Below, piece by piece: positions 1 to 64,000 of a stretch of DNA of 64,000 nucleotides. The DNA is from Candidatus Helarchaeota archaeon (lineage in GTDB: Archaea; Asgardarchaeota; Lokiarchaeia; Helarchaeales; RDOG01). Within the stretch, counting starts at the first letter, position 1, and each line of letters starts with the position of its first letter. Location: contig JALGVI010000006.1 of the NCBI GenBank assembly GCA_029838215.1, positions 1 through 64,000 of the forward strand. Direction: 5' to 3'. The translations under genes and the position numbers were made by a program. The notes below the pieces were generated by a model. That model was not told where the DNA came from and ran no database searches. It worked only from the letters and a program-made list of their open reading frames with translations.

Positions 1-2
1 AT

Positions 3-935
3 CATCCCAGTTCTTTTACCAGTCACCCGAGCTTTTTAGGACTTTTCATCTTGCTTTTTATTCTTGAGATAATTAGTTTTGGATGCGGTCTGCTGCTCAT
101 CATTAAAATTCCATCTCCAAAACAAAGCAAAAAGGAAGAAAAGATAAAAGATAAAAAATCGAGCTCTTGGAAGGACGATTTCAGGCTTGTTGGATTAAAT
201 CTCAGTTTAAAGGAATCAAATTTTGAGGGGATTAGTAAAAGAATCAAGCATTTATCCATTTGGGGGAATGTTGGAGTTATTTCAGTCCTTTTAATGGTTG
301 GAATCTGGCAAGTGCAACAAATTCTTTATCCATATATAATGACTTATGCAGATCCAAGCATTGCTTATTCAGGAGTCGTTGATTTTTATAACATCTTGGT
401 CATGCTCGCGTTCTTACTTGCAATTCCGTTGGTTGCTTTATTTATTTTATCATTAAGGTTCATTTTTTATCGCTTTTTTAACAAGTACATGAAATCTTCA
501 TTTCAAGTAAATGAGAAAGCGGACTTTGCACTCAAGAATGCAGAATTCATGGGAATTCCCTATATTCTCTATTGGGTCATTGCGGCATGTTGGTTTTATT
601 TTATCATCGTCCCGAGATTTTCAAACCTTGCATTCGTGCTCTTAACGGGAATTGGGTCGATACCTGCCGTGATCGCCATGGGAGCGAGTTTTTTTGCATT
701 CTGTGGAGGAAATCTCATTATTTTATTCTTCATTCTGGTGCCGTTTTTAGCATGGTCGGGTCTCATAATCTCTTCTTACGCAAGTAAATGCTTAAAGGTT
801 TCAAAAAAGCAAGTATTTGGAAGATTATTTGTTACTTCACTCATATTGATGAGCATCCTCATCCTGATATTGCTCTTATTCTATTCCCTTCTGGTTTATT
901 ACTTAGGAACGATACAAATTGCGGATTTAATGTAA
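3..935 (+). CDS. Multi-pass membrane protein, 5'-truncated by the window edge; C-terminal part possibly Yip1-like
   Basis: The frame is open from position 3 (HPSSFTSHPSFLGLFILLF...) into the listed 51..935 ORF. It has several hydrophobic segments, and AWSGLIISSYASKCLKVSKKQVF loosely resembles the Yip1 C-terminal pattern. Confidence 0.5.
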   Translation, partial: HPSSFTSHPSFLGLFILLFILEIISFGCGLLLIIKIPSPKQSKKEEKIKDKKSSSWKDDFRLVGLNLSLKESNFEGISKRIKHLSIWGNVGVISVLLMVGIWQVQQILYPYIMTYADPSIAYSGVVDFYNILVMLAFLLAIPLVALFILSLRFIFYRFFNKYMKSSFQVNEKADFALKNAEFMGIPYILYWVIAACWFYFIIVPRFSNLAFVLLTGIGSIPAVIAMGASFFAFCGGNLIILFFILVPFLAWSGLIISSYASKCLKVSKKQVFGRLFVTSLILMSILILILLLFYSLLVYYLGTIQIADLM

Positions 936-969
936 AAAAAAAAGAATTTGTTTGGTTTTTATTGGAATG

Positions 970-2685
970 TTATTTCCTTGCTTCGTCCCGGAGTCCTTTT
1001 TTATATACTTTTCCGACGAGAGTCAAGGGAAGTTCCTTACGAAATTCGATCAATTTAGGTACTTTATAAGGAGCCATGTTTTCTTTTGACCAAGCGATTA
1101 TTTCCTTCTCCAATTCTTTTGTGTCACGGTCCTTATATTCTTCATTTAAAACGATGAATGCCTTTACAATTTCGCTTCCAGGTCGATTAGGATTTGGGAT
1201 TCCGACGGTCGCCACCAGTTCAATTGCAGGATGTTCATAGAGTTTTTCTTCAAGTTCCCGGGAAAAAACCTTATATCCGCCAACTATGATCATGTCTTTC
1301 GTTCGATCGCATATTTCTATGTATCCGTCTTCGTCCATTCTGCCCACATCACCCGAGAAGAACCAGCCGTCCCGAAGTGCGTGTGCCGTTTCTTCAGGCT
1401 TGTTTAGATATCCTTTCATTACTTGTGGACCTTTTATTATTATTTCGCCCTCTTGACCCAGTGGAAGTTCTTCTCCCGTATCCACGTCTACGATTTTTAC
1501 GATTGTTTTTTGAAGAGGGAGTCCAACCTTGCCGATTTTTTTCAGGCCAACCCGTGGGTTCATCGTCACTAATGGACTAGCTTCGGTCATTCCATAGACT
1601 TCTACGACTTTATTTTCTCCAATAATTGCTTCCAACTCTCGAATCGATTCAGCGGGAAAGGGTGCGGCACCGGATAAAGCAATTCGGAGTTGTGAAAAGT
1701 CAAGTTTTCTAAATTTTGGATTGTTAATTAACAATTGGTATAAAGTAGGGACGTTTGCCATCAATGTTGGTTTATATTTTTTAAATTCCTTGCAGATATG
1801 GTTGACATCACGAGGGTTTGGAATTAATATTTGGGTGTTTGCGAAATAAACGTTTGCCTGACATACTAACAAGCCTGCCAGATGGAAAAACGGAAAGCCG
1901 CTTAACATGATATCTTTACCCTTTTGGAATTTCAACCAATCATCAGCTTGTAAGACGTTTGAGAGGATATTTCGATGAGTTAACATTGTTCCCTTGGGAA
2001 GTCCTGTAGTCCCACCGGTATATTGAACGAGTGCCAGTGCATCAGGAGGAACTTTAATGTTCGGATCGGTATCCTTGTATTCTTTTATTAAATCCATGAA
2101 CTTGATGATTTTTTTTCCTTCGATTGGTTTGATTTTTCCCTTTGGAATTTTACCAAACAGTTTACCCAAAATTTGCTTGATCTTTGGTAGAAAATCGCCA
2201 ACATTAGTAACGACGATATTTTTCAAGGTGTCTAGCTCAGCAGCAGGCTTTTTGTATATGCGATTTTCAAAAACGGCATCTAACGTGATTATGGATTTAG
2301 CAGAACAATCACCCAATTGATATTTAATCTCCTTTTCCAATAATAGTGGAGATACGCCGCTCGCAGCACATCCTGCTTTAAGAGTTCCAAGATGGGCAAT
2401 CACGTATTGCGGTATGTTTGGAAGATTGATACCAACCACATCACGTTCCGGTTCGCAACCATTCTCAAGAAGAAAATTTGCAAATTGATTGCTATATTTA
2501 TCCAGTTCATTAAATGAAATTGCAACACCCATAAAGTACAGTGCCATGTTTGCAGAAAATTTTTTCAACGCATCTCGTATGGCATCGGTGTACGAAATAT
2601 CGGGAATTTCTAGGTCAGGATTTACACCATCATCATAATTTTTAATCCAAGGACGTTTCTCATAAATACTCACAACTATCACCAT
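970..2685 (-). CDS. Long-chain-fatty-acid--CoA ligase (AMP-forming); probable real start GTG at 2673
   Basis: AMP-binding motifs YTGGTTGLPKG, YGMTE, SGDVGRMDEDG, DRTKDMIIVGG and GKVYKK. A GGTGAT SD-like motif lies just upstream of GTG 2673. Confidence 0.95.
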   Translation of the reverse strand: MVIVVSIYEKRPWIKNYDDGVNPDLEIPDISYTDAIRDALKKFSANMALYFMGVAISFNELDKYSNQFANFLLENGCEPERDVVGINLPNIPQYVIAHLGTLKAGCAASGVSPLLLEKEIKYQLGDCSAKSIITLDAVFENRIYKKPAAELDTLKNIVVTNVGDFLPKIKQILGKLFGKIPKGKIKPIEGKKIIKFMDLIKEYKDTDPNIKVPPDALALVQYTGGTTGLPKGTMLTHRNILSNVLQADDWLKFQKGKDIMLSGFPFFHLAGLLVCQANVYFANTQILIPNPRDVNHICKEFKKYKPTLMANVPTLYQLLINNPKFRKLDFSQLRIALSGAAPFPAESIRELEAIIGENKVVEVYGMTEASPLVTMNPRVGLKKIGKVGLPLQKTIVKIVDVDTGEELPLGQEGEIIIKGPQVMKGYLNKPEETAHALRDGWFFSGDVGRMDEDGYIEICDRTKDMIIVGGYKVFSRELEEKLYEHPAIELVATVGIPNPNRPGSEIVKAFIVLNEEYKDRDTKELEKEIIAWSKENMAPYKVPKLIEFRKELPLTLVGKVYKKGLRDEARK

Positions 2686-2863
2686 TAATATCTTGATAAA
2701 TTAAACAAAACCCATTTTTTTAAAATTGAAACAAAATTAGAAACCATCTTATTTCAGACAAATAAAAAGATTTTGCTTTAATCTGAAAAAAATTATAAAA
2801 TGATTTATCGTATTGAATTTCTATCAATAATCTACACGAGATAATCATTTTCAGGCGAATGCA

Positions 2864-4249
2864 ATGAGGTCGCTGCTTACGAATAACATGCAGGTGATGG
2901 AAGATTGGAATAAATCCTTTCTTAAGATGTCATTGTGGAAACTCTTGCTTCTTTCGGGACTTATCTTGACGATAATTAATTTAATCATTTTTTATGCAGA
3001 TTTGTTATCTATATTGACGTTAGGGGAATCTTCACTTCCTCCAGGTTATGATTTTCGCCATTATTATGCGATTGATGCGGCTAATATCTTGTCAGGAATG
3101 ATTCCTTACATAAATTATTCGCCGTATTATCCTTTATTAGCAGAATATTATTTTGCGTTGTTATATTTATTTGGTACTAATGTGATCTTTGCGAGATTTA
3201 TTCAAACATTGGTTTTTCTTGCTTGCATGATTGTATTGAATGACATCATGAAGCAACTTGACTTCAAGTTGAATAATTGGCACCTTGCTTTTTTCCTTGC
3301 CAGCCCAGTCATCGTCTCTTTGTCCATAATTGCCATAAATTTCGATATTTTGATGGTTTTATGTTTGTTATTGGCACTAGATTTTTTTCTTCGTGATAAT
3401 TCTTTTTTAGTAGGAGCATTTATTGGTCTGGGAATAATGATAAAGATATTCCCGGTTGTTCTTCTGGTTCCACTTGCATTTTATTACGCCAGACATAAGC
3501 GAATAAAAGATTTGGCGTTCATTTTTCTTGGATCTGTTGGGCTTTATTTTCTCCTGCATTTACCCATATCGGTCCTTCACGCTATCCTTTATAGGCAATC
3601 CTTCTTTGGTTTTTTCAAGAATTTCTTGGATTTCTTTCTCACGCCGCTAACATTACCCGAGGATCATGCATTAAATTTGCCTTATTTTTTCTTCTTGACA
3701 ATAATACCGAAATCAGACTTGAAGATGGTGGCAAATATCGTTGCAGTATGTCTCATCACGGGATTTACGGCATTGAAATTAGTAGAAAAGAAAGATCCCA
3801 TCAATACCTTTCAAGAAATACTCATTCCTGTTCTCTTCATTTTCTTCTTATTTCAACCGTATATCACGCCTTGGTATCTCATTTGGATATTAATTCCAAG
3901 ATATCTTCGTTTTGATGAACATCCCGTGGTAGGTCATTATTTGTACCATCCTCTTATCTCATTAAATACAATAATAGGAGTAAATCTTCAATACGTGTTT
4001 AATCATTACGTTCTTAAAGACATGAGCTTAGTTATTGAATATAACTTCACCATCACGCCCCTTTTGATATTTCCGATGTTCATGAACATGATTCACATGT
4101 TACTCTTGCAACTAACGACAGTATTGATTTTCATGAAAGAATCACGGAAAAGACGCTATATAATTCTTCCATTGACATTAATCTGTACGGTTATTGGTTT
4201 GATTGGAGCGAGAATGGTTATATATTATAAATTCATTCCGTTATTCTAA
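2864..4249 (+). CDS. GT-C fold glycosyltransferase, GT87/DUF2029-like (polyprenol-phosphate-sugar dependent)
   Basis: Polytopic membrane protein with a Y-x-PYYP loop, NFDILMVL and GLGIMIKIFPVVLL motifs typical of GT87. Confidence 0.7.
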   Translation: MRSLLTNNMQVMEDWNKSFLKMSLWKLLLLSGLILTIINLIIFYADLLSILTLGESSLPPGYDFRHYYAIDAANILSGMIPYINYSPYYPLLAEYYFALLYLFGTNVIFARFIQTLVFLACMIVLNDIMKQLDFKLNNWHLAFFLASPVIVSLSIIAINFDILMVLCLLLALDFFLRDNSFLVGAFIGLGIMIKIFPVVLLVPLAFYYARHKRIKDLAFIFLGSVGLYFLLHLPISVLHAILYRQSFFGFFKNFLDFFLTPLTLPEDHALNLPYFFFLTIIPKSDLKMVANIVAVCLITGFTALKLVEKKDPINTFQEILIPVLFIFFLFQPYITPWYLIWILIPRYLRFDEHPVVGHYLYHPLISLNTIIGVNLQYVFNHYVLKDMSLVIEYNFTITPLLIFPMFMNMIHMLLLQLTTVLIFMKESRKRRYIILPLTLICTVIGLIGARMVIYYKFIPLF

Positions 4250-4280
4250 TGATATGAATTTAAAAATGGGATAGAGAAAA

Positions 4281-5630
4281 GTGGAAGATATTGCTAATGA
4301 AATTCAAGAAAGACTTGATAATTTGAAGAAATTTATTCTTGAGTTATCGACATGGAAAATCTTGCTTTTCTCGGGAATTTTCATCTTCATCTTGAATGTT
4401 CTCATTTCCTTGCTTAGAATTGATCCTGCTCCGGATTTTTTTATATTTTTTACATTTGATGGTACTGCCCTCCTGAGCGGGCTGATCCCATACGTTCATT
4501 ACACGCCTTGGTACCCCATTTTAGCCGATCTTTACATGGCTCTCTTTGCATTATTCGGAATGAACGTCATCATCGCAAGAGTGATTCAATCTCTTGTCAT
4601 TTTCGGTTGCGTGCTAGTAATAAACGATATCATCACGAAATTAAACGTTGAAAACACCAATTGGCACTTGATCTGGTTAATCGCAAGTCCGATCGTGATT
4701 TTATACGGCATCATCGCACTAAATTTTGACATTTTCATGGTATTTTTTCTTCTTTTAGCATTAGATTTTTTCCTGCGGGAGAATGCAACTCTCGTGGGCG
4801 TGTTTACGGGATTGGGAATAATGGTGAAACTCTTTCCCATCGTTTTATTGGTACCATTGGGAATTTATTACATTCGACACAAACAATATAAAAATTTATT
4901 TTTGTCATTTGCATCCGCCATTGGAATATATTTCGTTTTTTATCTTCCTATTTCAATTTCTCGAGTAATATTGCTTAATCTGCCCATTTATTATTTTATA
5001 ATCAATTACATCATATTTTTCATTTCACCATTGACATTGCCGGAAGGTCATCCCTTGAACTTACCTTACATCTTCTTTTTTGCGGTTCTTTCTAAATCGA
5101 GTTTGAAAATGATAGCAAATATCGTGGCGGTATTAGCTATAACGATTTTTAGTGTTTTGATGTTTAGACAGGAATCTGGACCAGAAAAAGCAATCCAAGA
5201 TGTCTTCATTCCTGCTTTATTCATATTTTTTATATTACAACCATATATTGCCCCGTGGTACATGGTTTGGGTTCTCGTTCCACGATATATTCGTTCTTCG
5301 GAACGACCTTTTCTTGATAATTACTTATTCCAACCACTTTTAATGTTTAACCTGATAGTAGCCACTCAAATTCATTACATATTCAATACTTTTGTAATTG
5401 GTGACTTGTATTTTGCAAGTTACTACACGTTTACAATAACACCCGACTTGTTCTATCCACTATTTATCCTGATTCTAAGCGTTGCTTTAAAGCAAGTAAC
5501 GGCAATTTTCATTTATTTGAAAGAATCCCCCATTAGAAGATACATCGTGCTACCCTGCATTATTGCAATTCTAATTCCCGCTTTCATTGGAGATAACTTG
5601 CTCATGCTTCTATATAATCCGTTGATTTGA
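4281..5630 (+). CDS. GT-C fold glycosyltransferase, GT87/DUF2029-like; tandem paralog of the previous gene
   Basis: Collinear with the upstream ORF: YTPWYP, NFDIFMVF, GLGIMVKLFPIVLL, SPLTLPEGHPLNLPY and QPYIAPWY. Confidence 0.7.
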   Translation: MEDIANEIQERLDNLKKFILELSTWKILLFSGIFIFILNVLISLLRIDPAPDFFIFFTFDGTALLSGLIPYVHYTPWYPILADLYMALFALFGMNVIIARVIQSLVIFGCVLVINDIITKLNVENTNWHLIWLIASPIVILYGIIALNFDIFMVFFLLLALDFFLRENATLVGVFTGLGIMVKLFPIVLLVPLGIYYIRHKQYKNLFLSFASAIGIYFVFYLPISISRVILLNLPIYYFIINYIIFFISPLTLPEGHPLNLPYIFFFAVLSKSSLKMIANIVAVLAITIFSVLMFRQESGPEKAIQDVFIPALFIFFILQPYIAPWYMVWVLVPRYIRSSERPFLDNYLFQPLLMFNLIVATQIHYIFNTFVIGDLYFASYYTFTITPDLFYPLFILILSVALKQVTAIFIYLKESPIRRYIVLPCIIAILIPAFIGDNLLMLLYNPLI

Positions 5631-5779
5631 AACATCAAATTTTATTGAAAATCAATGATTTTAAACGCAAAAAATTAGTTTTTTCAAGAAAAGAGAACAA
5701 ACGTTTTTTTGTATGTGTCAAGAGAATTAGAAGGAAAATTCAGTTCATTTCAAGCAAATTTAGTGGCTGGTGAATATGA

Positions 5780-7147
5780 ATGAATAAGGATTATATTCTG
5801 ATTTTTTTGGTTGATCTCGGTGCCCGTTCAAGCATAACCGCAGTATTAATGCAATATGCCCCTTATTATGCCAACTTTCTTGTACCTTTTGGTCTACCAC
5901 TTGCGGTGAGATCGCAAATAGCAACGATGATTGCTTGGTCAATAATCTTGATTTCTCAGTTTGTTGGAGCCATCGCGTATCCGATCGGTGGATCTATCGC
6001 AGATAGAACGAAAACAAAATATGGAAAATATCGGCCTTTCTTTTTACTGGCAATACCGTCTGCAATCGCGTTACTATTGGGTGGGTATCCTGCGCTTTTG
6101 CGTCCATTATTCATGGCTAACATTGTTGCGATATACATCTTCTTGCTGGTAATGTGCATAACGTTTTTCATCACGTGGCGCATGGCGTTTCCCGCATTCA
6201 TGGCTTATTACACGAATTGTTTTGATGAGTCAGAAAAACGAACGCTTTCAGTTGTATTGAATGGTGGAGATATCGGTGCCATCATTTTAGCATTCATAAT
6301 ACCCGTAATGATAGCAGATTTCGTTGATATTGAAGTGTTTTCGTATATTTTTGCCGCCATGACGATAATTCCTTACTTATTATTGTTCTTTTTCGGGTCA
6401 AAAGAACCGAAAGAAGTCATTGAACGCCCGCCAGAGCCGAGCATGAGCGAATCATTGGCCAAAGTGCTCAGGCAAAAACACTTGAAGGTTTTTATAATTG
6501 CCACGTTCTTCTTCAATTTCGGATACATGATGATTTCAAACTTTCTAGTGGATTATTTAGAAACGTTCGGTCTTAGTTTCGTGCAATATTTAATATATTT
6601 TGGCATTTTGATCATCTCTGTCGGAGCTTTTGCCGTGATTTTCTTGAAGAAAACTAAAGATGCCCCCCATCTTAGCACGTTTCGGAAATCCTTGTTATTC
6701 ATGGGATGCACTCTTCCTTTAATACTGATATTTGGCGCGATGAATTGGGGATTTTTTACAAGAGACATGCAAATCATACTTGCATTGATCATCATATTAA
6801 TGGGAGTCATTGGATACTTGATTTACAGTTATGTCGTATTGATTGATTTGGCGAACATGCATCCGGGAATTAAAGGGAGCTTCATGGGCGTGTTTAATTT
6901 TATTGGTGTTTTGGCTCAGCCAGTGGCAACGGTGGTCTATATAGGACTTCAGGTTTTTAATTTGTTTCCGGTGTTTCCATTATGGGCGATTCCCTATCCC
7001 GTGGCAGATGGCATTACTTACGTTTTCGGGTATTGTCTTGTTGGGATCGTGAGCGGTCTTGGATTTCTTGCATCTTATATAATATTAGGTCGATTAGAAT
7101 ACGAAGAAAAAGACATTGAGACTTCAAAAATAAATGAAAAAACATGA
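5780..7147 (+). CDS. MFS transporter (GPH/MFS_2 sugar-cation symporter-like)
   Basis: About 12 TM segments; GGSIADRTKTKYGKYRPF matches the GPH family motif. Confidence 0.85.
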   Translation: MNKDYILIFLVDLGARSSITAVLMQYAPYYANFLVPFGLPLAVRSQIATMIAWSIILISQFVGAIAYPIGGSIADRTKTKYGKYRPFFLLAIPSAIALLLGGYPALLRPLFMANIVAIYIFLLVMCITFFITWRMAFPAFMAYYTNCFDESEKRTLSVVLNGGDIGAIILAFIIPVMIADFVDIEVFSYIFAAMTIIPYLLLFFFGSKEPKEVIERPPEPSMSESLAKVLRQKHLKVFIIATFFFNFGYMMISNFLVDYLETFGLSFVQYLIYFGILIISVGAFAVIFLKKTKDAPHLSTFRKSLLFMGCTLPLILIFGAMNWGFFTRDMQIILALIIILMGVIGYLIYSYVVLIDLANMHPGIKGSFMGVFNFIGVLAQPVATVVYIGLQVFNLFPVFPLWAIPYPVADGITYVFGYCLVGIVSGLGFLASYIILGRLEYEEKDIETSKINEKT

Positions 7148-7180
7148 TTTTTGGATGAAAAATAAGGAGTCAAGATTCCA

Positions 7181-8446
7181 TTGGTCCCAGATATAGCCGA
7201 TTTCAAGGAACAAATTGAAGAATCATGCAAGGATTTGGATCCAATCAAGCACATACAAAATTTAGATTTTCCAAGGCGTGCAGGAACGGAAAAAGGACAT
7301 GATGCTGAAGAATATATTATTGAAACGTTGAAAAAATATGGGCATGAACCGAAGATTCAGGAATTTTACTTGCCGCCCGCTGGAAGTCCCATCAAGAAAT
7401 TACTTCTACCCATTGTAATCACGACATGGGGAATTGCGAGTTATGTAAATGCGATTTTGGCGCCACTTCAACTCATGATTGCTTATATTTTGGCAGTCCT
7501 CGTGTTAATGGTGCCGCTCATCATCGTGATTGGCGTGTTGAAAATGGATTTCTTCTTCAAGCTTTTTTTGAAGAGTTCCAGAAAAAAACTGAACAAGTTA
7601 CAGCAACACGTGGAGGAAAAAGAACAAGAGAAAAACCTTCAGATCACCAGAAACATCTGGGTTGAATACATTCCTGAATCACATGAGAGAGAGCTGATTA
7701 TTTGTGGACATCATGACAGCATTTCTTTAAGATTTGGAATGAAAATACTGACGAAATCCACATACATTGGCGCAATTGCAATGATTTTATATTCAATTGT
7801 CTATTTCGTGGGATTTCTAATTCTTCCAATAATCAACATTTTCCAGCTAGGATGGCATTGGATTCTCATGATAGACGTGATTTTCATGATTTTCACGAAT
7901 TTGGCATTGATTGCACGGATCTTTCGCACGAACGATTCTCACGGGTCTTGTGATGATGCCACGGGAATTGCCATCATCTTGGAATTGGCCAAGATCATCA
8001 GCAAAATACAACCCAAGTTAAAAGTGACTTTGGCTTGCTTTGCTGCGGAAGAAGTTGGTTTGTTTGGATCGGGCTTGTTTTATGCTAAAAATGAGGCAAG
8101 TTATAGAAGGGACTCTATTGAAGTAATTTCTATAGACATGATAGGAGAAAAACCACCGCTGACCATCATAGAGAAAATTAAGCCCTTCTTACCAGTCCGT
8201 ACGTGTCAACGTATAAACGATGAAATCGAACAGGTCGCAGGGGAATTAGAAATAAACATTGACAGGAAATCCTTCCCGTATCCGGGTTCTGACTTTGCGC
8301 ATTGGTTGCTGAATGGTTTTGATGCGACTTGGCTTATTAATCCTAGCAAGTACATACATTCAAAAGATGACAAGTTGAAAAACGTGAATCAAGACTTGGT
8401 AAAGCAATGTCTCAAGCTGTTCGTCGGTTTCCTGAGCAAGCGGTGA
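7181..8446 (+). CDS. M28 family metallopeptidase with inserted transmembrane segments
   Basis: RAGTE, GHHDS, GSCDDATG, AAEEVGLFGS, SIDMIG, SDF and H-S-x-x-D zinc-ligand motifs, with four hydrophobic segments interleaved. Confidence 0.85.
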   Translation: MVPDIADFKEQIEESCKDLDPIKHIQNLDFPRRAGTEKGHDAEEYIIETLKKYGHEPKIQEFYLPPAGSPIKKLLLPIVITTWGIASYVNAILAPLQLMIAYILAVLVLMVPLIIVIGVLKMDFFFKLFLKSSRKKLNKLQQHVEEKEQEKNLQITRNIWVEYIPESHERELIICGHHDSISLRFGMKILTKSTYIGAIAMILYSIVYFVGFLILPIINIFQLGWHWILMIDVIFMIFTNLALIARIFRTNDSHGSCDDATGIAIILELAKIISKIQPKLKVTLACFAAEEVGLFGSGLFYAKNEASYRRDSIEVISIDMIGEKPPLTIIEKIKPFLPVRTCQRINDEIEQVAGELEINIDRKSFPYPGSDFAHWLLNGFDATWLINPSKYIHSKDDKLKNVNQDLVKQCLKLFVGFLSKR

Positions 8447-8466
8447 AAATTTTTTTTTATTTTTTT
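8447..8466. terminator. Oligo-T tract between convergent genes (probable archaeal terminator)
   Basis: AAATTTTTTTTTATTTTTTTT lies directly after the M28 stop and abuts the convergent ORF stop. Confidence 0.4.
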
Positions 8467-8792
8467 TACGCAGAGCTTTCTGCAAACATAGGAGTCTGGA
8501 TGTTTCTCATGTAAAAACGCTCTCTTAATCGAGCAGAATAATCAATGGAAAAATAAACGGGCAAGATTTTTAGATATCCCCGTCCAATTAGATCGTTTAT
8601 AGTATTGAAGAACATCCTTGCATCGTAACCGCTGTTAGAATATAATTGGTACAAGTCATCTGTTGGGTTAGAACTGATGTACTTGTATAAAAATAGATGA
8701 TCGCCTTTGAGTGCAATGGCTTCTCTTTGAATGAGGGGATATTCCTTCCAATATGGATCGTGGTTTCTCTTTCTCAAGGATCTTTTAACCAT
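8466..8792 (-). CDS. Hypothetical protein, possible winged-helix; may extend to an ACG codon at 8915
   Basis: 108-aa ORF; NTINDLIGRGYLKI resembles a wHTH recognition helix and wing. The frame stays open 41 codons upstream of the ATG. Confidence 0.55.
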   Translation of the reverse strand: MVKRSLRKRNHDPYWKEYPLIQREAIALKGDHLFLYKYISSNPTDDLYQLYSNSGYDARMFFNTINDLIGRGYLKILPVYFSIDYSARLRERFYMRNIQTPMFAESSA

Positions 8793-9047
8793 TCTTTTTG
8801 CCCAAGCATTTGCGTCATTAATTTCGTCAAAAATCGTTGATTGCTTGGAAGATCTCCTAAATAAATTCTTGACCCAGTCTGGAATCGATTCGTCTTTTGA
8901 ACCTTGAAATGTCGTTTAAAAACCCCTCACGATTTTTTAGTGACAAACGAGTTTAATTTGTTTAAATTTTTTATTCTGGCTATAAAAACGTTTTTCTGCC
9001 TTTAAATTCCGACGAATATCGTTTTTTCAAAAAGTAAATCAATTTTG

Positions 9048-9776
9048 TTAGCAATTTAAAGCCTGCATCAAGGATTGAAAGATTAAAGTTCCACTGGAAG
9101 TATTGAAGGGACTTAATATGGATTCGGAAGCACGCTCAGGATGTGGCATGAGACCAACAACATTCCCTTCGAGGTTGCAGATACCTGCAATATTATCAAT
9201 GGAGCCATTTGGATTTGCTTCTTTTGAGGGAACCCCTTTTTCGGTAACATAACGAAAGACAATCTGGTCATTTTCAACCATTTCTTTAAGTGCACGTTCT
9301 TCATTGAAGTAACGTCCTTCACCGTGAGCAATGGGAATATTTAGGAGAGTATCGTTTGGAATTGCTCGGGTAAAAACCGTTCTTCTCGTTTCTGTTTTTA
9401 AGACGGTCCACTTACATACAAAAGTCAGGCAGTCATTTCTGAGAAGTGCTCCTTCCAACAATCCCGATTCAATTAAGCTTTGAAAACCATTGCAGATTCC
9501 TAAGACGGGTTTTCCTTCTCGCGCCATTGACTTGACTGCAGTCATTGCGGGACTGTATGCGGCAATGATTCCTGCTCTTAAATGGTCACCATAGCTAAAA
9601 CCACCAGGCAAGATGACGGCATCGTGTTGAAATGCAGTTTTTTCGTCAAAACGTTTATGCCAGATCAGATTATTTTCCAGTTTGAGAGTATTCAACAAGT
9701 GAACGGCATCCAAATCACAATTGGAGCCGGGAAATTTTATAATGGCAATTTTAATCGGCAAGATCGCACCACGCAT
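9048..9776 (-). CDS. purQ: Phosphoribosylformylglycinamidine synthase subunit PurQ
   Basis: [28 protein letters not shown] (catalytic Cys), PIAHGEG and MPHPER (His-Glu). Confidence 0.97.
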
Positions 9777-9871
9777 CTTAAGATTTTTTCTCCTTGCTTA
9801 AAAGCATCAGGAATTTGGTTATTAATTTTTTCTGATTTGGACTTCTAAATGGAGTGAATTTGAATTCAAGA

Positions 9872-10663
9872 TTAAAGCTGGCATTTTTTGCAATAACTAA
9901 TGATACGTCGATCTGCAGTAATTTCCGTTATTGGCTTCCCACATTTTGGGCAGGGTTGTCCCCCTTTTCTATGTACATTGAGAAAGTCCCGTATTTCTAC
10001 TTCTATCTCAGTACCAATCCTTTCACGTAATGTTTCAATGGCATTGATCAAGACTTCCTTTGATGAATGATAGAGATTCTTAATTTCATCAGCGCTTAGG
10101 TCCGTGCATTTTCGAAATGGATAAATTCCAGCAGAAAAGAGGATCTCATCAGAATAAGCATTGCCGATGCCGGTGACGAATTTTTGATTCATCAGAGTTT
10201 TCTTAATGGAACCGCGAAATTTTTTGATTCGCTTCATGAACTGTTCCTGAGAAATTTCCATGATATCGGGTCCGAAATCAGCCGTGCCCGGAATCTGCTT
10301 GAGATCAGGGACGAGATAAATCTTGCCCATTCGTTTTTGATCGAAGTACCAGAGTTGACTTTCATCTTCAAGCTCTAATGAAAAATGGACTTTTTTTGCA
10401 AGTGATTTTTTCTTGGAGTTATACTGTAATCTTCCTGCAAGCATGAAATTAATTGCCAATTTTAAATCAGCAACACTAAAAACAATGAATTTTCCGAACC
10501 GGCAAACTCCCGAGAACCGTTTATTTATCAATCCTTCGATGAATTGTTTTTTTCCGGTGCGAATGCAAATGGGAATGGGAACATCAACACTAATGATCTC
10601 TTTTTTAAGAACGTGTTCACGTAAAAAAGGGATAATTGCTTCGATGTCAGGTAGTTCTGGCAT
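9872..10663 (-). CDS. mutM: Fpg/Nei family DNA glycosylase (formamidopyrimidine-DNA glycosylase-like)
   Basis: N-terminal PELPD, R-x-GK, H2TH motif GIGNAYSDEILF, C-terminal zinc finger CPKC...CKKCQ. Confidence 0.9.
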   Translation of the reverse strand: MPELPDIEAIIPFLREHVLKKEIISVDVPIPICIRTGKKQFIEGLINKRFSGVCRFGKFIVFSVADLKLAINFMLAGRLQYNSKKKSLAKKVHFSLELEDESQLWYFDQKRMGKIYLVPDLKQIPGTADFGPDIMEISQEQFMKRIKKFRGSIKKTLMNQKFVTGIGNAYSDEILFSAGIYPFRKCTDLSADEIKNLYHSSKEVLINAIETLRERIGTEIEVEIRDFLNVHRKGGQPCPKCGKPITEITADRRIISYCKKCQL

Positions 10664-10707
10664 TGATAATTACCAAAAAAAAGGATTAAAAAAGAGGTCA
10701 ATGAGAA

Positions 10708-11271
10708 CTAGAGGATTTTGTGTGTTGCTGGCACGTCTTGTTTTTTGCCGAGGTTCTTCGAAGCACATTGATCACAACATTTTGCATCCCATGCAAGAAT
10801 TCGACCACAGTCATTACATACTTGCTTGATTATGACGGGACATTTTCCATCGTTCTCGACCAAGACACATTCATCACACGAAATGCAAACTTGCCTTGCA
10901 GTTCCCAACCCTTCAATGATACCCATTCCCCAAGTATTATTTGCAGGGATTACAGTTTCCTTGGTTAGAAGTGCCACGCTCTGAACTCCAAGTCCGCAAG
11001 TCATGGCAAGGATGGCATCTGCCTTTTCAATTTGATCCTTGACTCTTCTCAAGTCGCGTTTTGCAACTCGGCCATCACAGGGAGCTTCGACTACAATAGA
11101 ACCAGTAATGTTGAAATCGTCCTTTAATTTGTCAATCATCGCCTTGACTTCTTCAGTTCCGCCAGTACGACAGGTGGCACAACAATCGCCACAACCTAGA
11201 ATGAAGATGTTTTTATAAGATTTAAGCGTTTCTTTGACTGTATCAAGAGGCTTACTAATAGTTATGATCAT
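10708..11271 (-). CDS. Methylenetetrahydrofolate reductase C-terminal/MetV-like Cys-rich protein
   Basis: MIITISKP...GCGDCCATCRTGG...CD...MTCGLGVQ pattern of MetV-like proteins, plus an extra C-terminal CxxC...CxxC ribbon. Confidence 0.8.
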   Translation of the reverse strand: MIITISKPLDTVKETLKSYKNIFILGCGDCCATCRTGGTEEVKAMIDKLKDDFNITGSIVVEAPCDGRVAKRDLRRVKDQIEKADAILAMTCGLGVQSVALLTKETVIPANNTWGMGIIEGLGTARQVCISCDECVLVENDGKCPVIIKQVCNDCGRILAWDAKCCDQCASKNLGKKQDVPATHKIL

Positions 11272-11468
11272 AACAAACCCAACTCTAATGTTGCATTCAA
11301 ATTAGTTGATATTTCACAGTTTCTTTCCGTGTGGTCATCATGGAGTTACCACTCACACGCAATAATTTATCCTTAAAGATTTCAATATTTAAAGCTTTGG
11401 TAATTCAAGAGATGATTTTTACCAGTTAATTCTCGGATTTCTGTTAAAAAAAGTCTTATACGAATGGA

Positions 11469-12755
11469 TTATTCGAATTTATAGCGCAATATGGCAGCCA
11501 GTCCTTTAAAGGCAGCCCAGAGTTGAGCACCTTCTTCGGATTCTGTAGAAATGACCATTACTGTTGCACCAGATGCTTCAGCTAAATCACCGAGTTCCTC
11601 GATGAAATCGACGATCTTGCTTATCGTAAGTGAATCACTATTACATTTTGGACAATGCTTTTGAGCGATTTCTTTTCGATATGCATCAAGATCATCGAGA
11701 TGAACTGTTTTTTCTTCTTGATAGTCGCAATTATTACAGCTTACAGTGACTCGTTCAATGTCGAGTTTTTCCGAGATCAAGAGCGTGTCTACAGCACCTT
11801 GTTCTAATGCTCTCCGAATTTCCTTCTCACCGTATGTTACCATTCCCGTATCTCGAGATAAATGGCTCAGGAATTTTTGAAATATTTTCTTATCCTTTAA
11901 AAGTTGAACGTCTTTTAAAATATCTTCGGATTTGGAGATGAGATCCTTCACGCCTTGTTCGCTTGAATAAGCTGTATCAAGAACTTTCAAAACGATTTTT
12001 TGGAGTCTATAATCAAGATACTCGGATTTTACAAAGAATTCTTTCGTTGGGCCTGCTCCACCAACTATGATTCCTTTTACGATTGGTTTACCATCGGGAC
12101 CCAGAAACGCGTTATTAATGTGTTCACCAGATTTTACATAGAAATTACGTGCTGCTTCTTCAATCAGGCGCTCGAAACGGCGTTGCGATTGACCGCCCGC
12201 ACCGTGCTTGCTCGGAATATGGCTCGTGACTTTTTCTATAATCCTTTTGTGATTTCCCGAGACAGTAGCAATGACACAACCACTTCTGTCAATAACGATA
12301 AATCCGAAAACATCCTTTTCAATTAACATTTCTTCAAGTGGTTCCAAGTAGAACTCGGCAGCACAACGGTATTGGAAGGTCTGGATGGGTTTTGGGGGTT
12401 CGATTATGTACATTTCAAACTTCTCAGTTCCCGGACCGTTTTGGGGAATACCTCCCGCAAACATTGCCAGCCCATTTTCAGGAAATGATCGTCCGAACAT
12501 CTGCAGTCGTTTGATCAATTTGGTAATGGAATCCATTACGGTTTTTCGCGTGGATTTACTTTTAATATTTGATGCCTGTCCATATTCACTCTTCAAATAA
12601 TTAGTAATATCACTAACAGGTCGACTTGGAGGGCAATAAAGTGAAGTTAATTCCGTATGAAAGCCCTTCTTGCTCCGGAGAATTTTGAGCATCCGTTTTA
12701 ATTTGTATAACTCGAAAGAAGTTCGTTTTTCTTCAGATTCCACTAGAAGCTGCAC
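11469..12755 (-). CDS. prf1: Peptide chain release factor subunit 1 (aRF1/eRF1)
   Basis: NIKS, YxCxxxF (YRCAAEF), GGQS motif, archaeal zinc-ribbon insert CNNC...CPKC. Confidence 0.98.
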   Translation of the reverse strand: MQLLVESEEKRTSFELYKLKRMLKILRSKKGFHTELTSLYCPPSRPVSDITNYLKSEYGQASNIKSKSTRKTVMDSITKLIKRLQMFGRSFPENGLAMFAGGIPQNGPGTEKFEMYIIEPPKPIQTFQYRCAAEFYLEPLEEMLIEKDVFGFIVIDRSGCVIATVSGNHKRIIEKVTSHIPSKHGAGGQSQRRFERLIEEAARNFYVKSGEHINNAFLGPDGKPIVKGIIVGGAGPTKEFFVKSEYLDYRLQKIVLKVLDTAYSSEQGVKDLISKSEDILKDVQLLKDKKIFQKFLSHLSRDTGMVTYGEKEIRRALEQGAVDTLLISEKLDIERVTVSCNNCDYQEEKTVHLDDLDAYRKEIAQKHCPKCNSDSLTISKIVDFIEELGDLAEASGATVMVISTESEEGAQLWAAFKGLAAILRYKFE

Positions 12756-12851
12756 CCGGTTAATAATTTCATTCAGGAGTTATTATTCATGAATGACATC
12801 ATGAAAATTTGAAAACTTTAATAACTTTTGTAAATCTTATAATAAATTATC

Positions 12852-13253
12852 ATGACTTATGAGAAAATCAATAAAATTCTTTCTGAGATCTCAAAGGTGC
12901 TCCGAGGGAGCATGGACATCATTAAATTCTCAAAAATCGTATCGGAATTTAATACAGAATTGAATCAAATCCTTAAAAATTATCATGAGGCAGGAGAAGA
13001 TCAAGAAAAGATGAGACCTCAAGTAATGTACTACCAGAACGTTTTTCAAGATTTAATAATGGCAAGCTTAACCGATGAGAATCTTGAACAGTTTAAGGAG
13101 TGCTTACTCGACAAGATTGAAAACAGATATTGTCTAATAGAAGGAGATTTTACGTGCCAAGCACGTGAACAATCCAGACATATTTCAGATGTAAAACCCA
13201 TTTTAGAGGAAATTATAAAAAAGAAACTGGAAGAACAAGGAAAAGATAATTAA
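12852..13253 (+). CDS. Hypothetical protein (helical)
   Basis: 133-aa ATG ORF, divergent from prf1, with a 4-bp convergent overlap with the GTPase gene. Confidence 0.7.
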   Translation: MTYEKINKILSEISKVLRGSMDIIKFSKIVSEFNTELNQILKNYHEAGEDQEKMRPQVMYYQNVFQDLIMASLTDENLEQFKECLLDKIENRYCLIEGDFTCQAREQSRHISDVKPILEEIIKKKLEEQGKDN

Positions 13254-13768
13254 GTTATTAGGGAAAAAATCTCGTTAAAAAGCTCTTCGACACCCCAACC
13301 TTTTAAGGCTGAGATTTCCTTGTAATATTTTATGTCATATTGCTTGAGATACTTTTCAATTTGTTCTTCGGGTATGCGTCGCAATTTTGCCAAGTCCAAT
13401 TTATTGCCCACCAAGATGAATGGCACGTTTTTGTTATTGCATTTTTCGCGTAGTTCTTGAATCCATTTAGGAACAGAATGAAAGGTACCGATGCGCGTTA
13501 GGTCAAAAAGAATTAGAGCACCATCCGTTCCGCTGTAATATATTTCTCTTATTTCTTCAAAACGTTCTTGTCCTGCAAAGTCCCAGAAATTCACTTCTAG
13601 TGTTTCAGAGCCCTTAAAGTTTTTAATGAGTTTTACTAAGATTTCAACACCTAACGTGGCTTTATAATCAGCAGGCAATTTTCCAGTAGTGAAACCTCTC
13701 ACCAAAACGGTTTTTCCAACGGCATCGTTTCCCGTTACAACGATCTTTTTCTTCACGCCTTTCCTCAA
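13250..13768 (-). CDS. Rab/Ras-like small GTPase; probable start GTG at 13756
   Basis: G1 GNDAVGKT, G2 YKATLG, G3 WDFAGQERF, G4 NKLD, G5 SAL. There is no C-terminal prenylation Cys. Confidence 0.95.
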   Translation of the reverse strand: MRKGVKKKIVVTGNDAVGKTVLVRGFTTGKLPADYKATLGVEILVKLIKNFKGSETLEVNFWDFAGQERFEEIREIYYSGTDGALILFDLTRIGTFHSVPKWIQELREKCNNKNVPFILVGNKLDLAKLRRIPEEQIEKYLKQYDIKYYKEISALKGWGVEELFNEIFSLIT

Positions 13769-13923
13769 CTCACTTGGAGATGAATTTCTTGATTCGTATT
13801 TTTTAACATATTATGATTTCATGCTTTTTAAGTATTAAATTAAAATCAATTAATAATCATTTCTTCGATTATTAAAAAAGATTAGAACTTGGGTTCAAGG
13901 ATGATGCAGGAGATAAAAAATCG

Positions 13924-14364
13924 ATGAAAACAATTAAAACGGGAATTTATGAGAAGGGAATTATTTCAGTAGATGACCTGATCAAGACGATAAAGGCTCA
14001 CCCAGATGCTTGGAAAATAGGAGCCATAAATGTTTACATCGGTGTCGTTAGAGGTGAGACGAAAGGTCAGAAACCAGTGAAAAAGTTGATAATTGATTCA
14101 TATCGTGAGAGAGCTCACGATGCGCTAAATGAAATCTGCCAAGAGCTACGAGCAAGAAAAGGAATTATCGACGTCTTGATTTGTCATTTAATGGGAGAAT
14201 TTGTAGTTGGAGAAGATTTAGTTTATGTCGTTATAGGGGCAAGTCATCGAGAAGACCTATGGCCTGTTGCAATGGAGAGCATAAATAAATATAAAGAAAA
14301 GGCAGAGATTTGGAAGAAAGAGATCCTCCAAGATGGAACAGAATATTGGGTTTCCGGTCATTAA
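13924..14364 (+). CDS. moaE: Molybdopterin synthase catalytic subunit MoaE
   Basis: GAINVYIGVVR, HLMG-x-x-x-VGE, ASHR and K-x-x-AEIWKKE...W motifs. Confidence 0.92.
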   Translation: MKTIKTGIYEKGIISVDDLIKTIKAHPDAWKIGAINVYIGVVRGETKGQKPVKKLIIDSYRERAHDALNEICQELRARKGIIDVLICHLMGEFVVGEDLVYVVIGASHREDLWPVAMESINKYKEKAEIWKKEILQDGTEYWVSGH

Positions 14365-14598
14365 TGAAAAAACGCATTTTCAAATTAATCTCTATATTTT
14401 ATAGCAAGCTTTGCATTAAAGTCATGATTTTATCATGGTCTAAACTAGTTTTTTGTTTTGGAAATCACCTAATTTCAGCATGTAGCTTTATATTTCCATA
14501 AAATTTTTTAAACTTAACAAACCAAACCTAATAGAAAATCACTTTAATGATGAAATGCTTTCTAAAAATAATTAAAGAATTGATTAGAGGCACATGAC

Positions 14599-15807
14599 AT
14601 GTCAATTGAATGGGATAAAATTGAAGCCAAACCAGATAAAGACCACAAAGTTCGAGGTTATTACTTATTAAATCAGCGTCAGAAAATTAAGGAACAAGAA
14701 CAGAAAATTACGAAACTAGAAAATGATTACAATCAAATACGTAAGCAGTACATGGATTTGAAAGATTCTTCTGAAGCAGAATTAGAACAGACACGACAAA
14801 AAATACAGGAATTAATAGGAACGATTTCGGAGAAAGACAAAGAATTAAAGGAACAAGAATCCAAACTCGCTTCTGTCGTAAAACAAAATTCGTCTCTTGA
14901 TCAACAGGTCTCAGAATTAAACGACATGATTGAACAAAAGAACGAGGATATTAGCGGCTTGCAAAAACAAATCACGGATTTGGAAAAGCAGATTAAAGAA
15001 ATCAAGGCTCAAACAGAAGACCAAATAGCCAACTTGACGAAGGATCTCGAGAAAAAAGATCAAGAATTGGAGTCAGCTGATAATACCGTTACGAAACTCG
15101 AGAAACAGATCGAAGATTTAAAAGCGAGCAAAGAAAAAGAACTTGACGAACAAAAAGAAAAACATGAAGCCGAAATCAGAAAAATTAAGGAAGAAAATGA
15201 ATCGGACCTACAAAAAGTAAGGGCCGAATTGGATGGAATCAAGGAAAAAAACCGGAAGGAAATTGAGGAAATAACGGAAAAACATAATGCAGAAATATCA
15301 AAAATAAAATCAGAGTACGAGGAAAAGTTGGCACAACAACGAGAAGAATTAGTGAAGGAAAAAGAAGATGCCCTGAAATCATTGGAAGATGAACGTAAAC
15401 AAAAGATTTTGGAACTAAAAGAAAAGATTTCAGCTCTCACGCCAAAGGAAACGGTCGCAGTAGAAGGTGGTGCCAAAACTGTTGCTTCATTCGTAAAACG
15501 TGATACTTCTAACATTCCAGAGATCGTCCTTCAATATGAAAATAAGGAATTTGTTAGAGTCGATAAAGTGGGAGAAATAGGAATTTTTCTGACAATGCGT
15601 CCTGAAGAAAATAAATGGATTCTTTCGTGGGATCCTCACAGTGCGTTGGTGGATAGGCGCACGGCAGAACGGCAAGCACGCTCCATTGCTAAATCAGGAT
15701 ATTCAACAGGAGACGAAAGATACGGAATGGGCTATACTTTGGAAATCACGGGTGCAAAGAATCTGCCGGAAAAATTAACGCGCGAACAGCGTGATTACAT
15801 GAGTTAG
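14599..15807 (+). CDS. Long coiled-coil protein with a ~100-aa C-terminal globular domain (possibly gelsolin-like)
   Basis: Heptad-rich E/K/Q sequence over about 260 aa, followed by an alpha/beta-looking domain (IFLTMRPEENKWILSWDPHSALVDRRTAERQARSIAKSG). Confidence 0.75.
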   Translation: MSIEWDKIEAKPDKDHKVRGYYLLNQRQKIKEQEQKITKLENDYNQIRKQYMDLKDSSEAELEQTRQKIQELIGTISEKDKELKEQESKLASVVKQNSSLDQQVSELNDMIEQKNEDISGLQKQITDLEKQIKEIKAQTEDQIANLTKDLEKKDQELESADNTVTKLEKQIEDLKASKEKELDEQKEKHEAEIRKIKEENESDLQKVRAELDGIKEKNRKEIEEITEKHNAEISKIKSEYEEKLAQQREELVKEKEDALKSLEDERKQKILELKEKISALTPKETVAVEGGAKTVASFVKRDTSNIPEIVLQYENKEFVRVDKVGEIGIFLTMRPEENKWILSWDPHSALVDRRTAERQARSIAKSGYSTGDERYGMGYTLEITGAKNLPEKLTREQRDYMS

Positions 15808-15850
15808 AAAAGACTCAATTTCTAAATTTTTCACTTTTTTATGAATTGGT

Positions 15851-17002
15851 TCATGCAACTTCTTTTAATGTATAATCCATGCTTCCTAACTTTTTCTTAG
15901 CAGCCGCTTTTATTTGATACATCGGATCAGAATCGAATGTATTCTCAAAAATCTTCACGAGTTTATTTTCTTGACTGATGCAACACGAATCGGGATTCAT
16001 TGGAGCCTGTTCTATTAAATCAAGGCTTGCCTTGTCAATTGCAACGGGATCACGGGATGCTAAAATTCCAATATCGGGAATGATGGCGTGATCAGAACTG
16101 CTGATGCAATCACAAATGGGAGTGACGTCCATTATGATGTTGATATAGCGGATGTTTTCGGGTCCACAATACTTTACGATTGCTTCAAAACAGTCAATCA
16201 TCTTATAGGAGGAATCAATTGAATTGCTCCACTGCACGGAAATAGCTTTTGGCTTGCATGCTTCGCCACATCCCCAACATTTGACGCATTTGCTCCCATC
16301 AATCTCAATATCAGACGAGATAGCATTGGTCGGACAAACCTCAATGCAATCACCGCATTTCGTGCATTTCTCTTTATCAATCAATGGGAATTCACTGTCA
16401 ATATGAAATTCAAATTTCGAGGTTTTTCCCGTGAGTCCAACGCCAATGTTTTTAAGAGCTCCACCCATGCCCAAACGGGGATGACCTTTCACCCTGGCAA
16501 GTGAAATTATTTTATCCACGTCTTTTACAATGGAAGCAACGTGAACTTTTTTTAGGAAAAATCCATCTTCCAACGGGACTTCGATGGAGTTTAAACCTTT
16601 TAATCCATCAGCAGGAATTAGTGGAGCACCACATGTTTCGGAAGTATATCCATTATGCTTCGCAATTTCCAATCTACCAACTCCATAACTCCGGGGTCTT
16701 GTATTGCCGAGACCCGCTGACTCGGTCACGAAGGGAAATGCCTTCTTTTCACGAATTTTTCCCGCCAACTTTTGCACGAAGACCGATCGTATGGTTTTAT
16801 GCCCACCAAGGTCTCCCCAGTGCATCTTAATAGCCACGCTATCGTTTGGACGGATATCATCGAGAATTCCGCTTTCATCAATCAGTTTTTCAAACTTTTT
16901 CACGAGAGAAAAATCCATGTTAAAGTAAGAGGCTTCTCCTCGAGAAATTTTGTCCAAGGGGAGTTCCGAACGGGAACCCACGAAATAAACATCACTTGTC
17001 AC
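15851..17002 (-). CDS. DUF362 domain protein with 2x[4Fe-4S] ferredoxin domain
   Basis: VAIKMHWG, KGH...GGALKNIG, CTKCGDCIEVCP and CVKCWGCGEACK, plus CDC and SRDPVAIDKA. Confidence 0.9.
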   Translation of the reverse strand: MTSDVYFVGSRSELPLDKISRGEASYFNMDFSLVKKFEKLIDESGILDDIRPNDSVAIKMHWGDLGGHKTIRSVFVQKLAGKIREKKAFPFVTESAGLGNTRPRSYGVGRLEIAKHNGYTSETCGAPLIPADGLKGLNSIEVPLEDGFFLKKVHVASIVKDVDKIISLARVKGHPRLGMGGALKNIGVGLTGKTSKFEFHIDSEFPLIDKEKCTKCGDCIEVCPTNAISSDIEIDGSKCVKCWGCGEACKPKAISVQWSNSIDSSYKMIDCFEAIVKYCGPENIRYINIIMDVTPICDCISSSDHAIIPDIGILASRDPVAIDKASLDLIEQAPMNPDSCCISQENKLVKIFENTFDSDPMYQIKAAAKKKLGSMDYTLKEVA

Positions 17003-17142
17003 GATACCACTTCATCAAATATTGGAATTTCACAGGACTTTTCTTATAAATCTTAAAAATTAAGTATATTACGTTTCTTCAAATACAAATTTTTTTCGTG
17101 TCTTAAAGATTTTCTGCAAAAATTCCCATGAGCTGATTAAAA

Positions 17143-18594
17143 ATGGAACAAAACGACCCGCGGCAATCTGAGTTAGAACCTACCGCATGCAGTATTAAAA
17201 GAGGAGAAATGATAATTGTTTCAGGACAAGAGGGATTACCAGCTAAAGACATAGTCGGGCAAACCCGGAATGCATTAAACAATGTCAAGCAGATTTTAGA
17301 AAAAGAAGGAAGTTCCATCGCTCATATTGTTAAAATGGTCGTGTTCCTAAAAAATATAAATGATTTTGAGGAAATGAATATCGCTTATGCTAAATTTTTT
17401 CGCATGAATGGCATTACTCATCGGTTACCTGCCAGAACCACGGTGGAAATGCCGAGATTACCAAAGGAATCCAATCTAATTATAATTGATGCCACGGCAT
17501 TCATTGAAACCACCGAGAAGACTTGGAAGGATGACGTTTCGACTCCTGCATTAATTATTTATCTTGATAAATTGAAACGAAATATCGAAAAAATGGCAAG
17601 ATTTGCAAGAGATAACGGAGTGAATCTCCGTCCGCACGTGAAAACGCACAAATGTCCCGAGATTGCTCGAATGCAGTTGGAAGCAGGTGCTTCAGGTATT
17701 TGCGTGGCGAAGGTAGCTGAAGCCGAAGTCTTTGTCGAAGAAGGATTTAGGGATATCTTGATAGCTAACCAAATCATCGGAAGAGATAAGATTCAGCGGC
17801 TCGCAAACCTGAATAAGAAAGCCAAAGTTAGAGTCGCGGTGGACTCGCATGAAAACGTTCATAATTTAAATGAGATTGCAATTCAAAATGATGTAGTTTT
17901 GGAAGTTTTAATTGATATTGATGTCGGTCTTGGCAGAACAGGTGTCCGCGATCCCGATATCGCATTAGAACTGGCAGAAATGATTCGAATAGCACCAGGA
18001 TTAAAATTGGTCGGTCTCCAAGCATACGAGGGACACTTGACATATTTATCAAGCATGAATGAGAAGATAGAGCAAGTAAAAAACTGCATGAATAAAGTCA
18101 TCGAAATTCGAGACTTGTTAAACCAACACGATCATGACATCACTTATATAACAGCAGGGGGTTCTGGGACGTTCATGATCACTGGAAAGTATCCGGGAAT
18201 TACAGAGATTCAACCGGGAACTTATGTATTTTGGGATCATCACATGAACACGTGCTGTCCTGATTTGTTCGAGCAGTCCTTGACGATCTTGGCTACGATA
18301 AACAACCAAACAAATAGACGCAAATTCACGTTGGACATGGGCTCGAAATCGTGTTCCGTAGCAGACGGGAAACCAACATTTAAAAACCATCCGAAAGCAA
18401 GAATGGAAATAATGACTGAGGAGCACGGGCAATTTAAAAAAGGTAAGAACGATAAATTCAGGATTGGGCAGAAGGTGGAATTAATTCCTGCTCACGTGTG
18501 CCCCACAGTAAATTTATATGATGAAGCCTACATACTAAAAGATGATAAGATAATTAAAAAATGGAAGATCCTTGCAAGAGGAAAAAATTATTGA
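17143..18594 (+). CDS. Fusion: N-terminal RidA-like domain + fold-type III PLP enzyme (D-serine dehydratase/D-threonine aldolase, DSD1 family)
   Basis: Residues ~10-120 carry SGQ...QTRNAL..V..IL...IVKMVVFL...PARTTVE (Rid). Then come LRPHVKTHKC (PLP Lys), DVGLGRTG, YEGH, GGSGT, EIQPGTYVF, EEHG and HVCPTVNLYD. Confidence 0.9.
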   Translation: MEQNDPRQSELEPTACSIKRGEMIIVSGQEGLPAKDIVGQTRNALNNVKQILEKEGSSIAHIVKMVVFLKNINDFEEMNIAYAKFFRMNGITHRLPARTTVEMPRLPKESNLIIIDATAFIETTEKTWKDDVSTPALIIYLDKLKRNIEKMARFARDNGVNLRPHVKTHKCPEIARMQLEAGASGICVAKVAEAEVFVEEGFRDILIANQIIGRDKIQRLANLNKKAKVRVAVDSHENVHNLNEIAIQNDVVLEVLIDIDVGLGRTGVRDPDIALELAEMIRIAPGLKLVGLQAYEGHLTYLSSMNEKIEQVKNCMNKVIEIRDLLNQHDHDITYITAGGSGTFMITGKYPGITEIQPGTYVFWDHHMNTCCPDLFEQSLTILATINNQTNRRKFTLDMGSKSCSVADGKPTFKNHPKARMEIMTEEHGQFKKGKNDKFRIGQKVELIPAHVCPTVNLYDEAYILKDDKIIKKWKILARGKNY

Positions 18595-18603
18595 GGTCTA
18601 AAA

Positions 18604-18981
18604 ATGGTGAAAATAGAGAGTTTTGATGCAGGAGTTCCGACGGCAGGACCTTATAGTCCTTGCGTGCGGGCTGGGAACATCATTTATGTTTCAGGACAGG
18701 CGGGGCTACCAGCAGAGGACGTAAAAGGACAGACGAGAGGAGCCCTTGAGAACATAAAGAAGTTAGTGGAAGCCGCAGGTGGTAAAGTCGGAAATATTGT
18801 CAAAATAACCGTTTTCATGAAGGATATCAAAACATTCAATCGCATGAATTTAGCATATAAGAAGTTCTTCAATGAAAATGATGTAAAAATCTTTCCCGCT
18901 CGGACGACAATTGAAGTTTCGAACTTACCTGTTGGGGGCATGCTGGTAGAAATAGACGCCATAGCTCATATAGGGGATTAA
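18604..18981 (+). CDS. ridA: RidA family enamine/imine deaminase
   Basis: GPYSP, YVSGQ, IVKITVF, PARTTIEV and VEIDAIA. Confidence 0.93.
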   Translation: MVKIESFDAGVPTAGPYSPCVRAGNIIYVSGQAGLPAEDVKGQTRGALENIKKLVEAAGGKVGNIVKITVFMKDIKTFNRMNLAYKKFFNENDVKIFPARTTIEVSNLPVGGMLVEIDAIAHIGD

Positions 18982-19008
18982 ACAAAATAAAAAAAAGGTT
19001 TTTTTTAA

Positions 19009-20247
19009 TTAATCGATGAATTTAACAAGCACGCGGACGGGATCTTGTTTTGGACGAGTGAGAATCAAGATGTCCATGTGCCCAATCAATTCACCCATTG
19101 TTTTTCGTTTATCTTCTTCATGCGAGGGGAGATAAGGATTCCAAATTGGAGTCTTTGTCAATTCTTTAGTAACGAGACTTTGATCAATGTCAACTTCTAG
19201 TCCTTCATATGCACTCATCACGCCATCGAAAAGCATGGAAATGTTTTCGTTTCGAGAGACTTCGATGGTCCTGATGTCCGTGCCATGTCCGCAAGCAGGG
19301 CATTCTTCCCATTTTGCAATATCGATGTATTCGAACAGTCCGTATACTCCGTTATAGTTAATGTATGGAGGTTTTATAATAGGACCGATATTTTCACCTT
19401 TTAGCAGGTGCAATAGTTTTAGAACTTCGTGTGACTGCACGGCAGAAATAACGGCAGTTGTTGTTTGTATGGCGGGCATTTTGTTCTTAATGACATTTTC
19501 CATGTCTTCAAACCGGAATTCGGGAGGAAAGTTGTGTTCTTTCACGTATTTATTTGCACGTTCTGTAAGAAATCGCACGTCCTCATCATTATCAAAGTCA
19601 GGTCTTCGGTTGAATTCCTTGCCAAAATCATATTCGGCTTTCAAGGCGCAATGCTCGCGTTTTTGCGGAATTCCTTTTGGCGTGCACGCCGCCACCATTT
19701 TTTCATCAGTTGGGGGAACGGGCATCACGCATCGGAGGCATGGCGTGGATTCCATTCCGGGAATGCCATCAGGGATGACGATTTGGACATGTCCTTCAAA
19801 TCCCAAAGTTCCACTATCGATTAATGGTTTTTTTAGACGCAAGCAAATGTCATTGAGATCCAGTCGTGCCTTGATGTTATCCAGTCCGCCTATGATGACA
19901 TCACAGCTTTCATAGACGCTTAATGGGATTTCTTGAAGAAATTTGAAGTATGTTTCAACTTTTAGGAAAGGGTTGAGTTCTTTTAATCGTTCAGCAGCCA
20001 CTTCAGCTTTGGGACGACCTTCATCACCAGGTTTGAATAACATTTGCCGGGAGAGATTAGACGTTTCAATAGTGTCAACATCAACCAAGACCATTCGTCC
20101 AATCCCTACGAGTGCAAGATTTTTTGCGATTTCACAACCGAGAGCTCCAACTCCGATCATGAACACCGATGAATCCTTGATGAGCTCTTGCGCCCAACCT
20201 TTAAGCATGAAATGTCTCTGATAAACTTTCTTTTCTTTCTTCTCCAT
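19009..20247 (-). CDS. Eukaryote-type ubiquitin-like modifier activating enzyme E1 (UBA3/UBA2-like)
   Basis: GVGALG, DVDTIETSNLSRQ, LDNIKAR, GTLGFEGH, CLRC + CPAC Zn pair, catalytic-Cys region ACTPKGIPQKREHC, KMPAIQTTTAVISA, and a ~90-aa C-terminal UFD-like domain. Confidence 0.9.
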   Translation of the reverse strand: MEKKEKKVYQRHFMLKGWAQELIKDSSVFMIGVGALGCEIAKNLALVGIGRMVLVDVDTIETSNLSRQMLFKPGDEGRPKAEVAAERLKELNPFLKVETYFKFLQEIPLSVYESCDVIIGGLDNIKARLDLNDICLRLKKPLIDSGTLGFEGHVQIVIPDGIPGMESTPCLRCVMPVPPTDEKMVAACTPKGIPQKREHCALKAEYDFGKEFNRRPDFDNDEDVRFLTERANKYVKEHNFPPEFRFEDMENVIKNKMPAIQTTTAVISAVQSHEVLKLLHLLKGENIGPIIKPPYINYNGVYGLFEYIDIAKWEECPACGHGTDIRTIEVSRNENISMLFDGVMSAYEGLEVDIDQSLVTKELTKTPIWNPYLPSHEEDKRKTMGELIGHMDILILTRPKQDPVRVLVKFID

Positions 20248-20302
20248 TTTAATAACCTATCTGCTTGTTTGACATGATTACTTCATGAATATAAAAAAAA
20301 AA

Positions 20303-21574
20303 TCACATTGGTTCTTCGGAATTTAATTCTCCAGGCATTGAAGGCGTTGGTTCTCGCATGCAATAAGCACATTTACCAATGGCTTTGATATTTTGTTCCC
20401 AGCAGTGAGCATGATATGGCTTTTGACAGTGTGGACATTCGGTATAGCAGGTTTCAGAGGAATGATCATTAGCAGGATCTTCAGCAGCTGCAGAAATTTG
20501 ACTTTCAATAACAATCATTGGCTTGGAGCAAGCGGGGCATTTTGTTTGGTGGCAAATTATACATGAAATAATTGATGCCTTCATGATTTCCTTTGAGATT
20601 GCATCAAATATGTCAACTAGATACGTAAACGAAGACCAATTCTCCAATACTTTCATGCCCTGCTCGAGTTTCTTGGCAATTTCATCATCAGTAATTTCAT
20701 TAAGTAATTTTATCACGGGTTTTGATGTCGGATAATCTTCGGGAAGCTCTACTTCAAATTTAAAGACAGTATCAGCCGTTTTCATCTTTCCCCGCATGTC
20801 CACCAGCAGTTTTCTTTGGTCTTCCAGGTATTCCACGCGTTCAAGACCGTAGAGAAGATCGCGTTCGAATTGTAAGCGTGCAACCTTATCGACTTCCCAC
20901 TGAATTTCACGCAAGATGTCATTTGTTGACATTATCGACATGTCCCACGATTTAATGGAATTTAGGTCTTCAGGACGGATTTTCATTATTGCCTGTAATT
21001 CTGGTGAAAATTCCAGGGTCGGTGCAGCGGGTAGTGCATCAAGGTTTACATCAACGCGGTATTCACGAAGTCCAAACGTGAGTAAATCAACAGCAAGGTG
21101 ATGTTCATCCAATTGCTTTGCCTTAAATTCGCCCATGATTAATCGGGCTTGCATTTTTAGTTTTTCAGCACTCGAAAGTTTCCACTCTAGTTCTCGAACC
21201 ACGTCAATGACATGTGTCTGTCCAGGAGTCCAGTTCTTCATGCTGGCAAGATCGTCAGGATTAGCAATAGATTTCAATTCATCCTGAACTGTTAATAAAG
21301 GCTTTTCGGGAAATGCGGAGAAATCAATGCCGATGACAAAATTCATTTCAAGTGAAACGGTGAGATAAATTCGCACGCGAGAAATTGCCCCTTCAACCAT
21401 TTCAACTTGAAATTCATTCATGAGAAGCGTGAGTTCTTCAGCCAGAAGTGCATCCCGATCTTCAGGATATGCTGCAGGGGCTGGCTGAGCAGAGTCCCCA
21501 CCATCTGGTGCTTGAGGTTTCTGAGGAGGAAGTTGCGGTGAACCTTGTTCTGGTGGTTTATCTTCTGGATTCAA
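20303..21574 (-). CDS. Putative E3 ligase: three UBC/RWD-like repeats + C-terminal RING (FANCL-like architecture)
   Basis: Three ~95-aa repeats, each with a beta-meander, an (F/L/Y)P-x-x-(x)-P loop and a W followed by a helix. RING: CIIC...CPHCQKPYHAHC...GKCAYC. TTG start after GAGGG. Confidence 0.75.
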   Translation of the reverse strand: MNPEDKPPEQGSPQLPPQKPQAPDGGDSAQPAPAAYPEDRDALLAEELTLLMNEFQVEMVEGAISRVRIYLTVSLEMNFVIGIDFSAFPEKPLLTVQDELKSIANPDDLASMKNWTPGQTHVIDVVRELEWKLSSAEKLKMQARLIMGEFKAKQLDEHHLAVDLLTFGLREYRVDVNLDALPAAPTLEFSPELQAIMKIRPEDLNSIKSWDMSIMSTNDILREIQWEVDKVARLQFERDLLYGLERVEYLEDQRKLLVDMRGKMKTADTVFKFEVELPEDYPTSKPVIKLLNEITDDEIAKKLEQGMKVLENWSSFTYLVDIFDAISKEIMKASIISCIICHQTKCPACSKPMIVIESQISAAAEDPANDHSSETCYTECPHCQKPYHAHCWEQNIKAIGKCAYCMREPTPSMPGELNSEEPM

Positions 21575-21675
21575 TCTTAACCCTCAAAGTCATTATAAAA
21601 ATTTCAACAAATCTAAATTGATGTTCCTCTGTTTTTAATATTTCTAGAAGAATGAAGAAAAGAAAATGAAAAAGT

Positions 21676-22977
21676 TTACTTGAGATCTGAGATTTCAAGG
21701 GAGATATTACTAGATACTAGTTTATGAGGAGGGATATCTATGTCGATTGTTGTATTTGGAAGAATGACACAATTATTTCCAATTGTTTTTCCTGCTAAAA
21801 TGGACACGTTATTACAAAGCAGCGTATTATTTCCTATGAGCGTGCCGAATTTCTCAAATGGAACGGGAAGGTGTTCATCACCAACTTTCACTAGAATCGC
21901 ATTTTCTCCCTTTGATTTCTTAAAGATGGGTAAATTTGAAGTTTGAATGCCTGCCCGAACTTCCACGCCTTGACCAACAATACTGTCACCGATAAAACTA
22001 ATGCGCCCGATTTCCGTTTCGGAAAATATAATACTATTTCGAATTTCCACGCCATACCCTATCGTGACGTTCTCGCCAATAGAAGAATTCAAGCGAATTA
22101 GACTATTTGTTCCTATAAAAGCATTCGGACCGATATAGACGGGACCATTGATCGCTGCACCTGATTTGATTATAACATCTTCTGAGATATATACAGGTCC
22201 TGTAATCGTCACTTCAGGAGATATTTCAGCAGAGTTTGCGATGAATGACCCATTTTTCAGGAGAGTTTTATTGAGAACAAATGAATTCGCCTTGAGAAGA
22301 TCCCAGGGATATCGGATTTCAACCCAATCTTTTTCCCAAACAGATGAGTAAACAGATCCACCTCTTTTTATGATTGATAAGATGGCATGATCAAGTTCCT
22401 TTTTTTCGGCAAGTGCGTTGAAAATTTCGGGTTTAAAAATATAGACGCCCGATGCTGCAAAATTCGAAGGCTGCGTTCCTTGTTTTGGTTTTTCTATGAT
22501 GCATTCAATTTTAGCTTCAGCATCCATTTTTACGATGCCGTATAAAGATGGATTTTCAACGAGTGTCACGGATACTGTCGCATCAGCGTTATTTGATTCG
22601 TGCGTTTCGATACAGCGTTGAATGATAGCGGGATCAGCAAAAAAATCGGCATGCGTGATCATGAACTCTTCTTCTTTATCGAAATGAGATGCAGCACAAA
22701 GAATGGCAGCTTCAATGTTTTCGGGTTTTTCTTGTGGTATGTATTCTATCCGGCAGTTAAAGTCATAACCCGTTCCAAAATATTCTTTTATTTGATCTTG
22801 AAGATATCCGACAACAATGTAGAAATCGGATTGACCTGCAGTTTTTAAGTTGTCGATGACATGTTCAAGCATGGGTTTTCCAGCAATCATTAACATTGGT
22901 TTTGGACAGTTCTGCGTGAGAGGTCGGAGTCGCCGTCCTTCGCCACCTGCAAGAATCAGGGTTTTCATTTTTATCAT
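21676..22977 (-). CDS. Sugar-phosphate nucleotidyltransferase with left-handed beta-helix (archaeal GlmU-like)
   Basis: LILAGGEGRRLRPLT...PKPML nucleotidyltransferase motif and hexapeptide repeats in the C-terminal half. Confidence 0.9.
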   Translation of the reverse strand: MIKMKTLILAGGEGRRLRPLTQNCPKPMLMIAGKPMLEHVIDNLKTAGQSDFYIVVGYLQDQIKEYFGTGYDFNCRIEYIPQEKPENIEAAILCAASHFDKEEEFMITHADFFADPAIIQRCIETHESNNADATVSVTLVENPSLYGIVKMDAEAKIECIIEKPKQGTQPSNFAASGVYIFKPEIFNALAEKKELDHAILSIIKRGGSVYSSVWEKDWVEIRYPWDLLKANSFVLNKTLLKNGSFIANSAEISPEVTITGPVYISEDVIIKSGAAINGPVYIGPNAFIGTNSLIRLNSSIGENVTIGYGVEIRNSIIFSETEIGRISFIGDSIVGQGVEVRAGIQTSNLPIFKKSKGENAILVKVGDEHLPVPFEKFGTLIGNNTLLCNNVSILAGKTIGNNCVILPNTTIDIDIPPHKLVSSNISLEISDLK

Positions 22978-23101
22978 GCCTTCCCATTAGCTTTAAATAA
23001 ATTTTAGATGTTTCGATTGGATCGTTTGGTAAGAATTAAAAAACATAAACATCGTTTGAATAATATACTCAACTGATTCAAATCAAAACAATATTAATAA
23101 A

Positions 23102-23521
23102 TTGGATCATTTAATTTTGTACAGGAAGGTTCCACCAATGATGAAGAAAGGTCAGGCGAAAGACGCCATAAAAAAAGCCATAAAAGCAAACGATTTAGAC
23201 AAGATAAACCAGTTAATGCTGGAATATCCATTCTTAACTCAGGAATTCAACCTTAATTTATACCCTGATCTCGAATTGGAGCGAGCGGTCATTGCGGGCG
23301 TGGGAATAATGGAAGATGAATTAGCCGGACCTGTTCGTGTAGAAGATGTGGTGAAAAGCGTCATTATTGATTTTCGTAAGGACATAAATGAATTCGAATT
23401 ATTCTCAATTTTAGATAAATTGGAACGTCAGGGTTTCATCCAAAAGCGAGGAATTGGTTGGGTTTTAACAACCAAGGGCGCAGAGATTTGCGACCAAACG
23501 TTAAATAAAGTAGGGGCTTGA
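23102..23521 (+). CDS. Hypothetical protein with C-terminal winged helix; probable start ATG at 23138
   Basis: ILDKLERQGFI...WVLTTKG wHTH wing pattern. Confidence 0.65.
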   Translation: MDHLILYRKVPPMMKKGQAKDAIKKAIKANDLDKINQLMLEYPFLTQEFNLNLYPDLELERAVIAGVGIMEDELAGPVRVEDVVKSVIIDFRKDINEFELFSILDKLERQGFIQKRGIGWVLTTKGAEICDQTLNKVGA

Positions 23522-23526
23522 AAACT

Positions 23527-23856
23527 CTACACCCGATTCATCTTTAATAACATTTCCTGTTTCGAAACGAGCCGAACCTTTCGATAATATTCTTGGGCAT
23601 CCCGCCGGATTTGCGGACTAAAATGATCGGCACAAAGCATTCCATAACTTAGATCAGGGTGATCCTCCAATTTTTCTTGAAACACGCGAATCACGTTGAT
23701 CCCGATATTCCTTGACCAGTTTTTAATCACAACGGCAAATTTTTCTTGATTCGTGTCTTTACAGGTTAAATCAAATTTTTTTGATTTTTCTCCTTTTTCA
23801 GCGACTCGGCAACCTTTGGCTTCCAAATATTTTGGAACTAATTCTTCTAAGGACAT
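23527..23856 (-). CDS. Mrr-cat/PD-(D/E)XK-like small protein (catalytic motif degenerate)
   Basis: LEELV..YLEAKG...FD...VVIKNW...G...I..F...SGMLCA..FS follows the Mrr_cat secondary-structure pattern, but the (E/Q)xK position is V-I-K. Confidence 0.6.
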   Translation of the reverse strand: MSLEELVPKYLEAKGCRVAEKGEKSKKFDLTCKDTNQEKFAVVIKNWSRNIGINVIRVFQEKLEDHPDLSYGMLCADHFSPQIRRDAQEYYRKVRLVSKQEMLLKMNRV

Positions 23857-24027
23857 ATTTACCTACTCCAACAGTTCGTTGCTATATCTCCAGAACTTAC
23901 AAATATATTCGTGAGTAACATTGGGATATTACTTGTTCAATTCATTTAGGAAACAAAAATACAAATCTAAGCGGATTTTTCAAGATTTGAAGATAATTTT
24001 ATTTATGGGATGAATTTATAATTTTTC

Positions 24028-25746
24028 ATGTCATGGTCAAAGAAAAAGATCATCCTCATTTCGCTTCCATTTCTATTGCTCATTGTAAGTTCTGCGGTAA
24101 ACTTAGGTTTTTTCTTTTATTCGACATCAGGAACGGAGCTTGTTAGATTTCCAAGTACTCTAGACATATCCAACTCGACGCAACCTCCCGTAGTCATGAC
24201 AAATGGTCATTTATTCTATCCAAAATTGTATAATCCACTTCAAAAATATCCCGTAGTGATAATCGTCCATGGCTTTCAAGTAGATTCAAGCACGGATCTA
24301 CGGATGGTTTTGGAGCTGACGAAGCGCGGTTTCTTTGCATTGTCAATCGATTTGCCCGGTGCGGGTCATACGGAAGGCAAATTTCAGGCGTTTTTTTGGA
24401 AAGTCGCTGTTGGTGCCATCGATTACATCTACCAACGGCCTGACCTGTTCGACTTCAATGGAGTTGGCATGTTAGGTCATTCTATGGGAGGTTGGACGAC
24501 AATGCTCGCTTCAAGCTGGGAAGCAGCACATTTAGGGCGCCTGAATTGTTCAGTCTCGTGGGCAGGGATTGCTAATGCATCTGCCTTTTGGCAACAACCA
24601 CAAATTCAGGGTCAGTTCATCGATGAAATCTTGAACCTAAAAATCGACTTGGCTCTTTTCAACAATCCCACGTTAGTCTCACAACACAATCCTGTCGATT
24701 ATTTCACCGGCATACAAGATGGCGGACAACCACGTAACTTATTAATCGTGCACGGCATTCACGATAGCATCGTTGATTACGAACAGGCCACCATGGCTGA
24801 AACCACGACCACCAATTCAACACTATTGCCTGTAAATGACGATCACTGGTTGGTACAAGACATAAACGTGATCTTATCATCGATTCAATGGTTCTGTCGG
24901 TACTTGAAGCAACAGGAATTATCCACGTCGGAAATTGCGGCACAGGGATTGACCTTCTTGCCCTTCTACATCCTAATAATGATCCAGTTCCTATTCATCA
25001 TTCTTTCAACGTTTTCGTTAATATTTCTGTTTTTTTATAAAAAAACTCCGAAAATCCGAACGACGCCACCAGATCTCAAAGCAGAAAAAAAACAAACAAT
25101 TGAAAAGCTTGCCATTTTTTCAGGAGCTTTCGTGGGCACGATGGTTTTGATGTATTTCATGGCAAATATCTTCCATAATTCTTTATTTGCACTTGTTACA
25201 GGATCTGGGATATTGGGAGCCACAGTCTTTGCCTATTATCTGATGACAAAACGGGAAAACATCAACAAAAAATCAGTCAAAGAAAAGTTGACGGCACATT
25301 TGAGCGATTCCACGTCAATCCACGTTTTTCACGTTGCTTTGTTCGGAATTATCTGCTATTTTGTAATATCGTTTGGCTTCAAGACGGTTCTATATTATCC
25401 TCTTTCGATTAGTTATTTTGTCTTGGCACTCCCATTCGCTTTCCTAATCAGTTTTTCAATGGAATTGTTCCTCAGAAAGGGAATTCAGGACAATTTACCA
25501 ATTAAAGGTCGGTGGAAATTCAGAAGCATCATGAGTTTGGTGATATTTGTCATTTTTGTAGCAATATTAGTCGCTTTTTGGATGGTCTATTTATCAGCAT
25601 TGGCGATGCTCTTGGCTCTCTTCGTCACTTCCTTGACATCCACGTACATCTATCAAAAGACGAGAAATATTTTGACAACAACGATTTTTCAATCAGTGAT
25701 AACAGCATTCTTCTTAGGAAATTGCTACTTCTTTTTCCTCATTTAA
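24028..25746 (+). CDS. Membrane-anchored alpha/beta hydrolase fused to a polytopic membrane domain (degenerate CPBP/Abi-like)
   Basis: HGF, GHSMGG nucleophile elbow, HGIHDSIV and DH triad region; N-terminal TM segment; about 8 C-terminal TM segments with MELFLRKG and YIYQKTRN. Confidence 0.8.
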   Translation: MSWSKKKIILISLPFLLLIVSSAVNLGFFFYSTSGTELVRFPSTLDISNSTQPPVVMTNGHLFYPKLYNPLQKYPVVIIVHGFQVDSSTDLRMVLELTKRGFFALSIDLPGAGHTEGKFQAFFWKVAVGAIDYIYQRPDLFDFNGVGMLGHSMGGWTTMLASSWEAAHLGRLNCSVSWAGIANASAFWQQPQIQGQFIDEILNLKIDLALFNNPTLVSQHNPVDYFTGIQDGGQPRNLLIVHGIHDSIVDYEQATMAETTTTNSTLLPVNDDHWLVQDINVILSSIQWFCRYLKQQELSTSEIAAQGLTFLPFYILIMIQFLFIILSTFSLIFLFFYKKTPKIRTTPPDLKAEKKQTIEKLAIFSGAFVGTMVLMYFMANIFHNSLFALVTGSGILGATVFAYYLMTKRENINKKSVKEKLTAHLSDSTSIHVFHVALFGIICYFVISFGFKTVLYYPLSISYFVLALPFAFLISFSMELFLRKGIQDNLPIKGRWKFRSIMSLVIFVIFVAILVAFWMVYLSALAMLLALFVTSLTSTYIYQKTRNILTTTIFQSVITAFFLGNCYFFFLI

Positions 25747-25915
25747 TTTTTTTTTAATCGTGATTTCGAGCAATTAAAACAATAGGAATCGAACTTTTTC
25801 ATATCAAATAGAATCACGTTCTTAATTACGTCTCATTTCCTTTCAATGCATTAATTTAAAAATATTAAATGAATGATGAAAACAATAAAACGTTTTAAAA
25901 CTTGGAGTCTAAAAA

Positions 25916-27835
25916 ATGAGAATCTTAGCCATTCACTCGGATTACATCACGATAGAATTAAAGAAGAAAGCAATAAAAAGCGCAGAAGAGAAATCAAAGG
26001 AGTCCATTGATGTGAAAGATTGTTTGGTAATCTTCACGTCAGTAGAAAAAGCAGATGAGACAAATGTAGATGAGGCGTCAAGACTTTTAGTTAAGGAAGT
26101 TGAGAATATTGCTGAACAAATTAAAGAAAAGAGGATCGTTTTATATCCATATGCGCATTTGAGTTCCGATCTTTCAAAAGATCCCAATACTGCCATTTCA
26201 GTCTTGACAAATGCCGAGACGCTTCTGAAAGAAGATGGATATGAGGTTCACAGGGCAGAATTCGGGTGGTATAAGGCGTTTAAGATTTCGTGCAAGGGGC
26301 ATCCACTCTCAGAGCTTTCGAGAGAATTCGTGCCAGTTGGTGCAATTCCGGGAAAAAGGAAAGAAGTTGAACAAGATATTTCGGAGGCTTTGAAAAAAGA
26401 AGAAGAATTGACTTCGACATGGTTCATACTCACTCCAGATGGAAAAGAGCATCCCATCGAGTTAAAGAAGGGGAAAATTAGCGGTTTTACATTCACGGAT
26501 GAATTTAAGAACTTAAAAAAATTGATAAAATATGAGATAAAGAAAGATAGAAAGGTTGAGATGGAACCACCTCACGTGCCTCTAATGAAAAAATTTGAAA
26601 TTGCAAACTACGAACCGGCAAGCGACCCCGGAAACTTACGTTATCCCCCAAAGGGTTTCTTCATGAAGAGCCAGATAGCAGATTTAGTAACACAAAACAC
26701 GGTGAATTACGGGGCAATGGCCATAGAAGCACCGATAATGTACGACTATGAACACCCGACATTGAAATCTTACTTGAATAGATTTCCGGCTCGCCAATAT
26801 ACAGTAAATTCACCTAATAAGAGGTTGTTTTTAAGGTTCGCTGCGTGTTTCGGACAATTTTTGATGGCAAAAGACATGTTTTTAACCCATAAACATCTTC
26901 CACTTAGATTATACGAAATGACACGATATAGCTTTCGAGTGGAACAGCGTGGGGAGCTCACGGGATTACGTCGATTGCGTTGTTTTACCATGCCTGATTG
27001 CCATGCTTTTTGTAGCGATTTGGACATGGTGAAATCCGAATTAGAGAAACGGTTTGAACTTGCAAGATCAACATTAGAAGCCTGTGGTTTGCCGCTTGAT
27101 GATTTTGAATTCGCAATTCGGATCGTCAAGGATTTTTACGAGAAAAATAAGGATTTCGTGCAGGAGTTCGTAAAAAGAATTGGAAAACCGGTTTTAGTGG
27201 AAATGTGGAATCAACGATTCTTTTACTTCATCTTTAAATATGAATGGAATTTCGTGGATGCGTTAGACAAAGCTTCGACCCTTGCAACAGATCAAATTGA
27301 CGTGGAGAATGCAGAACGATACGGAATTACATACTTAGATGAAAACGAAGAAAAAAAGTATCCATTGATAATGCACCTCTCCCCAACAGGAGCCGTGGAG
27401 CGCGTCTTATATGCCTTACTGGAAAAAGCTCACATTCGAAAAAAGCAAGGATTGGTTCCAATGTTCCCAGTCTGGCTTTCGCCTACGGTCATACGCTTAC
27501 TTCCAATTAGCGAAGAGCATTTAGCACTTGCCACCGAATTAGCTGATACATTTACAACTGAGGGCATTCGCACGGACATTGATGACAGGGGAGACTCAGT
27601 CGGCAAGAAAATACGTAATGCAGAAGCAGAGTGGATCCCGTATATCATAGTAATTGGAGATAAAGAGGTTCAATCTAAGGGGAAAGAGCTCAAGATAAGG
27701 ATTAGGGAGGAAAAGGCACAGAAAGACATGAAACTTTCTGAATTAATTGACAGGATCAAAAAAGAGTTAGCCGACAAACCAAATAGACCTCTTCCGCATC
27801 CAAGACTTCTATCAACGCGCCCAAAGTTTTCATGA
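25916..27835 (+). CDS. thrS: Threonine--tRNA ligase, archaeal type with N-terminal editing domain
   Basis: MRILAIHSD, YPYAHLS, FGWYKAF-x-ISCKGHPLSELSR, RFAAC, FRVEQRGEL-x-GL-x-RLR-x-FTMPD, HLSPTGAVER, and an anticodon-binding domain. Confidence 0.98.
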   Translation: MRILAIHSDYITIELKKKAIKSAEEKSKESIDVKDCLVIFTSVEKADETNVDEASRLLVKEVENIAEQIKEKRIVLYPYAHLSSDLSKDPNTAISVLTNAETLLKEDGYEVHRAEFGWYKAFKISCKGHPLSELSREFVPVGAIPGKRKEVEQDISEALKKEEELTSTWFILTPDGKEHPIELKKGKISGFTFTDEFKNLKKLIKYEIKKDRKVEMEPPHVPLMKKFEIANYEPASDPGNLRYPPKGFFMKSQIADLVTQNTVNYGAMAIEAPIMYDYEHPTLKSYLNRFPARQYTVNSPNKRLFLRFAACFGQFLMAKDMFLTHKHLPLRLYEMTRYSFRVEQRGELTGLRRLRCFTMPDCHAFCSDLDMVKSELEKRFELARSTLEACGLPLDDFEFAIRIVKDFYEKNKDFVQEFVKRIGKPVLVEMWNQRFFYFIFKYEWNFVDALDKASTLATDQIDVENAERYGITYLDENEEKKYPLIMHLSPTGAVERVLYALLEKAHIRKKQGLVPMFPVWLSPTVIRLLPISEEHLALATELADTFTTEGIRTDIDDRGDSVGKKIRNAEAEWIPYIIVIGDKEVQSKGKELKIRIREEKAQKDMKLSELIDRIKKELADKPNRPLPHPRLLSTRPKFS

Positions 27836-27954
27836 TTTTTTCAAATTCATTTTTTTATATTAGTAAAATTCAAAAATCGTCAGATAGAAAACGATTAATG
27901 ATAACTTACTTGTTTGTGATTTTTTATTACTAAATAAGAAGGCGAAGTTGAGCA

Positions 27955-29577
27955 ATGCCAGAAATTGATGAGTTGGAAAAAAAGATAAAAGAAAAAGACC
28001 GCCAAATTGAAGAGCTTCAAAAGATCAATTTCGATTCTCAAAACCTGCTAAAGAAATTATTAATGAGTGATGATCCGGAAATAAAACGGAAAACCCGTCT
28101 TGAACTGGAGAAAGAGAAAGAGATCAAGAAGATAAAAGCCACGCTTGAAAAGAAAGAAAAAGTAATCGAAGATTTAAAGCAGGAATTTGAAAAATTTAAA
28201 AAAGAGAAATTGGTCGAAGCAACGAAAGATGCGCAAGCCAAGATCATGAAGTCAGCCGTATCAAAGATTAAAGCTCTTCAAAAAGTGCTTGAAGAAAAAA
28301 ACGAAGAACTCATCGACTTGAGAAAAACAGTCAAGGACTGGAATAGAAAGTATTCGGATTTAGTAGTCAGGAATGAAGAAGAACTTTTCGAGAAAGAACG
28401 GGAAATTGAGAAGCTGGAAAAAGAATTCATATCATTTAAAGAAGAATTTGTATCAGAATTAAAAAATATTGAACGTGATGAAGAAATCATCAAGAATGCA
28501 CAATTACAAGCAGAAATCACGAAACTTCAGAAGGAAAATGAAAAGTTAAATAAGAAATTAACAACCTTGCAGGAAAAAATTAATACTCTTGAATCGACCA
28601 TTAAATCAAAAGATGAGGGAATCAAGGCTTTAGAAGCAAAACTAGATGCAAAAGAGCAGACATTGAATGCACTTCTTCTCGCAAAAGATTCGAATGAGGA
28701 CCTACAGCAAGGTCTACAAGAAATGAGAAAAGAATTAGAAAGGGATTTGGAAATTCGAATGCAAGAATTGGAAGGAACGAGACAAGACATCATCTATTGC
28801 TGCACGGAACTTGCACGCATTCCAAATCTTTCGGACGACGAAATAGAAGATTACCTTGATGATCTATTATTGATAAGCACGAAAGAAGAGCGACTCGCCG
28901 AAATAGAAAAAATAAGACGTTTGAGGACGGGAGAGCCAATGGAAACTGAGATCGAAACGATACCGAACGAGACATCCCAACCCTTAAAAAATGAATTGTT
29001 GGCTCAGAAAGAACAATTAACGCACGTTGCCACTCAATCAAGTCATGATGATGGAACGGTCTTATCAGGAAATGCTGAGGTCGATGCAGAATTAAAACAA
29101 TTAGATAATGAGCTAGATCAATTATTGGAAACAACGGAATCAAAAGAGAAAGTGACGATTGAAAACGAACCACTATTAAAACCTTCTGAGATCTTGGCAC
29201 AAATCCAAGGAGTTCGAGATCTCCCTCAACATAAGTCCGAGAAAAAAGATGAAGAAGAACCCGAATTGCTTACAAATGCACCTTATCCGAGTCCAGCAGT
29301 GAAAAAAGAAGATCACCGGGAACTCTTGAAACCAGTTGAATCCGAAGAACCCGAAGAAGAATTGCTAACGAATAAACCCTTATTTGAGATTGCAAAAGAA
29401 GAAGAATCATCAAATACTAAAGAAGCAGAATTATTGGCACAAATCAAGGAAAGAATTCCCGAGATTGGGGATGATGAGGCAGAAACACTAATGAGAGATC
29501 TCATTGATGAAATTCCTTCAATCCAAAAGGAAAAAATTGAGTTTTATCGAATGACAAAACAAATAGAATCAAATTAA
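27955..29577 (+). CDS. Coiled-coil protein with acidic low-complexity tail containing repeated short motifs
   Basis: About 270 aa of heptads; duplicated helical motif RIP..(S/G)DDE; repeats of ELLAQ, LLKP and ELLTN. Confidence 0.75.
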   Translation: MPEIDELEKKIKEKDRQIEELQKINFDSQNLLKKLLMSDDPEIKRKTRLELEKEKEIKKIKATLEKKEKVIEDLKQEFEKFKKEKLVEATKDAQAKIMKSAVSKIKALQKVLEEKNEELIDLRKTVKDWNRKYSDLVVRNEEELFEKEREIEKLEKEFISFKEEFVSELKNIERDEEIIKNAQLQAEITKLQKENEKLNKKLTTLQEKINTLESTIKSKDEGIKALEAKLDAKEQTLNALLLAKDSNEDLQQGLQEMRKELERDLEIRMQELEGTRQDIIYCCTELARIPNLSDDEIEDYLDDLLLISTKEERLAEIEKIRRLRTGEPMETEIETIPNETSQPLKNELLAQKEQLTHVATQSSHDDGTVLSGNAEVDAELKQLDNELDQLLETTESKEKVTIENEPLLKPSEILAQIQGVRDLPQHKSEKKDEEEPELLTNAPYPSPAVKKEDHRELLKPVESEEPEEELLTNKPLFEIAKEEESSNTKEAELLAQIKERIPEIGDDEAETLMRDLIDEIPSIQKEKIEFYRMTKQIESN

Positions 29578-29620
29578 ATTAATCATTGAAGAACGAGCTT
29601 CAATACAAGCCCGAATTCAA

Positions 29621-30865
29621 TCATTCAAGAGGAGGAAGGGTCTCTTTAAAAATCGTGAGTCCCAAAACGAACGCCGTGATGGCAAATACAATTACTATAA
29701 TTAAAACGAAGAGAAGGGGCACTCCAAAAATTAAGAAAGGAATGATGATGAATGGTGTCGCGAAAGACCCAATTTCATTTAAGAAACGAAAAATGCCGTA
29801 CGTGAAACCGCGCTTATTCTTAGGTGTGAGATCGGTCCAAACGCTCTCCACGCTGCTTCTCATAAATGAACTGGAACCTGCAGTTGCAAACACCAATAGA
29901 AAAATGGCGAGCGGAGCTGAAATCGCAAATGTCATCAAAGTTCCAAACGTGAAAAGCATCATGAACGCAAAAATAGTCACCAAAAAACTTCCGATAAGAG
30001 CAGAAACTTTACGACCTTTCTTATCGGAAATGTATCCAGCAACGATAAAAAATAACATCAACCCGAGGATTGAAGCGATGGTAACGAAAATATCTTCAGA
30101 ATCAGCAGGAATTAACAATAAAGGGAGCATTAGAGGAAGCGTGGTTGCAATAAAGCCCGTTTCAATGCTTTCCACGCTATAAGCAAATCCAAGAGTGGGG
30201 ATTAAATTTCGTTGCAAGATTAGGTCCTTGTAGGAGACATCTGCCTTATATGATTCATCGGTGGGAAGAGTTTCAGGTATTTTAAAATGTGCAATTAGAG
30301 TTCCGACGATACCAAGAACAAAACTGATGAGAAAAATGATGGTTTCAACCATGATTGGAATGATATTTTTTAAGACGAGTGAAATGACACCACCAATTAA
30401 TATTCCAACGATGTAAAGAGCATCACAATAGCTTTCTGCTTGACCGACTTTGTGATATTTTTCTGCAATATCACCTGCTAAGATGTTGAAACTTGTCATC
30501 ATGAAACCACGATGCAATCCAAACACCAAAAACCCAGCGATTGCAAGGGCGATTCCAGCAAAATTAGTAAGAAAAAAACAGAATGCCGCCAAAATGCTCA
30601 GGCTGCAACCGAGTACTAAAGTAAGTTTACGTCCTTTCAGATCGGCTAAATATCCAGTTGCAGGAGAAGCCACGCCCTTCATTAGCACGTGAAAACCCGT
30701 GATCAAAAAAACGAAAATCCAACCGTCGTAATTTATATTTCCACCGAAACTTGATACGAAAAGAGATGCCAAATATGGGCTTATCATGGCAAGCATGAGA
30801 CCCATTGGTAGTCCAAAAATGATATTACAATAAAAAGAACTTGCGATTTCTCGATAATAAGTCAT
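29621..30865 (-). CDS. MFS transporter
   Basis: 12 TM segments; GYLADLKGRK and GYISDKKGRK MFS motif A in both halves. Confidence 0.92.
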   Translation of the reverse strand: MTYYREIASSFYCNIIFGLPMGLMLAMISPYLASLFVSSFGGNINYDGWIFVFLITGFHVLMKGVASPATGYLADLKGRKLTLVLGCSLSILAAFCFFLTNFAGIALAIAGFLVFGLHRGFMMTSFNILAGDIAEKYHKVGQAESYCDALYIVGILIGGVISLVLKNIIPIMVETIIFLISFVLGIVGTLIAHFKIPETLPTDESYKADVSYKDLILQRNLIPTLGFAYSVESIETGFIATTLPLMLPLLLIPADSEDIFVTIASILGLMLFFIVAGYISDKKGRKVSALIGSFLVTIFAFMMLFTFGTLMTFAISAPLAIFLLVFATAGSSSFMRSSVESVWTDLTPKNKRGFTYGIFRFLNEIGSFATPFIIIPFLIFGVPLLFVLIIVIVFAITAFVLGLTIFKETLPPLE

Positions 30866-30923
30866 TTAAGCCCAATCCTCAAGATTTTACTGTAAAACAG
30901 AATAAAAAATTAAACCAGGCTGC

Positions 30924-31922
30924 TTGAAAGCTAATAACAATGTCTTTATTAATGAGACTGTTTTAAATTTTTTTATCATGCATCTAATTATCAACCCAAA
31001 ATCTGGTAATGGACGAACCGAGAAACGATGGTCTAAAGAGATCCAACCGTTATTAGACGAAGCAGGACTCAAGTATTCTTTTGAGATGACAGAATATCAA
31101 AATCATGCGACCGAATTGACGAGAATTGCAATAAAAAATGGTGAAAAATACATCATAGCCGTGGGTGGAGATGGGACTTTTAGTGAAGTTGTCAATGGTT
31201 TTTTTGAACATAACGAATTAATCAATCAGGACTGTGTCTTGGGACTCATTTCTAGTGGAACAGGTTCAGATAGCATAAGAACACTCGGGCATGAACGCGA
31301 TTTTCCATCCCAAATTGAGATTCTAAAAAGCGGAATCGTGAAGAAAATAGACTTGGTAAAGGCAAAATACAAAGATTTTGATGGGAACGATACCACGCGA
31401 ATTGGTTTTAACGTATTGGATGTAGGATTGGGAGGAGATGTCGTTGATAGAGTCAATCGGACCACAAAAGTCTTTGGTGGAAAATTTTCATTTTTAATTG
31501 GTTCTATTAGAGGCATCCTACACCACAAACCCACGCGGGTACGTCTTATTTTCGATGACAATGAAGAAAACGCTTATGAATGCAATGCAAACCTTGTTGT
31601 CATTGGAAACGGCAAGTATTTTGGAGGAGGAATGATGGCCTGTCCACACGCAATTAATGATGATGGGTTATTAGATATCCTCACAGCCGAAGGACTTTCA
31701 CGCATGCAATTATTAAAAAACATTGGGAAGTTATATTCAGGAGAACATTTGGGAGTACCGGGTATTAGAGAACATCCAAGATGTAAAAAAGTCCGAATTG
31801 AAGCGGAAACACCCATATTTTTGGATATAGACGGAGAGCAAGTTGGAACAACCGACTGTGAATTTCAGATACTCCCAAAAATTCTAAACTTAAAAACGAT
31901 CAATTCATCGAATCAGTCATAA
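30924..31922 (+). CDS. Diacylglycerol/lipid kinase family protein (YegS/BmrU); probable start ATG at 30978
   Basis: NPKSG, AVGGDGTFSE, GTGSD, GNGKYFGGG, DGLLD and DGE motifs. Confidence 0.93.
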   Translation: MKANNNVFINETVLNFFIMHLIINPKSGNGRTEKRWSKEIQPLLDEAGLKYSFEMTEYQNHATELTRIAIKNGEKYIIAVGGDGTFSEVVNGFFEHNELINQDCVLGLISSGTGSDSIRTLGHERDFPSQIEILKSGIVKKIDLVKAKYKDFDGNDTTRIGFNVLDVGLGGDVVDRVNRTTKVFGGKFSFLIGSIRGILHHKPTRVRLIFDDNEENAYECNANLVVIGNGKYFGGGMMACPHAINDDGLLDILTAEGLSRMQLLKNIGKLYSGEHLGVPGIREHPRCKKVRIEAETPIFLDIDGEQVGTTDCEFQILPKILNLKTINSSNQS

Positions 31923-32006
31923 GATAGATCCGTTCTAAAAACAAATTTTTTTTCTATTTCGATGAGCAAATAATTTATATCTGAAATTGATAGTCAAAAG
32001 AGTAAT

Positions 32007-32049
32007 ACATGATGATCAAAAAACCGTGACATGATGATCAAATCACGTG
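32007..32049 (+). promoter_or_regulatory. 22-bp-period tandem repeat upstream of the acyl-CoA synthetase gene (candidate operator)
   Basis: ACATGATGATCAAA occurs perfectly at 32007-32020 and 32029-32042; both units end in CGTG. Confidence 0.45.
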
Positions 32050-32105
32050 AATATGATTCTAACCATAACTAAACGTATTTTGTAAGAATTCAAGGAGTTT
32101 ATCAA

Positions 32106-33881
32106 ATGAAAACAAAAAATATTGGACTACACATTCATGAAGTTGCATTGAAACATCCAAAACAAAAAGCCATAATTCAAGGGGATAGAGTTTTAACATA
32201 TAAGGAATTTGATGATAGAGTGAATGCCTTGGCTCATTTATTGACGAGTATTGGCGTAAAAAAAGGTGATCACGTGGCAGTTCTTCTATACAACTGCCCT
32301 GAATATCTTGAAATCTATAATGCTTGTTATAGAATTGGTGCAGCCGTTGCAGGAATTAATTATCGGTACAAACCTCCTGAGATTCTCTACATCATTAATG
32401 ATGCAAAACCCAAAGTTTTCATTCATGGAGAAGAATTCACGAGTTCCGTTAGACAAATAAAAAAAGATTGCAAGAGCGTTGAACATTTTCTAATCGTTGG
32501 ATATGATACACCAGATGGCTACTTGAACTACGACAATGAATTGATAAAACACGTGGGAAAAGAGCTGCTAGCAATAGATTTAACAGAGGATGACAAGGCA
32601 TTTCTGATTTATACGGGAGGAACGACAGGGACTCCAAAAGGAGCAGTTTGGACGCACAAGGCAGTAAATGCACTCATTAATACAGGGGGATTCATGCAAT
32701 GGATGATTCCGATGTTCCGCCGTATCAAGGAAATGCCGCGCCAGATGCAAAAAAAATGTCTTAGAATGTTGCCATTTCCGTGGTTCTTGGGTGCATATCC
32801 AATATTATCAATCCTCCAAACAGAAAAGAGAGTAAAGGAACTTAATGATAAGCTTTATGAAGGAGCCACTCAAAATTATCCGAAAGGCACGTTAGCAGGA
32901 AAAGCCATCATTAAAAATGTCATGCTCTGGCCACCGCCACTATTTCACATCTATGGTTGGCTCTCACACTTGGTAATTTTCGCGGGTTCGACCTTGGTCC
33001 TAACAAAAAGTAGGAGATATGATCCGCAAGAAGTATTCGAACTCGTCAGAAAACATAAGGTCACGTTCATGATGACTATTGGGGATAAAACAGCTCGAGC
33101 ATTATTAAATGATCCAACATTAGACAAGAATAAAAAGTGGATCAACAAAAATGTCGTTGGAATCGTTTCAGGAGCAGCGATTTTCTCGGCTCAAACAAAG
33201 AAAAAATTATGGGAAGTTTTTCCAACATTAGGATTCTTGGATACAGTTGCTGCGACAGAGAGCATGCAACTCGTTCCTAAAGTTTACATTCCCGGAGATC
33301 GTGTATCGTCAAATGAATTCACGCGGTTACCTCCCGACCAGATGCGGATTGTGAATGAGAAGGGTGAAGATGTTAAGCCCGGTGAAATGGGCGAAGGCTA
33401 TTTCAAGGCAGGACCGACAATGAAAGAATATCTAGGAGCAAAAGAAAAAACGGCTAAAACAATAGTGGATGGCTGGATCCATAGCGGTGATTTGTACAAG
33501 CTTAACGAAAACGGAAAGACAATCACCTTAATAGGGAGAATAAAGGAGACCATAAATACCGGGGGCGAAAAAATCCATCCGCCCGAAGTGGAAGACGTTC
33601 TTGAGAAGCATCCAAAAGTTCTCGAAGCTGTTGTCATTGGAATTCCCGACCCGGAGTGGGGACAATCTGCTTTAGCCCTGATAATTCTGAAGAAAAAATA
33701 TGAAAATGAAAAAAATGAGGAAACCAAAAAAGAACTCATAGAATTCGTGAAAAGCAAGTTGGCACGCTATAAAGCACCGCGATTCATTGAATTTGTTGAT
33801 GCCTTTCCCACGAGTCCTGCAGGAAAGACCCTTCGGGGAAAACTGAAAAAGAAATATGAAAAATACGTAGAATTTGAGTAG
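32106..33881 (+). CDS. Acyl-CoA synthetase (AMP-binding) with a ~70-80-aa insertion
   Basis: YTGGTTGTPKG, PPLFH, SGDL, GRIKETINTGGEKIHPPEVE and GKTLR. Confidence 0.92.
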   Translation: MKTKNIGLHIHEVALKHPKQKAIIQGDRVLTYKEFDDRVNALAHLLTSIGVKKGDHVAVLLYNCPEYLEIYNACYRIGAAVAGINYRYKPPEILYIINDAKPKVFIHGEEFTSSVRQIKKDCKSVEHFLIVGYDTPDGYLNYDNELIKHVGKELLAIDLTEDDKAFLIYTGGTTGTPKGAVWTHKAVNALINTGGFMQWMIPMFRRIKEMPRQMQKKCLRMLPFPWFLGAYPILSILQTEKRVKELNDKLYEGATQNYPKGTLAGKAIIKNVMLWPPPLFHIYGWLSHLVIFAGSTLVLTKSRRYDPQEVFELVRKHKVTFMMTIGDKTARALLNDPTLDKNKKWINKNVVGIVSGAAIFSAQTKKKLWEVFPTLGFLDTVAATESMQLVPKVYIPGDRVSSNEFTRLPPDQMRIVNEKGEDVKPGEMGEGYFKAGPTMKEYLGAKEKTAKTIVDGWIHSGDLYKLNENGKTITLIGRIKETINTGGEKIHPPEVEDVLEKHPKVLEAVVIGIPDPEWGQSALALIILKKKYENEKNEETKKELIEFVKSKLARYKAPRFIEFVDAFPTSPAGKTLRGKLKKKYEKYVEFE

Positions 33882-33891
33882 TTGGTAAAAG

Positions 33892-34989
33892 ATGACTGTA
33901 AAATTGTGGAAAAAAGTCGCATCAAACGTCGTTAGGGGTGGAGCCATTCCGTTTCCGATAACAGACACGATCATTGAATTTCTACAAACGATAATGACGG
34001 AAGAACAAGCAAGATTCCTCCTGATCTTCAAACGGGCTTCCTTGAATTTAGAACAAATAAAATCAAAGGTGGACATGAGCGAAAGCGACATTCTCAAGAT
34101 GCTCGATTCTCTAATGAAGAATGGGATAATTTCGGGAACGAAAAGCCGTAGCAAAGGAATCATGGTTTATACGTTGATGCCGCCATTTCCAGGATTGATC
34201 GAGTTTTCCTTGATGAAAGGAGAGATGGGCGAGAAACAAAAGAAATTGGCAAGAATCTTTGAGAAGTTGGTGGGAGAACTACGGGATGGAACACAAAAAG
34301 TTTATGATGAAGTAATGGAACAGATGAAGAACTTTCCACCATTTTCTCGTGTAGTTCCTGTTGAGGAATGCGTGCAACCGGGTCAAGAAATAGTTTTACT
34401 CGCGGAAGACGTGTCCAAGCTCATAGATCATTACGAAACGATTGGTGTCGCTCATTGCTATTGCAAGCAGGAACGAACCTTGAATGGAGAACCATGTAAA
34501 GTTACTGATTCACGAGAACATTGCTTGTTATTTGGCAAGGCAGCCGAGTTTGCAACAGAACAGGGATTTGCCAGGAAGATCTCTCAAGAAGAAGCAAAGA
34601 AGATAATGAAAGAAAACGAAGATCTCGGATTGGTTCACAAGGTATTCCACGCTCAATTAAACATGAAAAAAGATATAGATGGGATTTGCAGCTGCTGTAA
34701 GTGTTGTTGCGGATTATTCCGTTTATATTATACGGGCGTCGCGCCATTTCATACGATGACGTCCTACATGGCAAGAATAAATGCCGATGAATGCGTTGGT
34801 TGCGGAACCTGCGTCGAAAAGTGCCCGATGGAAACTATCACCATAGAGGATAATTTAGCAGTCATTGGTCAAGAAAAGTGCATAGGATGCGGCGTGTGTG
34901 CACATCTTTGCCCACAAGGAGCCATAACCATAGACCGCACGGGTCCAAGAGAAGTGTTTCTCCTTCCTCCTAAAATCAATGCTGCCTAA
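33892..34989 (+). CDS. Multi-Fe-S protein (N-terminal HTH-like region, central Cys cluster, C-terminal 2x[4Fe-4S] ferredoxin)
   Basis: CYCK...C...C, CSCCKCCC, CVGCGTCVEKCP and CIGCGVCAHLCP. Confidence 0.88.
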   Translation: MTVKLWKKVASNVVRGGAIPFPITDTIIEFLQTIMTEEQARFLLIFKRASLNLEQIKSKVDMSESDILKMLDSLMKNGIISGTKSRSKGIMVYTLMPPFPGLIEFSLMKGEMGEKQKKLARIFEKLVGELRDGTQKVYDEVMEQMKNFPPFSRVVPVEECVQPGQEIVLLAEDVSKLIDHYETIGVAHCYCKQERTLNGEPCKVTDSREHCLLFGKAAEFATEQGFARKISQEEAKKIMKENEDLGLVHKVFHAQLNMKKDIDGICSCCKCCCGLFRLYYTGVAPFHTMTSYMARINADECVGCGTCVEKCPMETITIEDNLAVIGQEKCIGCGVCAHLCPQGAITIDRTGPREVFLLPPKINAA

Positions 34990-34995
34990 CTTTTT

Positions 34996-36309
34996 TTAAT
35001 CCTTTATCATTTCAATAAAGGCACCGATTCTGGTTTCGATTTGACCAAGATTTTCGTTCATGTTGTGAAATGAAATATCAACAATTGGCACGCCTAACTC
35101 GATCAAGCGATCTTTAAAGAGCTTGTAAGCAGGCGTGAAGCTCTTGCACCCATACACGCTATTAAATATCACGCCATCAAGTTTCAAATCCTCGACGATT
35201 TTCACCCAATGTTTTATCACGGTATTATTGTCAAGCCAATGCTCTGCAACGTTTATCAGGTATTTTGAATAATTTTCAATTGGATCGCCTGTTTCCTTTA
35301 TGGGATCTAAAACACCCAGTGAAACCCAATCCGCAAATAGGAGTCTACCGCCCAGATTACTTGTAATGGTCATTATTTCGGGTTCGAAGCCCCCAAACAT
35401 TGGGGCATGGAGGATTTTTGGCACGTCTGAAAGGTCTTTTTTACTATCACGTTTTAATTCCTTGGCCAGGTTCATCATTAATCGATCAAAATACTTGGAG
35501 CCTCTTCCCAGACGGTCTGGATAACCGAAATGTATCATTGAAAGAACGTAGATGAAAGCACGCGGATCAAGTGCTGTTATATCCTGAGCCCATATTTTAA
35601 GGATTTCAAGATAATTCCGTGATATTGAGTTATGAAGCTTGATTTCATCTCGAAGTGCTTCTTCAGAAAAAGGACGTTTTGTAAATTGTTCGATCTCTTT
35701 AATAACGCGTCGGACTTCGCTAATTTGATAAGGCAGGCTTTCTTCATTAATCTCTTGGGGAATATCAAGAAAAGTTAATGGCGTTGCACCAGCACAATCT
35801 TGAAAGAATTTAGTGAACCATCCGCATCTAGTACCATATCCAATGGAAAAATCAATATTTTTATAATGCTTCATCAAAGCACCATAATACACGCGCGTTC
35901 CAAAGCAGGCATCCATTGGAAAATTATTGTCATCGGATGATTTTATGTATTCACGGTAATTTTTCCAAAGTCCTCCAAGAATGCCTTCTTCAGCCATTTT
36001 ATCAAGGTATGGCTTGGCTATTGTCATATTAAGCAAACCTAAACCTCGAACTAGCGAGCGCCCCCCTAGGAGTGATCTTGCTAACCGCATCAATCGAAGT
36101 TCATTATCTGCAACGAAACTTCCCAATCGATACATCGATATAGATGTACAACCAGCAGCTTCTAGTAATTCTGTTCCTGGTGGAAGGATGATTGAGCAGG
36201 TGGTTTTGCCTCGGGTTTTTGCCATTCGAACCTGTTTTTCACCAGAATAATAATCCAACATTAATGTTAACGTGTGTTCCCGGAGAAAATTATCTATAAG
36301 ATCAGTCAT
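34996..36309 (-). CDS. 2-hydroxyacyl-CoA dehydratase / benzoyl-CoA reductase-like subunit (HGD-D family)
   Basis: Three dispersed Fe-S Cys (DAC, RCGWFTK, GCK) and the C-terminal GQIETRIGAFIEM motif. Confidence 0.85.
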   Translation of the reverse strand: MTDLIDNFLREHTLTLMLDYYSGEKQVRMAKTRGKTTCSIILPPGTELLEAAGCTSISMYRLGSFVADNELRLMRLARSLLGGRSLVRGLGLLNMTIAKPYLDKMAEEGILGGLWKNYREYIKSSDDNNFPMDACFGTRVYYGALMKHYKNIDFSIGYGTRCGWFTKFFQDCAGATPLTFLDIPQEINEESLPYQISEVRRVIKEIEQFTKRPFSEEALRDEIKLHNSISRNYLEILKIWAQDITALDPRAFIYVLSMIHFGYPDRLGRGSKYFDRLMMNLAKELKRDSKKDLSDVPKILHAPMFGGFEPEIMTITSNLGGRLLFADWVSLGVLDPIKETGDPIENYSKYLINVAEHWLDNNTVIKHWVKIVEDLKLDGVIFNSVYGCKSFTPAYKLFKDRLIELGVPIVDISFHNMNENLGQIETRIGAFIEMIKD

Positions 36310-37370
36310 TCAAGCATCTCCCTGAAAGCTTCTAAACGGGTCGTTATCTGCCCCGTACTTTGAGTATAGTCGCGTTCTAATTCTAGAACGGCAAAATCTT
36401 CATTCTTTAATTGATTTTTGACCGAATGTTTTGTTCCAACATAAGGATCACAAAACTTCAGCACGTGTAAGATAATACCTTTTATTTGCAGGCTTTTTGC
36501 CTGCGAGATGAGTTTTTGAACTCTTTGCGTTGTATCGAACATTCTAGACGAATAATGTTCGCTCAAATAGAAGTTGGCTAACGATTCAAGCGAGTCTCCA
36601 CCAGGGACTGCGTTTTCGTGATAAAAAATTGATTCGGAATCGTTGTATTTGATGAAAAATCCACATTCTTCTATGACATTTAAAATGGGATCACCAAAAC
36701 CAACATATGAACCAGTAAAAGCGATCTCAGGATCGCCCGAGGATTGCTTTTCAGCATCTCGTTCGTAATCATTAAGGCGTTGAAGAAGTCTTTCGGGACC
36801 TAGTAAATAAAACTCGTTTAAAATATCCTGAAAATCAGCACCCATTCCAAATTCTAAAGCATGTTTGTGAAGTTTTTCCCGAATCTGATTGTAAAGATTC
36901 ATGGACTGATGAATTTGTTCTTGCGAAATTTGCACGTTCAACGTTTTTTCGAGATTCTTTTTTAAATTTTGGAGAGACGTGCGATAAAATTGAATGGCTT
37001 TGGGATTGTTCACCCAAGGAATCGGCAAACGGATTAGCGGTATGTTAAAATATTTCGTAATGTACTCGGATCCACAAAGATCACCGTTGCAATAATTGCC
37101 ACCAATAAATGCATCAATAAGTGAGAGAAATTCGTGTCCTTCTTCTAAAAAACCAAGGATAGATCTTGTAAGTGGGCAAGTAATTGCCGTTAAATATTCC
37201 ATTCCTTTCATGCAGATTTCTTCGGATCCAGAAAAACTGATGCGCATGGGTAGTGCCCCACTGGCGTGAATGATTTCTTCAGGAACCATTTGATGAGCCA
37301 TGATGCCCACGATCTTGGTGCCATTTTCTTTTTTCTGCTTTAATTCTTCCAAAATTTCTAATTTATCCAA
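36306..37370 (-). CDS. 2-hydroxyacyl-CoA dehydratase / benzoyl-CoA reductase-like subunit (HGD-D family)
   Basis: VPEEIIHASG, TCPLTRS, YCNG, KFCDP and GQITTRLEAFREM; 4-bp overlap with the partner gene. Confidence 0.9.
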   Translation of the reverse strand: MDKLEILEELKQKKENGTKIVGIMAHQMVPEEIIHASGALPMRISFSGSEEICMKGMEYLTAITCPLTRSILGFLEEGHEFLSLIDAFIGGNYCNGDLCGSEYITKYFNIPLIRLPIPWVNNPKAIQFYRTSLQNLKKNLEKTLNVQISQEQIHQSMNLYNQIREKLHKHALEFGMGADFQDILNEFYLLGPERLLQRLNDYERDAEKQSSGDPEIAFTGSYVGFGDPILNVIEECGFFIKYNDSESIFYHENAVPGGDSLESLANFYLSEHYSSRMFDTTQRVQKLISQAKSLQIKGIILHVLKFCDPYVGTKHSVKNQLKNEDFAVLELERDYTQSTGQITTRLEAFREMLE

Positions 37371-37557
37371 GCAATCACTTCAAGAACTGATTTTGAGCAA
37401 TAATTCAATCGAGTTAGACAAAATTTTGTCTAGCACTAAAATAAATTGGACCTTAAAATACTTTTTACTTAGAATGTTTCATGACAATTACAAGAGATTC
37501 TAATAAAATCTTGCATTTGTTTGAATTATAACAAAATCTAGCCTTGAAGATGATAAA

Positions 37558-38133
37558 GTGCCTGATTCGAATTTAGAAAAAGAACATGATCAAGAATTTC
37601 CTCGCCCGGGGTCTGCGATTTATAACATGATCAAGAGCAATCCCGAGGAAAGGAAAAAAACGTTAAAAAAATGGAAACGCATGAACAAATATCTCACGAT
37701 TCCATTTTATCGAATTAGATTATTGCCATTATTTGGTTTTGGAAGGGTCTTTCTTTTATTGACAACGATTGGGCGAAAATCGGGGAAAATCCGCCGCACG
37801 CCATTGGAGTATCACCGGATCGATGGAAAGATTCACATATTTTCGGGCAGGGGAGAGGAAGCAGACTGGCTTAAAAACTTAAGGGCAAATCCAGATAAAG
37901 TCCATGTTCGATACGGATTCCATTCATTTAAACCAAAAATAGAAATAATTGAAGACAACAAAGAAAAAGAAAAAGTCCTTCATTGGTATGTTACCAAGCA
38001 TCCAAAAGCAGCAAAAATGCTTTTCGGATGGGATCCTAAACGTGATGATCCCGGTCAAGTTGATTTGTCTTCTCTAGAAGATATCATAACGATAATCAAG
38101 TTGCAGGAACCATCAACAGAACAGGAATCGTAA
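37558..38133 (+). CDS. Deazaflavin (F420)-dependent nitroreductase family protein
   Basis: LLLTTIGRKSGKIRRTPL and DWLKNLRANP motifs. Confidence 0.9.
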   Translation: MPDSNLEKEHDQEFPRPGSAIYNMIKSNPEERKKTLKKWKRMNKYLTIPFYRIRLLPLFGFGRVFLLLTTIGRKSGKIRRTPLEYHRIDGKIHIFSGRGEEADWLKNLRANPDKVHVRYGFHSFKPKIEIIEDNKEKEKVLHWYVTKHPKAAKMLFGWDPKRDDPGQVDLSSLEDIITIIKLQEPSTEQES

Positions 38134-38136
38134 AAA

Positions 38137-40056
38137 TTAAGAAATATCTGCAGACGTCGGTGATAAGTCCTTAGCAATCCCGAGAAGGGCAATCAACTTA
38201 CCATTTTTATCATGGATTGGCTTTACAACAAGACTTGCCATGAATTTCTCACCATTTTTGCGAACAAGATTAAGAATTTCTTCAAATTTTCCTTTTTCTT
38301 TTATGTTTTTAAGAACCCGTGGAATGATTCCATTACGATCTTCTTGAGGGTGAAACATGGCAACTTCTTTACCAATAACTTCCTCGGATTTCCACCCGAA
38401 AATCTTTTCGCTCCCTTTATTGTATGTTAAAATCCTTCCTTTCATGTCGGCTGTATTTATAGATAAATCAACGGTCTCAAGGATTAATTCGTTAAGTTCG
38501 TGAATCCTTCGGAGTTCATCTTCAGCATTTTTCTGATCGGTAATATCTCTGACAAAGACGCCAGCAAGATCCTTCCCAAAATGAAAGCCCCTTGCTTCAT
38601 AATGGCGTTTTTCTTTTTTGACATCAAGCGCGAAGGTGAAAACTTGCGGTTCTTTTGTTTCAAAAAGCGTCTTGATCTTTGAAATAGCGGTTTTTTTCAG
38701 ATCTCCGGTCAAAAAGTCATCGATTTTACTACCGCGTAAATTTTCAGGTAGCGAGAATAATTGTTCAGGATCGCCTTCAAAATTAACAATTCTAAAATCA
38801 GAAGAAATCAAGAAAAATAAATCGGGAGTTATTTCGAAAATTCTTCTAAACTTTTCTTCAGATTCAATTATTTTTTCTTCAGACCGTTTTCGTTCTGAAA
38901 TGTCACGAATGATGGCTAAATTGGCAACATCACCATCCCATTCTATAAGCCCACCGCTGATTTCCACGTCAATTATTGTCCCATCCTTCCGGCGAATTTT
39001 TGCCTCAATAAGATCAGGTATGTTTTTTCCTTTTATTCGATCCTCGTAGCGCTTCTTTAACTTATTTATATCTTCCTCAGTGGCGATGAAATCGGTAAAT
39101 AGCCTTCCTTCAATATCCTCTTTTTGATAACCGAAGACTTCGTTTGTTTTCTTGTTAAAAAAAACGATTTTACCATTTTTTATGATTACAATCGTGTCAT
39201 TCGAACGCTCTATTAATTTTCTATACTTCTCTTCGGATTTATATCGTTCATTCTCCAGCTTTTTACGAACTGATATGTCACGTATTATTGCCAAGTCAGC
39301 TGGACGCCCATTCCAATCCACGATCCCCGCGCTCACTTCAGCGTCCAAAAAACTTCCATCTTTTCGTTTGATTTTTATTTCGTAAAGCGATGGAACACCC
39401 TTACTAGTAATGCGATCTTCATATATTTTCATGATTTTTTTAATTAGAGCATCACCTGCAAGGAATTCTTGAAAAGGCCTCCCTTGCATCTCTTCGCTTG
39501 AGTAGCCGAACATTTCAACTGCTTTTTTATTATTAAAAACGATGAAACCGTCTTGAATGATTATGATTGAATCATTTGAACGCTCGATTAAATTATTGAA
39601 TTTTCGTTCAGATGTTTCTCTCTCTTTCCGAATGGCTTCTTCTAGCCTTTTCTTATCCGTGATATCTCTTGCAAAATGTGCAACAGCGATTACTTCATTC
39701 TGGTTAAAAATGGGATATACTAAATAATTATACCAACGGTTATTCTTTGCATCGAGGTGTTCAACAGATACATGTCTTTTCTTCTCTAATGCGTCCTTAA
39801 TTGGACACTCAGCACAAATAACGTCATTTCCGTGAAAGATAAGATGACAGGGCTTGCCAACAATGTCTTCATTTTCTCTCACGTTATGATACAAGCGAGC
39901 AAGACGATAGGTGGCTTTATTAGCCTTAATTATGTTTAAATTTACATCTTGAATGATGACAATATCGTTTATTGACTCAAAAAACATGTTTAACAGAAAG
40001 TTGATGTATTCGACTTTCAAAAGAAAGTCTGATTTATCGCGAAGCTCGTTAGGCAT
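38137..40056 (-). CDS. PAS-only protein with five PAS domains and no output domain
   Basis: Five PAS/PAC units ending in RDIT/RDIS/KDLS; no HisKA, HATPase, GGDEF or REC motifs. Confidence 0.88.
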   Translation of the reverse strand: MPNELRDKSDFLLKVEYINFLLNMFFESINDIVIIQDVNLNIIKANKATYRLARLYHNVRENEDIVGKPCHLIFHGNDVICAECPIKDALEKKRHVSVEHLDAKNNRWYNYLVYPIFNQNEVIAVAHFARDITDKKRLEEAIRKERETSERKFNNLIERSNDSIIIIQDGFIVFNNKKAVEMFGYSSEEMQGRPFQEFLAGDALIKKIMKIYEDRITSKGVPSLYEIKIKRKDGSFLDAEVSAGIVDWNGRPADLAIIRDISVRKKLENERYKSEEKYRKLIERSNDTIVIIKNGKIVFFNKKTNEVFGYQKEDIEGRLFTDFIATEEDINKLKKRYEDRIKGKNIPDLIEAKIRRKDGTIIDVEISGGLIEWDGDVANLAIIRDISERKRSEEKIIESEEKFRRIFEITPDLFFLISSDFRIVNFEGDPEQLFSLPENLRGSKIDDFLTGDLKKTAISKIKTLFETKEPQVFTFALDVKKEKRHYEARGFHFGKDLAGVFVRDITDQKNAEDELRRIHELNELILETVDLSINTADMKGRILTYNKGSEKIFGWKSEEVIGKEVAMFHPQEDRNGIIPRVLKNIKEKGKFEEILNLVRKNGEKFMASLVVKPIHDKNGKLIALLGIAKDLSPTSADIS

Positions 40057-40175
40057 TTTCCCCAGCCATCTATTTTAATATTTTTAATAAGGAAATCCGA
40101 TCAAAAGCCCTTCCGCTTGAGACGAAATTATCCCGATTACTTCGTTTCTGACATATATCAGTAATTAGACTTATT

Positions 40176-42446
40176 TTAAATTCTTTTGGCAATACCGAGC
40201 AGAGCAATTAGTTTCTTATTCTTATCATGAATTGGCGTAACAACTAAATTCGCAAGTAAGGTTTCGCCATTTTTGCGCACGAGTCTAACGGCTTTTTCGA
40301 ATTTACCTTTTTCTAAGGCATCTTTTATGATTTGAGGAACAAGGGTCTGGTGGTCTTCTTTAGGATGAAAAATTTTTATTGATTTACCGATTACTTCTTC
40401 GGATTTCCACCCGAATAACTTTTCGCTTCCCTTGTTATAAGCCAATAATTCTCCGTTTAAGTCGGAAATGTTTATGGGAAGATCGACGTTATCAAGAATG
40501 AGCTGATTAAGTTCACTCGTTTTAGTTAACTCCTCTTCGATCTTGCGTTGTATTGTCAGATCCCGTATAAAAATACCGACTCTATCTTCAGAAAAGTAGA
40601 GGTATTGTGCTTTAAAATATCGCTGAATGCCTTCAATTGTGAGAAAATATTCCAGACTTTGGGGTTCTTTCGTGTTTAATGTTTTCCGAATACTCTCCAG
40701 ACAGGTTGCTTTAAGATCATTTGGAAGAAGATCGATCATTTTCATGCTGAGAAATTCTTCGGGAGGAGCATAAGTTTTCTCAGTTGCACCCCAAAAATCA
40801 AGAATTCTTGAATCACCAGAGACCAAGAAAAATAAGTCAGGTATTGCTTCGAGAATTGTTCGAAACCTTTCCTCGAAGTCCTTAATAGTTTTTTCTGCAA
40901 ATTTACGTTCGGAAATGTCTCGAACGACTACGAGAGCAGCATATTTACCGTTCCACTCAAATAAACTTGTATTATATTCAACATCGATAATGGACCCGTC
41001 TTTTCGACGGATTTTTAACTCGGTAAGAGAAGGAATTTCCTTTCCCGCAATGAGATCATTGTACTGCTTGATAAGAGCGGGAATTCCTTTTTTTTCGGGA
41101 AAGAAAGATTTTAAATGAGTTCGCCTTAATTCTTCGTCAGCATAACCAAACATTTCATTTGTTTTACTATTGTTAAAGACCGTATAACCGTCTTGAACTA
41201 TGATGATTGCATCATTTGATCTATTAATTATGGAGCGATATTTTTCTTCAGACTCTTTCAGTTTTCGCTCTGTCAGCTTGCGTTCGGAAATGTCACGAAT
41301 TATTACCAAGTCTGCTGGTTTTCCATCCCATTCGATCATTCCCCCACTAATTTCCACGTCGATAATCTGGTCTTTTTTCCCACGAATTTTTGCTTCAACT
41401 ACGGAAGGAAGGACCTTTCCGGACATTCGATCCAAGTAGCGCTGATAGAAAGACTTCGCTTCATTTGGATCAGGAATGAAATCCGTGAATGGACGTCCTT
41501 GAACGTCTTCTAATGAATAACCGAATGTATCTTGAGCCATTTTGTTATTATAGACAACGTTTCCATCTTGAATGACAATAATTGCGTCATTAGATCTCTC
41601 GATCAATGTCTGAAATTTCTCCATTGACTTGTGTCGTATTTCTTCCATCTTTTTCCGTTCTGAAATATCTCGAACAATAGCCAATCCTGCTGGTCTTCCA
41701 TCCCATTCAATCATGGCAGCATTCATCTCAACATCCACGGTGGTGGCATCTTTTCGCTTAATCCTTACATTAAATAGGGATGGAAATGCTCCTTTTTCCA
41801 GTCGATCTTTGTATTGCTTGAAGATTGCCTTTGTTTCTTCTTTTCCATCGATAAAATCCTTAATTTGAAGATTCTTTATTTCATCAGAAGAGTATCCGAG
41901 GATTTTTGTTGCAACCTTATTGTGAAAAACAGCCCGTCCATCTTGAATGATCATTATCCCATCATTTGACCATTCAATGAGATTTCTATATTTCATCTCC
42001 AAGTGCCGCCTTTCTCGTTCAATTGATTCTTCATATTGCTTTTGTGCCGTGAGGTCTCTTACCACGCAGGCCATGGCAACGACTTTGTTACCATCAAAGA
42101 TAGGGTAAACGAGATAATTGTACCAACGCTTGTACCTGGGATTATAAAATTCAACGGACGTATTTGTCTTTTTTTGGATGGAATTCGAAATCGGACAGTT
42201 TTCACATTCAGTTTTACGTCCATAAAAGACGAAATGACATTTTTTTCCTACAATATCTTCTGATACGTGTATGTGATTGTTTAATCGAGCCAATCTATAT
42301 GCCGCACGATTTCCTCGCATGATTCGAAAATTTAGGTCCATTAAAACCATTAAATCGCTTGCTGATTCAAAAAATAAATCTAAAAGGCTTTTAGAATAAT
42401 CTAAATGCTTTCGGAGTAACTCTCTATCGAGACCATCCTTACTCAT
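40176..42446 (-). CDS. PAS-only protein with six PAS domains and no output domain; tandem paralog of the previous gene
   Basis: Same layout with one extra copy of the central (I/L)(E/N)(R/W)SND-type PAS; ends LIALLGIAKRI-stop. Confidence 0.88.
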   Translation of the reverse strand: MSKDGLDRELLRKHLDYSKSLLDLFFESASDLMVLMDLNFRIMRGNRAAYRLARLNNHIHVSEDIVGKKCHFVFYGRKTECENCPISNSIQKKTNTSVEFYNPRYKRWYNYLVYPIFDGNKVVAMACVVRDLTAQKQYEESIERERRHLEMKYRNLIEWSNDGIMIIQDGRAVFHNKVATKILGYSSDEIKNLQIKDFIDGKEETKAIFKQYKDRLEKGAFPSLFNVRIKRKDATTVDVEMNAAMIEWDGRPAGLAIVRDISERKKMEEIRHKSMEKFQTLIERSNDAIIVIQDGNVVYNNKMAQDTFGYSLEDVQGRPFTDFIPDPNEAKSFYQRYLDRMSGKVLPSVVEAKIRGKKDQIIDVEISGGMIEWDGKPADLVIIRDISERKLTERKLKESEEKYRSIINRSNDAIIIVQDGYTVFNNSKTNEMFGYADEELRRTHLKSFFPEKKGIPALIKQYNDLIAGKEIPSLTELKIRRKDGSIIDVEYNTSLFEWNGKYAALVVVRDISERKFAEKTIKDFEERFRTILEAIPDLFFLVSGDSRILDFWGATEKTYAPPEEFLSMKMIDLLPNDLKATCLESIRKTLNTKEPQSLEYFLTIEGIQRYFKAQYLYFSEDRVGIFIRDLTIQRKIEEELTKTSELNQLILDNVDLPINISDLNGELLAYNKGSEKLFGWKSEEVIGKSIKIFHPKEDHQTLVPQIIKDALEKGKFEKAVRLVRKNGETLLANLVVTPIHDKNKKLIALLGIAKRI

Positions 42447-42716
42447 TTACCCCAACCATTCTTTATATCGAATTTATTTACTGCACGCCTTAAGTCAGAC
42501 GAAAATATCCCCAAAATTCATCGTTTCCTGAAATCCATTTGCGTGCGCTCGAGAATTTATTACTAAAACTTATTCATTTCGCATCATATTAAAATTTTTT
42601 TAGCTCAAAGAAGTGAAATCGAAAAATGAAGTTTTTTCGAGTTTGGCTTATCAATTTCATTACATGTATAACCATCTGTCTAGTAAATTAATAGGGAATT
42701 TAAGGAAATGAGTAAT

Positions 42717-43514
42717 TCATTCCATGAAATCAAAAATCCTTTTTGGAGGAGAATAATTCAGGATGATCATTTCTTCTCGCATGTTATCTCCTTTTTTACA
42801 GGTCACGCTGTAATTGACTTCGGTAGGAATCACGTGGAAACCCGAGAATTTGTTGACTAAGTCTCGGTTTAAAGTGAGAATGAATTTTCCTTTTATACCC
42901 CGTAATACTTTAACCAACTCATCATAATTGAACTTGATCCCATAGGAATAATCGGTGTCATAGGGTGGATCAAGAAAAAAGAGCGTGGTAGGACGATCAA
43001 ATCTCTTCATTAGGTCCTTATAGTCAAGATTCTCAATAATGGCGTTCTGAAGCCGCTTGTGAGCTTTTTTTACCAAATCGAGTCCCGTGAACAAGCTACT
43101 TTTTGCTTTTTTATCGGGTGTGGATGCAAATGGAGAATTACACCTTCCTTCTTTATTAAATCGGAACAAACCACCATAACTGCATTTGATTATGTAATAA
43201 AGCCGAAATGCTTTTTCAATGTCATCCAATTCGTTCCAATTGCTCTCCCGATATTCCATGAAAAGATCTCGACTCACCAGAGCATATTCAAACTTTTTCA
43301 GGAAGATGCCGAGGTCATCCTTTATGACACGGAAGAAGGTGATAAGCAATTGATTGTTATCGTTAATGACTTCGATTCGTGAAGGTTTTTTATGGAAGAA
43401 AACGCTTCCGCCACCAAAAAAAGCCTCAACATAACACTGATGGGATGGAAAGAGCGAAACAATTTTCTGTCGTAAAAGACGCTTGGAACCGACCCATTTA
43501 ATTGGACTGTTCAT
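42717..43514 (-). CDS. Dam-like (D12 class, alpha group) DNA adenine methyltransferase
   Basis: PIKWVGSKR, YVEAFFGGGSV, VINDNN, IENLDY and FFLDPPY. Confidence 0.92.
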   Translation of the reverse strand: MNSPIKWVGSKRLLRQKIVSLFPSHQCYVEAFFGGGSVFFHKKPSRIEVINDNNQLLITFFRVIKDDLGIFLKKFEYALVSRDLFMEYRESNWNELDDIEKAFRLYYIIKCSYGGLFRFNKEGRCNSPFASTPDKKAKSSLFTGLDLVKKAHKRLQNAIIENLDYKDLMKRFDRPTTLFFLDPPYDTDYSYGIKFNYDELVKVLRGIKGKFILTLNRDLVNKFSGFHVIPTEVNYSVTCKKGDNMREEMIILNYSPPKRIFDFME

Positions 43515-44410
43515 TGTTTCGAACCCTTCTCCATGAATGAAATGATATCCCTTTGCCTGTTTTTCTCTCGGGATTCATCACGCAAGTCACGTATCATCAC
43601 CCTTGCTTCGGCAATGTTTTGGTCTATCGTGGGCTTGCACGCGGGATTGATTTCAAAACCGATGAAATTACGGCGATTTTTAACGCAAGCAACAGCCGTC
43701 GTTCCGTTGCCCATAAATGGATCCAAAACCACTGCTTTTTTTCCATTTTCCATCGGTCTTGAAGAATATTTGATGAATTTTTCAACGAGTTCTTCTGGAA
43801 GTTTTGTTGAGTTCTTTATTTTTCCGCGATTATATGGTCGTTTGATTTCCCAAACATTCTCCATGTAATTCAACCAATATTCATCCATGGCTGATACAGG
43901 AGACCCGACATTCTGAGAAGAGAGATTCATCACGTCTTCGGGATAATGATCTATTTTATTGAAATAATACTTTTTCGGGTTTTTCACGAGAAATAACACG
44001 TGATAATGACTGGATACGAACTTTCGTTTAGTAAAAACACCAAACTGGTACTTCCAAATGATATGATTCACCGTAATGAAACCCGCTTTCGCTATAGCAT
44101 TCAAAATTTCCCGTAATTTGGTCCAGCCAGAAATGAGATAAAATGAACCTGTATTCTTTAAAACTCGATAAACCTCCTTTATCCATCCATGAGAAAACTC
44201 TTCATAATCTTGCTTTATTTCAGAATAACCGGGAATGACAAGACTCGCCTTTCTATTATATTGAGACCCCATTTTATCAAAATTAATTCCAAAAGGAGGA
44301 TCGGCGATCACGAGATCTATTGATTCATCGGGAATGCGCTCTGCCATGCCTTGAATGCAGTCTTCATAATAAATTTTGTCGAGTTCTAACAAATTATTCG
44401 AAAACTCCAC
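43511..44410 (-). CDS. Beta-class N4/N6 DNA methyltransferase
   Basis: Catalytic IADPPF precedes the SAM-binding VLDPFMGNGTT and IGFEIN; 4-bp overlap with the Dam-like gene. Confidence 0.92.
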   Translation of the reverse strand: MEFSNNLLELDKIYYEDCIQGMAERIPDESIDLVIADPPFGINFDKMGSQYNRKASLVIPGYSEIKQDYEEFSHGWIKEVYRVLKNTGSFYLISGWTKLREILNAIAKAGFITVNHIIWKYQFGVFTKRKFVSSHYHVLFLVKNPKKYYFNKIDHYPEDVMNLSSQNVGSPVSAMDEYWLNYMENVWEIKRPYNRGKIKNSTKLPEELVEKFIKYSSRPMENGKKAVVLDPFMGNGTTAVACVKNRRNFIGFEINPACKPTIDQNIAEARVMIRDLRDESREKNRQRDIISFMEKGSKQ

Positions 44411-44496
44411 GTCTAACTTTTGAACTAACGTTAATTATAAGAATTATTTGAATAATTGGAATATTAAAGGATTTTTTCAAATTCATTTGAATTAAA

Positions 44497-46008
44497 GTGG
44501 TTGAAATGGGTTCTAAAGTTGAACGCGTGATTCAGTTAATATTGGATGACGTGCGAGCTGACCAATTTTTCCAATTACTTGATGATGGAAAGTTGCCAAA
44601 AATTCGAAAATATCTTGGAGACGGCATCCGTGGTAATTGCACGAGCATTTATCCTGCCATTACCGTTCCAGCGCGCTTGACATTATTAACAGGGGCATAT
44701 CCTGATGCCTATTCTGTCCCGGGAATGCACTGGTATGAACGTCGCACGAATAAAATTCACAATCATGCTTCCCTGCACAGCTGGGACATCCCGGAAATGT
44801 TAGGAGATCGTGTGAAAACGCTTTACGAACAGGTAAGCGGAAATACGGCAGATTTATTTACTTTAATGCACCGCGGCGTAGATTATAACTTCCCTACGAA
44901 GGCACAAACCGTGGGGATATATATTTGGCATTTTTACATCTTGAGAACCAGTGTCGTGAAAGCAAATGAATTCACGGTCAATAAAATTCTTGACATGTTC
45001 ACGAAACCGAGAAAATATTTTGGAAATTCAGACCCACCCAGATTTATTTCGGCATGGTTTTTTTCTTCAGACGACCTGATGCATGATCACGGATATGATT
45101 CCCGAGAGTACATTTCCAATCTGATCGATATTGACAGACAAATAGGGGTTCTAATCGAAGGAAACAATAAGCATGACGGATTAAAACAACAGGGATATTT
45201 AGATGATACGGTTTTCATTCTTTCCTCTGATCACGGTAACTATAAAGCCAAGCGTCAGGTTATACTTGAGCCATACTTTCAACAACACGGCTTGATCCCA
45301 ATAAAGTCGGGTAAGAAAAATAGAGGCAACTTCGATGTTGCAATGGGAGCGGTTGGTCAGTTTTATTTTAAGGGAAAAGATCCGAACAGTCGTCCGACTC
45401 AAGCAGAGCTGGAAAAATATGGACCAAATGAACTAAACCTATTGAAAATCCTGCGCGGTATTGATGGAATGAAACTACTCTATTATCGAGATGATGAGAA
45501 TACTCCAAAAAAAGGAATGGTCCACGTAGAATATTTGGAAGATGACACGATCATTGAAGGAACAATTGAATATGAAGGAGAGAAAACACGTTTAACGTTA
45601 CCCGGAAAAGATTTCTTCGGGTATTCCGATGACAACATGGGTGCAAAAATGCTGGATGGAAAGTTTCACACGCTTGATGAGTGGATTCAACACACGCACC
45701 ACTTGGATTTCCCAGCAGTTGCAGATTATGTCGTTCGACTTTTCAAGAATCCAAATTCGTGTGATGTATTATGTTCTACATTAGGGGAAACCATTTTTAA
45801 CTACGAACATGGAAAAACACAAAATTCGCACGTGTATGGACATGATATTGCAACACATACAGGGATGACAACACCTCTCCTCATTTCAGGCTCTAACATC
45901 ACCACGAGAACCCTTGACCATGCAAAGAGTTCAGATTTGGTTCCGACCATTGTAAAATTATTGAATGGAAACCTGGCACCTTCCGTGGTTGGTAGAAGCC
46001 TTGTCTGA
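44497..46008 (+). CDS. Alkaline phosphatase superfamily protein (nucleotide pyrophosphatase/phosphodiesterase-like), cytoplasmic
   Basis: LILDDVR, PAITVP (Thr nucleophile), DDLMH, SSDHG and terminal GH metal ligands; no signal peptide. Confidence 0.88.
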   Translation: MVEMGSKVERVIQLILDDVRADQFFQLLDDGKLPKIRKYLGDGIRGNCTSIYPAITVPARLTLLTGAYPDAYSVPGMHWYERRTNKIHNHASLHSWDIPEMLGDRVKTLYEQVSGNTADLFTLMHRGVDYNFPTKAQTVGIYIWHFYILRTSVVKANEFTVNKILDMFTKPRKYFGNSDPPRFISAWFFSSDDLMHDHGYDSREYISNLIDIDRQIGVLIEGNNKHDGLKQQGYLDDTVFILSSDHGNYKAKRQVILEPYFQQHGLIPIKSGKKNRGNFDVAMGAVGQFYFKGKDPNSRPTQAELEKYGPNELNLLKILRGIDGMKLLYYRDDENTPKKGMVHVEYLEDDTIIEGTIEYEGEKTRLTLPGKDFFGYSDDNMGAKMLDGKFHTLDEWIQHTHHLDFPAVADYVVRLFKNPNSCDVLCSTLGETIFNYEHGKTQNSHVYGHDIATHTGMTTPLLISGSNITTRTLDHAKSSDLVPTIVKLLNGNLAPSVVGRSLV

Positions 46009-48295
46009 TCTAGAGAGGGATCTTGAGCAATTATCCGAAATCATATCAATGATTGCACGCGAGAACATCAACAATCCAGCAATAGACAGAAAACAACGAC
46101 ACTTCGTAACTTGGAAGAACTGTTATTTCACGGTTCATTCTTCAAACATACCTGATATCGAATTAATTGATTTTTTTTCAGCAGAATCAGCACGAGTATT
46201 GTTAGCATACCTATTATTCATTAAAAAAAATGCAGAATTATTTCACGTCGAGTGGAGTGCATTCAAGTTTAACACGAATTCCTTTCGAGCTATGGCAGAT
46301 AGAGTTAAAAAACAATTACTTCCCAATTTTATCGAGTTGACCTTTTATTTTTGGTCATGGCTCAACCCCCATGAGGAAAACTCGATTCTAGATGATTGTG
46401 AACGGCAACTTTCTTCAGTTCTCTTGCGAATTTTTTCATCATATTCTGATGAGGAGATAAATAAAATCTTCGAAACTCCAGTAGGGCGTTTACCCAGTCA
46501 AAAACAAAAGGACAAAGGAGAATTTTACACGGAAATGGGTATCGTGGATTTCATACTTGATGAAATTGGGTACACGACACGACTGCACGATAAAAGAATT
46601 TTAGACCCTGCTTGTGGTACCGGAAATTTCATTGTAAAAGCACTACAAAGATATATTAACGACTCGTTGCAAGTAGTTCAAGCGAGATCTTATCTGCAAA
46701 TCTTGGAGAATCTCTTGAATGTTCCACACGTGGTTGGAATGGACATTGATCTTTTTGCATGTTGCATGAGTAAATTACGTTTTCTTCACGTGATAAACGA
46801 TTTAGTCCTTGAGGCAAAAAAACGAAACGATTCTTTTGTTATCAAAAGCATTCCAATCTACTTTACCGATTCATTAATTCCTGATGATTTTGAAGAAGAT
46901 GGTTTAAAAAAAACAGAAGATTATTTGATTTTGGAATCCTTGAAATCCACGCAAGCATGGGATTTTGTCGTGGGAAATCCCCCTTACATTCGTGCCACGC
47001 GTTTTAGAAGCTCGAAAAGAAGCAAATATCGAAAAATTTTTCCTAACATCGCAAGTGGGGCATTCGACATCTCCATTTTATTTCTTTTTAAAGGAGTGGA
47101 GTGGTTGAAAGAAAAAGGTAAACTCGGATTCATCATCACGAATAAATTCTTCATCAATAAATACGCAGAACCATTACGGGCTCACTTATTACGCGAAACA
47201 AACATCCTTACAATTGTTGATTTAACAAGTTCAGATGTTTTCGAGAACAGGTATGTATCCACGACAATTTTTATCGCAGAAAAAACTCGGCGTCCAATGA
47301 ACGAAGTGCGAATAATACGTGTTAAAAATAAATCCCCAGAAGCAATTCACGAGTTGATGATGCTCAGGACGAAAAAATTTCCATTTTCATCGAATGAGTT
47401 ACAATGTCACGTTAAGGAACAAAGTGAATGGGAACGAATCCCCGGCAATGTCTTTCAAATTTTTAATGATTATAATTTGAAAAACATCATTAGAAAAATA
47501 CAGGGAGATGGAACTTTAAAATTGAAACAAATCGGTAAAATTCACGGAGGAATAATGGGGTTTAATTATCATTCATTACGTCCTTTAGTAACAGATGAGA
47601 AATTGGGAAAAAATCAGTTAAAACTCCTAACACCGGGTCTCATCCGACATTTTCGCGTGCTCTGGGGAAAAAAATCCATGAAATTATTTAGACGAAAAGA
47701 AACGGGCGATGAACCTGTTAAGTATAAAACTCCTTTTCTTAGAATCGATTCAAGCTTGATTTCAGATAATACGGCTAGCGTGTTTAGAAAGAGAAAGATT
47801 CTCATTAGAAGTGTTGCCCGAGAGTTGACGAGCTTTCTCGATGAAAAAGGTGAATATGCTTATGCCGTGGCAATATTTGCCTTGCATGACCTGAAAATCC
47901 CGGTTCAAACACGAGATTTATTAACAGAAAAAAACGATGACGACAACATAAATGGTTTCCAACATTACTGCGTTGCATTATTAAATTCAAGCCTTCTAGA
48001 TTTTTATCATAAGTTTAATCATGCCCTGGGGCGCATTCCCAAAGGCTCTTATAGGTATACAAAAGAGATGCTCCAAGATTTGCCGATAAAAATTCCCGCA
48101 AACCAATCAGAGCTTGAGATCTACAACAAGATCAGGAAACTTTGTCAGGAAATTCACGAATCAAATCAAGATTTAGAAAAAGTTGAAGGAGACATTAATT
48201 TTAACAAAAAAGAATTAGACAATCTAATTAAAATGATGTACGGAATAACAGCAGACGAATGGAATGGTATCGAATCGTTTCTAAAGATGAAATAA
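46001..48295 (+). CDS. Gamma-class N6 DNA methyltransferase (Eco57I/TaqI-like) with C-terminal target-recognition domain
   Basis: GEFYT, ILDPACGTGNF, GMDID, VVGNPPY, GKLGFII-x-NKF and TaqI_C-like ALLNSSLLDFY. TTG 46001 is in frame with the listed 45965 ORF and overlaps the upstream stop by 8 nt. Confidence 0.9.
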   Translation: MSDLERDLEQLSEIISMIARENINNPAIDRKQRHFVTWKNCYFTVHSSNIPDIELIDFFSAESARVLLAYLLFIKKNAELFHVEWSAFKFNTNSFRAMADRVKKQLLPNFIELTFYFWSWLNPHEENSILDDCERQLSSVLLRIFSSYSDEEINKIFETPVGRLPSQKQKDKGEFYTEMGIVDFILDEIGYTTRLHDKRILDPACGTGNFIVKALQRYINDSLQVVQARSYLQILENLLNVPHVVGMDIDLFACCMSKLRFLHVINDLVLEAKKRNDSFVIKSIPIYFTDSLIPDDFEEDGLKKTEDYLILESLKSTQAWDFVVGNPPYIRATRFRSSKRSKYRKIFPNIASGAFDISILFLFKGVEWLKEKGKLGFIITNKFFINKYAEPLRAHLLRETNILTIVDLTSSDVFENRYVSTTIFIAEKTRRPMNEVRIIRVKNKSPEAIHELMMLRTKKFPFSSNELQCHVKEQSEWERIPGNVFQIFNDYNLKNIIRKIQGDGTLKLKQIGKIHGGIMGFNYHSLRPLVTDEKLGKNQLKLLTPGLIRHFRVLWGKKSMKLFRRKETGDEPVKYKTPFLRIDSSLISDNTASVFRKRKILIRSVARELTSFLDEKGEYAYAVAIFALHDLKIPVQTRDLLTEKNDDDNINGFQHYCVALLNSSLLDFYHKFNHALGRIPKGSYRYTKEMLQDLPIKIPANQSELEIYNKIRKLCQEIHESNQDLEKVEGDINFNKKELDNLIKMMYGITADEWNGIESFLKMK

Positions 48296-48326
48296 AAAGA
48301 CCGTTCCTTTTTCAATTAAAAATGAA

Positions 48327-48623
48327 CTAATCATATTTAATTTGATCATAAAATTCCTTGCAAAATTCCAAGACCTCTGGAATCGGTGCAATCCTGCCGG
48401 ACTTTAAACGGCGAATGATCCAGCGAAAACTCGGATGTTCCATTATCTTCAGGTCCTGTCCGAGCTTGGCTAATTTATCGATGCTAATTCGGTTCAAGTC
48501 TTTCACGGTCTCTTTTGGAGTTGCTGGCAATATTTTTTTCCTTTGTTCTCTTTCCTTTCTTTTTCGAGCTTGTTCGATCCTTTTTCTTTCCCGTTCTTCA
48601 AGGATTTTTTTAAAATTTTCCAT
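48327..48623 (-). CDS. Hypothetical basic protein
   Basis: 98-aa ORF coupled to the upstream ORF by a TGATG stop/start overlap. Confidence 0.65.
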   Translation of the reverse strand: MENFKKILEERERKRIEQARKRKEREQRKKILPATPKETVKDLNRISIDKLAKLGQDLKIMEHPSFRWIIRRLKSGRIAPIPEVLEFCKEFYDQIKYD

Positions 48624-49084
48624 CAGGAAGCCTCCAGAACTTTTGTTGCTATTGCATGAGCATTATTAATTAAGTCTTCCAGAATTTCGTTCTTCAAGAT
48701 CTCTTCGATTTTCTTGTTAAAAGTTGAAATTCGTTGAGTTTTAAATAACTCGAGATACATGTCATAAAACAAGAGAAAAGCCTGTGAAATCGTCTTGATA
48801 TCCCCCATGAATGTTTTCTTTTCTTGTTTTTCCAAGATATCCTGAGCTTTATTAGCCAAAATTCTTTTTACCGTGGAAGGAAGCTCGGGATACTGCGTTA
48901 TTTCTAAGTCGATTTGGAATTTTTTTGCCAATTGCTTGAGAGGTTCCAAATAATCTTCTCTATCTAAAATATATTGCCGGTTCTTTATCTTAATCACGTC
49001 GAATTTCTTCTGTTGTCCCAAAAAATTGGAGCGATCCTTGACAGACATGCCTTCTGGATAATTTATTTTTATCAAGTAATCCAA
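48623..49084 (-). CDS. Hypothetical protein
   Basis: 153-aa ORF with a TTG start preceded by GAGGA. Confidence 0.65.
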   Translation of the reverse strand: MDYLIKINYPEGMSVKDRSNFLGQQKKFDVIKIKNRQYILDREDYLEPLKQLAKKFQIDLEITQYPELPSTVKRILANKAQDILEKQEKKTFMGDIKTISQAFLLFYDMYLELFKTQRISTFNKKIEEILKNEILEDLINNAHAIATKVLEAS

Positions 49085-49355
49085 ACGGATTCCTCCATTT
49101 ACTTCCCATTTAAATCTTGTTTATGAGCCATTTATATTTATAATTAGCGGTTTATGTTCTATTTACTTTTCCTTTATTTTTCATTTATCTTATTTAAAAG
49201 GAGGAAATCCTGCAATTGATCCAAAAACAACAGCATTTTCAAGGAATTACATGTAATGATCTTGAACCAAATTAAGACTTATTATTGAATGATACCGAGC
49301 CATCACCAAGATATTACGTGCCTGATCCGACTGAAACTAAAAAGAAGATATTTTG

Positions 49356-50165
49356 TTAAAGAAATTGAGTTAGGGATTTTGCATCATTCGACTTCTCTTT
49401 AGGGAGGAAGGGAAATATTTCGGAATTAAAACGAGCCTTTTTCTTGATTATTGATTCGTATTCCTTGTTTATTTCGAATCCTATTACATTTCTACCCAAT
49501 CGTCGGCATGCAAGGATGGTACCACCACTCCCACTAAAAATGTCCCCTACCCAATCACAAGGATCAGATGAGATCTTTATGATTTTTTCGAGCATGACAA
49601 TGGGTAATTGACAGGGATGCCCCTTAATTCTGTCGGGGTCATTTCCACGATTGTATTTTGGCCAATACCACACGTCATTTTCATATTTTTCACCCTTTCG
49701 TTTTGTATTTGGGTTCGAGTATTGTGGATAAAATTTGTAATTCTTCTTGTCCTTCACGAGAAAGAGAATGTGATAATGACTCGTGACATATTTTTTCTTG
49801 GTAAACACGCCCCAGCTGAAATGCCAAATGATATGATTGAGCAGCGTAAAATTTGTTTTTTTTACGGCGTTTAGGATTTCCCCAATTCTTGTCCAACCGC
49901 TAATCACGTATAAAGAACCGTCAGGAGTCAAGGCATCAAAACACCGTGAAATCCACTTATAGGAAAAAATCTCATATTCGTCGGCGGTGAATTTATCATC
50001 GTATAAGATATAATCAGAAGCACCATATTCATGACTGCTCTTGTCAAACTCCAGACCAAAAGGAGGGTCTGCAATCATGAGATGGAATTTTTCCTTGTAC
50101 TTCGGCAACAAATCCATGATGTCGCCAATGATGAGTTCATAATGGGGTTTTTTTGGTTCACTCAT
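49356..50165 (-). CDS. Beta-class N4/N6 DNA methyltransferase; paralog of 43511..44410
   Basis: IADPPFG, GSLYVISGWT, NHIIW..SWGVFTKKKYVTSHYHILFLVK, DIFSGSGGT and IGFEIN. Confidence 0.92.
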   Translation of the reverse strand: MSEPKKPHYELIIGDIMDLLPKYKEKFHLMIADPPFGLEFDKSSHEYGASDYILYDDKFTADEYEIFSYKWISRCFDALTPDGSLYVISGWTRIGEILNAVKKTNFTLLNHIIWHFSWGVFTKKKYVTSHYHILFLVKDKKNYKFYPQYSNPNTKRKGEKYENDVWYWPKYNRGNDPDRIKGHPCQLPIVMLEKIIKISSDPCDWVGDIFSGSGGTILACRRLGRNVIGFEINKEYESIIKKKARFNSEIFPFLPKEKSNDAKSLTQFL

Positions 50166-50171
50166 TTAAAA

Positions 50172-51510
50172 TCAGGTTTTTTTCTTTTTGGACTTTTTCT
50201 TTTTCTTTGTTTTTTTTGCAGTCTTTGATTTTTTGGCTTTTTTAGTTTTTTTCGCTTTTTTGGCCTTCTTCTTCTTTTTTGGTTTTACCACTTTTTCTTC
50301 CTTTTCGGGCTCTTCCGGCGTTTCTTCTTCCGCGGGCAATTCTTCTTTGGCGGGTTTTTTCGCCTTTTTCACTTTTTTCTTTTTCTTCTTGGCTTTTTTC
50401 GTTCGGGCTCTTCCGGCGTTTCTTCTTCCGCGGGCAATTCTTCTTTGGCGGGTTTTTTCGCTTTTTTCACTTTTTTCTTTTTCTTCTTGGCCTTTTTCGC
50501 CTTTTTGGCTTTCTTCTTCTTTTTTGGTTTTGCCACTTTTTCTTCCTTTTCGGGCTCTTCCGGCGTTTCTTCTTCCGCGGGCAATTCTTCTTTGGCGGGT
50601 TTTTTCGCCTTTTTCACTTTTTTCTTTTTCTTCTTGGCTTTTTTCGTTCAACAGGTGATAATTCTTGTATTTTAACTTCGGTGGCGTCTTCGAGCGTGAT
50701 TTCAACGGGTTTTCGTTCAGATGGAGGTGCTTTCGTTTCATCCACGACTGCTTTTGATCCTGCTTGCCGCTCTTCGATCATCGGGCGTTCCACGAGAGGC
50801 ATCACGATTTGTGGTTCTAAAGAAGGTTGTTCTTCAGAGCTTGCTTCCAATTCTGCGATGCGTTCTTTAAATTCTTTATCAATTCGTTCACTCAAGTACT
50901 CATTTACTTCCAAAAGAGTTGACTCGTCCACGTTTTCAATTTCAAATAAAAAGTCCCGCTCCACCTCGAGTTTCACTTCAAACAAGGTCTTGGTTTTTAA
51001 TAAATCAGAATAAAGCAATTGGATGACGTGATCGATGACGTATTGAGCCCTGTTTTCTTTCGTTAATTTATATCGATTTAATATGAGATGCATTACCTTT
51101 CCCTGCTTCAAGAATACCCAATTATTCTTAACGCCAATCTCGGGTGGCTCTACACCAATCAAGCGGCATTTTTGCCGAATATCTTCCAATAGTTCTTTAG
51201 AAATAAAATCAAACCACTTATTCTCTTCAGGAAGAAATAGCTTGCTATCACGTTTAAAGAAGGGCTTTCGGATTATTTTTTTAGGGAAAAGTAAATCAAT
51301 CAGTTCCATGCCAAAATAGTGAACCTGCAATTCTTCGCTTAATTTCGTGGATACGGCATTAAATTTATCAAGTAATTCTTTTTTTCGCAATTCGTATCGG
51401 TGAAGTATCTCTAATTCTTTTCTAAAAACACTCTCTTGAATATCGGTTAATCCGCGTGCTTGCATTTCCCTTAAACTATTGATAAATTCGTGATATTTAT
51501 CCTCGATCAT
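50172..51510 (-). CDS. Protein of unknown function with histone-H1-like Lys/Ala-rich tail, split by two -1 frameshifts (zero-frame ORF 50614..51510)
   Basis: The zero frame stops at 50616-50614. The -1 frame continues KKAKKKKKKVKKAKKPAKEELPAEEE... to a stop at 50371-50369. A second -1 shift continues to TGA at 50174-50172, 6 nt before the next start codon. Confidence 0.65.
50304..50646. repeat. Three copies of a 98-bp purine-rich (minus strand) unit
   Basis: Copies lie at 50549-50646, 50402-50499 and 50304-50401. The first and third are identical and the middle differs at 2 positions; copies 1 and 3 are 245 bp apart. Confidence 0.9.
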
Positions 51511-51546
51511 CTTTCCACCAGAAGGATTTTAGGGATAAGGACATAA

Positions 51547-52017
51547 TTAAGAATGAAAATTGATAAAGATTTTCTTCAATCTTTTCAATTGCATGCTATT
51601 TTTCAATGTTTTAAGGAGTTTTTCGATTTTATTTGGATGAACGTTTATGATAGAATGCAATCTCATTGGATCATTTGGTAACTTATATTCATTTAAGTTA
51701 ATTCTTGATTTATAACATGCATCTATAATCCATTCTTCTAATCTGGGACAAATTTGAACGATGAGGTTATTTTTCTTGGGTTCTTGGAATAATTTTAAAT
51801 TGAACTCGTTATATTCTTTAAATAACTGAAATTTTTCATTAAAACTTTTTGGAATGGGTTTACCGGGATCTTCATCAATCATTCCTACGTTATTTTCATC
51901 TTTGATTAATCGCTTTATCACGCCAGATTTGTTACCTGAATGCCTAATTTTTATCGGATATCCCCTAATCAAGATTTTAACTAATTTTTCGTCGGCTTTA
52001 CATTCTACGAAAATCAA
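51547..52017 (-). CDS. TOPRIM-like small protein (OLD/DUF4435/DUF3226-like), putative nuclease
   Basis: IFVECKAD (conserved Glu), GMIDED (DxD) and PRLEEW; 4-bp overlap with the ATPase gene. Confidence 0.65.
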   Translation of the reverse strand: MIFVECKADEKLVKILIRGYPIKIRHSGNKSGVIKRLIKDENNVGMIDEDPGKPIPKSFNEKFQLFKEYNEFNLKLFQEPKKNNLIVQICPRLEEWIIDACYKSRINLNEYKLPNDPMRLHSIINVHPNKIEKLLKTLKNSMQLKRLKKIFINFHS

Positions 52018-53000
52018 TGGTCAGGCTCCAAAAAACGATCTATTTCAAAGAAAATATCTGCTCCTGCATCCAACAATTCTCCCAGTTCAGATTTCTTCAG
52101 GATTTTAACCTTTGTTTGATAGTCTTCATAATACGTTAGCAGGATATTAAAATCTTTAATGTTCGATTTCTCAATAATGGAAAGTAGAAAATAAGGATTA
52201 TGCGTGGTGATGAAATATTGATTATTTCTTTCTTGTAAAGCAATTTTTTCGGCTAAAAACTTGCAATAATAAGGAAATGAATTAGAAGCGGGTTCTTCAA
52301 AGACGATGGTAGAGATTTGATTCGACAAAATAGCCACTAAATAAAAAATGATTCTTTGAAGAGTGTCTGAAAGTAAATTATAAGGATATGAATACAATTT
52401 ATTGTCTTGCATTTTCACGATTTCATAAATTTGATCGGGTAGTTTTAACATTAATTTTAGACCAAATTTTTCAAAAATCGGATATATTTCATCTTGTAGT
52501 GCTTTTCTTGAAGACAAAACTTTAAACAAATTCTCCCCAAATGGGGGATATAAAAAATCTAATTGTTTTCCAGCATATTTTATGGTAGGCTTGAATCTAT
52601 AGAATCTTACCTTAAAGACATCATTGAAACTTTTATTTTTAGGGGGAATTTCATCAATGTTACAAACAAAATCATGTTTTTTTTGCCCATGAATTGAATA
52701 GAAACCCCGATATTGATCGTCCTTAAAAAATAAGGAAAAGAAACCACGATTTGTACGTATTTCTATTGGATAATCTATCAGTTGATCGAAAAAAATTTGG
52801 CTTAAACTACTCATTCTGACGAATGAATTCATTGAGCCATATTTTGGAAATGATAACAAGCTTATCGCTTCTAATATATTAGATTTTCCTGTATTGGGTT
52901 CTCCTATCAATACATTAATCTTTTTACAATTAAACTTGATATTTTTTATTGACTTAAATTTTGAAATTTCTACACGATCTATCAAATCTACTCTGCTCAC
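52014..53000 (-). CDS. ABC-type AAA_15/AAA_21 ATPase
   Basis: FKSI, Walker A GEPNTGKS, degenerate signature LSDTLQR, Walker B IVFEEP and H-loop FITTHNPY. Confidence 0.88.
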   Translation of the reverse strand: MSRVDLIDRVEISKFKSIKNIKFNCKKINVLIGEPNTGKSNILEAISLLSFPKYGSMNSFVRMSSLSQIFFDQLIDYPIEIRTNRGFFSLFFKDDQYRGFYSIHGQKKHDFVCNIDEIPPKNKSFNDVFKVRFYRFKPTIKYAGKQLDFLYPPFGENLFKVLSSRKALQDEIYPIFEKFGLKLMLKLPDQIYEIVKMQDNKLYSYPYNLLSDTLQRIIFYLVAILSNQISTIVFEEPASNSFPYYCKFLAEKIALQERNNQYFITTHNPYFLLSIIEKSNIKDFNILLTYYEDYQTKVKILKKSELGELLDAGADIFFEIDRFLEPDH

Positions 53001-53151
53001 AAATATTCATGAGATTTTGTTTCTCAATATTGCTTTTATAAATCATTCATAAAAAAATTTGGTTTTCCTTTTAGTAAATTTGAGAAGATTTAAAAAGCGA
53101 AGGGTAAATAGAAAGCAGATTGAAAAATTTTTAAGACATATAGCTTCGCGT

Positions 53152-53335
53152 TTCGCTACTTGAAAGCATTTTGCCAGAGTATTAGGCTCTTTCTTTTTAT
53201 AATCTTTTCAGCCCGCAATCTTGTCCATCGTTCATACAGTAATCTTCGATCAACTTTGCTTTGGTCAGTCCATTCTCAAAATATCGCTTCATTGGACATA
53301 TTTAATAACAAAAACATTCTTTTTTTGGTTGTCAT
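53152..53335 (-). pseudogene. Degraded small Cys-rich protein gene
   Basis: Joining frames gives MTTKK/ECFCY*ICPMKRYFENGLTKAKLIEDYCMNDGQDCGLKRL*KERA*YSGKMLSS, with one frameshift and three stops. The Cys spacing resembles small C..C-P-M-K-R-(F/Y)...YC...C proteins. Confidence 0.35.
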
Positions 53336-53576
53336 CAAGATCACAGAAATGAGCTCATTCAATGAAGAAAGAAAATATCTAAATTTAAAGATGAGGAAAT
53401 CGGTCAAGTAAGAATCAAGCCACAGGACTAAGTTTCCAAGAAAAAACAACATGATAGATCTTCCAAAAGGATTTTAATAGGTTCTTAACATCTTTAGATT
53501 CAGCGATTCACAAAGCAAGTAATTTCGAGTTCACGATTACTTGTAATTGATTTTATCACGGATGAAGGAAATTAAC

Positions 53577-54668
53577 ATGTCAGATCCTTATCAAAAAATT
53601 GTTGAAAAATTGAATAAGATGGCACTTGGAGCACCAAAATCTCAGAAGTTCATCGAATATTTAAAGTTATATTTTAATGAAGGCGAAGCCGAGATTATTT
53701 CGCATTTGGACAATCTCACGACGAGAACGTTAACGGCGAAAAAGGTTGCTAAATTGGCGGGAAAAGATCCCGAAGAAGTAAAGGAAATTTTAGAGAATCT
53801 CGTGAAAAAAGGTGCTATTTTAAAGCAAGGAAATCGGTACTCTCTTCATGCCATTGTTGATTATTTTGACCTCCCACTTACGGTTCCTCCCGAGCATGTT
53901 ACAGAGCGCACGAAAAAAATGGCTCAACTCTCAGAGGATTTTTATAAAGAAGAATGGCACGATGAAGTTTTTTCATCTCAAAGACCGTTTCTACGGGTGA
54001 TTCCAGTTGAAGAAAAGATACAAGCAGGACAAAAAGTAACGAATGCAGATGAGATCTCAGAACGATTGAAAAAAGCCACGCACATAACAAAGGTTCGTTG
54101 TCCTTGTCGTTCTCGCATGGAGTTGCTCGGTGAGAGGAAATGTAATTATCCACTCGAATCGTGTTTAATGCTCGATTTTCATGGCGAGAACTATACGGAA
54201 TTGGGGCTCGGCACGCAATTATCCTATGATGAAGCAATGAAATGGCTTCGAGAAGCCACGGAAATGGGACTCGTTCATCTTGTCGAAAATTGTGATGAAG
54301 GACCATATTTTTTCATATGCTCTTGCTGTGAATGTTGTTGCATGGGTCTTCGCGGTTTGATGGAATTAAACCACCCTCGAGCAGTAGCCGCCGCTAATTA
54401 TCATGCCATCGTAAACCAAGAAACCTGCGCTCACTGCGATCCTGCATCATCTAAATCCTGCGTTTCGGTCTGTAAATTCGGTGCGGCAACTCAAGTGGAT
54501 GGAAATATCGTGATCGATAAAGATAAATGCATGGGTTGTGGAGTATGTGCAGCCATTTGTCCTACAGAGTCAATCACGTTAAAAAGAATCGAACGAGAGA
54601 AGATTCCACCGAATCTAGCTTCACTATATGGGGAAATTTCACGAGAAAAAGGACGTCCCCTTATCTGA
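53577..54668 (+). CDS. Multi-Fe-S protein with C-terminal ferredoxin domain; paralog of 33892..34989
   Basis: CPCR...C...C, ICSCCECCC, CAHC...CVSVC and CMGCGVCAAICP. ATG 53577 follows GAAGGA. Confidence 0.88.
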   Translation: MSDPYQKIVEKLNKMALGAPKSQKFIEYLKLYFNEGEAEIISHLDNLTTRTLTAKKVAKLAGKDPEEVKEILENLVKKGAILKQGNRYSLHAIVDYFDLPLTVPPEHVTERTKKMAQLSEDFYKEEWHDEVFSSQRPFLRVIPVEEKIQAGQKVTNADEISERLKKATHITKVRCPCRSRMELLGERKCNYPLESCLMLDFHGENYTELGLGTQLSYDEAMKWLREATEMGLVHLVENCDEGPYFFICSCCECCCMGLRGLMELNHPRAVAAANYHAIVNQETCAHCDPASSKSCVSVCKFGAATQVDGNIVIDKDKCMGCGVCAAICPTESITLKRIEREKIPPNLASLYGEISREKGRPLI

Positions 54669-54809
54669 TTTTTCATTAAAAGTAATTCTTTTCTCTTTTT
54701 CTTTACAAACAAAGAAAAATAAGATAATTTTAAATAAACGTAACCATTTTATTGACATGCTGACAATAATAGAATATAAATTGAAGGCAAGATTTTTGAG
54801 GTGAAAGTA

Positions 54810-55178
54810 ATGGATGATCAAGCAGAACAAAAAGACATTTTAACGAAAATCATTGATGGTACAACAAAAGCCATAGAAAGTGTCGTGAAGGGAACTCAAG
54901 AAGTGGTTGACAGCATCCTTGGAAAGGAAGGAGAGGAGCCTAGTGAAATAGGTAAATTCATTAAAGATACTCGGCAAAAAATTCGTGAATCTTTGGGACT
55001 GGAAGGAGATGAACAGGGTGGTCTTAAAAAAATCATTGAAGACACCCGAAAGCGAATTCGAGAATCACTGGGTTTGGAAACAGAAGGAGAAGAATTGGAT
55101 TTAACCAAGGTCTTCACGAAAATGAGAAATCGCGTTCGAGAACTTTTAGGAATGGAGCCACTTCCCGAAAGTGAATAA
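54810..55178 (+). CDS. Small protein of ~25-aa amphipathic helical repeats
   Basis: GAGGTG SD then ATG 54810; repeats DTRQKIRESLGLEG / DTRKRIRESLGLET / KMRNRVRELLGME. Confidence 0.75.
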   Translation: MDDQAEQKDILTKIIDGTTKAIESVVKGTQEVVDSILGKEGEEPSEIGKFIKDTRQKIRESLGLEGDEQGGLKKIIEDTRKRIRESLGLETEGEELDLTKVFTKMRNRVRELLGMEPLPESE

Positions 55179-55205
55179 AAAATCTTTATTTCTTTATTTT
55201 TTTAA

Positions 55206-56468
55206 TCATACTCTTTGATAATTGACTCCTTTTTGTATTCCTTCAATTTTAAATAAGTCATCATCTTTGATTAAATCCTTGATGTATTCTAAATCAAATT
55301 GAGCAAAGAAAATCGGTTCAAGCAAGTTCTCATCCTGTTTCCATTCCCGTGATAAGGAATTTCTCAAATCAGGACTGTTTAGGATTTGTTGACCAATTTT
55401 AGTATTTTTGTAGAGCCTAAAATTAAAGTTAACGCCAACAGAATCTGGACGATGCGTCTTCAGGAAGTTGATCATGCGCTCTACTGACGACTTTGGCTCG
55501 TTTGGAAAACCAACTAATAAATCCAAAGCCAGCTTGATGCCTTGCTCCCTGCAACATTTAATGAAGAACTCTAGATCAGAATAATCGTATCCCGACATCT
55601 TCTGTTCAGGTTCGTAGCTATCGACAGAACAGGTGATCAGGGACACCTTGGACATTTTTAACAGGCGGAATAGCTCTTCTGAGATGGGTGTTGGCTTCAT
55701 GTATAGTGCCCACGTCATGTTGAAATCCCGCTTGACGAGTTCCTTGCAGAAATTAATTGAATAATCCAAATCAATGTTGAATTCACTATCGCAAGTATGA
55801 AAACGATTATATCCTTGGCCGATTAAATGCTCGATCTCCTTTATGACCAAAGCTATCTCCTTGGGAAAATGCCCGGTTCCTGCTTCGACACAGTAACTGC
55901 ATTCGTGCGGACATCCTTTCTGAATTTCGATTCCTACGATTCCATCCTTGCCGATGTATCGGGCATAATCGAAATCCGTGCCTCTCAGGTGCACCAATGC
56001 TTGTTTTGGAACACTTTGCCATCCAGAAATAATCTTAGGGATTGATTTTCCGTCTTGAAGGTCATCAAGCAATTTTAAGAGCGCAAATTCTCCGGGACCC
56101 TTGATGCCAAAGTCTGCCCCCAAAAAAGATAGAATTTCATCAGGCATCGCGGTGAACCCCGATCCTCCTAAGACAATTGGAGCACCATTATTCTTCAAAA
56201 CTTTAATGAGGTCTTTGATTTCGTCTAAAAAGAATTGATTATCATAACGAATGGCTGAATCAATATTTCTGATCGTGACTCCGATCAGGTCAAACTGGTG
56301 ATTTTCCAGAGTTTTTTGAATGTCTTCTATTGGATCGTTGCTAAAACAGAGGTCCAACACTTTAACAATATGTCCAGCATCACGCAAGTACGTTAATAAA
56401 TACTCCAACCCTATGGGAATCACGGGGGGATTTTGGAACCGATTTGGATTGATAAGAAGTACGTTCAT
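55206..56468 (-). CDS. B12-binding domain radical SAM protein
   Basis: N-terminal cobalamin-binding domain (PIGLEYL, GVTIRNID, LGGSGF) and CPHECSYC radical-SAM motif. ATG 56468 is preferred over 56507. Confidence 0.92.
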   Translation of the reverse strand: MNVLLINPNRFQNPPVIPIGLEYLLTYLRDAGHIVKVLDLCFSNDPIEDIQKTLENHQFDLIGVTIRNIDSAIRYDNQFFLDEIKDLIKVLKNNGAPIVLGGSGFTAMPDEILSFLGADFGIKGPGEFALLKLLDDLQDGKSIPKIISGWQSVPKQALVHLRGTDFDYARYIGKDGIVGIEIQKGCPHECSYCVEAGTGHFPKEIALVIKEIEHLIGQGYNRFHTCDSEFNIDLDYSINFCKELVKRDFNMTWALYMKPTPISEELFRLLKMSKVSLITCSVDSYEPEQKMSGYDYSDLEFFIKCCREQGIKLALDLLVGFPNEPKSSVERMINFLKTHRPDSVGVNFNFRLYKNTKIGQQILNSPDLRNSLSREWKQDENLLEPIFFAQFDLEYIKDLIKDDDLFKIEGIQKGVNYQRV

Positions 56469-56862
56469 GGAATGCCCTTCGCCATCTTTTTTTCTTAAAA
56501 TAACCATCTTTCGATATATTTATCTTATCGAATGAAATAAATACTACTTATTTCTGTTCATCAATTTGAAATAAAAATAAGGAATAACTCCATGGTTATG
56601 TAAATGAAGGATTTATAAAGATTTATAAATTTGAACCAAAGTCTTAATTGCATCAACTTCAGTTCCCCGATGAATACGGTACCAAAAGATCTCGTGGTTT
56701 CGTATCTTGAGAAGAATGCTGTAATGAAAGCCGCATGGGAACAGAACAAAGACAAACCATCATAAATCTAATATCAATCTCTAACCCATCTATTTCATTT
56801 TTAAACAAGTTTTTTATATGAATGAATTCTTGTTTGAGTGAATAAAATCACGGTCAACGGAC

Positions 56863-57348
56863 TTGATAGAAATGAGATGTAACGAACTCTACAGCAAGGA
56901 AATGATTCGAAATGTGCCGGGTTGGAGTACAGCTCCCGTTCCTCTTTGTTTTGGTGGTGATTATAGGGCTTTGACATTTTGCTGTCATCCTGCGTATCCG
57001 CTTACGTTTTCCTCACATTGCAAGAGAAAGAATGTATTGAGTTCACTTGGAATTACGGAAGAGGAATTTGTCAAGATAAAGGATGAATTTGCGGATGAAT
57101 ACGATTTATGGGATGATTCCGTTTGTTTTAAATCCTTGAGTTATTGTTGTATGCGCCGTGGCGGATGTCCTGGAAACCGTGATAGAGTCTTGATTCGAAA
57201 GTATGGAAATGGAACAGAACGGGGATTGACCGATGAGATACTTGAAAAGTATTTCAAGATGAAAAAAGAATTGGCAATTCGAATCTTGAAGAAGGCACGC
57301 AGGCAAGATCTCGTGGAAGAATACATTAAAGAAATGGAAGGACCTTGA
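56863..57348 (+). CDS. Methanogenesis marker 9-like Cys-rich domain protein
   Basis: WSTAPVPLCFGGDYRALTFCC...C...CFKSLSYCC...C..RD pattern. Confidence 0.75.
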   Translation: MIEMRCNELYSKEMIRNVPGWSTAPVPLCFGGDYRALTFCCHPAYPLTFSSHCKRKNVLSSLGITEEEFVKIKDEFADEYDLWDDSVCFKSLSYCCMRRGGCPGNRDRVLIRKYGNGTERGLTDEILEKYFKMKKELAIRILKKARRQDLVEEYIKEMEGP

Positions 57349-57372
57349 TTTCACGATTTTATAATAAAAGAA

Positions 57373-58362
57373 TTAAAACTTGAACTTTGTCCCCACGCAT
57401 GCATTGGTCGTGATTTCGGGCAAAGCATTATAGATCTTGATGAATTCATTTTCTCCGGTGCAGTGCATTGGAGCAATCACGGCAGGGTTTTCCTTTCGGA
57501 AGTACTCAATTGTTTTATTCATTCTTTCTTCACGCGCTTTGAACAAGTGAAAACCACCAATTGCAGCCAAAATTCGTGAAATTCCCGTGACTTTCTTGGC
57601 GTGGTCGAGGATGTTCAAGATTCCAACGTGTGCACAACCCGTCATGACAACGAGCCCTTCATCCCGGATGTTGACCATGAGTTGGACTTCCTCTTGAAAA
57701 TCTGCAATGTCCCACTTTCCCGTTCTATTTGAGAGAAATTTATTCGCAATCTCAAAGTCATTTTTTCGCTCGACACCTGCCGTTGCATGGACACCAGGGA
57801 AGATTTCTGTCAAATTTGAAACGTGTTGAATAGTACAATTTCGGGCTTTGATTTTTTCAAGAACAGTAGCCATTGGAGGCATCTGTCTAATTTCTACCAA
57901 CGAAAACTCCCGTCGCATTTTCCGAAGAACTTTTTTATCAATCTCGCCTTCAGGCAAGTGAATCGTTTGGTCCTTGCTTGCATAATATGACGTGTCGACT
58001 TGTTCATGAAGATAAATTGGGATGTCCGATACGTGATCGAGAACTTCTAGGATCGAACCCCAGTGGTCGAAATGCCCGTGTGAAATAACCAAAGCATCAA
58101 TGGAAGCAGGATCTATCATCAATTTATTCCAATTATGTAAGATGGAATGGTTAACGCTACCAGTATCAAATAAAACGTTGAATTCCTTACTAGCTTTTTT
58201 TATTTTAAGATATAAAGCAAGACCGTGTTCTCCCAAGCAATTTATGCCTGGTGGTAATTGTTCGACATGTTTCTCGGGTATTGAATATGAGAACATCGCA
58301 TCCGCTTTATTATCCACGAGAACGAAAATCTCCAAGCCATCACAAGATTTAATAACCGCCAT
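57373..58362 (-). CDS. MBL-fold metallo-hydrolase (MJ0448/dihydropterin-synthase-like subfamily)
   Basis: GEHGL, FDTG, SHGHFDHWG, GCAH, GGFHL and HCTG. Confidence 0.9.
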   Translation of the reverse strand: MAVIKSCDGLEIFVLVDNKADAMFSYSIPEKHVEQLPPGINCLGEHGLALYLKIKKASKEFNVLFDTGSVNHSILHNWNKLMIDPASIDALVISHGHFDHWGSILEVLDHVSDIPIYLHEQVDTSYYASKDQTIHLPEGEIDKKVLRKMRREFSLVEIRQMPPMATVLEKIKARNCTIQHVSNLTEIFPGVHATAGVERKNDFEIANKFLSNRTGKWDIADFQEEVQLMVNIRDEGLVVMTGCAHVGILNILDHAKKVTGISRILAAIGGFHLFKAREERMNKTIEYFRKENPAVIAPMHCTGENEFIKIYNALPEITTNACVGTKFKF

Positions 58363-58565
58363 GAAATCCCTCTTGAAAAAGAGTATTTTGAATACAGGAA
58401 GTGAAACGGGCTTAAAAAGCTGTCTATTTCATGGTGGAAAGTGGAACATAACCTTGTAATACTCAGACGGGGAAATATTCGATTAAAACAATGGTATTGA
58501 GAGATATTTTTTGGCTAAAAAAATCCTATATTTATATTAAGATGGTATAGCTATTGTGATTTAAG

Positions 58566-59114
58566 ATGTCAAAAAAGCTAAGTGAAGCATACGAGAACTA
58601 CTTGCAAGCAATTTACAGATTTTGTGCTGATCGTGAGGATTGCATAGTCAAAACTTCGGAATTAGCGGAGCATCTTAGAGTTAAGCCTCCGAGCGTTACC
58701 GAAATGCTTGACAAACTGAAAAATGAAGGATATATTGTCTATAAAAAAAGAAAAGGTGTAAAATTAACAAAAAAAGGGAAAACTGTTGCCGAGAGAATTT
58801 TACAAAGCCATCGCATTATAGAGTTATTTTTGCGTGATGTCTTGAGAATGGAAAACGTGCACGAACTCGCAGGTGAGTTGGAGCACCATATCACGCCTGA
58901 AATGTATAATGCAATTTGTGAGTTATTGGAACATCCGCGCATTAATGGCTCAACAGTATTGTATTTTAATTTAGACAGAGTTGAAGAATTAATTAATGAG
59001 TTCACAGATGAAATCGTGAAGGAAGTGACTGACTCAGAAAATCAGCAAGTCATCTTTAAAATAAAAGAAAAATTCATTGAGAATTTAAGAAAGAAAGAAG
59101 AAAAGCTTCTTTAG
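58566..59114 (+). CDS. DtxR/MntR family metal-dependent transcriptional regulator
   Basis: ENYLQAIY, LRVKPPSVTEMLDKL, LTKKG, HRIIELFL and LEHH. Confidence 0.93.
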   Translation: MSKKLSEAYENYLQAIYRFCADREDCIVKTSELAEHLRVKPPSVTEMLDKLKNEGYIVYKKRKGVKLTKKGKTVAERILQSHRIIELFLRDVLRMENVHELAGELEHHITPEMYNAICELLEHPRINGSTVLYFNLDRVEELINEFTDEIVKEVTDSENQQVIFKIKEKFIENLRKKEEKLL

Positions 59115-59155
59115 TGTTGGTATTTGCTTTTACACGAAATACTGGGTGAAAAAAG

Positions 59156-60961
59156 TTGCCGAAATTAACTGGTGGAGAGATTATTGCAGAATATTTGATA
59201 AAGGAGAATATTCCTTACGTTTTTGCGATTCCAGGACATGGAAATTTAGGAATCATAGATGCTTTCAAGAGACATGAAGATAAAATCAAGGTCCTGCAGG
59301 TAAGACAAGAAATGAGCGGTGTTCACATGGCAGAAGGCTTTTACAGGGTAACAGGAATTCCTTTAGCCATGATAACATCGATTGGTCCGGGAGCAATTAA
59401 CACGGCAATCGGACTTGCCAATGCATTCGTTGACTCGATGCCAGTCCTTGTCATTACTGGAGACACTCACGTGCACATGCGTGGTGTTGGCGTGTTACAG
59501 GAGATCGAGCGGAATTTAGATTCAAATTTACCGAGAGTTCTTGAGCCACTCGTAAAGCGATCCTGGCAAGTAGCAAAAGTGGAACAATTACCTAAAATCA
59601 TGCAAAGGGCATTCAACCAAATGCTCACGGGAAGAAGAGGACCAGTTCATGTTGACATGCCAATGGACGTGCAATGTGATGCGATAGACGTGGAAATCCC
59701 CGAACCTCAAGCCCGTAAACCCAAAGGGCGTATGCGAGGGGATCCGAAAGAAATCGCAGAAGCCATTAAATTGTTGAAAAATTCTCAACGACCTGTTATA
59801 CTCGTAGGGGGAGGACTCGTTACATCGGGTGCTTTCGAAGAACTAAAAACGTTAGCAGAATTAATTGGTGCTCCGGTATTAAATACGATGATGGGAATAG
59901 GTGCTTTTCCAGCAGATCATCCACTATATGGATGGGCTACGGGATCAAAAGGGACGACTGTTGGATTAAAACTTTCGGCTACGGCAGATGTTCTGTTAGC
60001 AATTGGTTGTAGATTTGCAGATGAAACGAGTTCTTCGTATAAACATGGCGTGAGTTTTGCAATTCCGCCTACAAAGTTAATTCAAATTGACATTGATCCC
60101 ACGGAGATGGGGAAGAATTATCCGGTTTCGATAGGTATTGTTGGCGACGCAAGGGCGATCTTGGAAGACATCATTGCGGGCCTTAGAAATCAAAATTATA
60201 AAAAGGATTACGAAAGCACGGCATATTTTAGAGAGATCCAGCGGCTCAAAAAAGAGTGGAATGAATTTTTAAAAAATTGGGCAGATGATTCTAAGGTTCC
60301 TGTCATGATATCGGTCGTCTTGCGGGAGTTACGTGATTTTCTAAACCGTGATGCCGTAGTCATTACTTCATCAGGTAATACTCAAGCGCAAATTTTGCAG
60401 GAGTTTCCTTTTTATGAGCCAAATACTTGCATTACCACGGGAGGTTTCTCAACGATGGGTTACACGGTTCCTGCATCACTCGGTGTTAAGCTCGCCTTAC
60501 CCGAAAAACAAGTTGTTGGCTTGTTAGGAGACGGTGATTTCATGATGACAATGCAAGAGCTAGCAACGGCTGTTCAATATGGGTTAAATGTCGTGTTTGT
60601 CGTTTGCAATAACTTTGGCTGGATCGCCATTACGGACTTGCAAAGAGCTGCCTATGGTGAAGACCACGATCACGCAACAGAGTTTAAAGATACGAGCGGA
60701 AAACCATATTCTCCAAATCTTGCACTCGCTGCAGAAGCATTTGGATGTCATGCAGAACGGATTTCAACGAAACAAGAGATTCAACCAGCTCTTAAACGAG
60801 CTTTCGATTCAAACAAACCTGCCGTTATCGAAATTTTAACAAATCGGGAATTTCCGTTCACGGGAAGTCCTGCTCACGGATGGTGGGATGTACCGAGACC
60901 AGCTTATCTCAAAAAACGGCGAGAAGAATATTTAATAGACAGAAAAGAAGAAAAACTATAA
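59156..60961 (+). CDS. Thiamine-pyrophosphate-binding enzyme (acetolactate synthase-like/IolD-like)
   Basis: IPGHGNL, RQEMSGVHMA, GPGAIN, GPVHVDMPMD and TPP motif GDGDF...NN. Confidence 0.9.
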   Translation: MPKLTGGEIIAEYLIKENIPYVFAIPGHGNLGIIDAFKRHEDKIKVLQVRQEMSGVHMAEGFYRVTGIPLAMITSIGPGAINTAIGLANAFVDSMPVLVITGDTHVHMRGVGVLQEIERNLDSNLPRVLEPLVKRSWQVAKVEQLPKIMQRAFNQMLTGRRGPVHVDMPMDVQCDAIDVEIPEPQARKPKGRMRGDPKEIAEAIKLLKNSQRPVILVGGGLVTSGAFEELKTLAELIGAPVLNTMMGIGAFPADHPLYGWATGSKGTTVGLKLSATADVLLAIGCRFADETSSSYKHGVSFAIPPTKLIQIDIDPTEMGKNYPVSIGIVGDARAILEDIIAGLRNQNYKKDYESTAYFREIQRLKKEWNEFLKNWADDSKVPVMISVVLRELRDFLNRDAVVITSSGNTQAQILQEFPFYEPNTCITTGGFSTMGYTVPASLGVKLALPEKQVVGLLGDGDFMMTMQELATAVQYGLNVVFVVCNNFGWIAITDLQRAAYGEDHDHATEFKDTSGKPYSPNLALAAEAFGCHAERISTKQEIQPALKRAFDSNKPAVIEILTNREFPFTGSPAHGWWDVPRPAYLKKRREEYLIDRKEEKL

Positions 60962-60965
60962 AATT

Positions 60966-61646
60966 CTACAACAAATCCTCGAGATCTTTTTTCAAGGATT
61001 CAATGTCAGTTTTTAAATCCGTTTCAGTAGTTTCAGATTTCTCATCATCCACGTCGAGGTTATCTCGAAGTTCCGTCAGTTCTTTTTTCCATTCTTGGCG
61101 GCGTATTTTATCGGGTTTCTCCTTTTCTGCTTCGATCTCTTTCTTCAAGGCAAGAATACGTCGTTTTTCATCGTCTAATTTGGAAAGGATCTTTTTCTTT
61201 CTCTCTTCAAGTTCTTCCTTTTTTAATTGATGGATTGTTTCGTGTATTTGCTTTACACGAGATGTCAGTTTTTGTATGTTGTCATCACATAATTTAATTA
61301 GGGCAGAATTTGTGGTTGATTCTCTAAAATTCTGATAGATTCCTATCGCATCTTGGTGTTTCTTGGCCGCCGCCGCAAAATCACCATTATCTTCTAAATC
61401 GAAAGCATTTAATGTGACGGTTTTAGCAAGTTCTAAAAGTTTCTTCTTCAATGAAGTTATGTTCTTCTCACAAAAATCATACAAAGACGGTTTTTTACGC
61501 GCATCTAGATGTTCCTGAAACTCTAGAAACAAGTTCATTGCTCGAGCATAATTAAAAGCCGCTTCAATGTAATTTTTTGTATTTTTAACGTGTTCATCGC
61601 CATCCTTTACCAGTTGGGCAGCAATCTTAAGTACTTCAGCAGTCAA
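60966..61646 (-). CDS. Helical protein with two MIT/TPR-like three-helix repeats and a charged coiled-coil tail
   Basis: AAQLVKDGDEHVKNTKNYIEAAFNYARAM and AFDLEDNGDFAAAAKKHQDAIGIY. Confidence 0.6.
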   Translation of the reverse strand: MTAEVLKIAAQLVKDGDEHVKNTKNYIEAAFNYARAMNLFLEFQEHLDARKKPSLYDFCEKNITSLKKKLLELAKTVTLNAFDLEDNGDFAAAAKKHQDAIGIYQNFRESTTNSALIKLCDDNIQKLTSRVKQIHETIHQLKKEELEERKKKILSKLDDEKRRILALKKEIEAEKEKPDKIRRQEWKKELTELRDNLDVDDEKSETTETDLKTDIESLKKDLEDLL

Positions 61647-61826
61647 TTTAGCTCACGACCATTTTCTCATTAAATTGTTTAGAAATTTTTGTTTTTGAGT
61701 TTTTGCTCAGAATTACAGATCATTAGGGATTCGATTCAACCAATAATGTTAAAAATGAAATTCTACCATTCAAAATTACTATCTTTAAAGAATTTTTAAA
61801 AAAATCATAAATGAGATCGATTTTTT

Positions 61827-62321
61827 ATGTCAGATATCTCAAGTACTCCAAAATTTTACCTACCGATTATTGGTGCTGGAATTGCACTCGGTTTCGGTTT
61901 TGGCTTGTTGATATGCGCCATTCTTATAAACGTATTAGGGGGATTTAGTTTCTCCGATATGAATACCATTATTGGAATTGTTTTCATTGTCCTGCTCGCA
62001 GGAGCTGGTCCGGTCTGGATAATCATTCTGTCAGTTGCTGGTTGGATCTTGCATGCCATTCTCGTGAAAAACACGGATTTTGAGAAGATACCCATGATTT
62101 TTGGCATCGCTCTATTGGTGATCATTGCGGCACTAATGACAACCGGTTTCATCTTAAGTGCAAAGCCAATCTTAGATTATGTCACGATGATTACAAATCC
62201 AGTGAATTCGGGAAAAGAGTGGTTGTTCGTTTTCTATATTGCAAATGTCGTCTTGGGACTTATTGCATCCAGTGCTCAGGCACTCGGCTTGATTGGGAGC
62301 ATTCTTCTAATCAAATATTAA
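61827..62321 (+). CDS. Hypothetical membrane protein (about 4 TM)
   Basis: 164-aa highly hydrophobic ORF with ATG start. Confidence 0.7.
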   Translation: MSDISSTPKFYLPIIGAGIALGFGFGLLICAILINVLGGFSFSDMNTIIGIVFIVLLAGAGPVWIIILSVAGWILHAILVKNTDFEKIPMIFGIALLVIIAALMTTGFILSAKPILDYVTMITNPVNSGKEWLFVFYIANVVLGLIASSAQALGLIGSILLIKY

Positions 62322-62379
62322 TTTTTTTTTGTATGTGTTTGTTTAAAAATCAGAGCTACAAAGGGAATTTGTTTGATTC

Positions 62380-63738
62380 TCAAGAAATTTCAAATTTCGG
62401 TAAAGATAGGCTTTCGCTTTTCAGCACGTTTTCTAAAATATTTTTTAATTTTTCGATACCTTCTCGGGATCGAGCTTCCACGCGTCCAATAATTTTCGGT
62501 TCTGTATTTGATGCACGTAGCAAAGCCCAACCATCTTCTGTTTCGAATCGGACACCGTCTACATCAATTATCTTATAATCTTGCTTGAGTTTTTCTTTTA
62601 TCCGGTTGATTTTTTGAAATTTTTCTTGATCGGTTGTAGCAATTTCAATTGCGGGAGAAGATAGAAATTTTGGTAGCGTGAGAAATAAATCGTGTAATGT
62701 TTTAGGAGAACGTGAGAGCATGCTACTAAATACTACGGAGGCATATACTGCATCGTCATAATTGTAATAATTTTCGGTAATGTAATAATGACCGCTCAGC
62801 TCGCCTGCGAGAGCAACACCAGTTTCTTGAATGGTTCGTTTTATAAAGCTATGCCCTGTTCGATGAATGATCGGCACGCCTCCTGCTGCACGAACTTCAT
62901 CGCCAACGGCTTTTGAGCACTTGACATCGTAAAGAACTTTAGCACCTTTATTTCTTTCAAGTAAATCCCGTGCCAACAGTATTAGGCTTTGATCTCCAAA
63001 CAGCACGTGTCCTGTTTCATCAATGAAATAAACACGATCACCATCGCCATCATATGCCACGCCTAAATCGGCTTTCTCTTTTACCACCAGTTCACGTGCA
63101 GACTTGAGGTATTGGAACTTTTCAGGGTTAGGATCGCGATTTGGAAATCGTCCGTCAACTTCACAGAAAAGCGTGATCACGTCACATCCTAACTTTTTAA
63201 AGATTTCAGGGGCCGTCAGGCAGCACACGCCGTTTCCAGCATCGATGACAATTTTGATCTCTTTCTCCAGTGTGACCTTGGAAGTGACGTAATCAACATA
63301 TTTGGGAATGATATCAAGTTTTTTGACCGAGCCTTGCCCAGTCTTGAATTCGTCCTTTTTTATAATTTCTAGAATCTTTTGAATTTCTTCGGGAAAGAAA
63401 GGCAAGTTTGACTTACATAGTTTAAAACCATTATATTGAGGCGGATTATGAGACCCCGTAATTTGAATTCCGCCTTCTCCTTTTTCATGAAAAATTGAAA
63501 AGTAAAGAACAGGGGTGGGAACCGTTCCCACGTCAATGACATTCGCACCCGTAGAGGTCAGACCTTTTATCAAGTTCTTCTTTAAAGCATTGGAACTCAA
63601 TCGTCCGTCCATTCCAACAAAAACGGTTTCATAATTCGTGAATGTTCCGTATGCTTTTCCGATTTTTTCAGCCAAGTCGTCCGTAAGGTTTTCTTCATAG
63701 ACGCCTCGAATGTCATAAGCGCGAAAAATTGATTCCAT
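62380..63738 (-). CDS. Phosphomannomutase/phosphoglucomutase
   Basis: FRAYDIRG, TGSHNP (phospho-Ser), YDGDGDR, GELSGH and RASNTEP. Confidence 0.95.
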   Translation of the reverse strand: MESIFRAYDIRGVYEENLTDDLAEKIGKAYGTFTNYETVFVGMDGRLSSNALKKNLIKGLTSTGANVIDVGTVPTPVLYFSIFHEKGEGGIQITGSHNPPQYNGFKLCKSNLPFFPEEIQKILEIIKKDEFKTGQGSVKKLDIIPKYVDYVTSKVTLEKEIKIVIDAGNGVCCLTAPEIFKKLGCDVITLFCEVDGRFPNRDPNPEKFQYLKSARELVVKEKADLGVAYDGDGDRVYFIDETGHVLFGDQSLILLARDLLERNKGAKVLYDVKCSKAVGDEVRAAGGVPIIHRTGHSFIKRTIQETGVALAGELSGHYYITENYYNYDDAVYASVVFSSMLSRSPKTLHDLFLTLPKFLSSPAIEIATTDQEKFQKINRIKEKLKQDYKIIDVDGVRFETEDGWALLRASNTEPKIIGRVEARSREGIEKLKNILENVLKSESLSLPKFEIS

Positions 63739-63777
63739 CTAATTTCCTTCCTTTTTTCCAATTTATTGATCCATTAA

Positions 63778-63999
63778 TTATTGGATAATTCCTTCAATTA
63801 ATTCTTTTCCAATTTTAGTTAATTTTTTTGCTTTCTCTTTCGAGCTTGCCTCTGCAGAAATTCGTAATAGTGGTTCCGTTCCAGATGGACGTATCAATAA
63901 CCAACTTTTGTCTTCACAGATGAGTTTCAAGCCGTCAATATCCAAGACCTGAACGATTTTTTCGTTATCTAATTTATCAGGAAGAGATGAAGTAATTTT
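63778..63999 (-). CDS. Phosphohexomutase family protein, C-terminal end only (truncated by the window edge)
   Basis: The minus-frame translation ...DIDGLKL...WLLIRPSGTEPLLRISAEA...IIQ-stop matches phosphohexomutase domain IV. It is not in the ORF track. Confidence 0.9.
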   Translation of the reverse strand, partial: KITSSLPDKLDNEKIVQVLDIDGLKLICEDKSWLLIRPSGTEPLLRISAEASSKEKAKKLTKIGKELIEGIIQ

Positions 64000-64000
64000 A

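Follow-up and report, generated by a model that had tools for sequence, protein, structure and literature searches.

A pseudo-E2 array with a RING finger encoded beside a eukaryote-type E1 in a Helarchaeota archaeon: a candidate E3 of a ubiquitin-type conjugation module

In the ubiquitin-type cascades known so far from archaea, the RING proteins are tiny and free-standing: the small RING E3s of the Prok-RING_1 type are 70-120 aa in length and are built around a C-P-x-C-x4-H...C-x2-C core. Cascades of this kind from Caldiarchaeum and Helarchaeia have been reconstituted in vitro (PMC5654768; bioRxiv 10.1101/2023.07.25.550441). The eukaryotic proteins that come closest to the one described here are larger and of several domains. 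In FANCL, a chain of about 375-420 aa, three dead UBC-like folds come first and a RING closes the C-terminus; its own E2 is UBE2T. Listerin (LTN1), which acts on stalled 60S subunits, has a single UBC_like/RWD domain and a RING at its C-terminus, after a very long HEAT-repeat body. BRE/BRCC45, the UEV array of BRISC and BRCA1-A, is an array of dead UBC folds without a RING. A kinetochore paper mentions a single Asgard RWD sequence (PMC6601020), and no published description of an Asgard multi-UBC-fold RING protein was found in our full-text literature searches.

The locus under study lies on contig JALGVI010000006.1 of a Candidatus Helarchaeota archaeon (assembly GCA_029838215.1), of which positions 1 to 64,000 of the forward strand make up the window analysed here (64,000 nucleotides). 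It encodes a 423-aa protein with a pseudo-E2 array and a RING finger, and a eukaryote-type E1. We propose, at a probability of roughly 0.65, that the 423-aa protein serves as a RING-type E3, or as an adaptor resembling one, in a ubiquitin-type conjugation module that is dedicated, eukaryote-like and proper to this Lokiarchaeia-class archaeon.

The 423-aa protein and its gene

The E3-candidate gene (P0001) is found at 20303..21574 on the minus strand, with its stop codon at 20303-20305. The co-oriented gene of the 412-aa E1 (P0002; Pfam ThiF) is the next one downstream (19009..20247, minus strand), across a spacer of 55 bp (20248..20302, minus strand); both reading frames and the gap between them are as the original prediction had them. 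The E3-candidate reading frame begins with TTG, and this start is supported by the homologues, whose N-termini, MNPE(D/N), align to the N-terminus that it gives. A T10 run and TATATT stand immediately 3' of the stop codon and may serve as a terminator or a promoter; with these elements in that position the E1 may have a promoter of its own, and the operon read from the sequence is a putative one. Among the sequencing runs listed as sharing words with the sequence none is of RNA, and only two DNA runs share a small part of them. The upstream neighbour is a sugar-nucleotidyltransferase gene (21676..22977, minus strand; Pfam NTP_transferase 7e-42), which is conserved and also precedes the E3 gene in the relatives G128, G126, G127, L112 and L113; we use it as a synteny marker and do not claim it as a component of the conjugation system.

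In the AlphaFold2 model of the E3 candidate (mean pLDDT 80.8), the predicted Pro/Gln-rich N-terminus is present (residues 1-35; 21470..21574, minus strand). It is predicted to be disordered, with pLDDT <50 at residues 1-33, and across the family it varies in length and is poorly conserved. Three units of the form helix, four strands, helix follow at about residues 36-135, 136-228 and 229-335, and the three E2/RWD-like repeats that had been read from the sequence are therefore real as UBC-like units of the model. Domain 1 (residues 36-135; 21170..21469, minus strand), which is free of Cys, is matched in VIA by the GCN2 RWD (Z 9.9), the UEV-like domain of VPS37A (Z 9.7) and UBE2E1 (Z 9.4). Domain 2 (residues 136-228; 20891..21169, minus strand) aligns with domain 1 in hhalign at a probability of 98% and E 3.7e-14, a clear internal duplication, and the tandem RWD of Knl1 (VIA Z 9.9, residues 150-336) spans domains 2 and 3.

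Domain 3 (residues 229-335; 20570..20890, minus strand) is the most E2/UEV-like of the three. It scores above the cut-off with Pfam RWD (23.6 bits, cut-off 22.8) and just under it with UQ_con (26.1 bits, cut-off 27), and both models match 30/30 family members at E <= 10; its VIA matches are the Tsg101 UEV and E2s (Z 10.9). When the PDB is searched with the single E3-candidate sequence or with its profile, only E2s match, at domain 3 and with E about 1e-3. The aligned HPN position of domain 3 reads x-D-D, and Met, Val or Thr is found at that of the catalytic Cys. The claim that no Cys precedes the finger is correct for this protein and extends to all 30 aligned homologues (308-511 residues each). 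With neither HPN nor a catalytic Cys, the three UBC-fold domains are shown, at the level of the alignment, to be catalytically dead.

The RING finger (residues 336-412; 20339..20569, minus strand) holds 12 invariant ligand positions (C338, C341, C346, C349, C376, C380, C383, H388, H390, C391, C402 and C405), with exactly 10 Cys in each of the 30 aligned members. Trp392 and Arg407 are likewise invariant; they follow the sixth ligand and the last Cys, respectively, where active RINGs make contact with E2~Ub. The motif quoted in the original prediction is there, but the term C4HC3 describes only a sub-pattern of the 12-ligand finger. Twelve invariant Cys/His would imply three zincs in a pattern like that of Rbx1 and APC11, and the order and spacing of the ligands would fit the three zinc sites of Rbx1. 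A disordered insert of at least 26 residues separates ligands 4 and 5, and the model of the finger has pLDDT >90 at 44 of its 86 residues.

Searched by structure on its own, the finger retrieves a Foldseek top 50 made up mostly of RING, U-box and RING-like zinc domains and a VIA top 50 made up of these entirely; a PHD finger, which had been named as the alternative, was looked for and does not appear in either set. In VIA the finger is best matched by Listerin (Z 6.4), and then by RNF165 (5.9), RBX1 (5.6, 25% identity) and APC11 (5.3). RBX1 aligns over the whole finger (23-26% identity, Z 5.2-5.6); unlike RBX1 and APC11, the archaeal protein has no cullin-binding N-terminal strand, and its finger is carried on a chain of pseudo-E2 domains. 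Among Pfam families Prok-RING_1 does best, with matches to 27/27 members below the cut-off, and weak matches are given by zf-rbx1 (9/27) and zf-ANAPC11 (7/27). The core of the finger is of the archaeal small-RING sequence type; the E3 candidate differs in having one more zinc site, the third, and the three UBC folds. The E3 candidate belongs to a different E1/E2 set than the small RINGs: the 79-aa small RING of this genome, which matches Prok-RING_1 as well, adjoins a Ub-E2-E1 cluster.

The E1, the gene row and the partner enzymes

The E1 had been described as UBA3-like, and the alignments agree: its ThiF domain (residues 19-317, Pfam ThiF 2.3e-61) is matched by the active domain of Uba1 (E 1.2e-44, in the region of residues 21-322) and by UBA3 (E 1e-41, residues 21-322), and the catalytic Cys motif of Uba1 falls on A-A-C188-T-P. 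By these alignments the E1 is canonical and of the eukaryote type, with a UBA3/Uba1-like catalytic cysteine, for which Cys188 (19684-19686, minus strand) is the candidate. In its C-terminal part (residues 300-412), where a ubiquitin-fold domain for E2 recruitment would be expected, there is no Pfam match at E <= 10. Collinear orthologues of this E1 that carry two insertions are the 525-aa ThiF proteins of a large Lokiarchaeial family.

Homologues of the E3 candidate (34 at E <= 1e-61) occur in Helarchaeota, Lokiarchaeota and Promethearchaeota records, and strong family matches are restricted to Lokiarchaeia-class Asgard archaea. The synteny that had been put forward as a check is kept in at least seven assemblies, in which the E3 gene is followed by the E1 gene (the source genome, G128, G126, G127, RDOG01000002.1, a JGI Helarchaeota contig and SDNC01000001.1). 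In three of these, E3, E1, E2 and JAB genes are contiguous, the E2 being of the active type and the JAB a JAB/MPN+ isopeptidase. In most Lokiarchaeial families the homologue has four folds, of which the additional one, too, is similar to fold 1, and lies away from any E1, E2 or JAB gene; in one sister family the E3-E1 pair is split. The link is thus lineage-restricted. The three-fold architecture of the original prediction holds for this protein, but three is not a fixed number: since other families have four folds, the fold count is labile.

Were the two genes chance neighbours, the E1 would act in sulfur transfer as a MoeB/ThiF-like enzyme and have no functional tie to the RING protein. Such a reading can point to the top NCBIfam names for the E1, which are ThiF and MoeB models (all far under cut-off), to a MoaE gene at 13924..14364, 5 kb from the E1, and to the distance between the E3 and E1 genes in most Lokiarchaeial families. 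It is countered by the 412-aa E1 itself, whose catalytic-Cys insertion aligns with UBA3 and Uba1, by the presence in the same genome of separate, short ThiF/MoeB-type genes (256-279 aa), by the five unrelated genes on both strands that part MoaE from the E1, and by the recurrence of the pair among relatives, three of which have the active E2 and the JAB next to it. We regard a chance arrangement as highly improbable.

No ubiquitin and no active E2 had been seen in the window, and either both were expected in trans or the cascade was expected to be unusual. The absence extends to the whole contig of the pair (C155), which has no ubiquitin-family gene and no active E2; its sole UQ_con match is the E3 candidate itself. 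An E2 supplied in trans was located together with a JAB isopeptidase on contig C161 of the source genome, the E2 being 83% and the JAB 61% identical to their operon counterparts in relatives. The JAB is best matched by Rpn11-like enzymes (3.6e-14) and CSN5 (6.7e-13), and BRCC36 is at 1.9e-6 and weaker. As a single sequence, the cognate E2 has UBE2T as its best PDB match (69.6 bits vs 61.3 for UBE2K), and so has a class-wide E2 paralogue on contig C122 (84.5 bits vs 65.9 for the next family). A UBE2T-specific partner, favoured by these single sequences, was not adopted because UBE2T, UBE2K, Ubc1 and UBE2D tie within 2 bits in the E2 family profile. A NEDD8-like cascade, with a UBA3-like E1, an Rbx1-like RING and a CSN5-like JAB, was rejected for want of a specific signal: for the E1, Uba1 does as well as UBA3 or better, and UBE2F ranks well below UBE2T and UBE2K for the cognate E2.

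A modifier gene hidden in the operon was discarded: the 270-bp gap between E1 and E2 in a relative has no ORF of at least 35 aa, and none of the three Ubl genes of the genome is found in the operon loci (tblastn E < 1e-4). A class-wide, 86-aa, GG-ended Ubl could not be tied to the cascade by gene order, with an adjoining E1, E2, E3 or JAB gene at 0/12 loci. There are at least three parallel E1-E2 sets in this one Asgard genome.

Co-folding of the finger with three Zn and the cognate E2 gave ipSAE values of 0.35, 0.09 and 0.35 (median 0.35), against 0.00 for the best of three controls; the runs share at least 73% of their contacts, and the partner pLDDT is at least 88. Among solved complexes 58 of 80 pass the mark used here, compared with 2 of 110 among mismatched pairs, and the passes at <=0.60 comprise 7 of the 80 solved complexes plus both of the mismatched pairs. 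The co-fold lends weak support to a predicted binding of the cognate E2 by the finger; as RING and E2 are a textbook pair, the score may owe something to known structures of similar complexes.

The partner enzymes also bear on whether the protein could be a non-catalytic scaffold or reader, which would bind the modifier or organise the JAB in the manner of BRE/BRCC45 or of the structural RINGs of GATOR2 and have no ligase activity. BRE/BRCC45 is the third Foldseek match (6gvw_C, 1.7e-6), Pfam BRE weakly matches 10 of 30 members (best 1.3e-3), and in relatives a VWA protein and a JAB with a long helical tail lie in the same neighbourhood, recalling MERIT40 and BRCC36. The Foldseek list for the finger is headed by the RING-like domains of GATOR2, which are structural and not catalytic. 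The JAB of this system, however, is Rpn11/CSN5-like and not BRCC36-like, and on this ground a BRISC-like assembly of UEV array, JAB and VWA protein was rejected. Also at odds with a scaffold are the tightest and most conserved neighbour, which is the E1 and not the JAB, the retention in the finger of the Trp and Arg named above, and the co-fold with the E2, weak as its support is, next to controls at 0.00. We think a non-catalytic role unlikely, and prefer the E3 reading.

Likeness to FANCL and Listerin

In architecture the proposed likeness to FANCL is upheld. When Foldseek is run with the full-length model, human FANCL comes out on top (9a0j_L, E 1.3e-8, 407 columns), other FANCL structures are matched too (7kzp_L, 4.7e-8; fly 3k1l, 3.2e-4), and FANCL clusters are among the ESM Atlas neighbours (TM 0.29-0.32). 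Foldseek gives low TM-scores for these FANCL matches (0.22-0.26), which means that the domains agree in their order but not in rigid shape; the likeness, as seen in the model, is in domain order and fold.

The close match to FANCL that had been claimed for the finger was not borne out. Pfam FANCL_C gives no match to the E3 candidate in the whole-genome search or in finger-only scans, FANCL is absent from the top 50 that Foldseek and VIA each list for the finger, whose structural neighbours are Listerin, RNF165, RBX1 and APC11, and the FANCL RING has eight zinc ligands against the 12 invariant ones here. As for the other Pfam models, FANCL_d1 matches only 2 of 30 members (E >= 0.009), and neither FANCL_d2 nor FANCL_d3 occurs in the list of families for the 30 members. 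With the family profile, no FANCL is found among the best 60 PDB sequences. The FancD2 Pfam search of the genome gave no match, with controls that were equally silent, and carries no weight here. The archaeal gene differs further in its setting, being lined up with an E1, an E2 and a DUB that belong to it.

As a rigid body, fold 3 together with the finger is matched best by the C-terminus of Listerin (ESM Atlas; TM by target 0.49-0.51, with an rmsd of 3.6-3.8 across about 120 residues); the archaeal protein has three UBC folds and no HEAT repeats.

If the protein were a true relative of FANCL, both would stem from one ancestor with three dead UBC folds and a RING, and the Fanconi core ligase would have a prokaryotic root. 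The full-length Foldseek match and the ESM Atlas clusters speak for such kinship, as do the UBE2T matches of the cognate E2 and its C122 paralogue as single sequences, although the tie in the E2 profile led us not to count the latter as a FANCL signal. On the other side are the failure of the FANCL models and profile search, the low TM-scores, a 12-ligand finger that resembles RBX1, APC11 and Listerin instead, and the origin of folds 1 and 2 as recent internal duplicates in a family whose relatives are four-fold. With no FANCL Pfam match, a fold 1/2 duplication, four-fold relatives and Listerin as the best rigid match, common descent with FANCL is unproven; we consider it doubtful, and what the family may say about how the Fanconi ligase arose is hypothetical.

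A candidate conjugation module and its meaning

In the module that we favour, the E1 would adenylate a ubiquitin-like modifier encoded elsewhere, load it onto Cys188 and hand it to the E2 cysteine, and the RING would bind the charged E2. The pseudo-E2 domains might hold the modifier, as in UEV/Mms2, Tsg101 and the FANCL ELF, or the substrate, as in the FANCL double RWD, and the JAB enzyme would remove or mature the modifier.

Several observations weigh against an E3: the modifier gene is absent from the cluster, the RING-like domains of GATOR2 are similar yet structural, the link is confined to one lineage, the co-fold is weak, co-transcription is uncertain, and the ligase role is a prediction from sequence and model.

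A wider proposal, which we put forward tentatively and hold to be improbable as a whole, is that Lokiarchaeia possess a third self-contained cascade, made up of this E1, a UBE2T/UBE2K-like E2, an Rpn11/CSN5-like JAB and a multi-pseudo-E2, three-zinc RING E3. The E3 family would then be the archaeal stock of those eukaryotic ligases that join a UBC fold to a RING (FANCL, RNF25, the C-terminus of Listerin and WDR59-type RWD-RING modules) and of the Rbx1-type three-zinc RING, and its pseudo-E2 array would be a built-in Mms2/UEV that positions the acceptor modifier.

The E3 candidate differs from the small archaeal RINGs in its eukaryote-style, multidomain build, and the gene order in this lineage ties it to a specific E1, E2 and deubiquitinase. 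The link to FANCL, at present an architectural resemblance only, would if true bear on the origin of the Fanconi pathway. The enzyme set is complete, small and soluble-looking, and could be reconstituted in vitro; it might then reveal the workings of RING E3s that contain UEV/RWD modules, and whether modules of this kind are older than eukaryotes. The three or more parallel E1-E2 sets of this Asgard genome are evidence that the ubiquitin system had diversified before eukaryogenesis.

The candidate E3 gene and the adjacent E1

The window is contig C155 in a 3.6-Mb assembly (completeness 94%, contamination 6%), and an ORF check confirmed the two co-oriented minus-strand genes of the original prediction: the E3 gene at 20303..21574, encoding the 423-aa protein P0001 from a TTG start, and, 55 bp downstream, the E1 gene at 19009..20247, encoding the 412-aa protein P0002. 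The TTG start is supported by the P0001 homologues, whose MNPE(D/N) N-termini line up with it; the nearest of them come from records labelled Helarchaeota, Lokiarchaeota or Promethearchaeota, which marks the source as an Asgard archaeon. T-runs are located on the minus strand immediately 3' of both stop codons (T10 then TATATT after the E3 gene, window 20290-20302; A8-CC-T8 after the E1 gene, 18985-19008) and may be archaeal terminators, the first being alternatively a TATA-like element for the E1 gene. Ras/Arf-family small GTPase genes recur close to E3-family genes (window 13250-13768 (-) and, in relatives' loci, L048:6477-7886 and L052:6763-7644); such a gene lies directly upstream of the E3 gene in two relatives and 6.5 kb from it in the window.

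P0002 matches ThiF in Pfam (2.3e-61). Among solved structures it is closest to the active adenylation domain of Uba1 (E 1.2e-44) and to UBA3, which aligns with residues 21 to 322 at ~1e-41, catalytic-cysteine domain included. The catalytic Cys motif of Uba1 lines up with A-A-C188-T-P-K-G-I-P of P0002, and the NCBIfam MoeB and ThiF models all score far under their cut-offs on the protein. Its last 110 residues, which have no Pfam match, are likely to form a ubiquitin-fold domain. This E1 has as its orthologue in one Lokiarchaeial family (L066:1393-3771 (-) in genome G279; also L065, L067 and L068) a 792-aa protein, 47-49% identical, with two tandem ThiF domains, of which the N-terminal one has a degenerate nucleotide-binding motif and the C-terminal one is intact and bears the Cys domain; it is a Uba1-like pseudo-dimeric E1 within one archaeal polypeptide.

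UBC-fold units and RING finger of the E3 candidate

P0001 was modelled by AlphaFold2 with 30 homologues (mean pLDDT 80.8). In the model, residues 1-33 form a disordered head, three units built of a helix, four strands and a second helix follow (approximately 36-135, 136-228 and 229-335), and a zinc finger containing a disordered insert at 357-372 occupies residues 336-412. VIA-align assigned the units to the UBC superfamily: unit 3 matched the Tsg101 UEV domain and many E2s (Z 10.9, rmsd 2.5-2.7, ~100 residues aligned), unit 1 matched the GCN2 RWD domain (Z 9.9), the VPS37A UEV-like domain (9.7) and UBE2E1 (9.4), and units 2-3 matched the tandem RWD of Knl1 (Z 9.9). In Pfam, RWD exceeds its cut-off on P0001 and UQ_con is slightly under its own, both families matching all 30 members. 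Units 1 and 2 align with each other in hhalign at 98% probability (E 3.7e-14) and are unmistakable duplicates; unit 3 is further diverged (E 2.5e-4 against unit 1). The family as a whole excludes Cys from the sequence outside the finger: in all 30 members the 308-511 residues ahead of it are Cys-free, and each finger contains exactly ten. When unit 3 is aligned to Ubc13, x-D-D stands in place of HPN and Met, Val or Thr in place of the catalytic Cys. Because they are Cys-free and these elements are replaced, all three folds are catalytically dead. The source genome also encodes a 427-aa E3 paralogue (G000:C13, L114:2744-4027 (+)) with a coiled coil, three RWD-like units and a variant Cys-rich finger, its gene being preceded by genes for 152-aa and 95-aa proteins of no assigned role.

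Twelve positions of the finger are invariant (C338, C341, C346, C349, C376, C380, C383, H388, H390, C391, C402 and C405), as are W392 and R407. Twelve ligands imply three zincs, so the original prediction was right that the extra CPAC cysteines may bind a third one. Order and spacing would fit the three sites of Rbx1, site 1 presumably being C338, C341, H388 and C391, site 2 C380, C383, C402 and C405, and site 3 C346, C349, C376 and H390. Modelled alone, the finger has pLDDT >90 at 44 of 86 residues. The best 50 Foldseek matches are mostly RING, U-box and RING-like zinc domains (GATOR2 subunits, RBX1, APC11, RNF4, RNF165, RNF38, Listerin and Ring1B), and the best 50 VIA rows are so without exception, with Z values (Listerin 6.4, RNF165 5.9, RBX1 5.6 at 25% identity across the whole finger, APC11 5.3) that are modest, in keeping with a domain of 60 residues. 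PHD fingers and FANCL are both absent from the best 50 of either search. Prok-RING_1 is the top Pfam family: 27 of 27 members match it under its cut-off (best E 2.3e-5), and the genome's own 79-aa RING adjoining a Ub-E2-E1 cluster matches it too; zf-rbx1 and zf-ANAPC11 weakly match 9 and 7 of the 27. By these matches and the twelve ligands, the finger belongs to the archaeal small-RING lineage and has gained a third zinc site; the close FANCL match claimed for it originally was not right.

For the protein as a whole, the likeness to FANCL is one of layout. Human FANCL tops the full-length Foldseek matches (E 1.3e-8 and 4.7e-8, ~405 columns across all four domains), ahead of BRE/BRCC45 (1.7e-6), Listerin (3e-5), Knl1 and Mediator subunits, and FANCL clusters of the ESM Atlas cover units 1-2 at TM ~0.3. 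Common descent with FANCL is improbable: the TM-scores with P0001 do not exceed the range 0.22-0.26, the Pfam models of FANCL do not match, a family-profile search of the PDB gave E2s only, with FANCL absent from its best 60 sequences, the archaeal proteins have three or four folds through duplication of a unit-1-like fold, and their finger is Rbx1/Listerin-like. The closest non-self ESM Atlas neighbours are C-terminal modules of Listerin, on which unit 3 and the finger superpose (TM ~0.5 by target). On this evidence P0001 was kept outside the FANCL family and filed as a candidate RING E3 whose layout is FANCL-like. The original observation is confirmed, and its interpretation is supported in part.

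Gene order and distribution in relatives

In G128, a genome of the same family, the row reads nucleotidyltransferase, E3, E1, E2 (169 aa, UQ_con) and JAB (~480 aa), followed by a short ThiF protein and a VWA/Ssl1 protein bearing RING fingers. Two further contigs carry E3-E1-E2-JAB without interruption, RDOG01000002.1 from NCBI and the Helarchaeota contig L112 from JGI; the latter shares the Mrr-like and nucleotidyltransferase genes upstream of E3 with the window. Nucleotidyltransferase-E3-E1 without E2 and JAB, the arrangement of the window, is found in G126, G127 and SDNC01000001.1. Orthologues of the operon E2 (83% identical) and JAB (61%) are adjacent on contig C161 of the source genome, whose row has evidently been broken directly downstream of E1. 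In the sister family f2, E3 is followed by a 388-aa protein without known family, the E1 orthologue is on a separate contig behind a paralogue of that protein, and E2, JAB, ThiF and VWA are 4-8 kb away from E3. The large families have a four-fold E3 form (~560-600 aa) with no ubiquitin-system neighbours; on Lokiarchaeota contigs of their type the orthologous E2 and a 525-aa E1, collinear with P0002 (70% identity in the first 160 residues, two insertions), are separated by 2.4 kb.

Among 1.84 billion cluster representatives, P0001 matched 98 proteins at E <= 1e-3 and 18 at E <= 1e-30. In a survey of 400 genomes of the phylum 137 had a match; the strong full-length ones were confined to its own class (7/7 in its own order, 102/135 in the largest family), and other Asgard classes gave only E 1e-6 to 1e-12. 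As the gene orders show, the enzymes and the E3 family extend across the class, and their joining into one gene row is specific to the order of the source genome.

Further families accompany these genes. The short ThiF (~270 aa, CxxC pairs) and the VWA/Ssl1 protein with two RING-like fingers lie beside the row in relatives (L048:2362-5375; L053:14292-16365; L112:9411-11491), one of the fingers resembling that of the E3 (33% identity, E 2e-5). The P0132 family (~390 aa, without Pfam match) has 16 copies in the source genome, among them one on each side of the displaced E2-JAB pair (G000:C161:10851-11993 (+) and 13103-14266 (-)), and in the sister family one copy follows E3 and another precedes E1 (L049:9273-10439; L062; L064). 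Its sole functional lead is a weak PP2C-like language-model score (0.87), and its members may be substrates or adaptors of the cascade.

A probable third ubiquitin-type cascade

The source genome encodes three active E2s and at least three eukaryote-type E1s. One cluster (C112; L015, 6155-8277) comprises a RING, ubiquitin, a Rad6-like E2 and an E1 adjoining a Vps4-like ATPase, and is the classic Ub-ESCRT cluster. Another (C122; L016, 4921-9475), a row conserved class-wide, comprises a Ubl, an E1, a UBE2T-like E2, a short JAB and a membrane-anchored RING; its E1 and E2 are 40% and 44% identical to those of the present E3-E1 module. A UBE2T preference of the module's own E2, apparent with single sequences, vanished with the family profile. 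An 86-aa Ubl (G000:C1:59094-59351 (-); L006:1489-1749), whose C-terminal GG directly precedes the stop codon, is 65-98% identical in 135 of 161 class genomes; its gene always stands alone, linked to no cascade enzymes, and its product could serve one of the cascades as modifier, that of the present module being a candidate.

The finger with three Zn was co-folded with the cognate E2, each as an alignment, in three runs and three controls. The ipSAE values were 0.35, 0.09 and 0.35 against 0.00 in all controls, with at least 73% of contacts shared between runs and partner pLDDT >= 88. Of 80 solved complexes 58 attain the mark, as do 2 of 110 mismatched pairs, and scores of 0.60 or under include just 7 of the 80 and both passing mismatches. 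RING and E2 being a textbook pair, the pass may reflect resemblance to solved complexes, and the model lends weak support to binding of the finger to this E2. Most likely P0001 serves as the RING E3 in a third, dedicated ubiquitin-type cascade, a reading to which we assign a probability of roughly 65%.

A description of this E3 family was not found in the full-text literature; the Asgard ubiquitin papers treat the small-RING and ESCRT cluster (PMC5654768, PMC9192718, bioRxiv 10.1101/2023.07.25.550441), and a single Asgard RWD sequence is mentioned in PMC6601020. The complete enzyme set of the E3/E1 cascade is now defined and testable.
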